The position numbers and the translations under genes are program-made. 64,000 bases of DNA from an uncultured Verrucomicrobiae bacterium (lineage in GTDB: Bacteria; Verrucomicrobiota; Verrucomicrobiia; Chthoniobacterales; UBA10450). The stretch lies in contig CAVSDR010000003.1 of assembly GCA_963726745.1 (NCBI GenBank), positions 1,088,001-1,152,000 on the forward strand. Reading direction: 5' to 3'. Shown one piece after another: positions 1 through 64,000 of this stretch (position 1 is the first letter of the stretch; every line of letters starts with the position of its first letter). Below the pieces are notes generated by a model that made no database searches, was not told the DNA's origin, and was given only the letters and a program-made list of their open reading frames with translations.

Positions 1-1
1 A

Positions 2-694
2 CTCTTCGCCGCGCGGGCGGAGATCGAGCTCGAGCGTCCAGGCCGACGGATCCTGATGCGCCAGGAACCAGTAACTCTCCGCGATCTGCGCCGGATCAAG
101 CCGCGGCTCCTTCGCCTCCGGCTCATCGCCGATGATGCCGTCGATGAGCACATGCGCGACGTGGATGCCTTGCGGCCAAAGTTCGCGCGCGAGCGCCTGC
201 GTCAGGCCGCGCAGGGCAAACTTCGCACTGCTAAACGCGAGCCAGCCGCCGCCGCGCACGCTGGAGGTGGCGCCGGTGAAAAGGATCGCGCCCGTTTTTG
301 CCTGCAACATGTCGGGCACGGTCGCCTGCGCGGCGACAAACGCCCCCAGCGCCGCGATGCGCCAGGATTGCTCGAAGTTTTCCGGCGTGGTCCCGAGGAG
401 ACCGTCGCCGGAGGAATCGCTCGCGTTGTGGATCAAGAGATCGATTGGGCCAAGCGCGGTTCGGATCTGCTCGACCGCCAGCCGCACCTGCGCCGGATCG
501 CTCACATCGGCGGCCACGCCGAAAGCTTCGCCACCGTCGTGCGAGAGCTCGCGCGCGAGCTCATCGATGAAGTCGCGGCTGCGCGCGACTAACCCAAGCT
601 TGTAGCCGCCACGCGCGAAGCGGCGGGCCAGCGCCGCGCCGAGGCCAGGCCCGACTCCAGTGATCAAGGCGATGCGCGCAGGGGACGTGGTCAT
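2..694 (-). CDS. SDR family NAD(P)-dependent oxidoreductase (3' end runs off window)
   Basis: Not in the ORF track because no stop falls in the window. Manual translation from ATG 694 gives MTTSPARIALITGVGPGLGAALARRFARGGY...LIHNA...FTGATSSVRG...FSSAKFALRGL, a Rossmann TGxGxGxG motif. Confidence 0.88.
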   Translation of the reverse strand, partial: MTTSPARIALITGVGPGLGAALARRFARGGYKLGLVARSRDFIDELARELSHDGGEAFGVAADVSDPAQVRLAVEQIRTALGPIDLLIHNASDSSGDGLLGTTPENFEQSWRIAALGAFVAAQATVPDMLQAKTGAILFTGATSSVRGGGWLAFSSAKFALRGLTQALARELWPQGIHVAHVLIDGIIGDEPEAKEPRLDPAQIAESYWFLAHQDPSAWTLELDLRPRGEE

Positions 695-703
695 ACCGCA
701 GCT

Positions 704-2041
704 TCACCCGCGCAGCGGCGGCTGGCGTGCACTTTTCGCGCGGTTCCAAAACGCCGCGCCCGCCCAGAGAAGCGCGAGCAGGAAAACGAAAGCGCACCAG
801 CTCGCGCCGCTGACCGCGCGCCATTGCCGGAGCGCGGCGCGCCAGCCGAGGCTGCCGAGCGGAAAGGAAAGGCCGGCGAGCATGAGGAGCATGCCGCCCG
901 CGAGCAGCCAGCGCTCGCGCCGCGCGGAGATGTGGAACAGCGCCAGCGCGACGGCGTAGACGATCACCAGCAAGATCATGTGCCGCGAGGTGGTTTGCGG
1001 GCTGAAGGCGAGCGCAAAAAAGATGAGTGTGGACCACTCAAGCGCCGCGAGTCCGCGCGCAGAAGTTGCCGGCAAATTCTCCGCCCGGGCGAAGAGCGGC
1101 AGCCCGCACCTGCGTGCGACCACCAGAAAAATAGCCAGCAAGATGACCAGGAGCGCGGCGGCGAGGGCCACGCCCACGGCATCGGAGAGCGCATGCGTGC
1201 GCGTATAGCGGAAGATCGCGGAGGTGAGCGAGATCGACCGCGCCCAGTCGACATGGAGGATTTGCGCGCCAGCCGACGCCGCCACCGGCAGGCCAAACAT
1301 CCGCCCCAGCCCGCCAAAGGCCGCGCCGAGATTTGCCCGCAGCGGCTGGACGCCGAGCTGGAGCGCCGGGAGCGCGAGGAAAAAAACGAAGGCGGCGCAG
1401 GAAGCCGCGGCTGCGCGATAACGCCGGGTCCAGAGGAAGTAAGGCACGGAGATGAGGCTCAGGTATTTGATGTTTGCCACCAGGCCGAGCGCGATTCCGG
1501 CAAGGCCGGGCCGCCGCTCCATCCAGCGCAAGCCGCAGACAAAACCGAGCAGCATCAGCCCGTCGGTTTGGCCAAGGGTGAACATCGCGTGCACCTTGTC
1601 GGCCACGAAAAGCAGCGCGAGCGCCGCCACCCGCCAAACCACCGTCGTCGACGCGCCCGGGAGGAAGCGCTCCTGCGCCTCGCGCGCGCCGAGATGGAGC
1701 GCGAGCCCCACGATCGCAGCATTGGCCACGGCCCAAACCATGCCCGCGATTGTCTCTGGCAGGAGTGCGAGCGGTTGGAAGAAAAAGGCCAGGAACGGCG
1801 GATAGATATAACGTCCGCCCGCAGCCGCGTAGAGATCGCGCCCTTCCACGAGCGCGCGCGCGGCTTGGTGGAAATAGGCAAAGTCCTCCGTCTCCCCGGT
1901 CCGCCCGATTTCGTAGATCGCGTGCCCCGCGAAGGCGAGGAGCGCGAGGATGACGAAAGCACGAGCGAGCTGGAAACGTTGGTCGAATTCCAAGGCGCGG
2001 CGCATCGCGCCCAAGAGAAAGGGGAAGCTTTCCGGCGTCAA
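704..2041 (-). CDS. GT87/DUF2029-like polytopic membrane glycosyltransferase
   Basis: DFAYFHQAARAL..GRDLY....YIYPPFLAFFF, LGQTD, IKY motifs and many TM helices. The start may be 2005. Confidence 0.75.
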   Translation of the reverse strand: MTPESFPFLLGAMRRALEFDQRFQLARAFVILALLAFAGHAIYEIGRTGETEDFAYFHQAARALVEGRDLYAAAGGRYIYPPFLAFFFQPLALLPETIAGMVWAVANAAIVGLALHLGAREAQERFLPGASTTVVWRVAALALLFVADKVHAMFTLGQTDGLMLLGFVCGLRWMERRPGLAGIALGLVANIKYLSLISVPYFLWTRRYRAAAASCAAFVFFLALPALQLGVQPLRANLGAAFGGLGRMFGLPVAASAGAQILHVDWARSISLTSAIFRYTRTHALSDAVGVALAAALLVILLAIFLVVARRCGLPLFARAENLPATSARGLAALEWSTLIFFALAFSPQTTSRHMILLVIVYAVALALFHISARRERWLLAGGMLLMLAGLSFPLGSLGWRAALRQWRAVSGASWCAFVFLLALLWAGAAFWNRAKSARQPPLRG

Positions 2042-2139
2042 CCGGCGGGCACATTGACGCCCCGGCGGTTAGCCAGCAACTTGTGCCCTGGCCATGCAGT
2101 CGCATGCGCCCCTGCATTCAACCCCCGAAAAGGACCCCC

Positions 2140-2517
2140 ATGCCCATGAAACTGATCCTCCCATGCACCTTCCTCGCCGGCGCGGCCCTCGCGCTTACTG
2201 CCTGCGATAACAAAACTGCCGACTCTCTCAAGGCGAAGGCCGAGGAAGCCAAGCAAACCGTCCAAACCAAAACCACCGAGGCCAAGGAAGCAGCCGACAA
2301 GAAAATCGAGCAGGCCCGGGAGAAAGCGAAGGAAGCCGCGCCCGCGGCTGCAGCCGCATTCGACAAGATGGCCGAGACAGCGAAGGACGCCACGCACACC
2401 GCGGTCGAGAAAACCAAGGACGCGGCCGAGCACGCGGTCGAGAAGGTGAAGGACGCTGCGGACGGCGCGATGGGCACCGGCAGCACGCCTGGGCCGACGA
2501 CCACGCCCTCGCCGTAG
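2140..2517 (+). CDS. Small Ala/Lys/Glu-rich lipoprotein (LEA-like helical repeats)
   Basis: AAAGGA RBS upstream, lipobox LALTAC, repeated AVEK(T/V)KDAA units. Confidence 0.75.
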   Translation: MPMKLILPCTFLAGAALALTACDNKTADSLKAKAEEAKQTVQTKTTEAKEAADKKIEQAREKAKEAAPAAAAAFDKMAETAKDATHTAVEKTKDAAEHAVEKVKDAADGAMGTGSTPGPTTTPSP

Positions 2518-2719
2518 CTCTGCTCCGGCAGACGGTCGCTGCGCTCAAGCCTTTGTCCGGATGGTTCCCGGCAAAGGATGGCACATCGGCGCATCTTAGA
2601 TCACCGCCTGACCTGCTGGCGCTTAAGGAGAGTCTGCGCGGTGCCGCTCGGATCGCGCCCGCCTTGCGAAGCGAAACCCTTTGGTTCACTGGCATGGAAG
2701 ATGGTCATACCCCAGGCCA

Positions 2720-3304
2720 ATGAAAAAATTTGTCTTCTCCCTTGTTATCGCCACCACCCTGGCCCTGGCCCAGGCGCAAGCTGCGGTGGAATTCTTTAAC
2801 GTCACCTGGTCGGGCGCGACCAATGGCAACACGGCCAGCGCCTTCGCAATCATGGGGATTGATACCGCGGCGATCCCGAATGCAGGTTCTTATATTGAGC
2901 GCAACCAAATGCCCGCATGGCTCGACAGCGTGACGCTTACCATCACCGGAGCGACCACCGGGAATGGGACCTTTACCCTGGCGGATTTTGAAGGCATTTA
3001 CTGGAACACCAGCACTGGAGTATTGGATTTCAGCCAGGAGTTAGTGGGGCAAGTTGTCGGGGGGCAGCCTTGGGGTTTTGATGGCATCTCGTCCAATGGT
3101 GATTTCAATCTCTTTCCGGCAGCTGGTTCTTCGACCGCGCCGCGCGGTGTCGGTCCCTTTATGCTCGCAGCCGATGGGGGCGGGGGCGACGCCATGAGAC
3201 TGACTTCCTTTGCTCCTGTGCCCGAGCCACAGACCTATGCCTTGTTCGCCGCAGGCGTGGTCGCGGTCTTGCTCTTCCGTCGGCGGAAGGCCCAGAGCTG
3301 CTAG
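2720..3304 (+). CDS. PEP-CTERM sorting domain protein
   Basis: Signal peptide MKKFVFSLVIATTLALAQAQA; C-terminal VPEPQTYALFAAGVVAVLLFRRRK. Confidence 0.9.
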   Translation: MKKFVFSLVIATTLALAQAQAAVEFFNVTWSGATNGNTASAFAIMGIDTAAIPNAGSYIERNQMPAWLDSVTLTITGATTGNGTFTLADFEGIYWNTSTGVLDFSQELVGQVVGGQPWGFDGISSNGDFNLFPAAGSSTAPRGVGPFMLAADGGGGDAMRLTSFAPVPEPQTYALFAAGVVAVLLFRRRKAQSC

Positions 3305-3403
3305 ACCTTTCGAGGTTTCGCGGAGTCGACGGCGTCCGGTTCCCTCCGGACGCCGTTGTCGTTTTCGGGGCGACATCGGGCGGGAGCGCGCTGAAGTTGT
3401 CGG

Positions 3404-4174
3404 ATGTTCTTCCGCACGCAGGCCCTGGTTGTTGCCGTCTCTCTTGGGTTGGTGTTCTCCGCCGTGGCGCAACTCGAGCCCGCGCTCCAGGCACACGGCG
3501 GGCTCGCGAAGTGGCAGAGCTATGGCGGGGTCGAGTTCGACCTGAAGTGGACTTCCGCCCGCGGCACGAAACAGGATCACCAGCTCTTCGATCTGCACAC
3601 CCGCGATGGCTTGATCACGAGCGCCAAGTATTCGTTAGGGGCGCACCAGGGAAATGTCTGGGTGCAGCCGAATGCGGCCGCGCTCGGGGGCACGCCGCCA
3701 CGGTTCTACCTTTGGACGCCGTTCTACTTCTTCGGCATGCCGTTCGTCTTTGCCGATCCGGGCGCGATCCTGGAGCCGCTGGGTAAGAAGAGTTTCCAGG
3801 GTGCGGAATACAACGCGGTCAAAATCAGCTTCCGGAAAGGCACGGGCGACACGCCGGACGATTTCTACGTGGCTTACTTCGACGCGCAGAGCGGGCAGCT
3901 GAAATTAGCCAGCTACATCGTGACTTATCCGGCGCTGCGCAAAGGCAAGCCGGTCGAAGAACTGGAGCAGCACGCGATCGTCTTCCACGAGTGGCAGGAG
4001 GTGGACGGCCTGCGTGTGCCGAAGCTGGCGCCGTTCTATCTTTGGAAGGACGAGACCATCGAGGGCGAGCCGCTCGGCACGCTGGAGTTTTCGCAGGTGC
4101 ACTTCCTCCGGGAAGCGCCGGCAGCCGCGAAATTCGCCCCGCCGGAAGGCGCCGTTGCGTTGCCGCTCGAGTAG
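3404..4174 (+). CDS. Secreted hypothetical protein (DUF6503-like)
   Basis: Signal peptide, AHGGLAKW, FGMPFVFADPG and GTGDTPDDFYVAY motifs; typical codon usage. Confidence 0.65.
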   Translation: MFFRTQALVVAVSLGLVFSAVAQLEPALQAHGGLAKWQSYGGVEFDLKWTSARGTKQDHQLFDLHTRDGLITSAKYSLGAHQGNVWVQPNAAALGGTPPRFYLWTPFYFFGMPFVFADPGAILEPLGKKSFQGAEYNAVKISFRKGTGDTPDDFYVAYFDAQSGQLKLASYIVTYPALRKGKPVEELEQHAIVFHEWQEVDGLRVPKLAPFYLWKDETIEGEPLGTLEFSQVHFLREAPAAAKFAPPEGAVALPLE

Positions 4175-4231
4175 CCGGCGACTGGATCTTTTTGCGTCCA
4201 AACGAGGCCCGCGAGCGGACCTCTTGCACAT

Positions 4232-4777
4232 ATGAAACGATACCTAACTATTCCCGCACTCGTCCTCGGTTTGAGCGCGGCCGTCGCCTTTGCCGCAGAG
4301 AACCCGAAGGTCGGCGGCGCCGAGATGTCTCCGCAAAAGAACATCGTCGAAAACGCCAGCAACTCGAAGGACCACACCACCCTCGTGGCCGCGGTCAAAG
4401 CCGCCGGTCTCGTCGAGACTCTCTCGGGCAAGGGACCTTTCACGGTCTTCGCGCCGACGAATGAGGCCTTCGAAAAACTGCCCGCTGGCACCGTGGACAC
4501 GCTGGTGAAACCAGAGAACAAGAAGAAGCTTACCGGCATTCTTACCTACCATGTCGTCCCGGGTAACGTGACCGCGGAGAAGCTCATGGCCGAGATCAAG
4601 GCTGGCAGCGGCAAGGCTGAACTCAAGACCGTCAACGGCGAGAAGCTGACCGCGATGATGGAAGGCAAGAACGTCGAATTGAAGGATGCCAAGGGTGGCA
4701 CTGCCAAGGTGACGATCGCCGACGTGAAGCAGAGTAATGGTGTGATCCACGTGATCGACACCGTTTTGATGCCGTAA
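4232..4777 (+). CDS. Fasciclin (FAS1) domain secreted protein
   Basis: TLVAAVKAAGLVETL.GKGPFTVFAPTNEAF, LTYHVVPG, SNGVIHVIDTVLMP. Confidence 0.95.
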   Translation: MKRYLTIPALVLGLSAAVAFAAENPKVGGAEMSPQKNIVENASNSKDHTTLVAAVKAAGLVETLSGKGPFTVFAPTNEAFEKLPAGTVDTLVKPENKKKLTGILTYHVVPGNVTAEKLMAEIKAGSGKAELKTVNGEKLTAMMEGKNVELKDAKGGTAKVTIADVKQSNGVIHVIDTVLMP

Positions 4778-4852
4778 TTTCCGAAGTTGGTGGATGGGCA
4801 GGCGCGAGTGGGCACAGACACAGCCACTCGCGCCTTGCTTGTCGATTCTAGT

Positions 4853-4882
4853 GGGAGCCGCAAGCGCGTGGCTCCTTTTTTT
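4853..4882 (+). terminator. Intrinsic terminator after fasciclin gene
   Basis: GGAGCC-GC...GTGGCTCC stem followed by a T run. A second hairpin (GGCGCGAGTGG...CCACTCGCGCC) lies at about 4801-4835. Confidence 0.7.
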
Positions 4883-4893
4883 GTGCCTGGCAG

Positions 4894-5466
4894 ATGATTG
4901 ATCCCTCGCAACAGCAGGCCGACCGCCTTTTGATGAGTCGGGTGGCTGCGGGAGACCAGGCGGCTTTCAGCGCGCTTTACGATCGTTTAAGCGGCCCGCT
5001 GTATTCGCTCGCCTACGAGATGCTGGGCGATGCGACCGAAGCGGAGGACGCGCTCCAGGAGGTGTCGCTGCAAATCTGGCGCCGCGCGCCAAGTTATGAT
5101 GCCGCGCGTAGTGCCGTCTTTACCTGGGCGGTTATGCTCACGCGCTCGAAAGCGATCGATCGCCTGCGCGCGCGCGGCCGGCGCCAGCGGATTGTGGCCG
5201 GCTCAATCGATGAGGAGAGCAGCACGCATCGCGAGCTTGCGTCCACCGAGGCGGATGCGGCGGACCACAGTGAGATCAAAGACGAAGCTTTGCGGGTGCG
5301 CTCGGCTCTGCGCACCCTTTCTGGCGAGCAGCGCCAGGCGATCGAGTTGGCTTTCTTCAGCGAAATGACCCATGCGGAAATCGCCGAGGAAAATGGCGAA
5401 CCACTGGGCACGGTAAAGGCGAGGATTCGCCGGGGATTGCTTCGTTTGCGGGATGGCTTGAAATGA
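4894..5466 (+). CDS. ECF RNA polymerase sigma factor (SigK-like)
   Basis: Region 2 AEDALQEVSLQIW...TRSKAIDRLR; region 4 MTHAEIAE...PLGTVKARIRRGL. Confidence 0.93.
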   Translation: MIDPSQQQADRLLMSRVAAGDQAAFSALYDRLSGPLYSLAYEMLGDATEAEDALQEVSLQIWRRAPSYDAARSAVFTWAVMLTRSKAIDRLRARGRRQRIVAGSIDEESSTHRELASTEADAADHSEIKDEALRVRSALRTLSGEQRQAIELAFFSEMTHAEIAEENGEPLGTVKARIRRGLLRLRDGLK

Positions 5467-6237
5467 TTTCCGAGGAACAACAGGACCAGGCATCCCTCTA
5501 CGCGCTCGACTCGTTAGGCGCGGAGGAGCGGTCTGCCTTCGAGCAGGAGCTGGCGGGGAACGCCGAGCTCCAGACGCTCGTGCGCGAACTGCGGGAGAGC
5601 GTGGCCGCGCTGGCTTTCACGGTGCCGCCTCGGGTACCAGCACCAGCGCTGAAGGCGCGCATCCTGGCACAGCTCGCTGGGGAAAATCCGCGCGCGGAAA
5701 TCTCAAATGTCATCCGCCCGCCGGTGTCCGCGTTCCGCACTTGGATTCCATGGGCCATCGCTGCGGCGCTCCTAATTTTTTGCGGGCGGCTCGCGCTCGA
5801 GCGCGCGGCACTTAGGCAGCAACTGGATGCGGAACACGCCGCCCTGGCCGCGGCCACGCCGGCTCCGACGCCGGTGCCCGTGCCGGTTGCAACGCCGGCG
5901 CCGCCAGTGCTCGTCGCGCTCGCACCCGCGGAAGGTGGGCCAGCCAAAGCCCAGGCGGTGGTCGCCTGGAACCCGGCGCAGCAGACGGGCATTATTCGCA
6001 TCAGCCACATGCCCACGCCCGGTGTGGGTCACGACTACCAGCTTTGGGCCGTCGACGCGGCGCATAAGGATCCAATCAGCGCCGGGGTCGTGCGAGTAAA
6101 CGCCGACGGCACCGCGCAGGTGGAGTTTAAGCCGGTGCAAAGCGCGGCCGAGGTGAAGGCGTTTGCTATCAGCCTCGAGCGCGAGGGCGGTGCTCCTTCC
6201 AAAGAAGGCCCCATCCTGCTCGTCGGGTACTGCCTAG
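5463..6237 (+). CDS. Anti-sigma factor, RskA-like (true stop probably TAG 6235-6237 after an apparent +1 indel)
   Basis: Overlaps the sigma stop (ATGA). LYALDSL..EE N-terminus, TM helix, DYQLWAV and AFAISLEREGG C-terminal RskA motifs. Confidence 0.85.
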
Positions 6238-6268
6238 GTTACCCTGCCTCGCTCCGGAGGCCTGCGAG

Positions 6269-6306
6269 TTCACCTGATTGTCACTTTGACGCCACTGCGG
6301 CGTCAC
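6269..6306 (+). promoter_or_regulatory. Pho-box-like array: four 11-bp-spaced half-sites
   Basis: TTCAC(6269), GTCAC(6280), GCCAC(6291), GTCAC(6302) upstream of porin-pstS. Confidence 0.75.
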
Positions 6307-6396
6307 AATGTGCTGCCAGTTTCGCTGAGAGAAACAACTGGGCGGCTCTGCTGCTCATCTCGCCGGCTAAACCTCCGGCGCCTCCAGGAGAAACCA

Positions 6397-7872
6397 ATGT
6401 TCAGCACCAAAATTCTTTTCGCCACGCTCGCTGTGAGCGTCTTGCTAGGAACGGTCGCCGCCCGAGCCCAGGACGCCGGCGCCTTGCTCGATCTGCTCGT
6501 TAAGAAACGCCTCATCACCGACCAGGAAGCGGAAGAAGTGCGCGGCGAACTCTCGAAAGAAGCCGCCGGCACTTCTGCCGGCAAATTGAAGCTTTCCTCG
6601 CCGATCACTGAAGTCGAAATCTACGGCGATGTCCGGACGCGCTACGAAATCCGCACCGCCGAGACGGGCACGCCGGACCTGATCAACCGCGCGGGCGACA
6701 ATACCCAGCGCAATCGCGCCCGCTACCGTCTGCGGCTCGGGATTCGCGGCACCCTGGCGGATGACTGGTTCTTTGGCCTGCGTCTGGAGACCAGCTCAAA
6801 CCCACGGTCGACTAACGTGACCATCGGCGACGATTCCGCCAATGGTCCTTACGCGAAGACCAACGACGGCGTGAACGTGGGCCAGGCCTACTTTGGCTAC
6901 AAAGGTTTCCGCGACGTCACCCTGACAGTTGGAAGAATGCCGAATCCGCTGATTACCACTTCGATGCTTTGGGATTCCGATATCAATCCCGAGGGCCTGG
7001 CGGAACAGTGGAAGCACACCTTCAATTTGAGCTATGGCGGCGGTGCCAGCGGAGCGACCTCCTATGATAAGGATGGCAAAGCCATGGCGGCAGTCGCCAG
7101 CGAGCCGCATAAGCTGTCGATCGATGTCTTCGCTAATTTCGGGCAGTTTGTTTACGACGATTCCAATCCAGAAAATCCGGTAGGCCCAGCCCCGCGGGGA
7201 GTCCCCAACACTGATGCCTACCTCTTAGCCTGGCAGTTGGGGGCGAAGGTCAACTTCACCAAGGAGGTTTACCTCCAGTTCGCCCCGACCTTGTATAATT
7301 ATACTGGCAACGGCGACACCTTTAACACTCACTTCTCCGGCGATCCTAGTTTCCGCCGGGTTCCCGGTGGGCCGATCATTTCGCTGAACCAAACAGGGAT
7401 CAACAGTCTGTTGGTTTTCGATGTCCCGGCAGAATTCGGCTTCAAAGTGGGAGACATCCCGGTGCGCTTCTTTGGCGATTTCGCGACCAATCTCGAGGGT
7501 GACGCGCGCGCCGCCGCGGCGGGCCATCCGAATAAGGGCGACCAGCGGTATGCCTACCAGCTCGGCGTGGGCCTGGGGAAGGTCAAGGCGAAGCGGGACT
7601 GGGCCATCCAGGGCTTCTACCAGCATGTCGACCAATATGCGCTCGATCCAAACCTGGTGGACTCGGATCTCTTCGACAGCCGGGTTAACATGGAAGGCTT
7701 CGCGGTTTCCGGCTCCTACGCGGTTAGCGACGCCGTCACCTTCACCTTAACTTATGGCTACGGCACCCAAGCCGATCGCGACCTTGGCACTGGCGGTGTC
7801 GGCGATGCCTTTAGCATCAACCCGCTAAGAAAGTACAACATCTTCCAAGCCGATCTCAGCGTTAAGTTTTAG
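6397..7872 (+). CDS. Putative outer-membrane porin (phosphate-regulated)
   Basis: AGGAG RBS, signal peptide, LLDLLVKK.LIT..EA N-terminus, R.R.R.RLG strands, terminal Phe (LSVKF); upstream of pstS. Confidence 0.8.
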   Translation: MFSTKILFATLAVSVLLGTVAARAQDAGALLDLLVKKRLITDQEAEEVRGELSKEAAGTSAGKLKLSSPITEVEIYGDVRTRYEIRTAETGTPDLINRAGDNTQRNRARYRLRLGIRGTLADDWFFGLRLETSSNPRSTNVTIGDDSANGPYAKTNDGVNVGQAYFGYKGFRDVTLTVGRMPNPLITTSMLWDSDINPEGLAEQWKHTFNLSYGGGASGATSYDKDGKAMAAVASEPHKLSIDVFANFGQFVYDDSNPENPVGPAPRGVPNTDAYLLAWQLGAKVNFTKEVYLQFAPTLYNYTGNGDTFNTHFSGDPSFRRVPGGPIISLNQTGINSLLVFDVPAEFGFKVGDIPVRFFGDFATNLEGDARAAAAGHPNKGDQRYAYQLGVGLGKVKAKRDWAIQGFYQHVDQYALDPNLVDSDLFDSRVNMEGFAVSGSYAVSDAVTFTLTYGYGTQADRDLGTGGVGDAFSINPLRKYNIFQADLSVKF

Positions 7873-7912
7873 TCCCAGAGCACTCCAAGTAACCGAGAAA
7901 ATAAACTACCAT

Positions 7913-8725
7913 ATGAAATTAACATCCCTCGCACTCCTCGCTGGCCTGACGATGGCCGCAACCAGCGTCATGGCCGACCGTTTGGTCATTAAAGGTTCCG
8001 ATACCCTCGGCGCCAAGCTTGTCCCGCAACTGGCGGAACAGTTCAAGGCCCAAAACGCCAGCACCACCTTCGACATTGCCGCGGAAGGTTCCACTACCGG
8101 CATCGCCGCAATCATCGACGGGACCGCGCAGATTGGCATGGCCAGCCGCCGTGCGAAGCCGGCCGAGATCGCCGCGGCGACCGCGAAAGGGGTAAACATG
8201 AAGCCGACGATCGTGGCTTATGACGGCATCGCCGTCATCGTGAACGATAAGAATCCGCTGAAGGGCCTGACGAAGAAGCAGGTTGAATCGATCTTCACCG
8301 GCGATGTGACCGATTGGAGCGCAGTTGGCGGCACTCCCGGCAAGATCTCGATTTATACCCGCAACACTTCCTCGGGCACCTACTCCGACTTCAAGGAACT
8401 GGCGATGAAGAAGCGCGACTACGCCGGCACTTCGCAGAAGATGGCCGGGAACGAGCAAATCGCCTCGGAAGTAGGAAAGAATGCCAATGGCATTGGCTAC
8501 GTAGGATTGGCTTACGATAAAGCGCCGGGGGTGAAAGCGCTGCCTATTGACGGTAAAGCTCCGGCGGCCGCTTCAGTTCAGGATAAGTCCTATCCTTTTG
8601 CGCGCCCAACCTTCTATTACACCAATGGCGAGCCTGCGGGCGCGGCCAAGCAATTCGTCGACTTTACCCTCGGCGCGGAAGGTCAGAAGATTGTTTCGCA
8701 GGTTGGTTTTGTGCCGGTGAAGTAG
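7913..8725 (+). CDS. pstS: Phosphate ABC transporter substrate-binding protein
   Basis: IKGSDT, GSTTGIAA, GMASR, RNTSSGTY, YPFARP motifs. Confidence 0.93.
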   Translation: MKLTSLALLAGLTMAATSVMADRLVIKGSDTLGAKLVPQLAEQFKAQNASTTFDIAAEGSTTGIAAIIDGTAQIGMASRRAKPAEIAAATAKGVNMKPTIVAYDGIAVIVNDKNPLKGLTKKQVESIFTGDVTDWSAVGGTPGKISIYTRNTSSGTYSDFKELAMKKRDYAGTSQKMAGNEQIASEVGKNANGIGYVGLAYDKAPGVKALPIDGKAPAAASVQDKSYPFARPTFYYTNGEPAGAAKQFVDFTLGAEGQKIVSQVGFVPVK

Positions 8726-8745
8726 CCTAGCTCAAACCTAAGTTA

Positions 8746-8784
8746 CGGAAGCCCGCAGGAGTAATTCCCGCGGGCTTTTCCGTT
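8746..8784 (+). terminator. Hairpin/terminator after pstS
   Basis: GGAAGCCCGC-AGGA...TCCCGCGGGCTTTTCC inverted repeat. Confidence 0.65.
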
Positions 8785-8789
8785 AACTT

Positions 8790-8818
8790 TTGACGAACGC
8801 GAGCCTTCCCGCTAAAAG
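8790..8818 (+). promoter_or_regulatory. Sigma70-like promoter placing +1 near ATG 8824 (leaderless)
   Basis: TTGACG-N17-TAAAAG, ending 5 nt before the ATG. Confidence 0.5.
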
Positions 8819-8823
8819 CGGGG

Positions 8824-10275
8824 ATGCTTCACCGGGCCGTCGGCTTGTTCGTGCTGGTTGGGATGCTCGCGGCGCTGCCGCAACCGGGCGCCGCGGCCGA
8901 CGAGGGGGATCGCATTCGCGCACTCGAAAAAGCGGTGCAGCAACTTCAGCAACGTAACGCCGAGCTGGAACAGAAGGTCGAGCGGATGAACGCGAAGAGC
9001 AGCCCGTTCGCGCCCGTCTTCCCGCAAAGCGGAGACCAGGAAAGTGTCGCCTACTCCGGACAGCAAGTCGGTGGTTTTCAGCGCCCCGGAGGAGACCCCA
9101 CTCCCGGTCGACGTGCATCCGGGCGGCTCGGAATTCAAACTCACGCTCGGTGGTTATGTGCAGGCGAATTTCGAGACCGGCGACGTCTCCGCCTTTGAAG
9201 GCCGCTTCGGTGCGACCGCGCTGAAAGATCGTTTCCGGTTGCGCCGCGCGCGCCTCACGCTCCTGGGCGACTTCAAGGAAGACTTCGACTTCAAGGTCGA
9301 GGGCGACTTCGAGCAAAGCGACGCTGCGATCACGGCCCTGCGCACGGTCAACCTCGTCACCGGGGCGACAACGACTGTGACCAACTCCAACCGGGTCGAG
9401 TTTTCCGCGACCGACATTTTCGTGAACTGGCACCGCTTCGCGGAGATGAACGTGAAGCTCGGCCAGTACAAAGCGCCGTTTGGCTTGGAGAATCTCACGC
9501 CAGATACCCTGATCCTCACGATCGAACGCAGCCTGCCGACCGGTGCGGTCGTGCCGGAGCGCCAAATCGGCGTCATGCTCTGGGGCAAGCCGCTGGCGCA
9601 GCGTGCTTCCCGAACAGAAGGACCTGCTTGACCTATTACGCCGGGATCTACAACGGCAACGGCCGGAACTTCAACAACAACGACAACAATGAATTCATGT
9701 ATGTCGCGCGGCTCGAGCTCTTGCCGTGGAAAGGAAAGTTCCTGGGCCAGGAAGCTTCGCTGAAATTAGGCGGCGACTTCTTCTCCAGCCGGGACGACGC
9801 CGGCACCAACATCTCGCCCGGGCTGAACCTGCGCGTCAATGCCGATGGCTCGCTCAGCTCCTACGTGCTCACGACCGCAGCGGAGCGCACCAGCTACAGC
9901 CTCGATGCTTCGCTTAAGCTCGGGCCGTTTGATTTGATCGGGGAATACCTGCACGAAAACGTCGATGGCCGCCGGGTGAACAACGTCGCGCCGCTGGCGG
10001 ATTTCGCAGTGAGCGGTTGGTATCTCCAGGGCGCTTACTTCCTAATCCCAAAGAAACTCCAGGCCGTGGTGAAATGGGAATCGCTCGATCCCGGCCAGTT
10101 GCCGAATGACAGCCTGCATTCCCTGACCGGCGGCTTGAACTACTACATCCATGGAGACGGACTCAAGATTATGGCCGACTACGTGCACACCTGGTCGGAT
10201 TTCCGAGAAGCCAATCCGCGCTTCGGCGATGAGCAGTTTAACGAATTGCTCCTGCGGATGCAGGTGATGTTCTAG
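8824..10275 (+). CDS. OprO/OprP-like phosphate-selective porin (split by ~3 apparent +1 indels)
   Basis: Joined from ORFs 8824-9198, 9044-9631 and 9628-10275: signal peptide plus coiled coil, FRLRRARL, GQYKAPFGLE, TIERS, GLNYYIHG, terminal Phe. Confidence 0.8.
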
Positions 10276-10305
10276 GGCGCGGCAACCCCGCTGCGAGTCT
10301 GGCCG

Positions 10306-10734
10306 ATGAAACGCGTCCTCTTTCTTTGCGTGCATAACAGCGCGCGCAGTCGCATGGCCGAAGGGCTTTTGAATGCGCGCTGCGGCAAGCACTTCCAGGC
10401 CGAAAGCGCCGGGCTCGATCCGGGCAAGGGCGTGAACCCGCTGGCGGCGGAAGCGATGCGCGAGCTTGGGATCGACATCGCGTCGCAGCCGGCGCAGGGC
10501 GTGGACGCAGTGCTCCAGCGCGGGACGAAATTCGATTACGTCGTGACCGTGTGTCACGAGTCGGAAGCGGCTGGCTGCCCGGTTTTTCCCGGGAAAACGC
10601 AGCGGCTGCACTGGCCCTTCGAGGATCCCAGCTCCTTCACCGGCACCTGGGAGGAAAAGCTCGCGCGCACCCGCGAAGTGCGCGCGGCGATCGCGCAAAA
10701 GATCGAGTCCTGGTGCGCTGAAGTTGCCGGCTAA
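10306..10734 (+). CDS. arsC: Thioredoxin-dependent arsenate reductase (LMW-PTP fold)
   Basis: LFLCVHNSARSRMAEG P-loop, VTVC......CPVFPG, HWPFEDP. Confidence 0.88.
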   Translation: MKRVLFLCVHNSARSRMAEGLLNARCGKHFQAESAGLDPGKGVNPLAAEAMRELGIDIASQPAQGVDAVLQRGTKFDYVVTVCHESEAAGCPVFPGKTQRLHWPFEDPSSFTGTWEEKLARTREVRAAIAQKIESWCAEVAG

Positions 10735-11417
10735 TTCTCCGGCCGGAACGGCTGGTGCCGGATGTCTTCCGCGGCCGCGGCGTAGACGGCGTCTTCCGCG
10801 ATGTTCGTGGCGTGATCGCCCACGCGCTCGAGGTGGCGCGCGATGAACATGAGATTGAGATAACCGCGGAGCTGCTCGGGGTTTTCCGCCATCCGCTGGA
10901 TCAGACGTTTGCTCGCGGCGGCGTTGAGCTGGTCGAGCGTCTTGTCGCGCGCCTTCAGCTGCATCGCCTGCTCCACGTCTTCGCGGATGTAGGCGTCCAC
11001 GCTGTCGCGGAACATGCTCATGGCTTGTTCGCGCATCGGCACGACCAACTCGATTTCGTCGAGCACCGGATGCTGGTTCAATTTGCGCGCCTTGCGCGCG
11101 ATGTTGACCGCCTGGTCGGCCATGCGTTCGAGATTCGAGCTGAGCTTCATCGCCGAGACCACCCGGCGCAGGTCGGAGGCGACCGGCTGGAAACGGAGCA
11201 GGAGATCGACGCCATCTTTGTCCACCTGCTTCTCCAGTTGGTCGATCTCCTCGTCGTCGGCGATCGCGAGCACGCAGAGTTCGTCGTCGCGCTGGAGCAA
11301 ACCATCGAGCGCGTGATCAAGGCTGCGCTCGGTCAGGCTCGACATCGTGAGCACATTGTTGCGCAGCGAGCCGAGAGCTTCGTCGAAGGTTTTGAGAATG
11401 TGGTTTTGTGGCGTCAT
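10731..11417 (-). CDS. phoU: Phosphate signalling protein PhoU
   Basis: [33 protein letters not shown]. Confidence 0.95.
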
Positions 11418-12235
11418 CCGAATCTTCCGGTGATGTAGTCTTCCGTTTGGCGTTGCGCCGGATTGCTGAACATCTTGCGCGTGTCACTGAACTCGATCAG
11501 TCGCCCGAGGTAAAAGAAGGCGGTTTGGTCGGAAACGCGACCGGCCTGTTGCATGTTGTGGGTCACGATCACGATGGTGTATTGCGTTTTCAGGTGGCGA
11601 ATGAGTTCCTCCACTTTCGCGGTCGCGATTGGGTCGAGCGCGGAGCAGGGCTCGTCCATCAGGAGAATCTCCGGTTCCACCGCGAGCGCGCGCGCGATGC
11701 AAAGCCGCTGCTGCTGGCCGCCCGAGAGTCCGTAGCCGCTCATGTGCAACCGGTCCTTCACCTCGTCCCAAAGCGCAGCCGCGCGCAGGCTCTTCTCCAC
11801 GGCCTCGTCGATCGCGGCGCGTTTTTTAATTCCGGCGATGCGCAGGCCGTAGGCGATGTTGTCGTAGATCGATTTCGGGAAGGGATTCGATTTCTGGAAG
11901 ACCATCCCGACGTTCCGGCGCAGGTCGACCACGTCGATCCGGGGATCATTGATGTCGAGCCCGTCGATCCGAATGGAGCCCTCGGTAATGCGCGCACTTT
12001 CGACCAGATCGTTCATCCGGTTAAGGCAGCGGAGCAGCGTGGTCTTGCCGCAACCCGACGGCCCGATGAAAGCGGTCACCGCGCGCGCGGGGATAGCCAG
12101 CGAGATGTCGTGCAGCACGGCGTTCGTGCCGTAGGCAAAGCTGAGATGATCGATCTCAATCGAAGCCGCTGGCACCGATGCGGCGGCGGAGGGTGTGGGG
12201 GGCTCAAGCGCAGGCATGGTGGAAAGCGTTACCAT
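11414..12235 (-). CDS. pstB: Phosphate ABC transporter ATP-binding protein
   Basis: C-terminal part of ORF 11414-14791: [48 protein letters not shown]. Confidence 0.95.
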
Positions 12236-13254
12236 GATAGACGGGTGCGGCTGCGTTCGCGCAAGACCACGGACGCGAGCGCGATCAACATCACCAGGAG
12301 GAGGAAGACGAGCGCGGCGCCGTATTGCACCCGCTCGGTGTATTCGTTTTGCGGGATCTTCGAGCTGACGACGTAGATGTGATAAGGCAGCGCCATCACG
12401 CCCTGGAACACAAAGTCGGTCGCGCGCTGCACCTGCCAGGGCATCTCGTCGCGCATCGCGTAAGCCGCGGTGAACATGATCGGCGCGGTCTCGCCGGCGA
12501 CGCGCGCGATCCCGAGGATCGAGGAGGTGAGAATGCCGGGCAGCGCGTAAGGCAGGACGTTCTTGCGGATGGTTTGCCACTTGGTCGCGCCGAGCGCGAG
12601 TGAGCCTTCGCGCAACCCTTGGGGCACGGCGCGGAGCGACTCTTCGCTCGCGGTGATAATAGCCGGCAGGATCATGAGCCCGAGAGTGAACCAGCCAGAC
12701 AGCAGGGAGACGTTCCAGCCGAAGAAGATCACGAAAAGGCCAAAGCCGAAGAGCCCGAAGACGATCGAGGGCACGCCCGCGAGATTGAGAATGGCCACGC
12801 GGGTCAGGCGAATAAACGGCCCGCCGCCGCTGTATTCGCTCAGGAAAATCGCGGCGCTGATCCCGATGAAGAGCGCCAGCGTCATCGAGCCGAGAACGAG
12901 CAGCGCGGTGCCGACGATGCAAGGCCAGATGCCGCCGGCAGAATAGGCGACCGTTTGCGGCTCGACCGCGGCCGTTGGATGCGCTGCCTGCCACTCCCGG
13001 AAATCCTGGTCGCCTAACGAGAGCTTTTGGCCCTCGAAGTCGAACACGTAAAGCGTCTGCGGGCTTTCGCTGAGGAAAGCGAAGTTGATGAACGGAGCGT
13101 GCGTGGTGAAGAGCGTGCGGCTCCCCTTGATTCCGATGTCGAGAAAGATGTAGGCCGCGCAGGCGATCACGAAATAGGTCGCGAGCCGGAAGGCCCAGAA
13201 GGCGCTGCGCTCGAGGAGGCGGTTGCGGGAACCGTTGGCGGTGCGCGTCTTCAT
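12229..13254 (-). CDS. pstA: Phosphate ABC transporter permease PstA
   Basis: [36 protein letters not shown]. Confidence 0.93.
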
Positions 13255-14782
13255 TTACCCAATGCTCATGCGGAAACGCGCGACCAGGCGCTGGGCCAGG
13301 TAATTGATCAGGAGCGTGATGAAAAAGAGGACCAGCCCGACCATGAAGAGCGCGCGGTAATGAATGCTCCCGCGCACCACCTCGCCCATCTCCTGCGCGA
13401 TGATCCCGGTCATGGTGTGGACCGGTTGGAAGAAAGCGCCCAGGCCTTCGGTGAAATCGGGAATCTCGATCCGGTTTCCCGCGCAGAGCAGCACCACCAT
13501 GGTCTCGCCGATGACGCGGCCGAGCCCGAGCAAAATAGCCGACACAATGCCGGAGAGCGAAGCGGGCACGAGCACGCGCGCGATCGTTTGCAGGCGATTG
13601 GCGCCGAGCGCATAGGAGGCTTCCTTGAAGCCGCGCGGGACGTTGCGGAGCGCGTCTTCCGAGAGGGTGAAGATCGTCGGCACGGCCATGAGCGCGAGCA
13701 GACAGCCGGCAGTGAAAACATTCAGCCGCTCGGCGATCGGGAAGAAATGGATCCAGCTGAGCCAGGAACTTTCCGAGGCGGTGCGGATCGCCTGGCCGAC
13801 GACGGCAATTCCAAAGAACCCGAGCACGACCGAAGGAATCGCGGAAATGAATTCGAGGTAGGGCTTGATCAGCTTCTTCTCGCTCGCGGAAGCGATCTCG
13901 CTCACGTAGATCGCCGCGGCCACGCCGAAGGGAACGGCGAGCACAAGCGCGACCACCGAGACCATGATCGAGCCGACAAAGAGCGGCGTGATCCCATACC
14001 AATCCTGCCAAAAGCTGGCCGTGATCCAATCGTGCCCGAACAGGAAAGTCGTGAGCGTGCGATACCAGACGACCGGTTGATCCACGTTCCAGGCTTCGAG
14101 TTGCGCGGTGGTCTGCGGCATCTCCGCGACGTAGCCGCGGGCCAGCTCCTGCCAGCGCACGAAAGCTTTTTGCGCCATCGCGTCGGCTAATCTCGGCGGC
14201 GCCGCGAGCAAGGCGGTGACTTGCTCGCCGATAGTCGTGGCCGCCGCGGCGTAGGCCGGAGTGCTTCCGCGCAATTGCTCGAGCATTGCGCGGGGCGGCG
14301 CGGGCCGGTCGGGGTTGGCGCCCAGCTGCGCTTTGGCTTCGCTCGCGAGGTCGCTCGCATCGGAGAGGACGCTTTGCAGCGGATCGGCCGTGTCGCTGAA
14401 GGCGCTGGCAAATTGATCGAAGGGCGCAAGGCCGGCGTTGATTTCTTCCAGGGGAACGCCGGCGCGCTGCCCGGCGCGGAGTTGTTTCAAACGGATTTGG
14501 TTGAGGCCGCGATTGAGCGCGACCTGCGCGTCGGCCTGCTTGCGGATGAGGTCCACGTATTCCTGCCCGCTCATGCGGTAGAGCCGGAGGTTGCGCAGGT
14601 TTTGCCCGAAAAAGCCGAAGCCTTCGCGGAAAAGGAAACAGCGTGATCAGCGCCAGGACGACGATGGCGACGAGCGCGTTGCTCCCGAAGAAATATTTGA
14701 TCCAACGATCGGCCGAGACGCGTTTGCGGTTGGCGCGCTGCTTCGCGGCAAAGCTTTCGGGGATGGCAGCGGCCGGATCCAT
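13255..14782 (-). CDS. pstC: Phosphate ABC transporter permease PstC with large periplasmic insertion (apparent +1 indel ~14636)
   Basis: [31 protein letters not shown]. The N-terminal TM segment MDPAAA...[10 protein letters not shown] continues in the other frame as LFREGFGFF. Confidence 0.88.
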
Positions 14783-14829
14783 GGCCGGCAAATCTGCGCC
14801 TGCTCTCGACGCCGACCAACCGCTTTCGT

Positions 14830-14845
14830 GTGACGTTTTGGTGAC
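14830..14845 (-). promoter_or_regulatory. Pho-box-like direct repeat upstream of pstC
   Basis: Minus strand GTCAC-CAAAAC-GTCAC (11-bp period) in the phoR-pstC gap. Confidence 0.72.
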
Positions 14846-14858
14846 AGAAACCCGCGCC

Positions 14859-16160
14859 TTACAGCCGCAGCAGCGGTGTCTCCGCGTCGGTGGAATCGGC
14901 GGGCGGCTGGATCGGTAAGAGGAGGCTGATCGTGGTTCCGTGGCCTGGTTCGCTCGCGGCTTCGACCTGACCCCCGTGGAGCTGCATGATGTGCTTCACG
15001 ATCGAAAGCCCCAGGCCGGTGCCGCCCAGTTGCCGGCTGCGCGCTTTGTCGGCCCGGTAAAAGCGCTCGAAAATCCGCGGGAGATCGCGCGCGGGAATGC
15101 CGGGGCCTTCATCGGAAACGGAGATCCGCACCGCCTCGCCGAGGCGTTCGGCGGCCAGGACGATCCCGCCTTCGGGCGGGGAATATTTCACGGCGTTATC
15201 CAGCAAGTTGTAGATCACTTCCTGGAGTCGGTGTTCGTCGGCCGAGATCGCCGGCAAGGCATCGGCCAGCTCCAGGCGGGCATGGAGCGACTTCGTGCCG
15301 AGGCGTTTTTCCCAGTCGCGCAGGATGCCCTGGAGGAAATTCGGCAGCTCCACTTCCGTGCGCTCGAGCCGTGCGCCGGGTGCTTCCAACTGCGCCAGGC
15401 TGAGGATGTCCTCGACCAGGAGCGTGAGCCGGTCGGCGTGCCGATCCATCACTTCGAGAATGCGCACCAGCTCCTCCCGTGGTTGCCCCGGATCGTCGAG
15501 CAACGTCTCGAGGTAACCGCGAAAAATCGAGAGCGGCGTGCGCAGCTCATGCGAAACATTGGCGACGAAATCCTTCCGCATCGCCTCGACCTGCCGCAGC
15601 TCGGTGACGTCGCGAAAGAGCACCACCGCGCCGGGTGCGCGCGCATCCGTCGCAAAGGTCACCGCAGTGACCTCGAGGTCGCGCCGCAGGCCGGCGCGCT
15701 GGAAAATGATCGCTTCGCCCAGCGCCTCGCCGGTCTCGAAGGCGCGAGCGACCGCCCGGTCGATGCGCGCATCGCGCACGGTCTCGAGCAAAGTGGTCCC
15801 AAGTTCCGCGGCCCCAAAGAGCTGGCTAAAGCGCGGATTGAACAGGTGGAGCCGGCGCTCCGGGTCGACCACCGCGACGCCATCGGGCAGGGCGTCGAGC
15901 ACCGCGCGCAAGCCCGCGCTGCCTTCGCTGGCGGTGCGCTCGAGTTCGCGCTGGCGGGTGGCAAATTCCTCCAGCGCCAGGCCGATGGCGTTGGTCCGCT
16001 CATTCGCGGTGGTGAGGAATTTGCGCGGGACCTGGCGGCGGACGATCGCGGTCACCAGCTCTTCGATTTCCTCCCACGGCTCAACCCAACGCCGCCAGAA
16101 GGCGTAAGCCAGAAAGGCGAAAGCGACGCCCGCGGCCAGGATGACGATCCAGGTGAGCAT
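14859..16160 (-). CDS. phoR: Phosphate regulon sensor histidine kinase
   Basis: TM-PAS-HisKA-HATPase: [47 protein letters not shown]. Confidence 0.9.
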
Positions 16161-16191
16161 TCGTTAGGCGCCGGGGCGGTGAAGTTGCTGG

Positions 16192-17226
16192 CTAAAACGC
16201 GGCCGCGGCCCGGGCGAGGACGTAGGCGATCAAACCAGTCGCCGGCAGGGTCAGGACCCAGGCCCAGACGATCCGCTCGACCACGCCCCATTTCACGCCG
16301 CTGAAACGTTTGACCGCGCCCACGCCCATGATCGAGGTGCTGATCACGTGCGTGGTCGAAAGCGGGATGCCATGCGAGCTGGCCACCTGGATGATGACCG
16401 CCGCGGTCGTCTCCGCCGCGAAGCCGTGGACCGGCTGCAGTTTCACCATCTGGTGGCCGAGGGTGCGGATGATGCGCCAGCCGCCGGCGGCCGTGCCCGC
16501 GGCCATGGTGATCGCGCAAAGGAAGATGACCCACTTCGGGATGACGAAAGTGGGCGTATCGAGAAAATGCAGCAGCGGCGGGAGCCCGGCGAAGGCGCCG
16601 CTGCCGGTAGCGGTGAAAAGCGCGAGGGTGATGATGCCCATGGTCTTCTGGGCGTCATTGGTGCCGTGGCTGTGCGCCATCCAGGCGGCGCTTACGAGCT
16701 GGAGCTTGCCGAAGATGGTGTTCACCAGATGCGGGGTGAACGGCCGCAGAATCAGGAGAAGCAAAAACATCAGCAACCCGCCGACGAGAAAGCCGACGAC
16801 CGGCGAAGTGATCATCGGCACGACCACTTTCGGGATCAGGCCGGTGCTCCATTTCAAGACCGACCAGTCGTTTTTGGCATAAGCCAGCGCGGCGCCGCAA
16901 AGCCCGCCGATGAGCGCGTGGCTCGAGCTCGAAGGGAGGCCGAGCAGCCAGGTGATGAGGTTCCAAACGATCGCGCCGGTGAGCGCGCAAAGGATCGCGC
17001 CCATCGTGATCACGTTCGTATCGACCATGCCTTTGCCGATGGTGGAAGCGACCGCGGTGCCCATGAGCGCGCCGGTTAAATTAAAGAAAGCCGCGAGCGC
17101 GATCGCCTGCCGCGGGGTGAGCACGCGGGTGGAGACAACCGTGGCGATGGCGTTGGCCGCATCGTGAAAGCCGTTGATGTACTCAAAGGCGATCGCCGCG
17201 AGGACGACGATGAAGAAGAGAAGCAT
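16192..17226 (-). CDS. PiT family inorganic phosphate transporter
   Basis: NGFHDAANAIATVVST, PSSSSHALIGG, HGTNDAQK, PLSTTH. Confidence 0.93.
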   Translation of the reverse strand: MLLFFIVVLAAIAFEYINGFHDAANAIATVVSTRVLTPRQAIALAAFFNLTGALMGTAVASTIGKGMVDTNVITMGAILCALTGAIVWNLITWLLGLPSSSSHALIGGLCGAALAYAKNDWSVLKWSTGLIPKVVVPMITSPVVGFLVGGLLMFLLLLILRPFTPHLVNTIFGKLQLVSAAWMAHSHGTNDAQKTMGIITLALFTATGSGAFAGLPPLLHFLDTPTFVIPKWVIFLCAITMAAGTAAGGWRIIRTLGHQMVKLQPVHGFAAETTAAVIIQVASSHGIPLSTTHVISTSIMGVGAVKRFSGVKWGVVERIVWAWVLTLPATGLIAYVLARAAAAF

Positions 17227-17239
17227 GGCCGGGCCGGCT

Positions 17240-17878
17240 CTAGGAATACTTGAGCACGATCTGCAGGATGATGTTGCCGGCGTCGCGGCAGCGATCGATC
17301 ACCTTCTCGAGCATGTCGTAGATGTCGCGCAGAAAGATCACCTGCTTCGGCTCGTAATCGCCGTGGTAAAGCTCGCGGAGCAATTGCAGCTCGAGCTTGT
17401 CCGCCTGGCCCTCGATCGTCTGCAGGCGGTTGTTGCGCTCGCGCGCGGTCGCGGCATCGGTCCCGCGGCGGAGTTGCTTGACCATCGCGAGCACTTCCTC
17501 GGCGGCCTGGTCGAGCAGTTCGAGGTGGCGCTTGAAATCGATCTTCTCGAGCGCGGCCGGGGCGATGAGGACGTGCTCGCCGATTTTCTCGACCGTCTTC
17601 GGGATCTTGTAGAGCGCGGTCGCGAGCGCCTGGATGTCTTCGCGCTCCAGCGGAGTGATGAAGGTTTTGCAAAGCTGCTCGGTCAGCTCCTGCGTGATTT
17701 GCTTGTCCTTGCGCCGGCTGTCGACGAATTCCTCCAGGCTCTTGCCGGAGGCGTGATCCTGCAGCTGCCCGAGGAGCGCGATCAAGTGATGGACGCTGGT
17801 GTCGGCCTGCTGGGCGCTGGCCTCGAGGAGGTCGAAGAATTTCTGGTCGTGACCGAGAAGTTTGCGAATGGAGAACAT
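17240..17878 (-). CDS. DUF47 family (Pit accessory, PhoU-like) protein
   Basis: TFITPLEREDI, IEGQADKL, EKVIDRCRDAGN; directly upstream of pit. Confidence 0.88.
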   Translation of the reverse strand: MFSIRKLLGHDQKFFDLLEASAQQADTSVHHLIALLGQLQDHASGKSLEEFVDSRRKDKQITQELTEQLCKTFITPLEREDIQALATALYKIPKTVEKIGEHVLIAPAALEKIDFKRHLELLDQAAEEVLAMVKQLRRGTDAATARERNNRLQTIEGQADKLELQLLRELYHGDYEPKQVIFLRDIYDMLEKVIDRCRDAGNIILQIVLKYS

Positions 17879-17916
17879 GGTGGCAGGTGGTGGGCGCGGA
17901 GCATCGTGCCTGTCGC

Positions 17917-18612
17917 TCAGCCTTCGCGCAAGCGGTAGCCGAAGCCACGCACGGTTTCGATCGCGCCCGCGGCTTTGCCCAGTTTTTTGCGCAGGCGGCG
18001 CACGTGGGTGTCGACCGTGCGGGTGTCGATCAGGGTTTCGTAGCCCCAGACTTCGTTCAATAACCGGTCGCGCCCCTGCACCCGCCCCCGGCGTTGCATG
18101 AGCATGCTCAGGAGCTTGAACTCCACGCTCGTGAGGCGCAGCGGCTTCCCATTGACCGAAACCGCGTGGCGCGCGGCATCGAGGGTGATCGCCCCGATCT
18201 GCAGCGGCTCCTCCGCGGCTTCGCCGTGGCCGCGGCGGAGGATGGCCTTGATCCGGAGGGCGATTTCCCGCGGGCTAAACGGCTTGGTCACGTAATCGTC
18301 CGCGCCAAATTCCAAGCCCACGATCCGGTCCACTTCCTCGGCTTTAGCCGTCAACATGATGATCGGGATGTGGCGGGTGGCGCCCTCGGTCTTGAGCGCG
18401 CGGCAGACTTCCAGGCCGGGCATCTTTGGCAGCATCAAGTCGAGGATGATCAACGCCGGAAGTTCCGCGCGCGCCTTGCGCAAACCTTCCGCCCCATCGG
18501 CGGCCGTGGCTACGGTATAGCCGCCGGTCTTGCGAAGGTTCAGCGCGAGCAAATCGACCACGTCCGGCTCGTCTTCGATGATCAGGATTCGATTGCCGGT
18601 GGCGGAGGTCAT
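17917..18612 (-). CDS. phoB: PhoB-like OmpR family response regulator
   Basis: Receiver (LDLMLP, GADDYVTKPFS) plus wHTH (RTVDTHVRRLRKKL, ETVRGFGY) in phosphate context. Confidence 0.85.
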   Translation of the reverse strand: MTSATGNRILIIEDEPDVVDLLALNLRKTGGYTVATAADGAEGLRKARAELPALIILDLMLPKMPGLEVCRALKTEGATRHIPIIMLTAKAEEVDRIVGLEFGADDYVTKPFSPREIALRIKAILRRGHGEAAEEPLQIGAITLDAARHAVSVNGKPLRLTSVEFKLLSMLMQRRGRVQGRDRLLNEVWGYETLIDTRTVDTHVRRLRKKLGKAAGAIETVRGFGYRLREG

Positions 18613-18681
18613 GAGCTAGAGGAAAGCGTGCGTCGCGCGGCCACCATTGGGCCGTTCATCCGGCCTTCCTAGGAATATCTC

Positions 18682-19476
18682 ATGCGTCAATATCACGATC
18701 TTCTCCGGCTGGTGCTGACCGAGGGGCGGCCGCGCACCGATCGCACCGGCACCGGCACCCTTTCGCTTTTCGGGGCCCAGGCGCGCTTCGATCTCCGGGA
18801 GAATTTCCCCCTGCTCACGACCAAGAAGCTGCACCTGAAGTCGATCATCCACGAGCTTCTCTGGTTTCTCCGCGGCGAGACGAACGTCCGCTCGCTCCAG
18901 GCCGCCGGCGTCACCATCTGGGACGAGTGGGCCGATGCCGAGGGCGAGCTCGGCCGCGTCTACGGCGCGCAATGGACCGACTGGCGCGGCGCCGACGGCT
19001 CGCGCGTGAACCAAATAGACCGCGTGATCACGCAGATCCGGGAGAATCCCGACAGCCGCCGCCTGATCGTGAGCGCCTGGAATCCGGCCGAGCTCGAGAG
19101 CATGGCCTTGCCGCCGTGCCATCTCCTCTTCCAGTTCTATGTGCGTGACGGGGAATTAAGCTGCCAGATGTATCAAAGGAGCGCCGATCTCTTCCTCGGC
19201 GTCCCCTTCAACATCGCCTCCTACGCCCTGCTCACCCTCATGGTCGCGCAAGTCTGCGACCTGCGTCCGGGCGAGTTCATCCACACCTTCGGCGACCTTC
19301 ATCTCTACCAGAACCACCTCGCCCAAGCGCACGAGCAACTCGCCCGCGAACCACGTCCCCTCCCACGCATGCGCCTTAACCCCGAAGTCCGCGACATCCA
19401 CAGCTTCCGCTTCGAGGATTTCACTTTGGAGAACTACAATCCGCACCCGGCGATCAAGGCGCCGATCGCGGTTTGA
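18682..19476 (+). CDS. thyA: Thymidylate synthase
   Basis: [46 protein letters not shown]. Confidence 0.98.
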
Positions 19477-19521
19477 GGCTGATACAGAGGGCTCCCAGAC
19501 AACAGATGAGGTTCTTTCTCC

Positions 19522-20010
19522 ATGGACATCCGCCCGTTTCTCTTTGTTATCGGACTGCCGCTGTTTATCGCCCTTTCCCTACTGGTGGCGTGGGCGACCA
19601 GGAGAAAATTCAAGGCACGGCAGGTAGCCTTGTTCGCTACGCTGCTTTTCACGGGACTCTTCACCTTTTTCCTGACTGGCTTTGGCCCGTTAGTCGACCG
19701 GAAGGAGACGCGCGAATATCCGATGACGTGGCAGATTAATGCGATTCCTTCGACAGCAAGAAAGGAAGCGGAGGTCGTGTTGTCGTTTGTAGATTTCCCG
19801 GGATACGAAATCGGAGAGTTTTCAAATGAACTCGCTGCCTATCTCCGCCAAAGGGGCGAGCAGCCGGTGAAGGTCGTCTTCGAGGTGACCATCGACTACC
19901 GAAAGGTGCGAGGCTTCCACGCGATCGAGGTGGCGGGACTGCGCTCATGGCGATCGGAATGGGGCTACGCCGGAATGAATGGTGTCCCGACGAAGTCACC
20001 GTGGAACTGA
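19522..20010 (+). CDS. Hypothetical membrane protein
   Basis: Two N-terminal TM helices and a soluble C-terminal domain; codon usage differs from neighbours. Confidence 0.6.
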   Translation: MDIRPFLFVIGLPLFIALSLLVAWATRRKFKARQVALFATLLFTGLFTFFLTGFGPLVDRKETREYPMTWQINAIPSTARKEAEVVLSFVDFPGYEIGEFSNELAAYLRQRGEQPVKVVFEVTIDYRKVRGFHAIEVAGLRSWRSEWGYAGMNGVPTKSPWN

Positions 20011-20123
20011 CGACGACCGTGCTCGAGGTATAGTTGGGAAGCACCGGCTAGTTGCCTGCCGCCGCTGTCCCCTTCTCACCGAGCTTGGCTCGGTGGGCGA
20101 ATCCGGTTATCAAGCGGGTCGCG

Positions 20124-20624
20124 ATGCAAGCTTCCCCCAAGACTTCGGCCTGGCTCTTCCTGCTTACCTTCGCCCTGGTTTTCTATGGGATGGGGGCGGC
20201 TTCGGTGGAGAGTTTCGTGAACTATCCGACGTGGCCTTTGATCGGGGCGAAGGAGTTCCAGGCTTATCACCGGGTGCTGGGCCCGCTGATCGTGGCCTAC
20301 ATGGTTTTGCCGATGCTTCTGACCACGGTCATGACTGCGCTCCTGCTCTGGATTCGGCCGGCGGCGATTCCTCGGTGGATGATCTGGGTGGCGCTGGCGT
20401 TGCAGGTGGGCGTGTGGGTGTCCACCGGGGCGATTCAACTCCCGATCCAGGCTCAGCTCGGGACGGAAGGTTTGTCGCTGCCGTTGATCGAGCGGCTGCG
20501 GGTGACGAGTTTTTGGTTTCGCCGGGTGCCGCACACGGTGAATGCAGTCCTCTTCCTTTGGATGATGTGGTTGCTGCTGCGAGACACCGCGCCTCGCACG
20601 ACCGCGGGCAACGCCCAGGATTAA
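20124..20624 (+). CDS. Four-TM membrane protein (DUF1772-like)
   Basis: FVNYPTWPLIGAKEFQAYH motif plus four hydrophobic helices. Start uncertain (20052 or 20124). Confidence 0.6.
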   Translation: MQASPKTSAWLFLLTFALVFYGMGAASVESFVNYPTWPLIGAKEFQAYHRVLGPLIVAYMVLPMLLTTVMTALLLWIRPAAIPRWMIWVALALQVGVWVSTGAIQLPIQAQLGTEGLSLPLIERLRVTSFWFRRVPHTVNAVLFLWMMWLLLRDTAPRTTAGNAQD

Positions 20625-20637
20625 ACCGGCGCGTGCC

Positions 20638-22462
20638 TTACGCGTAAACCAACAGATCGATCTCCTCCGGCAGGATGTCGGAGACGTCGCGGATAATGTT
20701 GCCGCGTAGGAGATTGATCACGGCGCTGCGGCCGGGGGCGCCGAGCAGCAAGCGGGAGGCGCCGAGGGTGGCGGCGATGTCGACGATGGTAACGGCGGCA
20801 GAGTCGCTCACGGCGTAGCAGAAGAGCGGCGGCTGGTCGCCGGCTTGCGCTTTGGCATATTCGAAGATGTCGCGGGCCTCGTCGTCACCCTGCCATTTCC
20901 GTTTGCGATCGTCCTCGGTGATGAAGCGCTGTTCGCGCACGAAGAGCAGGTAAAGCCGGCGCTTGCTTTCGCGGGCCTCGCGCAGGGCAAAGTCGAGCGT
21001 GCGCCCTTTCGAGCGGACGGCGCAGAGCATGACATCGCCTTCCCCGGCAAACGCGGCTACCTCGCCGGGCGCGGCGCCGGAGACCTGGAGCGGCAGCGTG
21101 CGCGGGAGAAGCTCGGCGCTCTCCTTGCGCGCGCGGCGTTCCTGCACCAGGCCGCGCAGGATCAGGCCGATGACCAACAAAGTGACGACAAAAATGCGCG
21201 CGTTCGGCTTGTCGATCAGGAGCGAGAGCTCGATCGCGGCCATGATGACAAAGGTGGCCAACATCAAGCCGCGCTCCCATGGCTTCATCTTCAGGGAGCG
21301 GTCGGTCGAGGTGGCGCCGAGATTGGCCGCAATCGCGCCGACCACGCCGACCGCGTAGAGATCGGCCAGGCCGGCCATATCCTTGACCAAGAGCACCAGC
21401 CCCACCGGGACGGCGGTGGCGAAGATCATCGCGAAATTCGGCACGCCCCACTTGTTCAGGTTCTGGAAGATCTTCGGCATCTCGCGGTCGCGCGCCATCA
21501 GGAACTGGATCGTGATCAAGCCGACCACGCTGGTGTTGACCGCCGAGAGGAGCAGAAACCCGAAGACGACGCTGATGATCAGGCCGAAGAGATGCCCGGC
21601 GTGCGGCCCGAGCGCGCCGCCGACGAAATTTTCGCCCATGTAGCGGAGCATGTAATCGCGCACGCCTTCCGCGCCGGGCGCGTCGACTTCGCGGCCGGTG
21701 ATGTGCAGGCCGCCGAGCGCATGCATCGCCAGGCCGAGGAGCGCGGTGAAGAAAACCACCTCGACCATGACCATCAAAAGCGCGGGCGTCGAGGTCCGGC
21801 TGACGGATGGCTGGGCATCGGTGCTGCCGGGGTTGAGCTTCATCACGCCCGTGGCGGTGGCGATCGCTTCCACGCCAGAGAGCGCGAGGACGATGCCGAC
21901 AAATCCGTTCCAGTTGGTGAAGAAGCCGCCTTCCAGCGGCCGGAGATTCGCGACTGCCGCCCCGAGATGCGGCACGCTAAAAATAGCCAGCAAGATGACG
22001 ACGATGACCGTCGGGATGGAGATGAGCACCGCGAGCCCGCCGGTGTGCTTTGGGCCGAGTAAATTCAGCAGCCCGATGCGCGAGGATCGCGAGCGCGGCG
22101 AACTTCTCCGGATGCGGCACGCCCAGGTAGGCAAAGGCGGAGAGCGCGCTGATTGCCGCCGTGACCAGGTAATCGGCGATGAGCAGGAAAGCGCCGACGA
22201 TGGAGATGATCTCCGAGCGTCCGCGCACGCTGGCGTAGACGCCGCCGCCGTCCGGATAAAGCCGGCAGATGACGACGTAGTTGAGGCCGACCAGCAGAGT
22301 CAGCGCGCACATTGCCGCGATCAGCCAGAAGGAAGCGTAACCGCCGACGGCGAAGGCCAGGCCGATGACGTAGGCTTTGCTCGTGCCCCAGTCGCCGTAG
22401 AGGATCCCGGCTGCGCGCGGGATGTCGACGTTGCGCGGTCGCTTGATGTTGGTTTCTAGCAC
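20638..22462 (-). CDS. APC-superfamily transporter, Kup/KimA-like, with C-terminal USP-like domain (apparent +1 indel ~22080)
   Basis: Joined from ORFs 21977-22462 and 20638-22134: YGDWGTSKAY, YPDGGGVY, LIADYLVT, LSGVEAIA, LYAVGV; C-terminal LLLGAPGRS.V.NLLRGNIIRDV. Confidence 0.75.
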
Positions 22463-22594
22463 AAACGCAAAGGTGAGGCGGCGCGACGCTCGGAGAGACG
22501 CCGCGCGAAGTCAATTCGCGGGCCCGGGCCCGCGCGGATGCCGCGGCAAGTGCGTGCAAATACGGCGCGCCTGTTTATCGTCCGCTTTCGTCCC

Positions 22595-23026
22595 ATGAAT
22601 ATCTCCCGCCTTCTCCTCGCGATCCTGGCCGGTTTCGCCTTCATTTTTGCCAGCGACTTCCTCGTGCACGGCCTTTGGCTGGCGGCCGATTACAAGGCGA
22701 GCGCATCGCTCTGGCGGCCGGAAGCGGAAATGCAACGCCGCATCGTGATCATGCTGGGCGGGCAACTTCTCTGCGCGCTCGCCTTCGTCTACATCTGGGC
22801 GAAGACCGGCTGGCGCCGGCGCAGCGTGCTCGACGGCTGCGCCTTCGGTTTCTGGATGGGTCTTTTCCAGCAGGTTTGGGTGATCGCGAATTACGTGGTC
22901 ATGCCCATGCCGCTGGTCCTGACGATCAAATGGTTCTTCGCCGGCCTGGCCCAGGCGATCCTCCTCGGCGCGCTCGCGGCGCTGATCTACAAGCCGCTCT
23001 CCCTCACGCAGCAACGCGGGACTTAA
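22595..23026 (+). CDS. Hypothetical 4-TM membrane protein
   Basis: Hydrophobic ORF lying 10 nt upstream of the M28 peptidase. Confidence 0.65.
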   Translation: MNISRLLLAILAGFAFIFASDFLVHGLWLAADYKASASLWRPEAEMQRRIVIMLGGQLLCALAFVYIWAKTGWRRRSVLDGCAFGFWMGLFQQVWVIANYVVMPMPLVLTIKWFFAGLAQAILLGALAALIYKPLSLTQQRGT

Positions 23027-23036
23027 CTTCATCATC

Positions 23037-24468
23037 ATGCTTCGAAATTCCTTCCTCGCTCTCCTGCTCACGGTAGCCGCAGCCGGCGCGCAAACGCCCT
23101 CGCCGTCCCCCACCCCGGCGCTGCTTTCGCCGGCGACGCTCACGGAGTTAAAGCAGCTGCAACAAGCGGCGCTGGAGAGCGATTACGCCTGGAAACAGGT
23201 GGCGCATCTCGCGAACAACATCGGCCCGCGCCTGAGCGGATCCGCGCAGGCGGCGAAGGCGGTCGAGTATGTCGCCGCTGAGCTGAAGCGACTCGGGCTC
23301 GAGGTGCGCACCGAGAAAGTGATGGTGCCGCATTGGGTCCGCGGCGAGGAGACCGCGGCGCTGGTGGAATTTCCCGGCATGGCCGAGGGGACCACGCAAA
23401 AGCTCGTCCTCTGCGCGCTCGGCGGGAGCGTGGCCACGCCGCCGGAAGGGCTCACCGCGGAGGTCGTGGTGGTGAAGGATTTCGACGAGTTGAACTCGTT
23501 AGGCCGCGAGAAAATAGCCGGCAAGATCGTGGTCTTCGATCACGCTTTCGATGAAGCCATGGCCGCGCAGGGCCGCTCCGGCGAAGCCTACGGCCAGGCC
23601 GTGGTTTATCGCAGCGATGCCGCCAGCGCCTCGGCCCGTTTGGGCGCGGTCGCGGCCCTTATCCGCTCCGTGGGCGGTGCGGATTATCGCCTGCCGCACA
23701 CCGGCGCGATGCATTACGCCGAGGACGCGCCGAAAATTCCTGCGGGCGCGCTCGCCGCGGAGGACGCGATGTTGCTGTCTAATTTAGCGCCGCAGGGGAA
23801 GCTGCGGATGCACCTCACGCTCACGCCGCAAACGCTGCCGGACGTCGAGAGCTACAACGTCATCGGCGATCTCAAAGGGAGCGCGCATCCCGAGCAGGTG
23901 GTGATTGTTTCCGGGCACCTCGACTCGTGGGATCTCGGCACGGGTGCGATCGATGACGGCGCCGGCGTGGCCGTCTCCATGCAGGTGGCCAATCTGGTGA
24001 AGCAACTGAAGTTGCAGCCTAAACGCACCATCCGCGTGATCGCCTGGATGAACGAAGAGAACGGCCTGCGCGGCGGCAAAGGCTACGCGGAGGCGCATGC
24101 CGCAGAGTTGCCGAATCACGTCGGCGCGATCGAGACCGATGGCGGTGCGGACCACCCGGTAGGGATCAACGTGAAAGGCTCGGCGGAGTTGAAAGCGGCC
24201 CTCGCGCCGGTGGGGAAAATCCTCCAATCGCAGGGCGCCGGGATTCTCGACCGGGTCGAGCACGCGGGCGCGGACATCAGCCCGCTGCTGCCCACCGGCA
24301 TGCCGCAGTTCTCCCCGATCCAGGATGGCCGGCGTTACTTTCACTACCACCACACCGCAGCCGATACGCTGGATAAAATCGTCCCGCGCGAGCTTGCGGA
24401 AACGGCCTCGATCAACGCCGTCCTCGCCTACGCGCTTGGCGAATATGGAGGAGACGCCGCCGCGTTAA
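23037..24468 (+). CDS. M28 family metallopeptidase (carboxypeptidase Q-like); apparent +1 indel near 3' end
   Basis: IGPRLSGS, PA domain, GHLDSWDLGTGAIDDGAG, NEENGLRG, YFHYHHTAADTLDK. The corrected end reads ...ALANMEETPPR* at 24468. Confidence 0.88.
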
Positions 24469-24555
24469 CGAGTGTCGCGAATTGCGACAGCGGTGTCATC
24501 GATCGCGACGCGGAAACGCTGCCAGCGTCCCGCCTTTCCCTGCGTAAAGCGGTGG

Positions 24556-24572
24556 AGGCACGGGCGTTGCTA
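24556..24572 (+). promoter_or_regulatory. Sigma54-type -24/-12 promoter
   Basis: AGGCAC-GGGCG-TTGCTA in a ~270-nt intergenic gap; predicted +1 ~24582. Confidence 0.6.
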
Positions 24573-24583
24573 AGGCGAAGCGC

Positions 24584-24682
24584 ATGTTCGCCCTCACCGC
24601 TTTTCTTTGCGCCGTTGGTTCCGTGGTCGTGAGTGTCTTCTTCGCCTGCCGCGACGAGGCCGGGCCGACCGGCCAGGTTTAG
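24584..24682 (+). CDS. Unannotated 32-aa single-TM micro-protein (leaderless)
   Basis: MFALTAFLCAVGSVVVSVFFACRDEAGPTGQV*; the ATG lies ~2 nt after the predicted sigma54 +1. Confidence 0.45.
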   Translation: MFALTAFLCAVGSVVVSVFFACRDEAGPTGQV

Positions 24683-24740
24683 TTCGGGCCGCTCGCCGCT
24701 TTACGCTGTCGCGAGGTCGCGTAGGTTCGCCGTCCCACGC

Positions 24741-25787
24741 ATGGCGGTCACACAAGAACAGATCAAAGAAGCGCTCAAGGGGGTGAAGTATCCGGGCTTT
24801 AGCCGGGACATTGTCTCCTTCGGCCTGGTCAAGGGCATCCAAATCGACGGCGAGCAGGTGACGGTGCAACTGGCGCTGGCCACAAACGAGCCGGCAATTC
24901 CGCGCACGATCAAAGCGGAGGCCGAGACGTTGCTGCAAAATTTAGCCGGCATCACGAGCGCGAAGGTGCTGGTGGATATTCATGCGCCACCGGCCGGGGC
25001 CAGCGGCGCCGCCGGCGTCGGCGCGACGCGCATCGAAGGGATCAAGCACGTGATCGCAATCGCCAGCGGCAAGGGCGGTGTGGGCAAGTCGACCGTCGCG
25101 GCCAATCTCGCGGTCGCGCTCGAGCAGAGCGGCGCGCGCGTCGGCTTGTGTGATTGCGACATCTACGGGCCGAGCATTGGGATCATGTTCGGCACGCGCG
25201 AACGGCCGACCGCGACCGAGGAAAACCGGATCATTCCGCTGGAGCAATACGGCCTGAAGCTCATGTCGATGGGCTTCCTGCTCGACGACAGTTCGCCGGC
25301 TATTTTACGCGGGCCGATGGTCACGCGTTATACCCAGCAATTTCTCCGGCAGGTGGAATGGGGCGAGCTCGACTTCCTCGTTCTCGATCTCCCGCCGGGC
25401 ACCGGCGACATCCAGCTCACGATCGTGCAGACGGTCGCGCTCGCGGGCGCGATCATTGTGAGCACGCCGCAAGAAGTGGCTTTGATCGACGCGCGCAAAG
25501 CCACGGTGATGTTCGAAAAAGTGAATGTGCCCGTGCTCGGCTTCGTCGAGAACATGAGCTACTTCATCTCGCCCACGGATGGTTCGCGACACGACATTTT
25601 CGGCCTCGGCGGCGGCGAACGCGAAGCCAAACGCCTGCGCGTGCCGCTTCTCGGCCAAATCCCGATCGACGTCCGCACGCGCGAGGCGGGCGACCGCGGC
25701 ATGCCGATCACCGCGGAGGATGAACAGTCGCCCGTGGCCGCGGAATTCCGAAAGATCGCGCAGCACTTGCGGAGCACGCTCGGGTGA
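24741..25787 (+). CDS. mrp: Mrp/ApbC (NBP35) Fe-S cluster carrier ATPase
   Basis: N-terminal DUF59-like region, ASGKGGVGKSTVA, DIYGPS, DLPPGTGD, VENMS. Confidence 0.93.
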   Translation: MAVTQEQIKEALKGVKYPGFSRDIVSFGLVKGIQIDGEQVTVQLALATNEPAIPRTIKAEAETLLQNLAGITSAKVLVDIHAPPAGASGAAGVGATRIEGIKHVIAIASGKGGVGKSTVAANLAVALEQSGARVGLCDCDIYGPSIGIMFGTRERPTATEENRIIPLEQYGLKLMSMGFLLDDSSPAILRGPMVTRYTQQFLRQVEWGELDFLVLDLPPGTGDIQLTIVQTVALAGAIIVSTPQEVALIDARKATVMFEKVNVPVLGFVENMSYFISPTDGSRHDIFGLGGGEREAKRLRVPLLGQIPIDVRTREAGDRGMPITAEDEQSPVAAEFRKIAQHLRSTLG

Positions 25788-25802
25788 AGTGTCGAGGGAT
25801 GA

Positions 25803-25819
25803 CGGCACAGGCGATGCTA
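25803..25819 (+). promoter_or_regulatory. Sigma54-type promoter upstream of DUF4032-like gene
   Basis: CGGCAC-AGGCG-ATGCTA with correct GG/GC spacing, intergenic. Confidence 0.5.
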
Positions 25820-25861
25820 AATGAGAGGAAGTCGGTTTTGTTTTGACCCCGATCTGACGCC

Positions 25862-26110
25862 ATGAGTAACAAAGGAGAAATGTCCCCCGCGGAAGCAGAG
25901 CCCACGCAGTTCGTGAAGAACTCCGTGCTCTACAAAGAATTTCTCGCGGAGCGCGAGGAGATCCTGAAGCACAAGTGGATCGAGAGCGAGAAAGCCGGCT
26001 CCGATATTGGCTTCGAGAAAGCGCTCCTCGACTGGATCGTGAAACATCGCTCCAGCTGGCGCGATAAACGCCAAAAAGATGGGAGGAAGCAGCCCGCCGA
26101 GAGCCGCTAA
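25862..26110 (+). CDS. Small DUF4032-like protein
   Basis: LYKEFLAEREEILKHKWIESEKAGSDIGFEKALLDW motif. Confidence 0.75.
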   Translation: MSNKGEMSPAEAEPTQFVKNSVLYKEFLAEREEILKHKWIESEKAGSDIGFEKALLDWIVKHRSSWRDKRQKDGRKQPAESR

Positions 26111-26124
26111 GCCGCTTCCTTTCC

Positions 26125-26167
26125 TGTTTCCTTTAACGTGATCCTGCGAGGTCGCGAAGGAAGAACA
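26125..26167 (+). promoter_or_regulatory. PyrR-binding RNA stem-loop overlapping the pyrR Shine-Dalgarno
   Basis: CCTTTAA-CGTGATC-CTGCGA-GGTCGCG-AAGG: CUUUAA bulge and CNGNGA hexaloop; the 3' arm is the AAGGAAG RBS before ATG 26167. Confidence 0.8.
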
Positions 26168-26731
26168 TGTCCGAAAACACCCCACCTCTCTCCCCCGCCG
26201 GCACGCCCGTGCTCGACGCCGCCGCCATTCGCGGCGCGCTCCGCCGCCTGGCGCACGAGATCATCGAGCGCAATCCCGACCTCGCATCCGTGGTCCTCGC
26301 CGGCGTTCCTTCGCGCGGCGTGGAAGTGGCGCGGCGGCTGGCGGATTTCATCGAGGAATTTGCCGGCAAGTCTGGTCGAGACCGGCGTGCTCGACGTCTC
26401 GATGCATCGCGACGATGTCGGGCAACGCGCCGACCTCCCGATGGTCCAGGCGTCCCATCTGCCGGTGCCGCTCGACGGGCGCACGGTCATCATCGTGGAC
26501 GACGTTTTCTACACCGGGCGCACCGCGCGCGCCGCGATGGACGCGATCGGCGGCTTCGGCCGGCCGGCGCGCATCCAGCTCGCGGTCCTGGTCGATCGCG
26601 GGCATCGCGAGCTGCCGATCCGCGCAGATTATGTCGGCAAAAATTTGCCCACCGCCGCGGGCGAGCGGGTGCGCCTTCGCCTAACGAACGTCGACCAGGA
26701 ACCGGACGCGGTTTGGCTGTTGAAAGAATGA
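26167..26731 (+). CDS. pyrR: PyrR pyrimidine regulator/UPRTase (apparent +1 indel ~26370)
   Basis: [13 protein letters not shown], then in the other frame [39 protein letters not shown]. Confidence 0.92.
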
Positions 26732-27660
26732 CGATGCGCTGGAACCGCAAAGACCTGCTCGGCATCCGCGAGCTCTCCGCGGAGGAGATCACTTTCGTGC
26801 TCGATACCGCCGATGCCTTCAAGCAAGTGGGCACGCGCGAGGTCAAGAAAGTGCCGGCGCTGCGCGGGAAGACGCTGGTTAATTTTTTCGTCGAGCCGAG
26901 CACGCGCACCCGCACTTCTTTCGAACTCGCGGCCACGCGCCTGAGCGCGGATGTGATCAACATCTCGGCCACGAGCAGCAGCCTAACGAAAGGTGAAACC
27001 CTCAAGGACACGGCCAAGGTGCTCGAGGCTTACCATGCGGATCTCATTGTCCTGCGGCACAGCTCCGCAGGCGCCGCGCAGTTTCTCGGTGAACGCCTGC
27101 GCTCGAGCGTGATCAACGCCGGCGATGGCGCGCACGAGCATCCCACACAGGCGCTGCTCGACCTTTACACCATCCGCGAACGCCGCGGCCGCATCGCGGG
27201 ATTACACGTCGCGATCGTGGGCGACATCCTCTTCAGCCGCGTGGCCCGTTCGAACATCTTCGCCCTGCTCAAGCTCGGCGCGCGCGTCACCCTGGTCGGC
27301 CCGAGCACGCTCGTGCCGCGCGTTTTCGAGCGCCTCGGCGTCACCGTCTCGCACTCGCTCGATGACATCCTGCCGACGGTCGATGTGATCAATCTCCTGC
27401 GCATTCAGCATGAGCGGCAGCGGAAGGAATACTTCCCCGGCCTGGGCGAATACATCCGGCTTTTTGGCCTAACGAAGCGTCGCGCGGAGCGTCTCCCGCC
27501 CGAGTGCTTGATCATGCATCCCGGCCCGATCAACCGCGGCGTGGAAATAGACAGCGACCTGGCCGATGGCGCGCAAAGCGTCATCCTCGACCAGGTGACC
27601 AATGGCCTGGCCGTGCGCATGGCCGTGCTCTATCTCTGCGGCGGCATTTCCACCCGATGA
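26728..27660 (+). CDS. pyrB: Aspartate carbamoyltransferase catalytic subunit
   Basis: [43 protein letters not shown]. Confidence 0.97.
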
Positions 27661-28925
27661 AAACTCTCCTGCGCAACGGCCGCATCATCGACCCGGCGAA
27701 CGGCCGGGATGAGATCGGCGACCTCCTGCTGGTCGATGGCAGGATCGGTGACGGCGATCCCGCGGGCGCGGAAGTGATCGAGGCCACGGGGCTGGTCGTC
27801 GCCCCGGGCTTGATCGACATCCATGTGCATTTCCGCGAGCCGGGCTTCGGCTGGAAGGAAACGATCGAATCCGGCGCGCGCGCGGCGGCGGCGGGCGGTT
27901 TCACCACCGTCGTCTGCATGCCGAACACCTCGCCTGTGGCCGACAGCCCGGCGACGATCGCGTGGATCAGGGATCGTGCCGCGGAGGTCGCATGCGTGAA
28001 TGTTTTGCCCTCCGGCGCGATCACGAAAAATCTCGCCGGCGAAGAGCTCGCACCGCTCGGCGCGCTCGCGCAGGCGGGGGTGGTCGCGCTCACGGATGAC
28101 GGCCATTGCGTGCAGAATAACGAGCTTATGCGCCGCGCGGTGGAGTATGCCCGCATGGTCGGCCTGCCGCTGCTGGATCATTGCCAGGATTACCAACTCG
28201 TCGGCGATGGGGTGGTGCATGAAGGCTATTGGAGCACGCTCCTGGGCCTGCCTGGCTGGCCGGCGGCAGGCGAGGAAATGATCGTCGCGCGCAACATCTT
28301 GCTGGCTGAACTCTGCGATCATCAGATCCATTGCCAGCACATCAGCGCCGCGGGAAGCGTGCGATTATTGCGCGAAGCGCGCGCCCGCGGGGTCAAGATC
28401 AGCGGCGAAGTTTGCCCGCACCATCTGGCGTTGACTGACGAAGCGATCCAGAACTTCGACACGAATTACAAAATGAATCCGCCGCTGCGGACGCGCGCGG
28501 ACATCGAGGCGCTGCTCGCGGGTTTGGCCGATGGCACGCTCGACATCCTCGCGAGCGACCATGCGCCGCACGCGAAATTTGAAAAGGAGCGCGAGTTCGA
28601 CCAGGCGCCCTTCGGCATTCTCGGCCTGGAGACGGAGCTGGGGCTTTTCCTCGACTTGCTGGTGCACAAAACCAGGACGCTCGAGCTGCCGCAAGTGATC
28701 GCCATGTTGACGGCTAATCCGGCGCGCCTTTTGAAATTAGCCAGCGGGACGTTAAGCCCCGGCGCGGTCGCCGATGTGACCCTGATCGATCCCGAGCTCG
28801 AGTGGACCGTGGACGCCGGGGAATCAGCCAGCCTCTCGTGCAACACGCCTTTCCACGGCTGGCAGCTCAAGGGCCGCGCGGTGCGCACGATCGTCGCCGG
28901 GAAGACGGTCTGGGAATTGCCCTAG
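27657..28925 (+). CDS. pyrC: Dihydroorotase
   Basis: [35 protein letters not shown]. Confidence 0.96.
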
Positions 28926-28947
28926 GCCGCGCGTGACCTTCGCGGGC

Positions 28948-28977
28948 AAAAAAAAGCGCGACCATCGCTGGTCGCGC
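28948..28977 (-). terminator. Intrinsic terminator of sRNA copy 1
   Basis: Perfect 9-bp stem, 4-nt loop, 8 T on the minus strand. Confidence 0.85.
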
Positions 28978-29027
28978 TGCGGAAGCTAAGGAGATGTTAG
29001 TTTTAGTTGGTGACTCCCAGTTCGCAG
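28948..29027 (-). ncRNA. Putative sigma54-dependent sRNA, copy 1
   Basis: CUGCGAACUGGGAG-UCACCAACUAAAACUAACAU-CUCCUUAGCUUCCGCAG stem-loop, then the terminator GCGCGACCA-gcga-UGGUCGCGC-U8; near-identical to 30679-30759. Confidence 0.72.
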
Positions 29028-29036
29028 GTTCTTCTT

Positions 29037-29053
29037 TAGCAATGGCGGTGCCA
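29037..29053 (-). promoter_or_regulatory. Sigma54 promoter of sRNA copy 1
   Basis: TGGCAC-CGCCA-TTGCTA, a consensus match; +1 predicted at 29027. Confidence 0.8.
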
Positions 29054-29117
29054 CGGCCGCGGCTGCGGGAATCTTTTTCGATAAAACTGTCAACGCCCTC
29101 AGCTTCGATTCCTTGGT

Positions 29118-29297
29118 ATGGACTCAAGCAATAAAGACAAAGCCGAAGGCAAGTTCGACCAGGCCGCCGGCGCGGTGAAGCAGAAGGCCGGTGAGCTGAC
29201 CGGCAACAAGGAGCTCGAAGCCAAAGGCGCCGCGCAGAATGTGGCCGGCCACGTCGAGGAGAAGACGGGCGACGTGAAGAAAGTCTTCGGCAAATAA
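29118..29297 (+). CDS. csbD: CsbD family stress protein (59 aa, below ORF-track cutoff)
   Basis: MDSSNKDKAEGKFDQAAGAVKQKAGELTGNKELEAKGAAQNVAGHVEEKTGDVKKVFGK*. Confidence 0.9.
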   Translation: MDSSNKDKAEGKFDQAAGAVKQKAGELTGNKELEAKGAAQNVAGHVEEKTGDVKKVFGK

Positions 29298-29309
29298 CCG
29301 ATAAAATAA

Positions 29310-29343
29310 GAAGCGCTGCGTCCCATCCGGAACGCAGCGCTTC
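29310..29343. terminator. Hairpin between convergent genes (probably bidirectional terminator)
   Basis: GAAGCGCTGCGT...ACGCAGCGCTTC 12-bp stem. Confidence 0.7.
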
Positions 29344-29368
29344 GCTTCTCTAGCAGCGGAGCGTGGGT

Positions 29369-30613
29369 CTACTCCTCGCCGCCGTCGTCGTCGCTTCCAC
29401 CGTCATCGCCGCCGTCGTCACCGCCATCATCATCCCCACCCTCGTCGTCACTGCCGCCATCATCGTCGTCTTCGCCGTCTCCGTCGAAGTCCTGGCCGTC
29501 ATCGTCCGAATCGTCCTCCATGCTCTCCTCGTCCGCGCTGTCGTCTGATTCCACGGATTCATCGCTGTCCTCTTCGACCGCCACTTCTTCCTGCTCTTCC
29601 GCGCTCATTTCGAAGGATTCGGTCTCGGCAAAGCTTTCCTCCGCTTCCATTTCCTCGGTGCTGATCTCCTCGGAGATTTCGATGTCCTCGCTTACTTCGA
29701 GTTCCACCGCGGTTTCCGTTTCGCTCCACTCATAGCTTTCCTCGGTGGTGAACTCGGTGGAAGTCGACTCCCACTCGCTGGTGTAAGTGGAAACTTCGAT
29801 CCACTCGCTGCGGTCGGCGCTGTTGACGTAATAATCGTAGCCGTAAAGCATGCCCTCGATCTCATCGATGAGGTAAAGCGTGGAAGTAAGTGCCGCCACG
29901 GTGAAGGGCGCGTCCACGATCCGACGCGCATCGTGCTTCATTTTCTTGATGCCCTTCAGCAGCGCCTTGTCCTTGCCCGCTTTCTTTTCCATCTGGTCGA
30001 GCTTCGCGATCAGCGCCTTTTGCTGCGCCTTCAGCTTCTCAAACTCGGCTTTTTCCTTGGCGCTTAACTCGCCGCCTTTTTTCCGGCGCGCTGCTTCCTT
30101 CGAGTAATCCGTCCGCAGGACGGCGAGCGCGTGGCCCATCTTCTTGCTCGCCTCGACCACCTTCTTGTTCTTCGAATCGGTCAGCTCCCAGGCAATGGCC
30201 ATTTGCTTGTCCGCGGTGCGCGCGTCGCTGATCCCGAGGAAGAAATCGTTGCTCTTTGCCTCGAGGCCTTTTTGCGCGCGATCAATCGCCTTGGAAACCT
30301 TTTGCACCGACTTCCAGAACGGCTTGTTCTTCGCCGTTTTCGGATCGAGCCCCTGGTCGGCGCGGGCTTCTTTGATCATAAGAGCCAGCGCTTTGTTCGC
30401 CTTGGTCAGGAGTTCCCTGGCATTCGCTTTCTTGCCGCTGAGCTTCTTCTCCTTCTTCCCTTTCTTGTGCGTCTTTTTCGCTTCGCCGCTCTTGGCTTTC
30501 GCTTCGGCGGCCGCGCCGTGGGCGGTTAGGATAAGGCTGCGTTCCATTCCGAACCCGATGAGCACGGAGCACAGGGCGAGTCGGACCAATAAATTCGATT
30601 TTCGTTTGAGCAT
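29369..30613 (-). CDS. Secreted hypothetical protein, Lys-rich N-terminal half and long Asp/Glu-rich tail
   Basis: Signal-like N-terminus, helical K/A-rich body, ~135-aa acidic tail ending in DDGGDDGG repeats. Confidence 0.75.
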   Translation of the reverse strand: MLKRKSNLLVRLALCSVLIGFGMERSLILTAHGAAAEAKAKSGEAKKTHKKGKKEKKLSGKKANARELLTKANKALALMIKEARADQGLDPKTAKNKPFWKSVQKVSKAIDRAQKGLEAKSNDFFLGISDARTADKQMAIAWELTDSKNKKVVEASKKMGHALAVLRTDYSKEAARRKKGGELSAKEKAEFEKLKAQQKALIAKLDQMEKKAGKDKALLKGIKKMKHDARRIVDAPFTVAALTSTLYLIDEIEGMLYGYDYYVNSADRSEWIEVSTYTSEWESTSTEFTTEESYEWSETETAVELEVSEDIEISEEISTEEMEAEESFAETESFEMSAEEQEEVAVEEDSDESVESDDSADEESMEDDSDDDGQDFDGDGEDDDDGGSDDEGGDDDGGDDGGDDGGSDDDGGEE

Positions 30614-30678
30614 GCGCGGCCCACCGTAGCAGACGGGACGCGGTTTACTGCATAATTCGCCGGGCGATGCTCCCGGGC

Positions 30679-30759
30679 AAAAAATAAGCGCGACCATCAC
30701 TGGTCGCGCTGCGGAAGCTAAGGAGATAAGTTAGATAGTTGGTGACTCCCAGTTCGCAG
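30679..30759 (-). ncRNA. Putative sigma54-dependent sRNA, copy 2
   Basis: Same stem and terminator as copy 1; differences are confined to the loops and the U-tract. Confidence 0.72.
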
Positions 30760-30768
30760 CTCTTCTTA

Positions 30769-30785
30769 TAGCAGCCACGGTGCCA
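30769..30785 (-). promoter_or_regulatory. Sigma54 promoter of sRNA copy 2
   Basis: TGGCAC-CGTGG-CTGCTA; +1 predicted at 30759, the same base as in copy 1. Confidence 0.75.
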
Positions 30786-30809
30786 CGGCTTCCGAACCGC
30801 GAGAAAAAA

Positions 30810-32669
30810 CTACGTCTTGCCGGCAAAACTTTCCCACTCGGCGGTCACGCGTTCGAGTTCGGCCGCCACCCCGAGAAGCTCGCGGTTTAACTCCATCGCG
30901 TTTCCTCCGGCGTCGTAGGTTTCCGGCTTTTCCAACTGGGCGGTTAGTTCTTTCTGCCGGCCCTCCAGGGAAAGGATATGCATCTCGAGCTCGCGCGCTT
31001 TTTGTTCGTGCTCGCGCCTGGCTTTCGCTTCGGCCTTGCGCTGCTCGGCCTCGGCCCGGCGCAGTTGTTTCACTTCGCGCAGGCTCAGGTTTTCCGTCGA
31101 AGCGCTCGCCGCGGGTGCTTTCGGCGCGGTCGTCGGTTGCGCATTGCTCAAGGTCGTTCCGCTGGTCAGCGCGGCGCGCGCGGAAGTGGCGCGGGATTTA
31201 TCGAGGTAATAATCGTAGTCGCCCGCGTAGGGCGTGAGCTGGCCGGCGCTGATGTGCAGGACGCTCTTCGCGACGGCGCGGATGAAATAAACGTCGTGGC
31301 TGATGAAAATGAGCGTGCCTTCGTATTGCGCGAGCGCGCCGACGAGGGCGTCGATGCTGCCGATGTCGAGGTGCGTCGTCGGCTCGTCCATCAAGAGGAG
31401 GTTCGGCGGATCCAGCAGCAACTTCACCAGGGCGAGGCGCGTCTTTTCGCCGCCGCTGAGGACGGCGGTCGTTTTGAAAACGTCGTCTCCGCGGAAAAGG
31501 AAGGAGCCGAGGACGGTGCGCGCGGTTTGTTCCGAGACCGGGTTCGGCATGTCGCGCGCGGTGTCGAGCACGGTCATCATCGGCTGCAGCATCTCCACGC
31601 GGTGCTGCGCGAAGTAGCCGATCTTGACGTTGTGCCCGGGCTCGCGCGTCCCGCTTTGCACCGGGAGAACGCCGGCGAGGAGCTTGAGCAAAGTCGATTT
31701 GCCGGCGCCATTCGGGCCGACGAGGACGGTGCGCTGTCCGCGTTCAGCCTCGAAGTCTAACGACTCGTAAACCACGTGCTCGCCGTAGGCGTGGCGCACG
31801 TTCTCGAGCTTGATCACGCGATGCCCGCTGCGCGGCGGCTGCGGGAAGTGAAAGTGAACCGTCTTCTCGCGCGAGACCGGCGCCTCGATCTTCTCCATCC
31901 GGTCGATTTGCTTCAGTTTGCTTTGCGCCTGCGACGCTTTGCTTGCCTTCGCGCGGAACCGATCGGCGAAGGCCTGGAGCGATTGGATTTCCTTCTGCTG
32001 ATTCTTGTAAGCAGCGGCGTGCTGCTCTTCGCGCGCGGCTTTCTGCTCGACGTAGCTGTCCCAGTTTCCGCGGTAACGCGCGAGCCGCTTGTGCGCGATC
32101 TCGATGATCGAGCCGACGAGCTGGTTCAGGAACTCGCGATCGTGCGAGATCATGAGGATCGCGCCCGGATAGCTCTTCAAATATTCCTGAAACCAGACGA
32201 GCGACTCGAGGTCGAGGTGGTTGGTTGGTTCGTCGAGCAGCAACAAGTCCGGCTCCATCACGAGCAGCCGCGCGAGATGCGCGCGCATGATCCAGCCGCC
32301 GCTCAGTTCGCGCGCAGGGCGGTCGAAATCGCTCTCGCGAAAGGCGAGCCCGCTCAGGATCCGTTTCGCTTTCGGCTCGGTCTCCCAGTCGCTGTGCTCG
32401 TCGTAGTCGCCGCAGGCGAGCTTGAGCACGGTTTCCTCGCCGACGCTCGCGGTCTCCTGCGGGAGGAAGCCGAGCGTGGCCGATTTCTCGATCGAGACCT
32501 TGCCCTCGTCCGGCGAGGCCTCGCCGAGGATGAGCGAGAAAAGGGTCGACTTCCCCGCGCCGTTCGGGCCGACGAGCCCGATGCGATCGCCGCGATTCAC
32601 CTGCAACGACGCATCCTCAAAAAGGGTGCGCCCGGCGAAGGCTTTCGAGACTTGGGAAATGGTGAGCAT
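30810..32669 (-). CDS. ABC-F family ATPase with C-terminal coiled coil
   Basis: Two GPNGAGKST/LSGG/DEPT cassettes, no TM segment, RFRAKASKA linker. Confidence 0.93.
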   Translation of the reverse strand: MLTISQVSKAFAGRTLFEDASLQVNRGDRIGLVGPNGAGKSTLFSLILGEASPDEGKVSIEKSATLGFLPQETASVGEETVLKLACGDYDEHSDWETEPKAKRILSGLAFRESDFDRPARELSGGWIMRAHLARLLVMEPDLLLLDEPTNHLDLESLVWFQEYLKSYPGAILMISHDREFLNQLVGSIIEIAHKRLARYRGNWDSYVEQKAAREEQHAAAYKNQQKEIQSLQAFADRFRAKASKASQAQSKLKQIDRMEKIEAPVSREKTVHFHFPQPPRSGHRVIKLENVRHAYGEHVVYESLDFEAERGQRTVLVGPNGAGKSTLLKLLAGVLPVQSGTREPGHNVKIGYFAQHRVEMLQPMMTVLDTARDMPNPVSEQTARTVLGSFLFRGDDVFKTTAVLSGGEKTRLALVKLLLDPPNLLLMDEPTTHLDIGSIDALVGALAQYEGTLIFISHDVYFIRAVAKSVLHISAGQLTPYAGDYDYYLDKSRATSARAALTSGTTLSNAQPTTAPKAPAASASTENLSLREVKQLRRAEAEQRKAEAKARREHEQKARELEMHILSLEGRQKELTAQLEKPETYDAGGNAMELNRELLGVAAELERVTAEWESFAGKT

Positions 32670-32760
32670 TTTTGCGGGCGGGCAATGTCGCCAGCCACGC
32701 CCGTGGCGCAAGATTGCCGGCTGAAATTGCCGTCTCCCGGAAGCGGCCTTAAGGAAGCGA

Positions 32761-34881
32761 ATGACGCAACGCCTCTTCGCTTTCGCTCTCCTCTGTGTTG
32801 GCGCCGCTTTCGGGAAGGAGCCGGCGAAACCCTTTGATTATCCCAAGCCGCCAACAAGCGAGCAGACCGATGACTACCACGGCACGAAAGTGGCCGATCC
32901 GTACCGTCCGTTGGAGAACGCTGACTCGCCGGAGACGCGCGCCTGGATCGAGGCGGAAAACAAGGTGACTGAGGGTTACCTCAGCCAGGTGCCCGAGCGT
33001 GCGAAAATCAAGGAACGCCTGACCGCGCTCTGGAACTACGAAAAATTTGGCGTCCCGACGCGTGAAGGCGATCGCTATTTCTTCTCGAAGAACAGCGGCC
33101 TGCAAAACCAGAGCGTGCTTTATGTCGCGCCGAAGCTCCCGGCGACCGACGCGCGCGAGTTGCTCGACCCGAACACGCTCGCGAAGGACGGCACGATGGC
33201 GCTCACCGGCACCGACGTGACTGAGGACGGCAAGCTGATGGCCTACGGCCTGGCCGATGCGGGATCGGATTGGCAGAAGTGGAAAGTGCGCGACGTCGAG
33301 ACCGGGAAGGATCTGCCGGATCAGATCGAGTGGGTGAAATTTTCCAGCGCTTCGTGGAAGCCAGATGGCTCGGGATTTTTCTACAGCCGCTACGACGAGC
33401 CGAAGGGCGAGGAATTGAAGGCGGCCAACTTCAATCACAAGCTCTACTTCCACAAAATGGGCACGCCGCAGAGCGAGGACGTGCTCGTCTACGAGCGGCC
33501 GGATCACAAGGACTGGCTCTTCCAGGGGCGCGTGACGGATGACGGCGCGTATCTGATCATCCACGTCGCGCGCGGGACGGAATCGAAGAATCGCGTCTTC
33601 TATAAGGACCTGCGCGACCCGGAGGCGAAAGTGGTCGAGCTCCTGCCGAAGGAAGACGCGAAGTATGATTTCGTCGGCAACGACGGCGGCGTCTTCTGGT
33701 TCAACACCAACCTCGACGCGCCGCGCGGCCGGATCATCGCGATCGACACCGCCAAGCCGGACGCGATCAAGGAGCTGGTCCCGCAGACCGAGAACAAGCT
33801 CGAGAGCGTCTCGCTCGTGGCCGACAAGTTCGTCGCCAACTACCTGAAGGACGCGCATGCACTCGTTAGTCTGTATGACTTGAACGGGAAGCCGTCGGGC
33901 GAGATCGCGCTCCCGGGGCTGGGCGCGGCCGATGGTTTCACCGGCAAGCGCAAGGACAGCGAGACCTTCTATCGCTACGTCAGCTTCATCGCGCCGCCGA
34001 CGATCTATCGCTACGACTTCAAGACTGGGAAAAGCGAGGCGCTCTTCAAGCCGAAGGTCGATTTCAATTCCGACGACTACGTCACCGAACAGATCTTCTA
34101 CAAGAGCAAGGACGGCACGAAGGTGCCGATGTTCATCACGCACAAGAAAGGCGTGAAGCCGGACGGCAATAACCCCACGCTGCTCTACGGCTACGGTGGC
34201 TTCGACATCTCGGTCGTGCCGGAATTCCGTCCGGCGGTCGCAGCCTGGCTACAAGCGGGCGGCGTTTACGCTTCTGCGACTTTGCGCGGCGGCGGCGAGT
34301 ACGGCGAAGCCTGGCATCTCGCGGGCACGAAGTTAACCAAGCAAAACGTCTTCGACGATTTCATCGCCGCCGGTGAATGGCTGATCGCGAACAAGTGGAC
34401 CTCGACGCCGAAGCTCGCGATCAACGGCCGGAGCAACGGCGGCCTGCTCGTGGGCGCCGCGCTCACGCAACGTCCCGATCTCTGGGGCGCGGCATTGCCA
34501 TATGTCGGCGTGCTCGATATGCTCCGCTTCCAGAAGTTCACCATCGGCTGGGCCTGGGCGTCGGATTACGGCTCGTCGGATAATCCGGAGGAGTTTGAGG
34601 CGATCTACAAATACTCGCCGCTGCACAACGTGAAGCCGGGGACGAAATATCCGCCGACCTTGATCGTGACCGCGGATCACGACGACCGCGTTTTCCCGGG
34701 CCACAGCTTCAAGTTCGCCGCCGCCCTGCAAGCCGCGCAGGCCGGCGACGCGCCCATCTTGATCCGCATCGAGACGCGCGCGGGTCATGGCGCCGGCAAA
34801 CCGACTTCGAAAGTGATCGAGGATTACGTCGACCAGTTCACCTTCCTGGTGAAGGCACTCGAGATGAAGCTCGCGTTCTAA
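32761..34881 (+). CDS. Prolyl oligopeptidase (S9A), secreted
   Basis: DPYRPLE, YGYGGF, GRSNGGLL, ADHDDRV, AGHGAGKP catalytic triad motifs. Confidence 0.95.
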   Translation: MTQRLFAFALLCVGAAFGKEPAKPFDYPKPPTSEQTDDYHGTKVADPYRPLENADSPETRAWIEAENKVTEGYLSQVPERAKIKERLTALWNYEKFGVPTREGDRYFFSKNSGLQNQSVLYVAPKLPATDARELLDPNTLAKDGTMALTGTDVTEDGKLMAYGLADAGSDWQKWKVRDVETGKDLPDQIEWVKFSSASWKPDGSGFFYSRYDEPKGEELKAANFNHKLYFHKMGTPQSEDVLVYERPDHKDWLFQGRVTDDGAYLIIHVARGTESKNRVFYKDLRDPEAKVVELLPKEDAKYDFVGNDGGVFWFNTNLDAPRGRIIAIDTAKPDAIKELVPQTENKLESVSLVADKFVANYLKDAHALVSLYDLNGKPSGEIALPGLGAADGFTGKRKDSETFYRYVSFIAPPTIYRYDFKTGKSEALFKPKVDFNSDDYVTEQIFYKSKDGTKVPMFITHKKGVKPDGNNPTLLYGYGGFDISVVPEFRPAVAAWLQAGGVYASATLRGGGEYGEAWHLAGTKLTKQNVFDDFIAAGEWLIANKWTSTPKLAINGRSNGGLLVGAALTQRPDLWGAALPYVGVLDMLRFQKFTIGWAWASDYGSSDNPEEFEAIYKYSPLHNVKPGTKYPPTLIVTADHDDRVFPGHSFKFAAALQAAQAGDAPILIRIETRAGHGAGKPTSKVIEDYVDQFTFLVKALEMKLAF

Positions 34882-34886
34882 GCGCC

Positions 34887-35387
34887 ATGCAAAAAGTCCA
34901 CCTGAGCGAAGTCCCCGAGGACGAACGCCGTTCGCCCGGAGGAGAATTTCACAAGTTCTGCAAAGACATCTCGGTCGCGCTCGGGCGCGAGCCGAAGTCA
35001 TCCGATCTCGAGAAGCGGCACCCGTTCGACCTCGCGATGGTCCGGTTGCCGGAAGGCAAATCGTATTGCCCATATCATGCGGAGAGCGCGCAGTGGGAAC
35101 TCTACGTGATCGTGAGCGGCAAGGGGCGCATCCGCGATGCCAGCGGCACGCATGAGGTCAGCGAAGGTGACATCTTTCTCTTCAAGCCCGGCGAAGCGCA
35201 CAAAATCTCCGCCGCGGCCGATGGCGCGCTGGTCTATTACGTGATCGCCGACAACCCGGTCGGCGACTCCTGTTATTACCCGGACAGCGGGAAGTTCATG
35301 GTCCGGAAGGAAGGCGAAGAGGTGGTCGTGGTGAAAGGCAAAGAAGCCGATTACTACGACGGCGAAGAGCGCCCGGCGCAAAAATAG
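34887..35387 (+). CDS. Cupin domain protein
   Basis: PYHAESAQWELYVIVSGKG...FKPGEAH, YYPDSGK. Confidence 0.8.
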   Translation: MQKVHLSEVPEDERRSPGGEFHKFCKDISVALGREPKSSDLEKRHPFDLAMVRLPEGKSYCPYHAESAQWELYVIVSGKGRIRDASGTHEVSEGDIFLFKPGEAHKISAAADGALVYYVIADNPVGDSCYYPDSGKFMVRKEGEEVVVVKGKEADYYDGEERPAQK

Positions 35388-35430
35388 CCGGCAACTTCAG
35401 CGCTGCGGAATTCGCGCTCTCCCGTCTGGG

Positions 35431-35446
35431 GTAACAGCGGCGTTAC
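35431..35446 (+). promoter_or_regulatory. GTnAC-N6-GTnAC operator, near-identical to 41128-41143
   Basis: GTAACAGCGGCGTTAC, 68 nt upstream of ATG 35515. Confidence 0.55.
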
Positions 35447-35514
35447 GTCTCCCGTGTGGAGGACGCCCGCGCACTGGGGCAGAGTCGTTCGATCAAGGAA
35501 CTGAAGCGAAAACT

Positions 35515-36756
35515 ATGAAACACTTATTCAACCTATTGGGCGTCATCGTCCTCCTGGCCCTCACGGCCACGGGGACCCGTGCGGGCGAAAGCCGGCGCGG
35601 TTTTTACGAAGGGGATCTCGCGGGCAACGGCAAGATCGTCTTCTTCGTGCAGGCAAACGAGAGCCTCTCCGTTTATGCCTTCGACAAGGCCGGGCAGCAG
35701 GTGAGCTACGCGGGCGGACCGATCGCCAGCAACGGCACCTTTAGCCTGACGACAAACAGCAATCAGCCGATCGCCGGCACGGTCTCGCGGGACACGATCA
35801 GCGCGACCTTCCTGGGCCAAAACATCACCGCGCAGCGCACGAAGGTGTTCGGCAAAGGCGAGCATTTCTCCGGGCGCTTCACCACGACGGCGCGGAGCGA
35901 CAGCGGCGCCTCGCTGGATTTGAAGATTGTGATCGATGCGCAAGGAAACATCTTCCTCGTGACGAAACAGGGCTCCACCGTTTTGGGTGGCTTTGGAACG
36001 ATCACGCCGACGGCCTCGCCGAGCCCAAGCCCGAGTGCGACGCCTTCGGCCACGCCGAGGCCCAGCGCGACCCCAACACCAACGGCTTCGCCCACCCCGA
36101 CCGCCACGCCATCACCATCGCCAAGGCATGGCGACGACGATGACGAAGGCGACGACCGCGGCGGCGGCCGTCACGGCTCCGAGGATCGCGACGATGCGGA
36201 GGATCGCTTCGAAGATGCGAGCCAGCCGACCTTTAACGCCACCTTCTCGGTCACGTTGGTGACCGGCCAGTTGGTCACCGGCAATCTCACCTTCAGCCAT
36301 GGGCTGCTCATGGGTGACCTGACGTTGAACGGCGTGATTTACCGCTTCCGCGCGCCGCAGCAGTCGTCGGCCAATCGGCTGGCTAATATCGCCACGCGCG
36401 GTTTTGTGAACACCGGCCAGGGCCAGCTGATCAGCGGGTTCATTATTCGCGGCGGGCCGAAGCTGGTCATCGTGCGCGCGATCGGGCCATCGCTGGCGGC
36501 CAAGGGCGTGAGCCCGGCGCTGGCCGACCCCGTGTTGCAGCTCTTCAACGACGGCACGCTCGTGCGCGAAAATGACGACTGGCAAAGCGCGTCGAACGCG
36601 GACGACGTGATCACCAGTGGCGTGGCGCCGGAGAACGCGAAGGAAGCGGCGATCATGATCCGGCTGGAGCCGGGCGCTTACACCACCGTGGTCCGGGGCG
36701 CGAATGACGGCACCGGCATTGCCTTGGTGGAAGTCTACGAAGTCGCCCGCGACTAA
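35515..36756 (+). CDS. Secreted protein with Pro/Thr/Ser linker and C-terminal 'NIATR' domain
   Basis: Signal peptide, beta-rich domain, SP/TP repeats, RLANIATRGFV...VRAIGPSL...GIALVEVYE. Confidence 0.8.
   Translation: MKHLFNLLGVIVLLALTATGTRAGESRRGFYEGDLAGNGKIVFFVQANESLSVYAFDKAGQQVSYAGGPIASNGTFSLTTNSNQPIAGTVSRDTISATFLGQNITAQRTKVFGKGEHFSGRFTTTARSDSGASLDLKIVIDAQGNIFLVTKQGSTVLGGFGTITPTASPSPSPSATPSATPRPSATPTPTASPTPTATPSPSPRHGDDDDEGDDRGGGRHGSEDRDDAEDRFEDASQPTFNATFSVTLVTGQLVTGNLTFSHGLLMGDLTLNGVIYRFRAPQQSSANRLANIATRGFVNTGQGQLISGFIIRGGPKLVIVRAIGPSLAAKGVSPALADPVLQLFNDGTLVRENDDWQSASNADDVITSGVAPENAKEAAIMIRLEPGAYTTVVRGANDGTGIALVEVYEVARD
36001..36125 (+). repeat. Low-complexity Pro-Thr/Ser coding repeat
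   Basis: TPTASPSPSPSATPSATPRPSATPTPTASPTPTATPSPSP. Confidence 0.8.
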
Positions 36757-36781
36757 CGACCGCTTCACCGTCTAATCAAGG

Positions 36782-36817
36782 GAGCCCTCGCACGCTGGTG
36801 CGGGGGCTCTTTTTTTT
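36782..36817 (+). terminator. Intrinsic terminator
   Basis: GAGCCCTCGCAC-gctg-GTGCGGGGGCTC followed by T8. Confidence 0.85.
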
Positions 36818-36823
36818 AGCCGG

Positions 36824-37483
36824 CTACTTCTGGATGGTGTAACCGACGTGCCGCACGGTTTCGATCAGGGGCGGCGTGCCGAGCTTGCGCCGCAGCCGGC
36901 CGATGAAGACTTCCACCAGCTTGGTGTCGTATTCGTGTTCTCGTTCCCAGACGCGTTCGCACAATTCCGTGCGGGTAAAGACGCGCCCCGGCTCGCGCAG
37001 GAGGACTTTGAGCAGAGCGAGCTCGCGGCTGGAAAGCTCGATCGGCCGTCCGGCGCGCCGCACTTTTTGGTCGGCGAGATCGAGCTGGAGATCGCCCGCC
37101 TGCAGCACCAGCGCCGGTTCCTCCGCGTAGCGCCGGCTGAGCGCATGGACGCGCGCGATCAGTTCCTGCATCGCGAACGGCTTCGCCAGGTAATCGTCGG
37201 CGCCGAGCTGCAGCCCGGTGAGCCGGTCGTTTAATTCGCTGCGCGCGGTGAGCATGAGCACGCGGCTGCGGTTTCCGCCGGCCCGCAGGCGGCGGAGGAT
37301 TTCAAAGCCATCCGTTCCTGGCAGGCCTACATCGAGCACGATGAGATCGAAGGTTTCCCGGCCCGCCGCCGCCAACGCCGCTTCGCCTTCGTGCACCACC
37401 ACCGGGTCATGTCCCGCTTCGGTCAACGCAGAGGCCACATGGCGCGTCAGCCGCACTTCATCATCGATCACCAGGATGCGCAT
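36824..37483 (-). CDS. OmpR family response regulator
   Basis: MRILVIDDE, LDVGLP, GADDYLAKPF, LVEVFIGRLRRKL, ETVRHVGY. Confidence 0.92.
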   Translation of the reverse strand: MRILVIDDEVRLTRHVASALTEAGHDPVVVHEGEAALAAAGRETFDLIVLDVGLPGTDGFEILRRLRAGGNRSRVLMLTARSELNDRLTGLQLGADDYLAKPFAMQELIARVHALSRRYAEEPALVLQAGDLQLDLADQKVRRAGRPIELSSRELALLKVLLREPGRVFTRTELCERVWEREHEYDTKLVEVFIGRLRRKLGTPPLIETVRHVGYTIQK

Positions 37484-37491
37484 TTGGCTGG

Positions 37492-38682
37492 TTAAAAACG
37501 AACCGTGAGCTGGGTGGCGAAGACGTGTTGGTCCCGGTGCCCGTCGTCCCGCTGGAAATAGTATTCGGCTTTGAGCTGCACATGGGTCGTGAAGCGGTAG
37601 GTGAGCGCGGTCTCGACGCGGTCGGTTTCGCCAGCCCAGGCTTTCATGGTGCCCGGGAGGTCGCCGAAGAATTGCTGGTTCCAACGAACCGCGCCGAAGA
37701 GTTGCGGGAGGAATTTGTATTTTGCCTCGAGAAAATAGCCGACCGTCTCGGCGGTGCCGAGTCGCGGCACATCGAAGCGCGTCTCGTGCACTTCTGCCCA
37801 GAGTTGGAGGTGATGCCAGGCGAAGCTCACATCCTGCGCGAGGTGATCTTGCCGGTAATCGCCGAGGCCGCGCCCCGCAGGAAAGCTGGTGCGCGCGGAC
37901 GTCGAAAAGTAGCTCCCGTCGCTCGCGGAAAAGCCGAGATTCCACATCGCATTTGGCCGGAAACCGAGACGCGCGCTCACGGTGGGATGCTCGAAGCCGC
38001 GCTGCGTCGCGTCCCACACTTCCGGGCGGGACGAGAGGCTGGCGTTTTTTAATTCAGCGGCGTATTCGAAGCGCCCGAGCCGCCCGGCGACGGAAATGCC
38101 GGAGGCATAGCTCGGCCCCCAGATCACCGGGATATACTCGGCTTTTTCGTCGTGCAATTCGCCCCGGAACGGCAGCGCCGGGGCCTCATGATCTTCCAGC
38201 GGGAGGGCGCGTTCGTAGATCAGCGGCGCAGAGATGAAGGGATTGTCCCAGGCCAGGTGACGCTCAACCCAGCGGGCGACGACGGTGGCGAACTTACCGG
38301 CCTGCAGGCTCAACCGCCCGTCGCTCCACGGCGTGATCCGGAGCGCGTATTCATCCAGCCGGAGCTGCGCTCCCTCCTCGCGCGGATCGAAGTGCCGGTC
38401 CACCCGCGCCTGCGCAAAGAAATAGAGCGGCGCGCCCACTTGCGCGTCGAAAAAGAGAGTCAGCCGCGGATTGACGAAGCGATTTCCCCGCACGTCCAGC
38501 AGGCCGGGCGCGGCTCCGTCAAAGGCGTAATACTCCAGCTCCAGCGTGCCGCTCGCGCGGGCGCGGATTTGATCGTGAAAAGCGCTGAGCGTGAGCGCCT
38601 GGTCGAGCTGCTCGAGAATTTCCTGCCCAGGCAGCAGTCTCGTCGTGCCGAGGAAAAGCAGGACGAGCAGGCAGCGCTTCAT
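37492..38682 (-). CDS. Putative outer-membrane beta-barrel protein
   Basis: Signal peptide, amphipathic strands, C-terminal ATQLTVRF. Confidence 0.7.
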   Translation of the reverse strand: MKRCLLVLLFLGTTRLLPGQEILEQLDQALTLSAFHDQIRARASGTLELEYYAFDGAAPGLLDVRGNRFVNPRLTLFFDAQVGAPLYFFAQARVDRHFDPREEGAQLRLDEYALRITPWSDGRLSLQAGKFATVVARWVERHLAWDNPFISAPLIYERALPLEDHEAPALPFRGELHDEKAEYIPVIWGPSYASGISVAGRLGRFEYAAELKNASLSSRPEVWDATQRGFEHPTVSARLGFRPNAMWNLGFSASDGSYFSTSARTSFPAGRGLGDYRQDHLAQDVSFAWHHLQLWAEVHETRFDVPRLGTAETVGYFLEAKYKFLPQLFGAVRWNQQFFGDLPGTMKAWAGETDRVETALTYRFTTHVQLKAEYYFQRDDGHRDQHVFATQLTVRF

Positions 38683-40430
38683 CCGACTTCAGAAAGCGCC
38701 CGCTCCTTCGCCGGGCGGGACGCGGCCCGAAAACGTACTTCAAATTCCGTCGCCTCTTCGTCCGAGCGGGTGAGGCAGAGGTCGCCTCCCTGGAGCCGCG
38801 CGAGTTCGCGCGCGAGGTTAAGGCCCAATCCGTGGCCCGGGACGTTTTCGCCCACCACCCCGCGGTGAAACCGCTCGAAGATGTGCGGCTGGGCCGCGCG
38901 CGGAATCGGCTTGCCGGTGTTCTCCACCCCGAGGATGACGAACTCGCCCTCGTCCCGCGCCCAGACGCAGATGTGGCCATCTTGCTGGTTATATTTGCGC
39001 GCGTTTTCCAGCAGGTTTTGCACGATCAGGGTGATGTAGCGTTTTTCCCCGGCGACGTGCAATCCCGGAGGGAAATCGGTCTCTAGTTTTACGTGCAATT
39101 CGTCCGGGACCGCGCCCAGGTCGTCGATCCATTCCTCGAGCAGCTGCGAGAGATTGACCGGCTCGAATTGAATCCGGAGCTGCCCCGCATCCATCCGCGA
39201 GAGGAGAAGTAAATCGTCGACCACGCTGGTGATGCGATAGGTCTGGTGGAGCAAGGCGGAGAGTTCGTGGTAGAGGTCGGGCGGAAGATCGTCGCGCGCG
39301 AGCAGCTCATCGATGCCAGCCCGCAAGACGGTCACCGGCGTCTTCAATTGATGCGAAGCATCCGCGGAGAAACGCGCGGTGCGCTGGAGTTCTTCGCTGG
39401 TCGCTTCGAGGGCGGCCTCGGCCTCGCGCCGGCGGGTCCGTTCCTCGCGCGAAGCGACCGCCAGCGTCTCGACCGGTTTGGCCAGGCGCCCGGCGAGGAA
39501 GTGGCTGGCTAAAAGTCCCACGAGCAGGAGCCCGCCGCCGGCCCAGAGCACATGCCGGCGCAGTTGACGCTGGCGGGCGAGGGCATCGTGCAGCGGATAG
39601 AGTGCAACTTCATAGGCCGCCGGGAAGATCGAGCCGGGGTTGAGCTGTTTGAAGAAGATGAGGTGCGGTTCGCCAGCAATCGCCAAGCGAAAGCTGCCGC
39701 TGCTCGTTTTCGCCTGGGATTCCAGAGCGCGCAGCAAGGCAGGGCTGGCCTCGGGCGCCAGCCGCGGGAGGTCGAGTTTTCCTTCCGCCCAGATGCCGCT
39801 CGCGAGGCGGGCGCGTTCTTCACTCAGCGTTTCGGGGCGAAACCCGAGCACGATCGCGGAAATAACTTCGCCGCTCTCGCTCGAGAAAATCGGCACCGCC
39901 AGGATCTCCTCGGCCTCGCTGCGGTCCCCCGCGCTTTCGCGCAGGAGATAACCGCTTTGCGGTTCGGCAGGCAGCGGCTGCACTGCAATCCGGGCGGCTT
40001 CCCCCGGAGCCAGCTGCCCGACCTCGGCTCCCGGGGGCGGCGGCAGGACCGCGCCGGCGCGATCGAGGAAACGGTAAAAGCGAGCATGCAGGGAGCCGTT
40101 GGCGGTTGAAATCAGATCGCGCAGTTCGTCGCGCGCGCTCGGGTAAAGCAGATCGAGCGCGTTATCCTCCAGCGCCGCGTGAATCCGCGGCCGCTGGGTC
40201 AGCCGCCGGCAACGTTCCACCAGCGCCGCTTGCCGCACCTCGCGCACGCCATGAAGCGTGGCCAACTCGTTTCGGAAATCCTGCTCGAGATCGCGCGCCG
40301 CTTCCACCGCCACTTTGCGGTCCGCGAGGAACAGTCCCAGCGCGGTCAGCGCCGCCACCACCAGCATCATCGCCAGGAGAAAGCGGACCCGGAAAGGCCG
40401 CGGGCGCGGCGCGGGCGACGCGGGTTTCAC
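38679..40430 (-). CDS. Sensor histidine kinase with periplasmic domain
   Basis: Two TM helices, FSADASHQLKTP, NLLENARKY, FERFHRG, GHGLGLNLA. Confidence 0.9.
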   Translation of the reverse strand: MKPASPAPRPRPFRVRFLLAMMLVVAALTALGLFLADRKVAVEAARDLEQDFRNELATLHGVREVRQAALVERCRRLTQRPRIHAALEDNALDLLYPSARDELRDLISTANGSLHARFYRFLDRAGAVLPPPPGAEVGQLAPGEAARIAVQPLPAEPQSGYLLRESAGDRSEAEEILAVPIFSSESGEVISAIVLGFRPETLSEERARLASGIWAEGKLDLPRLAPEASPALLRALESQAKTSSGSFRLAIAGEPHLIFFKQLNPGSIFPAAYEVALYPLHDALARQRQLRRHVLWAGGGLLLVGLLASHFLAGRLAKPVETLAVASREERTRRREAEAALEATSEELQRTARFSADASHQLKTPVTVLRAGIDELLARDDLPPDLYHELSALLHQTYRITSVVDDLLLLSRMDAGQLRIQFEPVNLSQLLEEWIDDLGAVPDELHVKLETDFPPGLHVAGEKRYITLIVQNLLENARKYNQQDGHICVWARDEGEFVILGVENTGKPIPRAAQPHIFERFHRGVVGENVPGHGLGLNLARELARLQGGDLCLTRSDEEATEFEVRFRAASRPAKERALSEVG

Positions 40431-41068
40431 CGGAAATCGACGCGCTGATTCGCGCCATCGTGAAGTTCCACTGCGAGGGCGCGGGTTGTCTTGCTGTCCA
40501 CCCAGGCCTTGAGCGTGTAGCGGCCCGCCGGCAGCCCGGTTAGCCGAAAATTTCCCTGCGTGTCGGTGGTGGTGAAATGGTTTGTCGGGAGGACAAGGAC
40601 CAGGCCGCGCATGTGCTCGTGGATGTCGCAGCGTAGAGTGATCAAGCCGGGCTGATCGAAGAGCACGGAAGGAAACGGGCGTTCATCGGGCCGGTAGCGG
40701 CCGAGATCGAAACGCTTCGCCGGCGAGTAGGAGAAGATGTTGTGGTAGGTGTCGTCTTCGTTGGGAAATTCCACCGTCGTCCCGACCGCGATCGGGAGCA
40801 GCGCCGGACGGAAAGCCATCTCCTTCTGCACCACCTGGGCTCGAGACGGCGTGGTCTTTTCCGAGGGAGCGCCTTCGAGATAGACCACGGCGACCGGAGG
40901 ATTGGTCGCCAAGACGCCGCCCTTTGTGACCACTTCGTAGCGCTGCGTGAGCAGCGGCGCGCTGCGCGCCTTCGGCAAATCCACGTGGCCTTCCACGGTC
41001 GCCTGCGCGTGGCCGAGACGGGCGCAAAGAAGGCAGAGCACGAAAGCAAGGCAGACCCGGAGCCACAT
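40427..41068 (-). CDS. Secreted cupredoxin-like protein with carboxypeptidase-regulatory-like domain
   Basis: VEFPNED..YHNIFS, FDLGRY, and CDIHEHM (type-1 Cu ligand pattern). Confidence 0.8.
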   Translation of the reverse strand: MWLRVCLAFVLCLLCARLGHAQATVEGHVDLPKARSAPLLTQRYEVVTKGGVLATNPPVAVVYLEGAPSEKTTPSRAQVVQKEMAFRPALLPIAVGTTVEFPNEDDTYHNIFSYSPAKRFDLGRYRPDERPFPSVLFDQPGLITLRCDIHEHMRGLVLVLPTNHFTTTDTQGNFRLTGLPAGRYTLKAWVDSKTTRALAVELHDGANQRVDFR

Positions 41069-41127
41069 CGCCGCCGATCGTAGCAGTTCCAGGCGGGCGC
41101 GAAAAGCGCCCAGCTACACCTCCAAGA

Positions 41128-41143
41128 GTAACGCCGCTGTCAC
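41128..41143 (-). promoter_or_regulatory. GTnAC-N6-GTnAC operator upstream of cupredoxin operon
   Basis: Minus strand GTGACAGCGGCGTTAC, 15/16 identical to 35431-35446. Confidence 0.55.
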
Positions 41144-41214
41144 CTGCGCAGACGACTTGTTAGGGGACGAAGGAGAACACTTGCAGGCGCGCAGGTCTTG
41201 ATGGTTGTTCCTTC

Positions 41215-42363
41215 GTGTTCTCGAAAGACCACGTTTTCACGTTAGGCATCGAGGAGGAGTTTGCGATCGTCGATCCGCAAACGCGCGAGCTCCGGTCGCA
41301 CATCCAGGAGATCCTCGAGGGCGGCAAGCTCACCTTGAAGGAGCAGATCAAGCCGGAGATGCACCAGAGCGTGGTCGAGCTGGGCACGGAGATCTGCCAG
41401 TCGGTGGTCGATGCGCGCGCGCATGTGATCGAACTCCGGAGCCACCTCGCCCGGCTCGCGGGCAAGGGCGGGATGAAAATCGCCAGCGCCGGGACGCATC
41501 CTTTTTCGCACTGGGGTGACCAGCTGATCACCGAGGGCGAGCGCTACAAGGAAATCGTGAAGGACATGCAGCAGGTGGCGCGGGCCAACCTGATCTTCGG
41601 TCTGCACGTGCACGTGGGAATCCCGAGCCGCGAAATGGCGATCCACGTGATGAACCAGGCGCGCTATTTTCTCCCGCACATCTACGCGCTTTCGACCAAC
41701 TCGCCCTTCTGGGTGGGGCGCAATACCGGCTTCAAAGGTTACCGGCTAAAAGTCTTCGAACGCTTCCCGCGCACCGGCATTCCCGACGCCTTCGAAGGCC
41801 TGAGCGAATACGACGATTACCTCAAGCTCCTCATCCGCACGAACTGCATCGATAACGCCAAAAAGATCTGGTGGGACATCCGATTGCATCCGTTCTTCGA
41901 CACGCTCGAGGTGCGGGTATGCGATGCGCAGACGCGGGTGGACGACACTCTCGCGCTCGCGGCTTTGATCCAGGCGGTGATCGTGCGGCTGCACAAGCTC
42001 CAGCGCGAAAACCTTTCCTTCCGAATCTACCGCCGGCGCTTGATCGATGAGAACCGCTGGCGCGCCTCGCGCTACGGATTAGACGGCAAGTTGATCGATT
42101 TCGGCCGCGAACAAGAGACGGACACGCGCACATTGATCCATGAGATTCTCGACTTCGTCTCGAGCGAGATCGAGGAACTCGGGATCCAGCGCGAGATCGA
42201 GCACATCGAGCGGATCATGCGCGAAGGGACCGGCTCCGACCGCCAGCTCGATGTCTGGGCGAAGACGCGGGACATGCGCGAGGTGGTGGATTTGATCGTG
42301 CGCGAGACCTACGACGGCCTGCGCCTGGACGAGCCAACAGTCTTCGAAAACGCCGGAAGCTAG
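41215..42363 (+). CDS. YbdK-family carboxylate-amine ligase (GCS2)
   Basis: FTLGIEEEF, GTHPFSHW, FGLHVHVG, IWWDIRLHPFFDTLEVRVCD, ENRWRASRYG. Confidence 0.92.
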   Translation: MFSKDHVFTLGIEEEFAIVDPQTRELRSHIQEILEGGKLTLKEQIKPEMHQSVVELGTEICQSVVDARAHVIELRSHLARLAGKGGMKIASAGTHPFSHWGDQLITEGERYKEIVKDMQQVARANLIFGLHVHVGIPSREMAIHVMNQARYFLPHIYALSTNSPFWVGRNTGFKGYRLKVFERFPRTGIPDAFEGLSEYDDYLKLLIRTNCIDNAKKIWWDIRLHPFFDTLEVRVCDAQTRVDDTLALAALIQAVIVRLHKLQRENLSFRIYRRRLIDENRWRASRYGLDGKLIDFGREQETDTRTLIHEILDFVSSEIEELGIQREIEHIERIMREGTGSDRQLDVWAKTRDMREVVDLIVRETYDGLRLDEPTVFENAGS

Positions 42364-42411
42364 GGCAATTGCCCCGCAGCCTTTCCCGCGTAAAGGTTAG
42401 CGTTCGCCGAA

Positions 42412-43433
42412 ATGTCCGACCGACTCTCCATTGCCACGATCGATGCCGAGCTTGCGCCTGGTGCGCGTAATGCCATCCGCGACTGCCTGCGCCTGAAACC
42501 GGAGGAGCGGATCACGATCATCACCGACGAAGCGACGATCGAGATCGCCGCGGCGCTCCAGGCGGAAGTGGAGGAGGTCGGCTCGGAGTGTGCCGTCTTT
42601 GTCCTGGAGAATTACGCCACGCGCCCGCTCACCGGGATGCCGCAGCCGATTCTCGACGATCTCGCCAAGTCGCAGGTAAGCATTTTTGCTTCGCAAACGC
42701 AGACGGGCGAACTCGGCTCGCGCATTCAGATGACCGCGGTGGTGAATCAGCATGGCATCCGCCACGGCCACATGGTGAACATCAACCGCGAGATCATGCT
42801 CCACGGGATGCGCGCGGATTTCATCGCGGTGGATAAATTGAGCCAGCGCCTCGTGGAAAAGGCGCGCATGGCGCAAGTCGCGTGCGTTGCTGGACGCCGC
42901 ACGGCACGGAATTCACGGCCGAGCTTTCGCCGAAACTGAAGTGGCTCAAAACCAGCGGCATCATCACGCGCGAAAAGTGGGGTAACCTGCCCGGCGGCGA
43001 GATTTTCACCTCGCCCTTCAACACTCACGGCACCTTCGTGGTCGACGGCGTGGTCGGCGATTACCTCTGCCAAAAGTATGGCGACATCCAGGCGACGCCG
43101 CTGACGATCGAAGTGCGCGACAACCGCATCCACTCGTTAGCCTGCGAGAACCAGGAGCTGCTCGAGGAGTTCCGCGCCTACACCAGCACCGATGAGAATA
43201 GCAATCGCGTGGGCGAATTTGCCATCGGCACCAACATCGCCTGCACCCGCATCATCGGGCACATCTTGCAGGATGAAAAAATTCCCGGGATCCACATCGC
43301 CTTCGGTCACCCGTATGCCGAGCACACCGGCCAGGACTGGATCTCGAAAACACACATCGACTGCGTCGGCCGCGACTTCGACATCTGGTTCGACGAGGAG
43401 AAGGTGATGGAGCACGGGCAGTTCCTCATTTAG
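42412..43433 (+). CDS. Thermophilic metalloprotease/aminopeptidase M29-like (apparent indel ~42880)
   Basis: Joined from ORFs 42412-42939 and 42882-43433: GNLPGGEIF, VGEFAIGTN, DEKIPGIHIAFG, HIDCV. Confidence 0.82.
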
Positions 43434-43444
43434 ACAGCGCTTTC

Positions 43445-44629
43445 ATGCACTCAGACCTGCGCGCTCGTTTCAACGCTGACTTCACGGCGGAGCGTTATGA
43501 AGAGCTGGTGCTCATGGCGAACGAGGCTGAGCGCTGGCCGGTCGACTTCCGCATCGCCGAGTCGCCGATTTTTTTAACCGACGACTTCACCGCGGAGGTG
43601 AGCGCGGCGGCCGAGGAATTGGTTGCGCAAACCCGCACGCCGGAGTTCGCCCGCCACGCGGCCGACTCGATCCCGCCGGGGCTCGAGGTGCCGGGCGAAA
43701 CGCCGCACCCGACCTTCATTCAGGTCGATTTCGCGATCTGCGAAGTGGACGGCAAACTCACGCCGCGCCTGATCGAACTCCAAGGTTTCCCCAGCCTTTA
43801 CGGTTTCCAGATCCTCCTGCTCCACAGCATGCGGCACGCGTATCCCGCGATCCCGGAGGATTGGGTGCCGTTCTTCAATTGCGACGAGCACGGCTACCGC
43901 GAACTGCTCGAGCGCGTGATCGTGGGCGATTGCGACCCGGAGAACGTCGTCCTGCTCGAGATCGAGCCCGAGAAACAGAACACGCGAATCGATTTCGTCT
44001 GCACCGAGACGCTCCTCGGGATTGAACCGGTCTGCCTCACGGAAGTGCGGCGCCGCGGGCGCGAGCTCTTCTACGAACGCGATGGTCGCGAGATCAAGAT
44101 CGAGCGAATCTACAACCGGGTGATCTTCGATGAACTCCTGCGCCGGCCGGACTTAAACCTCGGCTTCAGCTTCCAGCACGAGATCGACGCGCAATGGATC
44201 GGCCACCCGAATTGGTTCTTCCGGATCAGTAAGCACTCGCTCCCGTTCCTCAAGACCGCGCACACGTCGCGCGCTTATTTTGCCGACGAGTTCCCGGCCG
44301 GCGAGTCGCTGGCTGATTTCGTCCTCAAGCCGCTCTACTCCTTCGCCGGGCTCGGGGTCGACCTCGAGCCGAACGAGAAAACTCTTGCCGCGCTCGAGGA
44401 TCCGCACACCTGGATTCTGCAGGAGAAGGTGAACTACGCCGACTTCATCCCCACGCCGGACGGCAGCCGCTCAAAGGCCGAGATTCGGATGATGTTCGTC
44501 TGGCCCAATGGCGGGGAGCCGCTTCTGGTCAACAATCTCGTGCGCATGAGCCAGGGCGCGATGATGGGGGTGAAGTTCAACAGGAACAAAACCTGGGTCG
44601 GCTCGAGCATCGCGCTCCACCGCGGCTAA
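43445..44629 (+). CDS. Circularly permuted ATP-grasp / glutathionylspermidine synthase-like ligase
   Basis: QVDF..., LIELQGFPS, RIYNRV, FVLKPLYSFAGLGV, WILQEKV in permuted order. Confidence 0.7.
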   Translation: MHSDLRARFNADFTAERYEELVLMANEAERWPVDFRIAESPIFLTDDFTAEVSAAAEELVAQTRTPEFARHAADSIPPGLEVPGETPHPTFIQVDFAICEVDGKLTPRLIELQGFPSLYGFQILLLHSMRHAYPAIPEDWVPFFNCDEHGYRELLERVIVGDCDPENVVLLEIEPEKQNTRIDFVCTETLLGIEPVCLTEVRRRGRELFYERDGREIKIERIYNRVIFDELLRRPDLNLGFSFQHEIDAQWIGHPNWFFRISKHSLPFLKTAHTSRAYFADEFPAGESLADFVLKPLYSFAGLGVDLEPNEKTLAALEDPHTWILQEKVNYADFIPTPDGSRSKAEIRMMFVWPNGGEPLLVNNLVRMSQGAMMGVKFNRNKTWVGSSIALHRG

Positions 44630-44659
44630 GCGGCCGCGCGCCGTTTTCCAAAGCGCTGC

Positions 44660-45133
44660 CTAACGCATCCGCGCCACGCGGATATTGCCGCCGCCGAGGA
44701 TATACATGCGATGGCCGTAGCCGGCTTTCACGATCACCACCGGCGGCGAATCAGTCGGCGGGAACGAAGCGGTAGACGATTGCGATTGCGCCCAGACCTG
44801 ACCGTTCTCGAGCTGGAAACGGGTGTGCCCGTTGTAGCCTTTGAATGGCCCCACGATGCGGCTCTCGATCACCTGCGGCTGCGAAGCGATCTTGTTGTCT
44901 TTGACCGCGCCTTCGACCGCCAGCTTGGCGGCTTCCTGGTTGGTCGATTGCGTGTAGGAGCGGATGAATTCATTCAGCCGCGCGCGCTCTTCCGGCGTGA
45001 GCTTGGTTAAGCCCGCGGCTTCAAACGCCTTGGTCGACATCGCCTTTTCCACGCCAGGAAAATCGGGGTTCTGCGCCTGCACCGAGCCGAGGACGAAGGC
45101 GGAAGCGCAGAGGAAAGCGAGGCAGGTCTTCAT
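44660..45133 (-). CDS. Secreted hypothetical protein
   Basis: Signal peptide; MS..AF.AAGL.KLT.EE.A.LN and F.LENGQVWAQ motifs. Confidence 0.7.
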   Translation of the reverse strand: MKTCLAFLCASAFVLGSVQAQNPDFPGVEKAMSTKAFEAAGLTKLTPEERARLNEFIRSYTQSTNQEAAKLAVEGAVKDNKIASQPQVIESRIVGPFKGYNGHTRFQLENGQVWAQSQSSTASFPPTDSPPVVIVKAGYGHRMYILGGGNIRVARMR

Positions 45134-45165
45134 GGCTGTGGAATAGAGGCGCCGCGCCCGGAATG

Positions 45166-46347
45166 TCAAAGCAACTCCTCGTTAGTCTCGGCAAAGGCGT
45201 TGACCGCAAACTCGAGATCGGCCCGCGAATGGGCCGCGCTCACCTGCGTGCGCACGCGCGCCGTGCCATGCGGCACCACCGGGTAAAAGAAGCCGATCAC
45301 GTAGACGCCTTTCTCGAGCATGCGTGCGGCGAACTTCTGCGACTTGGTCGCATCGCCGAGCATGATCGGGACGATCGGATGCGTCCCGGGCTTGATCGTT
45401 AGGCCGCGCTCGGTCAGGGCGGCACGGAAGAATTTCGTGTTCTCCTCGAGCTTGTCGCGCAGTTCAGTCGATTTCTCGAGCAACTCCAACCCGGCGAGTG
45501 TCGCGGCCACGATCGGCGGCGCGACGCTGTTCGAGAAAAGATACGGGCGCGAGCGTTGCCGGAGAAGTTCCACGATCGATTTCCGCGCGCTGGTGAAGCC
45601 ACCGCTGGCACCGCCGAGCGCTTTCCCAAGCGTGCCGGTGATGATGTCGATCTCGCCCATGACGCCGCGGTATTCATGGGTCCCGCGGCCGCCTTTACCG
45701 AGGAAGCCGGTCGCGTGGCAATCGTCGATCATGACCAGCGCATCGTATTTCTTTGCCAGGGCCACGATCGCTTCCAGATCGGCGATCGTGCCGTCCATCG
45801 AGAAGCAACCGTCAGTCGCGATCAAGCGCGTGCGCGCGCCCTTCGTCTCCGCGAGCTTCGCCTCCAGGTCGGCCATGTCGTTGTGCTTGTAGCGCGCGCG
45901 TTGCGCTTTGCAGAGGCGAATGCCGTCGATGATCGAGGCGTGGTTCAGCTCGTCGGAAATCACCGCGTCCTCTGCGCCGAGCAGCGTTTCGAAGAGGCCG
46001 CCGTTGGCGTCGAATGCGCTCGGATAAAGGATCGTGTCCTCCATCCCGAGAAAATTAGTCAGCGCGCTCTCCAGCTCCTTGTGCAGATCCTGCGTGCCGC
46101 AAATGAAGCGCACGCTCGCCATTCCCAGGCCATGGGTATCGAGTGCTTTCTTGGCCGCGGCGATCAGCGCAGGGTGATCGGCCAGGCCGAGATAGTTGTT
46201 CGCACAGAAGTTCAAGACCTCGCGGCCGTCGCCCACCTTGATGTGCGCATCCTGCGGCGAAGTGATGATGCGCTCGGTCTTGTAGAGGCCTTGTTGGCGG
46301 ATTTCCTCGAGCGTGGAAGCGAGTTGCTGGTCGAAGGCGGCGCGCAT
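45166..46347 (-). CDS. kbl: Glycine C-acetyltransferase
   Basis: [52 protein letters not shown]. Confidence 0.96.
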
Positions 46348-46444
46348 GGCGCAAAGCTGGCGTCATCGCACGGCGGATGCAAAGCGGCGCAAAAGATTCT
46401 TGCCTCTGCTTGTGAATAACTGGTAACAACTCGGCCGATCCGAT

Positions 46445-47134
46445 TTGAAATTCTCCACTCCGAATCTCCTCACCCTCGCCGCCTTGAGCGCTTGCTGCGC
46501 GCTCCTGCTCTCCTCCTGCGAGACCACCGGAACCCGCGTCTCCAGTCGACCTTTGCCGGCCTACGAGCCGCCGATTGCGAAGAGTGATTTTCAAAACGTC
46601 CGCACGACTGCCTACACGCACACCGAGTCGGATCATCGGCAATACAGCAATCGCAACGCGCTCGGCGGCGTGCTCGGTGCCGCCAGCGCGCCGATCCAGC
46701 GGGTTGAGTCCGGCCGTTCGCTCGAGGCTTACCTTGCGCCTCGCAAGCGGACCGTCACGCATTACGTCAAGACCCGGCGCGGCCGCAAGAAAGTGGTCAA
46801 GACCGAATACGTGCGCCCGGCGATCGGAAGCGCCGCCGCCGATTGGTCGCGCTGGCCCGCGGGGACTTACTTCCGTGTGCTCTCCACCGGACAAATCTAC
46901 AAGGTTGACGACTACGGCTGGGCGCTGAGCGGCCGGAATACGATCGATCTCTACATGGCCACGACCCGCGACATGAATCGGTGGGGCGTGCGTCAGGAAC
47001 CGATCCAGGTGTTGAAGTGGGGCGACCGCGCCTCCAGTCTCGCGCTCCTTACTCCGCGCCAGCACTACAAGCATATCCAGCGCATGGTGCTCCAGCTGCA
47101 AGGCCAGGATGAGCAAGCCGCGGCGCTTCGTTAG
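46445..47134 (+). CDS. 3D-domain lipoprotein (cell-wall lytic/binding)
   Basis: Lipobox LLSSC; VRTTAYT, AAADW..WP.GT, VDDYG.A, TIDLY. Confidence 0.75.
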   Translation: MKFSTPNLLTLAALSACCALLLSSCETTGTRVSSRPLPAYEPPIAKSDFQNVRTTAYTHTESDHRQYSNRNALGGVLGAASAPIQRVESGRSLEAYLAPRKRTVTHYVKTRRGRKKVVKTEYVRPAIGSAAADWSRWPAGTYFRVLSTGQIYKVDDYGWALSGRNTIDLYMATTRDMNRWGVRQEPIQVLKWGDRASSLALLTPRQHYKHIQRMVLQLQGQDEQAAALR

Positions 47135-47625
47135 TCGGCCGCACTTTTTTCCCGCCCACTGGACGGCGGCGATCGCAAAGGCTTTGCGAGCGACACATTC
47201 AGCGGTTCGTCCCGGTATTCCCCGAAACCAGCAATTCGCTTATAGCCGAGACGTTCATACAGCCGCAGCGCGGCCGGCTGGCGCAGGCCGGTCGAGAGCC
47301 AGATCTCGTTGAATCCGCGCTCGGCGGCGAGCTCTTCGATGCGTTCCATCAGGGCCCGCGCGATCCCGCGACCGCGTGCCGGGGCGCGGACAAACATCCG
47401 TTTCACCTCCGCGATTTCACTCGTTAGGCGAAGGAGCGCGACACAGCCGACAGCTTCGCCCTGGACGCGCGCGAGGAGGAAAGCCACCGGCTGGAAGTCG
47501 CTGGCTAATTTTGGCGTGGTCGGCGTTTCGTTGCCGTAGAGCTCATCGAGTTCCCGCCAGAGTTCCGCGAGCAGCGCGCTGCTTTCCGCGGAGTCGCTGC
47601 TGGCCGGCTCGACGGTGAAACTCAA
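47131..47625 (-). CDS. GNAT family N-acetyltransferase
   Basis: EVKRMFV...[19 protein letters not shown] start overlaps the tdh stop. Confidence 0.88.
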
Positions 47626-48653
47626 GCCGCCGTCCAATCGAGCACGATCTTGCCGGATTGCCCGCTCTTCATCAGCTCCACGCCCTCGACCACGTCGGTG
47701 TAGGGCATGTGGTGAGTGATCACCGGCGAGATATCGAGTCCGCTCTGGAGCAGCGCGGTCATTTTATACCAGGTCTCAAACATTTCGCGGCCGTAGATCC
47801 CCTTGATCGTCAGGCCATGGAAGACCACCAGGTTCCAATCGATCGCCGCGTGGCCTGGCATGATCCCGAGCATGGCGATGCGGCCGCCATTGACCATCAC
47901 GTCGAGCATGTCGGTAAACGCCTTCGGATTGCCGGACATCTCAAGGCCGACGTCGAAGCCCTCCCGCATCCCGAGGTCTTTCATCGCGTCGGCTAATTTC
48001 GTTTCGCGCACGTCGAGCGCGAGCGTTGCCCCCATCTTGCGCGCAATTTCCAGGCGATAAGGATTCACATCCGTGATCACCACCTTGCGCGCGCCCGCCA
48101 TTTTGCAGATCGGCACCGCCATGCAGCCGATCGGGCCGGCGCCGGTGATGAGCACGTCTTCGCCCACGAGATCGAAAGAGAGCGCGGTGTGCACCGCGTT
48201 GCCCAGCGGGTCGGAGCAGGAAAGGACATCGAGCGGGATGTTTGAGTCGCAGCGCCAGATGTTCTTGTAAGGCACCGAGACATATTTCGCGAAGCCACCC
48301 GGCCGTTGCACGCCGATGCCGATGGTGTTCGGGCAAAGGTGACGCCGGCCCGCGAGACAATTGCGGCAATGCCCGCAAACGATGTGGCCTTCGGTCGTGA
48401 CCAGTTCACCTTCGGAAAAATCCTTCACCGCGCTCCCGACCTGGTCGATCACGCCGACGTACTCGTGGCCGATGACCAACGGCGTCGGCACCGTCTTCTC
48501 GGCCCACGCGTCCCAGTTGTAGATGTGGACGTCAGTTCCGCAGATCGAGGCGTTCTGCACGCGAATGCGCACGTCGTTTGGCCCGACTTCGGGCACCGGG
48601 ACTTCCTGCAACTCGAGCCCCGGACCGGAGCGCGCCTTGACCACCGCTGGCAT
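47622..48653 (-). CDS. tdh: L-threonine 3-dehydrogenase
   Basis: [43 protein letters not shown]. Confidence 0.96.
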
Positions 48654-48751
48654 TGTTTGGCTCACGCTGGGGAAATTAGACAGCGAGATGACGAGCGCCA
48701 CCAAGTTCCTCACGCTTGCGTTCGCCACGCTCTTTCCGGATGGTGCTCGCC

Positions 48752-49666
48752 ATGCCTGATGCCGTCGACCGCTCTCAGCCAAAAGCGGTCCCGGCAAAGC
48801 TGACTTTCGTCTTTCGCTTCACCAGCACGGTCGCGCTTTGGTCGGTCGCGCTGCTGATTATTTTCTCCGGTTACGAGTACGCTTTCTTCGGGCTGATCGC
48901 CGCCTTCGGGCTGCTCACGCTCTGGGAGTTCTACGGCATGCTCGATCACAAAGGGCTGCCTAATTTCAAGATCACCGCAATGATCTGCGGGGCGATCATG
49001 CTCACGGGAAGTTTCTACTACTTCTCGACCATCGGCCCGGCGCATTCCTACGACTTCGAGGTCGCCTGTTTGCTCGGTTTTTTGCTCACGGTTTTTTGCC
49101 GGCAAATGTTCACCAGCCTGCGCGACGACGCGCCCCTGCGGACGATGGCTTACACGCTCTTTGGCCTGCTTTACGTGCTCTGGCTTTACAACTTCATCAC
49201 CAAGATCGTCTACGTGGTCCCGCGCTCGCCCACCGGTGCGGTCCAGGGTCAGTTCTACGTGCTCTATCTGATCGCGATCACGAAATTCAGCGACATGGGG
49301 GCTTACCTCACCGGGAGTGTGATCGGGAAACACATGATGGTGCCGCACATCAGCCCGAAGAAAACCTGGGAAGGTTTTGCCGGCGCGCTCTTCTTTTCGC
49401 TGCTTGCGAGCTGGGGTTTGCTCTGGTTGATGCCGCATCATTTGGCGGCGCTCAACTGGACGCATGCGACCGTGCTCGGGCTGCTCCTCGGCTTTGCCGC
49501 GGTCGTGGGTGACCTCGCAGAGTCGATCGTGAAGCGCAGCACCGGGGTAAAGGATTCGGGCAATTTTCTCCCGGGCATCGGTGGTGCGCTCGACCTGATC
49601 GACAGCCTGCTGTTTACCGCGCCGTTGCTCTTCTTTTACCTGCGCCTGGTCATCCGCGTTTCATGA
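48752..49666 (+). CDS. cdsA: Phosphatidate cytidylyltransferase
   Basis: [40 protein letters not shown]. Confidence 0.93.
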
Positions 49667-50824
49667 AGCGGAAGCGCGTCGTCGTCCTGGGCGCGACCGG
49701 CTCCATCGGTGAAAGTGCGCGCAAAGTCGCGCGCGACATCCCGGAGCGGATGGAGATCGTCGGCCTGGCGGCCAACAGCAGCGCGGCGAAGCTGGCCGAG
49801 CAGGCGAACGAATTGCGCCCGGAAGCGGTCTGCATTGTCGACAAATCGAAGGTCGCGGAGCTGCGCGAGAAATTAGCCTACACGCCGCAAATCTTCGTGG
49901 GCGACGAAGGGCTTTGCGAAATCGCGCAGCTCGCAAGCGCGGAGATGGTCCTGGTGGCCGTCGTCGGCACTGGCGGCCTGCGCCCGGCGCTGGCGGCGAT
50001 CGAGGCCGGGAAAGATCTCGCGGTCGCGAGCAAGGAAATCCTCGTCATGGCCGGCGAGATCGTGATGCGCGCGGCCGCGGCCAGGGGCGTGCGGATTTTG
50101 CCGGTCGATAGCGAGCACAATGCGATCTTCCAGTGCCTCGCGGGAAAGCACGCCACGGCGGAAGTGAGCCGGCTGATCCTGACTGCCAGCGGCGGACCCT
50201 TCCGCAAAACGCCCGCGAGCGAGTTTGCCAGCGATCACGGTCGAACAAGCCCTGAAGCACCCGACCTGGAACATGGGCCCGAAGATCACGATCGACTCCG
50301 CGACGCTCTTCAACAAAGGCCTGGAGATGATCGAGGCGCGCTGGCTTTTTGACGTCGAGATGGCGCGGGTGGACGTGATCGTGCACCCGCAAAGCATCGT
50401 CCACTCGATGGTGGAATTTACCGACGGCTCGGTCCTCGCGCAGCTGAGCCACTCGGACATGTGCTTCCCGATCCAATACGCGGTCACCTGGCCGGAGCGC
50501 GTCCCGAATTCCCTCCGGCCGCTCGATTTCGGGCAATTGCGCGCGCTCGAATTCGAGACGCCACGCTACGATGATTTCCCCGCGCTCACGCTCGCGCGCC
50601 GCGCGGGCGAAGTCGGCGGCACCTTGCCTGCTGTATTGAACGCTGCCAATGAAGTCGCCGTCTCCGCTTTCCTTGAAAAGCGCATCTCTTTCCCCGGGAT
50701 CTGGGAGGTCGTGGGCCAGGTGATGGAGCGGCACGCTTCCATTGCAGAGGCCGACCTCGATGCGATATTGGCCGCCGATCAATGGGCCCGCGCGGAAGCC
50801 GCCGCGCTCACCCGGGCGAAATAA
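49663..50824 (+). CDS. dxr: 1-deoxy-D-xylulose-5-phosphate reductoisomerase (apparent +1 indel ~50230)
   Basis: LGATGSIG, PVDSEHNAIFQ, TASGGPF, then HPTWNMGPKITIDSATLFNKGLE. Confidence 0.95.
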
Positions 50825-50839
50825 CGCCGCCGTTCACGC

Positions 50840-52253
50840 ATGATACCGCAAGCACTCCGTTTTCTCTTCATCCTCCTCGAGGTCATCGTCCTCTTTAACC
50901 TGCTCATCATCGTGCATGAGCTCGGGCATTTCCTCGCGGCGAAATGGCGCGGGCTGGTGATCGAGAAGTTCGGTGTCTGGTTCGGCAAGCCGATCTGGAA
51001 AAAGGAAGTCAACGGAATCACCTACTCGCTCGGCTCGATTCCTTTCGGCGGCTTTGTCGCCCTGCCGCAGCTCGCGCCGATGGACATCATCGAGGGCGAA
51101 GTGGATGTCGATCGCGCCACGCTCCCGCGCGTTTCCGCGCTCGACAAAATCATCGTCGCCTTTGCCGGGCCGCTTTTTAGTCTGCTCCTCGCGCTCACTT
51201 TTGCCTGCATCGTCTGGGCGGTCGGCCACCCGGTGAACGAGTCCGACATGACGACCACGGTCGGCTATGTGCAGGCCGATTCGCCCGCGGCCAAGGCCGG
51301 CATGCAAGCGGGCGACCGGATCGTGGCGGTCGATGGCTCGCCCGTGCGGCGTTTCAGCGGGATGAACCACAGCGTCGTCTGGGCAGTGGTGCGCAGCGAA
51401 GGCGCGACCATCCCGATCACCGCGGAAAGAGACGGCAAGATGTTGAGCTTCGACGTGGAGCCGTTCCGCTCGGAGACGCGCGGCTGGCGGCGGAAAAGCG
51501 TGCGCCAGATTCTCGTGCTCCCGGCGCAGACGCCGATCGTGGAGGAAGTGCAGCCGGGAACACGCCGCGGCAGCGGCGGGCTTGAAGGCCGGCGACGTGA
51601 TCCATGGCTTCAACGGGACGCCGATTTTCCACCCGGTCGCGCTCGCGGATTACATCGAGAAACACCCGACCGATCTGCTCAAGCTAGAGGTCACGCGCGG
51701 CGGCCAGAACATGGAAGTTGCAGTCCAGCCGACGATCCTTGCCGGCGAGAAAACCGCGCGCATCGGCATTCGCTGGGACAGTGCCGGCCGCACCTCGATC
51801 TCGCATCCGAACCCGATCGAGCAGGTCTACAACAGCGTCACGAGCACATTGAACACGATTGGCGCGGTCGCTTCGCCGAAATCAGACGTCAAGCTGCAGC
51901 ATCTCAGCGGACCGGTCGGCATCGGGCGGATCTACTATCTCCTCTTCCAGAGCGAATACGGCTGGCAGCTCGCGCTTTGGTTTAGCGTGATCCTGAACGT
52001 AAACCTCGCGATCCTGAACATGCTGCCTATTCCGGTCCTCGATGGCGGCCACATCGTGCTGGCTATTATCGAATCAATCCGCCGCAAGCCGGTGAACATT
52101 CGCCTGCTCGAGATCATCCAGACCGGCTGTGCGGTTTTGATCATCGGCTACATGGTCTACGTCACTTTCTTCGATCTGCAGGACCTGCCGTTCATCCGCT
52201 CGAAGCTCGACAAGATGGAAGCGCCCGCGCAGAAAGCGGAGATGGAGCCGTAA
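50840..52253 (+). CDS. rseP: RIP metalloprotease RseP (apparent +1 indel ~51560)
   Basis: HELGH, two PDZ domains, NMLPIPVLDGG. Confidence 0.93.
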
Positions 52254-52267
52254 GGCGGGCGTCTACA

Positions 52268-52296
52268 TTGCCGAGGCGAAGCGAAATGGTTATCTT
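52268..52296 (+). promoter_or_regulatory. Sigma70-like internal promoter
   Basis: TTGCCG-N17-TATCTT, 8 nt before ATG 52305. Confidence 0.5.
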
Positions 52297-52304
52297 GCGG
52301 GGCG

Positions 52305-52541
52305 ATGGACCCCAACCAGTTACGAGAGCTTTATTCCGCGGCGCCGTTTCGTCCGTTTGAGATCCTCCTCACGAATGGCGCGCGCGTGCTCGTGGATCAT
52401 CCCGAATTCATGTCGTTTACGCGGGACTATCGCACCGTGCACGTCTCTGATGTCGATGGGACCGGGAAACGCATCGACGTGAAATTGATCATCGCATTGA
52501 ACGAGCTGAAAAACGGTTCGCGGCCGCGCAAGCGCAAGTGA
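52305..52541 (+). CDS. Small hypothetical protein
   Basis: PFRPFEILLTNG..V.VDHPEF motif; stop overlaps the ispG GTG. Confidence 0.7.
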   Translation: MDPNQLRELYSAAPFRPFEILLTNGARVLVDHPEFMSFTRDYRTVHVSDVDGTGKRIDVKLIIALNELKNGSRPRKRK

Positions 52542-54326
52542 GCTACTGCGCCGATCCTTTCCGACCCCAGCGCCGCGTCGACCCGCGAGGTCATGGTCGG
52601 CGGCGTGGGCGTGGGCGGGGCGAATCCGATCCGCGTCCAGTCGATGATCACCTGCGACACGATGGACACGGAGGCGTCGATCGCGCAGTCCCTCGAGCTG
52701 GCGAATGTCGGCTGCGAGATCGTGCGCATCACCGCGCCGACGGTGAAGGATGCCGCCAATTTGCAGCACATTGTGCGCGGCCTGCGCGAGCGCGGCTGCC
52801 AGGTGCCGATCGTGGCCGACATCCATTTCAAGCCCGAGGCCGCGATGGAAGCGGCCAAGTGGGTCGATAAAGTCCGGATCAACCCGGGGAACTACGCCGA
52901 CTCAAAAAAGTTCAAGATTCTCGAATACAGCGACGAGCAATACGCCGCCGAGCTGGAGCGCATCCGCGAGCGCTTCTCGCCGTTGGTGCGCTTGTGCCAG
53001 GAGCGCGGGATCGCCATGCGCATCGGGACGAATCACGGTTCGCTCAGCGACCGGATCATGAATCGCTACGGTGACACTCCACTCGGCATGGTGGAGAGCG
53101 CGCTCGAGTTTGCCCGGATCGCGCGCGAGCTCGATTACCACGCTTTCGTTTTCTCGATGAAGTCGAGCAACCCGAAGGTAATGATCAACGCCTATCGGCT
53201 GCTGGTCGCGCGGCTGAACGCCGAGGGGCCGGACTGGAACTACCCGATTCATCTCGGCGTGACCGAGGCCGGCGAAGGCGAGGACGCGCGGATCAAGAGC
53301 GCGATCGGGATTGGCTCGCTGCTTTCCGATGGAATCGGAGACACGGTGCGCGTGTCGCTGACCGAGGACAGTGTGCACGAAATCCCGGTGGCGCAGGCGC
53401 TGGTCGCATTGATGGGCAAAACTCCCAAGGCCGAGGGCCCGACCTTCGACCTCCCCACGTCCTACGATCCATTTTCGTATGCGCGCCGGGCGTCGGACCG
53501 GGTCACGCTTGCTGGCATCGTTGGCGAGGTCTCGTTAGGCGGCGAAGAGCCGGGACGCGTGGCGGTGCGGCAGGCGAACTTCGAGAAAGTCGCGCACAAG
53601 GTCGAGCGCATGGGCGATTACAAGCCGGAGTTCGTCTACGAAAGCTCCGGCGTGGCCGAGATTGATCCGCGCGACGACGAGGCGGTCGGCAAATTAAACA
53701 GCGAGATGACGCCGCGCCTGGTCACGGTGCGCGACAGCGTCGACCTGCCGGTGATCACTGCCTTCCGCCTGCTCGCGGCGAAGGTGCATCCGCGGCATCC
53801 GGTGCTGCTTAAGGATGTACTCCAGCCGCCGGGCGCGCCGGAGTTTCTCCAGAACCTGCTGGTCGCGGCGACGCACATCGGCGCGCTCTTGTGCGATGGA
53901 ATCGGCGATGCCGTCCTCGTGCAGGGCGAGGAAGCACCCGGCCAGGCATTGCGCCTGAGCTATAACATCCTCCAAGCGGCGCGCTCGCGGATTTTCAAAA
54001 CCGATTACGTCGCCTGTCCGTCGTGTGGAAGAACGCTGTTCAATCTCCAGACCACGACCGCGCGAATCAAAGAAGCGACTGCGCATCTCAAAGGCGTCAC
54101 CATCGCGGTCATGGGCTGCATCGTGAACGGTCCGGGCGAAATGGCGGACGCGGACTTCGGCTACGTCGGCGGCGCGCCTGGGAAGATCAATCTCTACGTC
54201 GGCAAGACCGCGGTGAAGTTCAACATCCCGGAAGCGGAAGCGGTCGATCGTTTGCAAGACCTCATCCGTGAGCACGGGAAGTGGGTCGATCCTGCGCCGC
54301 GGGCGCACGAGCCGGCGATCGCCTAG
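52538..54326 (+). CDS. ispG: HMBPP synthase IspG (apparent +1 indel ~52580)
   Basis: PIRVQSM, VADIHF, RINPGN, HLGVTEAG, ACPSCGRT, VMGCIVNGPGE. Confidence 0.95.
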
Positions 54327-55021
54327 TCGCGGACTTTGTAATTGAGCTGCCGCGAGAGCAGCCAGCGCACGCCGAACATGTCGACCGTGGCGCGCACCGC
54401 GCGGTTGCCCAGGCCGTATTTGCTCACGCCGAACTGGCGCGGGCGATGGTTCACCGGGATCTCGACTAACGAGTAGCCGCCGCCTTTGACCAGCGCGGGA
54501 ATGAAGCGGTGCATGCCCTTGAAAGGCACGAGCGTGCGGATGCACTCGCGCCGCATCGCCTTGAGCGAGCAACCGGTGTCACGCACACCGTCCTTGGTGA
54601 AACGGCTGCGCACGAAATTAGCCACCCGGCTGGTGATCCGCTTCACGGTCGTGTCCTTGCGCTTCGCGCGGTAGCCGCAGACGAGATCGGCCCCGCGCTC
54701 GAGCTCGGCGAGGAGGCGCGGGATGTCCGCGGGATCATTTTGCAGATCGCCATCGAGCAAGACCGCGACTTCGCCACGGGCAGCGTGCAGGCCGGCATAC
54801 ATGGCCGCGCTTTGGCCGGCGTTCTGCGCGAAGGGCAGCACGCGCACCCGCGGGTCGGGCCGGATTTTTTCGATGGTCGCGTCGCGGCTTCCGTCATCTA
54901 CGAAGACGATCTCGTAGTCTAAATTAGCCAGCGCTTTCTCCAGCTCCGCCTGGAGGATGGCGACGTTTTCTTCTTCGTTGAAAAGCGGGACGACGACCGA
55001 GACCGCAGGGGCAGCACTCAT
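54323..55021 (-). CDS. GT2 polyprenol-phosphate glycosyltransferase (ArnC/DPM1-like)
   Basis: VPLFNEEE, VDDGSRD, DGDLQNDP, RDTGC.LK, MHRFIP. Confidence 0.9.
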   Translation of the reverse strand: MSAAPAVSVVVPLFNEEENVAILQAELEKALANLDYEIVFVDDGSRDATIEKIRPDPRVRVLPFAQNAGQSAAMYAGLHAARGEVAVLLDGDLQNDPADIPRLLAELERGADLVCGYRAKRKDTTVKRITSRVANFVRSRFTKDGVRDTGCSLKAMRRECIRTLVPFKGMHRFIPALVKGGGYSLVEIPVNHRPRQFGVSKYGLGNRAVRATVDMFGVRWLLSRQLNYKVRD

Positions 55022-56589
55022 AACGGCAGCGGATGATAGTTCTTGCAGATGAACACCTGCAGCGTGCGCACCAGGCGGCCGTAGCGCCGGACCTCGATCA
55101 CGCGGTATGGCTCGGTCGAGGCAAAGGCGCGGGTGATATTGCGCGGGGCGTTCTTGAGGTTGTTCTGAATGTAGAGCGCACTGCGGCCCTCAAACGGGTT
55201 CACGCCCGCTTCCTCGGTGTAGACGTCGCCGTTCCCCATCTCCGTGCGGGTGTTCGCAGGCACGAAACCATCGTAGCGCGGCCAAAAGGAGAACTGATTC
55301 ATGATGTCCTGCGTCTCGACGATGTAGACCGGCGGATGCTCCGGGCCTTCGACGCGTTTCTCTTTCAAGTAGAAGGATAACTCCGAAGCGCGCGCGCGTT
55401 CGTCGGCGATCAGGAAAACCTTTTCGCCGAGCTGCGTTTCCACTTCGCCGCGGAGCTGCTCGACCGCGGCCGCGCTCGCGCCCCAACTGCGCATCTTATC
55501 GGCGGGATCGCGCCGCGGATGGAAACCGAAGCTGTGCAGGAGATCGGTATTAAGCGCGAGCGCGCTCAGGAAAAGCGCGAGCAGGAAGGCCGCGGCGGCC
55601 CACGGGACCAGGCGCGGGCGGGATTCCAAACGCTCGCGCCAGTAGGAAGCTGCGAGCACGCCGAGGCTCAGGAAAGCGAGGCAATCCCAGTTCGCGTTCG
55701 AGGCGTGGTTGAGCGAGATGACCGCGTAGACCAGGAAAACCGGGAGCCCAAACCAAAGCAGGAAGATGCCCTTGAAGGTTTGCTGGGTGCGCTTCCAATT
55801 CGCCAGCACCGCCCAAACGAGCCCGAGGAAAAGCAGCGGCGAATAGACGGCAAAATGCATTCCGAGAAAGGAAATGAACTCGCCGAAATGCAGGCCGAAG
55901 GGGCGATTGAGCGCACCGCGATTGCGCAGATGGCCGACCGTGGCCCAGGTGCGGTTCGAGTTCCAAACAATCGGCGGAATGGTGCACAGGACGAAGACCA
56001 CCAGGAGCGAGTAGAGCCCGGGCCGGGCGAATTCCTTTCGCAACCGCGGGACGAGCGCGAGCACCGCGGCGACTGAGAGCAGCTGGAGCGCGTTGGTGTA
56101 TTTGCAGAGGAAGCCGAGGCCCATGAGGAGCCCGGCAAAGGGCCACCACCACGAGAAGGCCGGGCTTTTCTCGAGCGCGATCCAGAAGGCAAACATGGCC
56201 GCGGTCCAGCAGAAAATAGACAGCGGATCGGTCGTGATCACGAACGAGCCGATGTTGAAAATCGGCGCGACATTGAGCGCGAGCACCACCCAGAAACCGG
56301 TCACGTCGCTGAAGAGCCGGCGCGTGAAATAATAGAGCAGCAAGCTCGTGCCCATGCCCACGATCGGACTCCAGAAACGCACGCCGAATTCCGTCGGCCC
56401 CCAAAGCGCCACACTCGACCAGATGGCGTAAGCCACGCCCGGGCCCTTGCTGAAGTAGGCCGGTGCCAGCCGCTCGCTCCACATCCAATAGTGCGCCTCG
56501 TCGAACGAAAGATCGGTCGTGCCAATGAGCGCCAGCCGGATGCCGGTGAGCGCGAGCAGGAAAAGCCAGACAGCGCGGGTCGTGCTCAT
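55018..56589 (-). CDS. ArnT/GT39-like membrane glycosyltransferase
   Basis: DEAHYW.WS..LA.AYFSKGPG, ITTDP, GFLCKY; many TM helices. Confidence 0.85.
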   Translation of the reverse strand: MSTTRAVWLFLLALTGIRLALIGTTDLSFDEAHYWMWSERLAPAYFSKGPGVAYAIWSSVALWGPTEFGVRFWSPIVGMGTSLLLYYFTRRLFSDVTGFWVVLALNVAPIFNIGSFVITTDPLSIFCWTAAMFAFWIALEKSPAFSWWWPFAGLLMGLGFLCKYTNALQLLSVAAVLALVPRLRKEFARPGLYSLLVVFVLCTIPPIVWNSNRTWATVGHLRNRGALNRPFGLHFGEFISFLGMHFAVYSPLLFLGLVWAVLANWKRTQQTFKGIFLLWFGLPVFLVYAVISLNHASNANWDCLAFLSLGVLAASYWRERLESRPRLVPWAAAAFLLALFLSALALNTDLLHSFGFHPRRDPADKMRSWGASAAAVEQLRGEVETQLGEKVFLIADERARASELSFYLKEKRVEGPEHPPVYIVETQDIMNQFSFWPRYDGFVPANTRTEMGNGDVYTEEAGVNPFEGRSALYIQNNLKNAPRNITRAFASTEPYRVIEVRRYGRLVRTLQVFICKNYHPLPL

Positions 56590-57242
56590 GCGGTCGCGGG
56601 AATTCCGAGCAGGCGCGGGTGGCGCGCGAAAAGTTGCGGGAGCCAACGTGGTCCGGCCAGGCGCCAAAGCGCTTCCCACAGGCCGAGCGCGAGCAAGGTG
56701 AAGCCGCCGGCAAAAAAGATCGTCGCCAACACATCACTGGGCCAGTGCGCCCCGAGGTAAACGCGCGAGTAACCGACCGCGATGGCGAAGAACCAATAGA
56801 GCCAGCCCCAGCGCCGGAAAAAGAGCGAGAGGCAGGTGGCGATGATCGTGTTGTCGGTCATGTGGCCGGAAGGGAACGACGGGCCGCTTTGCGTCCGCTC
56901 GCGCACGCCGGAGAAACGAATCGTCGGCCGCTTGAAGAGCGTGAGAAATTTAGGCGACACTTTCTCCAGCTGGACCATGCGCACGGTCTGCGCCTGCTTC
57001 GGCCGCTTCCGGCCGATGGCTGATTTGAGCGCCGGGACCACAAAGCTGTCGGAGACGATCAAGGTCAGCCCGAGGCAAACCAGAAAGGCGCGACCCTTGA
57101 ATCCGCCGCGGAGCAGCGCATAGAGACCGAGCACGATGAGGAGCGGTTTCCAGATTTCGACGTCGCTGATCCCGGCCATGAAGAGATCGAGCGCAGGACT
57201 CGTCCATCGTTCGTTGATAAGATGAAAAACAGCCTGGTCCAT
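56586..57242 (-). CDS. PAP2 family phosphatase
   Basis: K...GRKRP, SFPSGH, SRVYLGAHWPSD; true start MDQAVF at 57242. Confidence 0.9.
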   Translation of the reverse strand: MDQAVFHLINERWTSPALDLFMAGISDVEIWKPLLIVLGLYALLRGGFKGRAFLVCLGLTLIVSDSFVVPALKSAIGRKRPKQAQTVRMVQLEKVSPKFLTLFKRPTIRFSGVRERTQSGPSFPSGHMTDNTIIATCLSLFFRRWGWLYWFFAIAVGYSRVYLGAHWPSDVLATIFFAGGFTLLALGLWEALWRLAGPRWLPQLFARHPRLLGIPATA

Positions 57243-57293
57243 CGCGCCGAAAAAGCCCTTCGGGAAGGGGCGCCACGATACAAGCCTCGCCCG

Positions 57294-57974
57294 GTGAGAC
57301 AAGCGATTAAGGTCTGCGCGGCGGCCGGACTTTGCCTCAGCGCGAGCGTGCTTCACCTCCTGGCTGCGCCTTCCGCGGGGGAGATCCTGGCCATGGCTCG
57401 CGCCAGTGCGGGCCAGCAGGAGATCGACCTCGCAGGGCAACTGCGCGAGGAAGGCCGCGTGGTCCCGTTCCGTTTGGTGCAATCCGGCGGCGTAATCCGT
57501 TACCGCTTCACCAATCCCGACGAGGCGCTTCAACTGCGCCTCGGCGAAAGCGATTCCAACCTCGAGAACATCAGCCGCGACGGAGTCGACAAGATCAGCG
57601 GCCCGGAGTTTAGCCAGCGCGTTCGCGGGACCGCGATCACCTTCGAGGATCTCGCGCTCAAGTTCATCTACTGGCCGGGCGGAAAGGTTCTGGGCGAGGA
57701 TTACATCAACACCCGGCGCGTTTGGAAGCTCGAGCTCCGGCCGCCGGGCGATCGATCGCAATACTCGAAAGTTTATCTCTGGGCGGAGCAGGAGAGCGGC
57801 GCGCTCATGCGCATGGAAGGCTACGATTGGAACGGGCAGCTCGTCCGCCGCTTCGAGGTCGTCTCCGCGCAGAAGATCGAGGGGCGCTGGTTCCTCAAGC
57901 AAATGCGCCTGGAGCAGGTCGATCCCGCGACCGGCAAGGTGACCGCGCGGACCTATCTCGAGATCAAAAAGTAG
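57294..57974 (+). CDS. Outer-membrane lipoprotein-sorting (LolA-like) protein
   Basis: RGTAITFEDL, SQYSKV.LW, YDWNGQL, KIEGRW; start uncertain. Confidence 0.7.
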   Translation: MRQAIKVCAAAGLCLSASVLHLLAAPSAGEILAMARASAGQQEIDLAGQLREEGRVVPFRLVQSGGVIRYRFTNPDEALQLRLGESDSNLENISRDGVDKISGPEFSQRVRGTAITFEDLALKFIYWPGGKVLGEDYINTRRVWKLELRPPGDRSQYSKVYLWAEQESGALMRMEGYDWNGQLVRRFEVVSAQKIEGRWFLKQMRLEQVDPATGKVTARTYLEIKK

Positions 57975-58023
57975 CCGCGGCGGCATTGGAAAACCCGCCT
58001 TTGCGGTGTAAAGAGAACGCTCG

Positions 58024-59763
58024 ATGAAACGCACTCTCTCGCTCGTTTTCCTGGTCGCTTTTCTCGGTGCGCCGCTCGCGCCCGCGCTCACGGTCAAGCC
58101 GAACGCCGCTCCGGTCGTCAGCGCCGCGCTCACCGATTACCAGCAATATGTCCAGACCACGCGGGTGATCGACCTGAACAGTTTCTTCCGCGACCCCGAT
58201 GCCACCGCGGCGGTCAACGTGAACACCGTCGCCGGAGCGATGAACTTCACCCTCGATGGCGCGGCCGCGCCGCAGACGGTGGCCAATTTCCTGAGCTACG
58301 TGAATGGCGGCCGCTATTACCAGGCCGATCCAAACGCCGGCGGCGCGATCGCTTCGCTCATGTTCCACCGTTCGGTCGCGGGCTTCGTGATTCAAGCCGG
58401 CGGCTTCATCGCGACTGCGGCCTCGAACGGCACCGACCTGGTGCCGACCGCGGTGCTCACGCTCGCGCCGGTGCCGAACGAGCCGCTGATCTCGAACACG
58501 CGCGGGACGATCGCGATGGCCAAGCTCGGGGGCGATCCGAACAGCGCCACCAGCCAGTGGTTCATCAATCTCGCGGATAACTCCGCCAACCTGGACAACC
58601 AAAATGGCGGCTTCACCGCCTTCGGTCACGTGGCCGCTGGCGGCATGGCTGTGGCCGATGCAATCGCGGCCTTCCCGCGCTTCAATTTTGGCGGCGCTTT
58701 CACCGACCTGCCGGTGCGCAATTACACGCAAACGGACTACAACACGGGCAAAAACGTCAAGGTCGCGAACGCGATCACCATCCCGTCGATCACCCAGATC
58801 TCGCCGCTTAATTTTGCCGCCTCGAGCAACAACCCGGGCGCGATCACCGCCACCGCCAGCGGCGCGAACTTGCTCGTGACCGCTTTCACTCTCGGCTCCG
58901 CCACGATCACCGTGACCGCGACCGACCTCGATGGCCTCTCGGTTTCGCAGAGCTTCGTCGTCACCGCGATCGCCGCGCCTGCGCGCCTGCGGAACATCGC
59001 CACGCGGGCGAATTTCCCCACGGGCAGCGAAGTCCTCGCGGGTGGCTTCATCGTGCGCGGCGGGACCTCGAAGAAGCTCGTGGTGCGCGCGATCAGCACC
59101 AGCCTGGGCGTGGCCAATGCGCTGCCCGATCCGACCCTCGAGCTGCTCAATGCCGGTGGCGCGGTCATCGCTTCGAATAATAACTGGGGCGATTCGCCCG
59201 ACCGGCAGCAACTGATCGACCTCGCGATCGCGCCCAGTGGCGCGACCGAGTCGGCGCTCATCGCCACCGTCCCGTCGCAGGACGCAAACATCACCACCTA
59301 CACGGCGCGCGTGCGCAGCGCGAACGGTGCGCCGGGCGTGGCCTCGATCGAGATCTACGACATCGACAGCGCTCCCGGCTCGACCTTTCGCAACATCTCC
59401 ACGCTCGGCCCAGTCGGGACCGATGCGAATGTCCTCATCGGCGGTTTCATCGTCCGCGGCGACGATTTCCGCCGCGTGATCATCCGTGGTCTTGGGCCTT
59501 CCTTGAGCGGCCGCGGCGTGAGCGGCGCGCTGACTGACCCGGCGATTAAGGTGGTCAATAACCAGGGCACAACCGTGGGGATGAACGATAACTGGCAGAC
59601 CGATCCCGGAGCCGGCGAGATGCAGACCATCGGCCTCCAGCCGAGCGACCCGCGCGAAGCGGCGGTGATCATCAACGTCCCCTCCGGCGAATACACCGCC
59701 ACCGTCGCCGGGGTGAGCAACACCACCGGCGTGGGCCAGGTGGAAGTGTTCGTGGTGCAGTAA
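58024..59763 (+). CDS. Secreted cyclophilin-type PPIase with two C-terminal 'NIATR/NISTL' domains
   Basis: APQTVANFL.YV, FHRSV.GFVIQAGG, RGTIAMAK, SATSQWFINL, F.AFG.V. Confidence 0.88.
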   Translation: MKRTLSLVFLVAFLGAPLAPALTVKPNAAPVVSAALTDYQQYVQTTRVIDLNSFFRDPDATAAVNVNTVAGAMNFTLDGAAAPQTVANFLSYVNGGRYYQADPNAGGAIASLMFHRSVAGFVIQAGGFIATAASNGTDLVPTAVLTLAPVPNEPLISNTRGTIAMAKLGGDPNSATSQWFINLADNSANLDNQNGGFTAFGHVAAGGMAVADAIAAFPRFNFGGAFTDLPVRNYTQTDYNTGKNVKVANAITIPSITQISPLNFAASSNNPGAITATASGANLLVTAFTLGSATITVTATDLDGLSVSQSFVVTAIAAPARLRNIATRANFPTGSEVLAGGFIVRGGTSKKLVVRAISTSLGVANALPDPTLELLNAGGAVIASNNNWGDSPDRQQLIDLAIAPSGATESALIATVPSQDANITTYTARVRSANGAPGVASIEIYDIDSAPGSTFRNISTLGPVGTDANVLIGGFIVRGDDFRRVIIRGLGPSLSGRGVSGALTDPAIKVVNNQGTTVGMNDNWQTDPGAGEMQTIGLQPSDPREAAVIINVPSGEYTATVAGVSNTTGVGQVEVFVVQ

Positions 59764-59797
59764 ACGAGCCGCCAGCGAGAGTCGGCGAAAGTGCTGG

Positions 59798-60571
59798 CTA
59801 AGCCTCAGCCCGGTCGCTCGCCGCGTGCACGATTTGCGCAAAGCTGCGCGGGTCGAGCGCGGCCCCGCCCACGAGCGCACCGTCGATGTCCGGCTGCTGC
59901 ATGAGCTCGCGGGCGTTATCCGGCTTCACGCTGCCGCCGTATTGAATGCGGATGCGCGCGGCCGTGGCGTCATCGGAGATTTCCGCGAGCGTCTGGCGCA
60001 CGAAGGCATGCGCTTCCTGCGCCTGCGCGGTGCTTGCGACCTTGCCGGTGCCGATCGCCCAGACCGGCTCGTAGGCCACCACGGTGTCGGCTAATTCTTT
60101 CGCGCTCAAGTCTGCCAGGCTCCCGCGGAGCTGGGTGCCGAGCACCTTCTCCACCTGGTTCGCCTCGCGCTGCTCGAGCGTCTCGCCAATGCAAAGGATC
60201 GGCCGCAGCCCGGCCTCGTGCGCCGCGCGCACCTTGCGGTTTACGATTTCATCCGTCTCGCCAAGTAACTGCCGGCGCTCGCTATGGCCGAGGACGACGT
60301 AGCGCACGAAAAGTTCGCGCAGCATCGCGGCGCTGATCTCGCCGGTAAACGCCCCGCCTTTTTCCCAAAACATGTTCTGCGCGCCGAGCTTCACGTTGCC
60401 CGTCTGGTGAATCGCTTCGCTCACCCGGCCGAGCGCGGTGAACGGCGGCACGAGCACGATCTCGACGTCGTTCGCTTCGCCGATCTCGCGCAGGAACGTC
60501 TCCACGAAATCCGCCGCTTCCTGCTGCGTCTTGTTCATCTTCCAGTTGGCCGCGACGATTTTCTTGCGCAT
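59798..60571 (-). CDS. tpiA: Triosephosphate isomerase
   Basis: AANWKMN, GAFTGEIS, GHSERR, AYEPVWAIGTG, YGGSVKP. Confidence 0.98.
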   Translation of the reverse strand: MRKKIVAANWKMNKTQQEAADFVETFLREIGEANDVEIVLVPPFTALGRVSEAIHQTGNVKLGAQNMFWEKGGAFTGEISAAMLRELFVRYVVLGHSERRQLLGETDEIVNRKVRAAHEAGLRPILCIGETLEQREANQVEKVLGTQLRGSLADLSAKELADTVVAYEPVWAIGTGKVASTAQAQEAHAFVRQTLAEISDDATAARIRIQYGGSVKPDNARELMQQPDIDGALVGGAALDPRSFAQIVHAASDRAEA

Positions 60572-60575
60572 AAAA

Positions 60576-61788
60576 TTATTTCCGGTCGGAGAGAGCCGCC
60601 ACGCCGGGCAATTCCTTGCCCTCGATCAATTCCAGCGAGGCCCCGCCGCCGGTGGAAATAAACGTCATCTTGTCGGCTAACCCGGCCTGCTTGACCGCGG
60701 TCACGGAGTCGCCGCCGCCAATGATCGTGGTCGCGTCCGATTTAGCCAGCGCCTCGGCGATCGCGATCGTGCCGTCGGCAAAATCGGGAATCTCGAAGAC
60801 GCCCACGGGCCCGTTCCAGAGAATCGTCTTCGCCTTCCTGATCTCGTCTTCGTAAAGCGCGATCGTCGCGTGGCCGATGTCGACCGCCTGCCAGCCGTCG
60901 CTGATCCCGTGGCCTTCGGTCACCTTGCCGGTGTTGCGCTTGTTCGCGCCGGCCTTGAATTCATCGGTCTCGAGTGCGTCGACCGGCAGGAGAAACTTCA
61001 CGCCTTTCTTCTTCGCGTGCTCCAGAAGTTCGCGCGCGAGATCGAGCTTGTCCGCTTCCACTTTGCTCGCGCCCACAGGGATGCCCTGCGCTTTCCAGAA
61101 GGTGTTCGCCATCGCGCCGCCGATCAAAATCGTGTCGGCTTTTTCCATCAGCGCTTTGATCACGCCGATCTTATCCGAAACCTTCGAGCCGCCCATGATC
61201 ACGACGAACGGCTTGGCCGGCTTTTCCAATTCGCCGCCGAGATATTTCAGCTCCTTCTCCATCAGGAAACCCATCGCGGATTGCCCGATGAACTGCGTGA
61301 TTCCCGCCGTGCTGGCGTGCGCCCGATGGGCCGCGCCGAAAGCGTCGTTTACGTAGACGTCGCCTAAATTAGCCAGCGCTTCGGCGAACTGCCGGATCGT
61401 TCCCTTCCTCGCCCGCCTGGAAGCGGACATTCTCCAGGAGCGTCACGTCGCCCGGCTGCATGTGCGCGATGATTTCCTCCGGGATTTTGCCGACGGTTTC
61501 ATGGGCAAACGCCACCGGGTGATCGATCAAGGTGTGCAGGTGATCGGCCACCGCGCGCAGGGAATACTTCTCGTTCGGCTGTCCCTTCGGCCGGCCGAAG
61601 TGCGCCATCAAAATCGTCTTCGCCCCGTGCTCGCGCAGATAATTGATCGTCGGCAGCGATTCACGGATCCGGGTGTCGTCCGTGATGTGGAAATGGTCGC
61701 CATGCGCTTCCACCGGGACATTGAAATCCACGCGCAGAAGGACGCGTTTCCCGTGCACGTCGAGGTCTTTCAGGGTGAGCTTTTTCAT
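60576..61788 (-). CDS. pgk: Phosphoglycerate kinase (apparent +1 indel ~61393)
   Basis: RVDFNVP, LLENVRF, then [27 protein letters not shown]. Confidence 0.96.
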
Positions 61789-61857
61789 TGCAGTGAACTC
61801 CCGTGATCGTCCTCCAACTCGCGTTTTGGACAAAGCGCGAACCGGGTGACGACGAAA

Positions 61858-62859
61858 TTACTTCCCGAGCAACTCCAGCATCTGCACGCAGCGGTTGCTG
61901 TAGCCCCACTCGTTGTCGTACCAGCCGACGACCTTCACGAACTTCTCCCCGAGGGCGAGCGTGAGCCCGCTGTCGAAGATGCAGGAGTGCGGGTTGCCCA
62001 CGATGTCCTGGAGGACGAGCGGCTCGTCGGAGTATTCCAGGATGCCTTTGAACTTCGCGGTGCCGGCGGCTTCCTTAAAGGCGGCGTTCACTTCCTCGGC
62101 GGTCGCTTTGTTCTTCAGGATGGCGGTGAAATCGGTCACGGAACCGTCCGGCGTCGGGACGCGGAAAGCGCCGCCGTTGAGCTTCCCTTTGAGCTCGGGA
62201 ATGACTTCGCCGATGGCCTTGGCCGCGCCGGTGCTCGACGGGACGATGTTGACCGCGGCCGCGCGCGCGCGCCGGAGGTCTTCGTGCGGCAGGTCAAGGA
62301 TGCGCTGGTCGTTCGTGTAGCTGTGGATCGTGCTCATGAAGCCGGCTTCGAGGCCGAACTTGTCGTTTAAAACTTTCGCCAGCGGCGCGAGGCAATTGGT
62401 CGTGCAGCTCGCGTTCGAGACTACGGTCATCTTCGCGGGGTCGTAGATCTCGTCGTTAATCCCGAGGCAAATGGTCGCGTCCGGATTTTTCGCCGGGGCG
62501 CTGATGAGCACGCGCTTCGCGCCGCCTTTGCTGATGTGCAGCTCGGCCTTGTCGCGGCTGGTGAAAAAGCCGGTCGATTCCATGACCACGTCCACGCCGA
62601 GGCTCTTCCACGGGAGCGCCGCCGGGTCGCGCTCTTTCATGATCCGAATCTTGTGCCCGCGGACGATGATGTTCTCGGCGTCGTGCCCGATCTCGCCGTC
62701 AAATTTCCCGTGCACCGAGTCCCACTTCAGGAGATGCGCCAGGGTGGCGGTGTCAGTGAGATCGTTGATGCCTTTGACGCGCTCGACTTCCTGCTGCGAC
62801 ATGGCTCGCAGAACGTTGCGCCCGATGCGGCCGAAGCCGTTGATTCCGTAGTTTGCCAT
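61858..62859 (-). CDS. gap: Glyceraldehyde-3-phosphate dehydrogenase
   Basis: GINGFGRIGR, SNASCTTNCLAP, WYDNEWGYS. Confidence 0.98.
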   Translation of the reverse strand: MANYGINGFGRIGRNVLRAMSQQEVERVKGINDLTDTATLAHLLKWDSVHGKFDGEIGHDAENIIVRGHKIRIMKERDPAALPWKSLGVDVVMESTGFFTSRDKAELHISKGGAKRVLISAPAKNPDATICLGINDEIYDPAKMTVVSNASCTTNCLAPLAKVLNDKFGLEAGFMSTIHSYTNDQRILDLPHEDLRRARAAAVNIVPSSTGAAKAIGEVIPELKGKLNGGAFRVPTPDGSVTDFTAILKNKATAEEVNAAFKEAAGTAKFKGILEYSDEPLVLQDIVGNPHSCIFDSGLTLALGEKFVKVVGWYDNEWGYSNRCVQMLELLGK

Positions 62860-63010
62860 AAAATAAATGCTCCGATGGGTTGCCCCGCGCCGGCGGGAAT
62901 CCGCGGGCGGGAGATACCACTAGAACGCGCTAACGACTGAGGCAAACAGGGAATCGCGCAGCGGCTTTTTGAACAAGCACGCCCCCGCCGGCGTCGAAAA
63001 GCGCACCGCC

Positions 63011-63691
63011 ATGATCTCGCTGTCTAAAAATCTTGCGGCCGCCTTTTGTCTCGCGGCCGGCCTGCTCGGGCAATCCGCGGTCGCGGCGCGGCGCGAACCT
63101 TCCCCCGTGCGGACGATCCTGATGCTGGGCGACAGCCTGACCGACGGCTACGGCCTGACCCGCCGCGAGGCTTACCCGGCGCTGGTCGCCGAGAAGCTGC
63201 GCGCGGCTGGGGTGCGCGCGGAGGTGATCAACGCCGGCGTGAGCGGCGACACCACCGGCGGCGGGCTTGCGCGGCTCCCGCGTTACCTCGATCGGCCAAT
63301 CGACGTGCTCGTGCTCGAGCTCGGAATTAACGACGCTTTCCGCGGCGTGCCGCTCGACCAGATGCGGGCGAACCTGCAGGCTATCATCGATCGCACCCGC
63401 GCGAAAAACCCGCGCGCTCGGGTGGTCATCGCCGGGATGCAGCTCCCGCTTTTCGGCGCCGATGGCTACGTGCGCGCCTTCGGCGAAATGTTCGGCGAGC
63501 TCGCGCAGAAAAACGACGCCATCCTCATCCCTTACCTGCTCGCGGGCGTCGGCGGCGACCCCCAGCTGAACCTTGGCGACCACATCCACCCGAACGCCGC
63601 CGGGCAGCGCGTGCTCGCGGAAACGGTCTGGCGCGCGCTCCAGCCCTTGCTCACAAAAGAGTCCGGGAGGGTCTCCGGCGGCGAATCCTAA
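63011..63691 (+). CDS. Arylesterase/TesA-like SGNH hydrolase
   Basis: LGDSLT.GYG, NAGVSGDTT, ELGIND, DHIHPNAAG. Confidence 0.92.
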   Translation: MISLSKNLAAAFCLAAGLLGQSAVAARREPSPVRTILMLGDSLTDGYGLTRREAYPALVAEKLRAAGVRAEVINAGVSGDTTGGGLARLPRYLDRPIDVLVLELGINDAFRGVPLDQMRANLQAIIDRTRAKNPRARVVIAGMQLPLFGADGYVRAFGEMFGELAQKNDAILIPYLLAGVGGDPQLNLGDHIHPNAAGQRVLAETVWRALQPLLTKESGRVSGGES

Positions 63692-63693
63692 GC

Positions 63694-63963
63694 ATGGACC
63701 CAGCAAACCCGCACAACCTGCACGACACCGCCGACCACGAAGTCCTGGAAACGATCCACATCGGGACGGATGGAAACGATTGCGACGAATGCGTGCGCCA
63801 ACTGCGGGAGCCGCTGATGAAGATCAACGGCGTGACCGAGGTAAAGGCCGACCCGAAAGCCGAGCGCGTCACCGTGACCTTCGACGCCCGCAAAGCGCAC
63901 GCGCCCGAGATTCACGACGCGATCCTGGCCAGCGGCTACCAGCCGGCGCCGACGACGACCTAG
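63694..63963 (+). CDS. Heavy-metal-associated (HMA) domain protein
   Basis: CDEC in a ferredoxin-like fold, GVTEV.AD....V.V.FD, I..SGY. Confidence 0.75.
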   Translation: MDPANPHNLHDTADHEVLETIHIGTDGNDCDECVRQLREPLMKINGVTEVKADPKAERVTVTFDARKAHAPEIHDAILASGYQPAPTTT

Positions 63964-64000
63964 ACCGCGGGCTGCTGCTGCGTCAGGCAGTGGAATGCAC

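What the first reader, a model, noticed from the sequence alone, without database searches (positions are those of the whole stretch)
28948..30788. Twin sigma54-dependent ~80-nt small RNAs: a candidate undescribed sibling-sRNA system
Seen: a ~110-nt element occurs twice on the minus strand, 1.7 kb apart, both times intergenic. Each copy has a sigma54 promoter (TGGCAC-N5-TTGCTA or TGGCAC-N5-CTGCTA) whose predicted +1 lands on the same base (29027, 30759), exactly where high identity begins. The 5' arm CUGCGAACUGGGAG can pair with CUCCUUAGCUUCCGCAG around a ~20-nt A/C-rich loop starting UCACCAACUA. A perfect 9-bp terminator stem and U-tract follow. Differences fall only in the promoter spacer, loops and U-tract, which suggests selection on structure. 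Copy 1 points head-on into the pyrC 3' end, so it cannot be a 5' leader. The 3' arm holds an anti-SD (AUCUCCUU). Knowledge: sigma54-driven redundant sRNAs exist elsewhere (Vibrio Qrr), but I recognise no such family in Verrucomicrobiota. Inference: these are trans-acting base-pairing or protein-sponge RNAs.
Basis: partly seen in the sequence, partly recalled or inferred. Interest (0 to 1): 0.9.

Follow-up and report, generated by a model that had tools for sequence, protein, structure and literature searches.

The report
New sigma-54-driven small RNA family
Two neighbouring copies (plus a third elsewhere in the genome) of an ~80-base non-coding RNA gene, each with its own sigma-54 promoter and terminator, belong to a previously undescribed small-RNA family confined to the soil bacterial order Chthoniobacterales, a group in which almost no regulatory RNAs are known.

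Summary
Window 29053..28948 and 30785..30680 (minus strand) each hold a sigma-54 promoter, an imperfect stem-loop with a G-poor loop, and an intrinsic terminator. A covariance model finds a third, divergent copy on another contig.

The element is a gene family:
- It is in 87 of 151 genomes of the same family (25 of 36 genera) and in a few sister families. No credible hit lies outside the order.
- All 58 exact promoter-plus-terminator matches among about 185,000 species genomes are Chthoniobacterales/Verrucomicrobiota MAGs.
- The promoter was not part of the model, yet it sits upstream of 19 of 21 model-found homologs. Its -12 C lies 10-14 nt before the conserved RNA start in 81 of 82 distinct instances.
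- Both helices covary: 92% of cells are paired against 34-53% in slid controls.
- There is no Rfam match, no conserved ORF, and flanking genes vary and are often convergent.
- rpoN and six bEBPs are present. Hfq, CsrA and ProQ were not found.

Best reading: independent, sigma-54/bEBP-controlled, Hfq-independent trans-acting sibling sRNAs. Expression, activator and targets remain unshown. It is a new family of a known kind, in a phylum with very few known sRNAs.

The parts
29037..29053 (-). Sigma-54 promoter of copy 1: TGGCAC (-24 element, 29053..29048), 5-nt spacer, TTGCTA (-12 element; the -12 C is at 29039)
   Evidence: Read directly. It is one of only 19 strict matches in the genome. The same element sits upstream of the homologs.
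28948..29027 (-). Copy 1 RNA, 80 nt from predicted +1 (29027) to the end of the U-tract (28948). Stem-loop 1 is at about 29025..28979, with a 20-nt G-poor loop.
   Evidence: Fold. CM score 84.8 bits. Covariation.
28955..28978 (-). Intrinsic terminator hairpin of copy 1 (10 pairs, 7 G-C), followed by T8
   Evidence: 98.9-99.2% of cells are paired across homologs.
30769..30785 (-). Sigma-54 promoter of copy 2: TGGCAC, 5-nt spacer, CTGCTA (the -12 C is at 30771)
30680..30759 (-). Copy 2 RNA, 80 nt, predicted +1 at 30759. It has the same arms as copy 1, and the middle of the loop differs.
   Evidence: CM score 80.5 bits.
30687..30710 (-). Intrinsic terminator hairpin of copy 2, followed by TATTTTTT
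30810..32711 (-). ABC-F ATPase gene directly upstream of copy 2 on the same strand. This is a syntenic anchor of the family within the genus.
   Evidence: Pfam. An ABC-F gene lies immediately upstream on the same strand in 17 of 82 distinct loci.
29118..29297 (+). CsbD-family gene, divergent from copy 1. It is a recurrent neighbour of the RNA in related genomes and is not shown to be functionally linked.
   Evidence: Pfam. CsbD genes were found next to the RNA in nine loci.
29369..30613 (-). Hypothetical secreted protein with an acidic tail, downstream of copy 2 with its own terminator (29343..29310). Context only: the gene downstream of the RNA is not conserved in relatives.
27504..28925 (+). 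Amidohydrolase/dihydroorotase-like gene, convergent with copy 1. It excludes a 5'-leader role for copy 1.

Best explanation
These are independent genes for a family of 77-95-nt non-coding RNAs. They are transcribed by sigma-54 RNA polymerase under a bacterial enhancer-binding protein and ended by an intrinsic terminator.

Each RNA is one imperfect, covarying stem-loop followed by the terminator hairpin. The 5' arm of the stem-loop is purine-rich and SD-like (AGCUAGGAA-type). The 3' arm is pyrimidine-rich and resembles the 16S anti-SD (UUCCUYAGCU-type). The loop is 20-35 nt, G-poor and A/C/U-rich.

The most likely mode of action is as trans-acting, Hfq-independent riboregulators. When their activator is switched on, they would pair with mRNAs through the unpaired loop, whose 5' part (..GUCAC..) is its best-conserved stretch. 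The anti-SD-like 3' arm may also pair with ribosome-binding regions. The several copies per genome would act as siblings with shared arms and diverged loops.

Shown here: the gene anatomy, promoter conservation, structure covariation, taxonomic range, absence of an ORF, and presence of rpoN and bEBPs.

Inferred: transcription itself, action in trans, the seed, and the effect on targets. My confidence that this is a sigma-54-transcribed structured sRNA gene family is about 0.85-0.9. The figure given for this field is for the whole statement, including base-pairing in trans.
For: **Promoter**
- It is present in 31 of 32 BLAST-found instances.
- It is present in 19 of 21 hits of a covariance model that contains no promoter columns. 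The two without it are the weakest hits.
- The -12 C lies exactly 12 nt before the conserved RNA start in 57 of 82 distinct instances, and 10-14 nt before it in 81 of 82.
- Only 19 strict matches exist in the genome. Most of the other 16 sit 25-95 nt before plausible protein starts, so the pattern marks real sigma-54 promoters here.
- No sigma-70-type promoter is found at the locus.

**Machinery**
- rpoN scores 198 bits.
- There are six strong bEBPs: five REC-AAA-HTH_8 and one without a receiver domain.

**Structure**
- MAFFT alignment: 90.7% of cells paired against 36-44% when slid, and 8 of 12 stem-loop pairs change on both sides.
- 82 distinct sequences: 92.1% paired against 34-53%, 17 of 21 pairs change on both sides, and 0 of 500 shuffles reach the observed values.

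**Independent gene**
- The nearest downstream ORF is on the opposite strand in 48 of 82 loci, and its family varies.
- Copy 1 converges on a dihydroorotase-like gene.

**Non-coding**
- 73 of 82 sequences have no ATG in the first 50 nt, and the median longest ORF is 8.5 codons.

**Seed-like features**
- Loop composition is A 0.44, C 0.28, U 0.22, G 0.07 in a 63.6% GC genome.
- The own 16S tail reads GGAUCACCUCCUUUCU. Copy 3 carries UCACCUCC in its 3' arm, and copies 1 and 2 carry UCACC and CUCCUU.

**Chaperones**
- No Hfq, CsrA or ProQ was found by six-frame HMM search. The genome is 94.7% complete.

**Sibling pattern**
- There are 1-4 copies per genome and two subfamilies that coexist in several genera.
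Against: - No expression data: no RNA-seq run holding the sequence was listed.
- No target stood out. The duplex-plus-opening-energy scan gave only weak totals, the best being -8.5, -11.2 and -12.9 kcal/mol, with unrealistically long duplexes.
- Arm-like motifs are not enriched near gene starts: 9 of 337 lie within -60..+5 of a start, and one of those is the RNA itself.
- Long seed complements are at chance level once the RNA genes' own antisense strands are set aside.
- The anti-SD-like stretch is base-paired in the predicted fold, so it is not obviously free to pair.
- No shared upstream activator site was found among the three own copies.
- No bEBP orthogroup tracks the presence of the RNA.
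- rpoN is in 145 of 151 family genomes, including those without the RNA, so it does not discriminate.
- The terminator stem is unusually conserved in sequence, which could point to protein recognition instead.
- The CM's 5' boundary came from an alignment that I cut at the promoter-predicted +1. The 82-sequence alignment is fitted to the model, and both facts favour the reading somewhat.
Confidence: 0.55

Rival explanations
1. A protein-binding (sponge or decoy) RNA. The sigma-54-induced RNA would titrate an RNA-binding protein through its G-poor A/C-rich loop, or through the sequence-conserved terminator hairpin, in the way CrcZ or CsrB-type RNAs work. In this Hfq/CsrA-less lineage the partner would be unknown.
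For: - The loop is A/C-rich and G-poor. In several homologs it reads like runs of ACAAACAACA.
- The G-G/C-C core of stem-loop 1 almost never flips orientation: GC in 78 and AU in 2, and GC in 64 with GU in 16 and CG in 1, of the 82 sequences.
- The terminator stem is nearly constant in sequence across genera, which suggests sequence-specific recognition.
- No convincing mRNA target was found.
Against: - There is only one loop per RNA, not the repeated motifs typical of sponges.
- Hfq, CsrA and ProQ were not found, so no candidate partner exists.
- The middle of the loop is poorly conserved even between the two adjacent copies.
- The terminator does covary at three pairs: 18, 11 and 6 sequences with both sides changed.
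Confidence: 0.22
2. A cis-acting leader or conditional terminator. The sigma-54 promoter would really serve the downstream gene, and the stem-loop plus terminator would be an attenuator or riboswitch-like element controlling read-through.
For: - Copy 2 lies 66 nt upstream of a same-strand ORF.
- In 34 of 82 loci the nearest downstream heuristic ORF is on the same strand.
Against: - Copy 1 and 47 other loci face a convergent gene.
- Same-strand downstream genes belong to unrelated families.
- The terminator is strong, with 9-10 mostly G-C pairs plus a T7-8 run, and no alternative anti-terminator pairing is conserved.
- There is no match to any Rfam cis-regulatory family.
Confidence: 0.07
3. Not an RNA gene at all: a repeated DNA element (REP/MITE-like), or a DNA site that binds sigma-54 holoenzyme without productive function.
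For: It occurs more than once per genome, and one relative has a tandem pair 168 nt apart.
Against: - Copy number is only 1-4 per genome.
- Positions are syntenic, after ABC-F or facing a conserved lipoprotein gene.
- There are no terminal inverted repeats beyond the terminator hairpin.
- Compensatory changes preserve RNA helices, which DNA-level function does not predict.
- The strandedness of promoter, helix and U-tract is always the same.
Confidence: 0.04

Closest known systems
Qrr sRNAs of Vibrio (Rfam Qrr family; sigma-54/LuxO-dependent sibling sRNAs)
   Same: - Small RNA genes with their own sigma-54 promoter, activated by an NtrC-type bEBP.
- Several partly redundant copies per genome.
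- Each ends in an intrinsic terminator.
- Sigma-54 and bEBP dependence of qrr genes is stated in the abstracts and titles of PMC10162802, PMC3352281 and PMC4878744 (search listing only).
   Different: - No sequence or structure match: no Qrr hit even at E <= 10.
- One stem-loop plus terminator here. That Qrr has four stem-loops is recalled, not tested.
- Qrr works with Hfq (recalled), and no Hfq gene was found here.
- A different phylum, with activator and targets unknown.
CrcZ/CrcY of Pseudomonas (sigma-54/CbrB-dependent protein-sponge RNAs)
   Same: - Sigma-54-dependent non-coding RNA.
- A/C-rich unpaired sequence.
   Different: - CrcZ is about 400 nt with several A-rich motifs that bind Hfq/Crc (recalled).
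- Here the RNA is 77-95 nt with a single loop, and no Hfq was found.
- No Rfam match.
Rfam ncS025 (Burkholderia sRNA 25) and Betaproteobacteria toxic sRNA
   Same: The best sub-threshold Rfam hits share a UCUCC-type pyrimidine stretch followed by a G+C-rich terminator and U-run (alignments).
   Different: - Scores are 22.9 against a gathering score of 46, and 22.5 against 50.
- Only the 3' half aligns.
- Different phylum, so this is not membership.
GlmY/GlmZ of Enterobacteria
   Same: Sibling sRNAs, some with sigma-54 promoters and a cognate NtrC-type activator (recalled).
   Different: - No Rfam match.
- Different size and architecture.
- GlmY acts by protein sequestration and GlmZ by Hfq-dependent pairing (recalled).

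Membership tests
Sigma-54-dependent bacterial small RNA (functional class) | Conserved -24 GG / -12 GC promoter at canonical distance from the RNA 5' end | tested here: met
   - Present in 31 of 32 BLAST-found instances.
- Present in 19 of 21 CM-found instances.
- The -12 C lies 10-14 nt before the conserved start in 81 of 82 instances, and exactly 12 nt in 57 of 82.
Sigma-54-dependent bacterial small RNA (functional class) | rpoN and at least one bEBP encoded in the genome | tested here: met
   rpoN scores 198 bits. There are six bEBPs above 200 bits.
Sigma-54-dependent bacterial small RNA (functional class) | Discrete, rpoN-dependent transcript | not testable with these tools
   No RNA run was listed for the sequence.
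Sigma-54-dependent bacterial small RNA (functional class) | Non-coding, structured, ends in an intrinsic terminator, and independent of neighbouring genes | tested here: met
   - No conserved ORF.
- Covarying helices.
- Terminators called.
- Variable and often convergent neighbours.
Qrr (Rfam) | Match to the Qrr covariance model (sequence and four-stem-loop architecture) | tested here: not met
   No Qrr hit at E <= 10 in 28000-31500, and none at gathering score in the whole window.
Qrr (Rfam) | Hfq-dependent action | tested here: not met
   No Hfq domain in a six-frame search of the genome, which is 94.7% complete. Dependence itself is not testable here.
Qrr (Rfam) | Several sibling copies with a sigma-54 promoter | tested here: met
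   Three copies here and 1-4 in relatives.
ncS025 / Betaproteobacteria toxic sRNA / mmgR (Rfam) | Score at or above the family's gathering threshold | tested here: not met
   Scores against gathering thresholds are 22.9 vs 46, 22.5 vs 50 and 21.3 vs 41.
CrcZ-type protein sponge | Multiple repeated protein-binding motifs, and a cognate RNA-binding protein (Hfq/Crc or CsrA) in the genome | tested here: not met
   The RNA has a single loop. Hfq and CsrA were not found.
REP / MITE | High copy number, terminal inverted repeats, non-syntenic insertion sites | tested here: not met
   - 1-4 copies per genome.
- Only the terminator palindrome is found as an inverted repeat.
- Contexts are syntenic.

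The most novel reading that the evidence does not exclude
The stem-loop is a 'self-masked anti-SD'. A mimic of the 16S anti-SD forms the 3' arm (8 nt identical to the 16S tail in copy 3). It is held closed by an SD mimic in the 5' arm, under sigma-54 control, in a lineage without Hfq, CsrA or ProQ.

On this reading the family would be the hub of a chaperone-independent or new-chaperone post-transcriptional network in Chthoniobacterales. An initial loop kiss, or an unknown protein that recognises the sequence-conserved terminator hairpin, would open the stem. The freed anti-SD mimic would then block ribosome binding on a set of mRNAs.
Probability: 0.15. Interest if true: 0.8.

Novelty: new member of a known kind. 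Interest (0 to 1): 0.6.

Why it matters
Chthoniobacterales are abundant and mostly uncultured soil and freshwater Verrucomicrobiota, and essentially nothing is known about their post-transcriptional regulation. A 2022 review tabulates only 8 sRNA families for the whole Planctomycetes-Verrucomicrobia-Chlamydiae group, against 345 for Proteobacteria (PMC9029176, one table passage read).

This family comes with an unusually complete computational definition:
- a promoter type that names the sigma factor
- a predicted +1
- a covarying structure
- a terminator
- paralogous subfamilies
- a clear taxonomic range

That makes it an immediately testable entry point. It offers a sigma-54/bEBP signalling output that is an RNA, in organisms that seem to lack Hfq, CsrA and ProQ. 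It could be submitted to Rfam as a new family, and it can serve as a marker for sigma-54 regulon activity in metatranscriptomes.

Tried and rejected
1. **Rfam.** The permissive scan of the locus and the gathering scan of the whole window found no family.
2. **RNAalifold on the MAFFT alignment.** It recovered only the terminator, because bulges misalign stem-loop 1. I therefore tested a hand-written structure.
3. **RNA-seq.** No RNA holder was listed for window 28900-30850.
4. **Upstream activator site.** The 260 nt upstream of the three own copies share no k-mer of 10 nt or more beyond G+C-rich chance words.
5. **Activator by phylogenetic profile.** A quick IQ-TREE compared the bEBPs of 5 RNA-lacking and 6 RNA-carrying genomes. 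The careful search did not finish, and long branches were flagged.
   - The L034-type and the PspF-like L038-type are excluded. They occur in only 1-2 and 2 of the 6 carriers.
   - Four orthogroups remain (L033, L035, L036, L037 types), and none is specific to carriers.
   - NCBIfam names none of the four above its cut-off.
6. **rpoN profile.** Present in 145 of 151 genomes, so uninformative.
7. **Target prediction.**
   - The duplexfold-plus-opening-energy scan over 2905 heuristic gene starts gave no stand-out.
   - The arm-motif scan showed no enrichment near starts.
   - The exact seed-complement scan was at chance level.
   - The one 12-nt complement lies in the 3' UTR of a PilC/GspF-like gene, not at a ribosome-binding site.
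8. **CsbD as target.** The arm-like stretch in its 5' region is part of a two-block promoter-like motif shared by nine CsbD neighbours, so I rejected it as coincidence.
9. **Small ORF.** Rejected.
10. **Hits outside the order.**
    - The single phylum-level hit (G399, 35.9 bits) has no promoter and is a terminator look-alike.
    - The order-level hits L060 and L062 were likewise rejected.
11. **Earlier notes of this scan.** Nothing was found by place, by sequence or by words.
12. **Literature.** No paper describes such an RNA in these four searches:
    - 'Verrucomicrobia' + 'small RNA' + 'sigma-54': 2 irrelevant papers
    - 'Chthoniobacter' + 'sRNA': 1 irrelevant paper
    - 'Verrucomicrobia' + 'sRNA' + 'Hfq': 12 papers, none on this by title or abstract
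    - sigma54-dependent/sRNA/Qrr/enhancer-binding protein: 62 papers with 12 listed, all on Proteobacteria by title
Full report
**1. The observation**

On the minus strand of the window, two stretches of about 110 nt are 88% identical. They lie at 29058..28948 and 30789..30680. Each has three parts.

- A sigma-54-type promoter: TGGCAC-N5-TTGCT at 29053..29038, and TGGCAC-N5-CTGCT at 30785..30770.
- A block of uninterrupted identity that begins exactly 12 nt after the -12 C, at 29027 and 30759.
- A G+C-rich hairpin followed by a T-run. The consensus scan calls both as terminators, with 10 pairs of which 7 are G-C.

Each 80-nt RNA folds into an imperfect 12-pair stem with a 20-nt loop, followed by the terminator. 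The MFE is -28.2 kcal/mol and z is about -3.9. Of 200 shuffles, 0 (copy 1) and 1 (copy 2) fold as well.

The two copies differ in the promoter spacer and the -11..-1 stretch, in the middle of the loop, in one terminator-loop base and in the U-tract.

Neighbouring genes:
- A dihydroorotase-like amidohydrolase at 27504-28925 (+) converges on copy 1.
- A CsbD gene at 29118-29297 (+) diverges from copy 1.
- A hypothetical secreted protein at 29369-30613 (-) lies downstream of copy 2.
- An ABC-F ATPase at 30810-32711 (-) lies upstream of copy 2.

The strict promoter pattern occurs only 19 times in the 3.4-Mb, 63.6% GC genome, and three of those are these RNA genes.

**2. It is a gene family, with a third copy in this genome**

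BLAST with the 111-nt element finds matches in 54 of 151 genomes of the same taxonomic family, across 21 of 36 genera. Mostly the 3' half matches.

I cut 31 homologs at the promoter-predicted +1, aligned them (A2) and built covariance model R1 from the transcribed part only. The promoter is not in the model.

| Search with R1 | Result |
|---|---|
| Own genome | Third copy at G000:C2:245181-245270 (-), 49.8 bits, E 1.4e-8 |
| Same family | 87 of 151 genomes; 63 of 99 high-quality genomes; 25 of 36 genera; 1-4 copies each |
| Same order | 17 of 151 genomes; 10 of 15 in the own family |
| Same phylum | 1 of 150 other genomes |

- In the order-level search, the hits in three sister-family genomes of f8 and one of f5 carry the promoter. 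The two weakest hits (f6, f12) do not, and I count them as false.
- The single phylum-level hit has no promoter and is a terminator look-alike.
- An exact-pattern scan for promoter plus terminator over about 185,000 species genomes returns 58 stretches. Every one comes from a MAG titled Chthoniobacterales, Chthoniobacter, Chthoniobacteraceae, Spartobacteria, Verrucomicrobiae or Verrucomicrobiota.

So the family is specific to this lineage. Four genomes in the tallies (G150, G002, G007, G136) are flagged unpublished by the tool. One row of A2 (L004) comes from G150. No conclusion depends on them.

Three forms exist:
- A short-loop form of 77-85 nt, to which the window copies belong.
- A long-loop form of about 90-95 nt.
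- A second subfamily with a different terminator stem (GCGGGAYCAGAAAUGRUCCCGC). It coexists with the first in several genera, and the own genome's third copy belongs to it.

**3. The promoter is conserved and correctly placed**

- 31 of 32 BLAST-found instances carry [T/C]GGCA[C/T]-N5-NTGC[T/A].
- 19 of 21 hits found by the promoter-free model carry it at the right distance.
- Over 82 distinct instances, the -12 C lies exactly 12 nt before the first base of the model match in 57. It lies 10-14 nt before it in 81. One instance (L021) has no promoter.

Two caveats apply. The loci were selected with the promoter in the pattern, so the independent evidence is. The model's 5' edge was set from the promoter-predicted +1.

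As a control, most of the other 16 strict matches in this genome lie 25-95 nt before plausible protein starts, such as prepilin-like N-termini and signal peptides. The three RNA promoters have no ORF behind them.

No sigma-70-type promoter is found at the locus.

An A/T-rich patch lies about 17-24 nt upstream of the -24 element. A/T is 60% there against about 42% background. A run of at least 5 A/T occurs in 54 of 80 loci, against 26 of 80 in a control window. This fits a bend or UP-like element, but the signal is modest.

The genome encodes rpoN and six bEBPs. Five are REC-AAA-HTH_8 and one is PspF-like without a receiver domain.

**4. The structure is under selection**

| Alignment | Cells paired | Slid controls | Pairs changed on both sides | Shuffles reaching the observed value |
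|---|---|---|---|---|
| A2 (structure-blind MAFFT, hand-written structure) | 90.7% | 36-44% | 8 of 12 in stem-loop 1 | 0 of 500 |
| A3 (model-fitted, 82 distinct sequences) | 92.1% | 34-53% | 17 of 21 overall | 0 of 500, on all five measures |

- On A2, stem-loop 1 is 84.5% paired. The 0-of-500 figure there is for paired cells and for the covariation score.
- The fitted alignment A3 leans towards the model's structure.
- The G-G/C-C core of stem-loop 1 hardly ever flips, and the terminator stem is unusually constant. This suggests constraints on sequence as well as on pairing.
- The loop is G-poor: A 0.44, C 0.28, U 0.22, G 0.07. Its best-conserved part is the ..(G/A)NCAC.. directly after the 5' arm.

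**5. What it is not**

- **Not a known Rfam family.** The best hits are ncS025 at 22.9 bits against a gathering score of 46, the Betaproteobacteria toxic sRNA at 22.5 against 50, and mmgR at 21.3 against 41. The whole window has nothing at gathering score.
- **Not coding.** 73 of 82 sequences have no ATG in the first 50 nt, and the median longest ORF is 8.5 codons.
- **Not a leader.**
  - The nearest downstream heuristic ORF is on the opposite strand in 48 of 82 loci, and same-strand neighbours are unrelated families.
  - The recurrent contexts are syntenic anchors, not operons. An ABC-F gene lies upstream on the same strand in 17 of 82 loci. A convergent, conserved lipoprotein of about 150 aa lies downstream in 20 of 82.
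- **Not a REP or MITE.** Copy number is low, positions are syntenic, the strandedness is constant and the helices show RNA-level covariation.

**6. How it most likely works**

*Shown.* This is a promoter-to-terminator unit for a small structured RNA. Its promoter type requires sigma-54 and an ATP-dependent activator, which is established knowledge of sigma-54 promoters.

*Inferred.* The RNA acts in trans.

- The 3' arm is pyrimidine-rich and resembles the organism's own 16S tail, GGAUCACCUCCUUUCU. Copy 3 carries UCACCUCC, and copies 1 and 2 carry UCACC at the loop start and CUCCUU in the arm.
- A G-poor apical loop together with an anti-SD-like stretch is the usual equipment of sRNAs that pair with ribosome-binding regions. 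Loop-first kissing is common where Hfq is absent. Both points rest on general knowledge.
- Hfq, CsrA and ProQ were not found in the genome, which is 94.7% complete.

I could not identify targets. I could not identify the activator either. No shared upstream site exists. Two of the six bEBP orthogroups are excluded because most carriers lack them, and four remain (quick tree only). No expression data could be obtained.

The main rival is a protein-binding RNA. The sequence constancy of the helix cores and the lack of targets favour it. The single loop and the absence of any known partner protein count against it.

**7. Comparison and novelty**

In function, the closest analogues are the sigma-54-dependent sibling sRNAs of Proteobacteria. 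These are Qrr, for which dependence on sigma-54 and LuxO-type bEBPs is stated in abstracts seen in the listing, and GlmY/GlmZ and CrcZ, which I cite from recall.

This family is not a member of any of them. There is no covariance-model match, the architecture differs, Hfq was not found and the phylum is different.

I found no description of it in four literature searches. A review tabulates only 8 sRNA families for the whole PVC group (PMC9029176, one table passage read).

Verdict: this is a real, previously undescribed RNA family, a new member of a known kind. It is interesting mainly as a well-defined entry point into RNA regulation and sigma-54 signalling in an understudied, mostly uncultured order.

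Noticed in passing
G000:C2:245181-245270 (-), outside the window; locus L044 1501-1590: This is a third, divergent copy of the RNA (49.8 bits) with its own TGGCAC-N5-CTGCT promoter. It belongs to a second subfamily with a GCGGGAYCAGAAAUGRUCCCGC terminator. A DUF892 (YciE/F-like) gene lies about 1 kb away.
   Followed up: partly
Loci L019, L024-L029, L050, L056, L058, L072, L074, L077, L079, L082, L084, L087, L093, L097, L104 (e.g. L079:1644-2090:-): A conserved lipoprotein of about 150 aa lies convergent to the long-loop RNA variants in 20 of 82 loci. It has a signal peptide with a Cys, and invariant Cys, His and Asp-containing blocks that resemble a cysteine-peptidase or transglutaminase-like triad. 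It has no Pfam or NCBIfam match.
   Followed up: partly
window 29060-29117 (+) and nine related loci: The CsbD genes next to the RNA share a two-block promoter-like motif (..CACGACCT.., about 17 nt..GCGTAT..) that ends about 10-15 nt before the ATG, with no evident SD. This suggests a nearly leaderless, possibly ECF-sigma-type transcript.
   Followed up: no
window 29369-30613 (-): A hypothetical protein of 414 aa with a signal-like N-terminus, a K/E-rich middle and a long acidic D/E/G tail encoded by imperfect codon repeats (repeat families D1 and D7). It has no Pfam or NCBIfam match. Compared with related genomes, it appears inserted between the RNA gene and CsbD.
   Followed up: no
L023 1499-1580 and 1667-1748 (-) (same as L094); genome G107: One relative has two RNA genes in tandem, 168 nt apart, each with its own promoter and terminator. 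The same genome has four copies in all, including two hits 1.8 kb apart that both score 47.7 bits.
   Followed up: no
G000:C3:~67,470-67,560 (-); locus L176 about 970-1060: The 3' UTR of a PilC/GspF-like gene holds a 12-nt perfect complement to the RNA's 3' arm. It also holds several AGCU-N-GGAR motifs just before its terminator. One such hit is about what chance predicts.
   Followed up: partly
G000:C5:155052 (+), C6:623535 (+) and 14 other sites: The other strict sigma-54 promoter matches in the genome precede prepilin/pseudopilin-like genes and several secreted proteins. This gives a first sketch of the sigma-54 regulon of this organism.
   Followed up: no
about 17-24 nt upstream of the -24 element in 80 loci (window about 29070-29077 and 30802-30809): An A/T-rich patch lies upstream of the sigma-54 promoters of the family. 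A/T is 60% there against about 42% background. It may be a bend or an IHF/UP-like element.
   Followed up: partly
G000:C6:972601-976042: rpoN lies about 2 kb from one of the NtrC-type bEBP genes (the L033 type). That orthogroup is present in all six RNA-carrying genomes examined. It is missing from the two genomes of genus g9, which lacks the RNA.
   Followed up: partly
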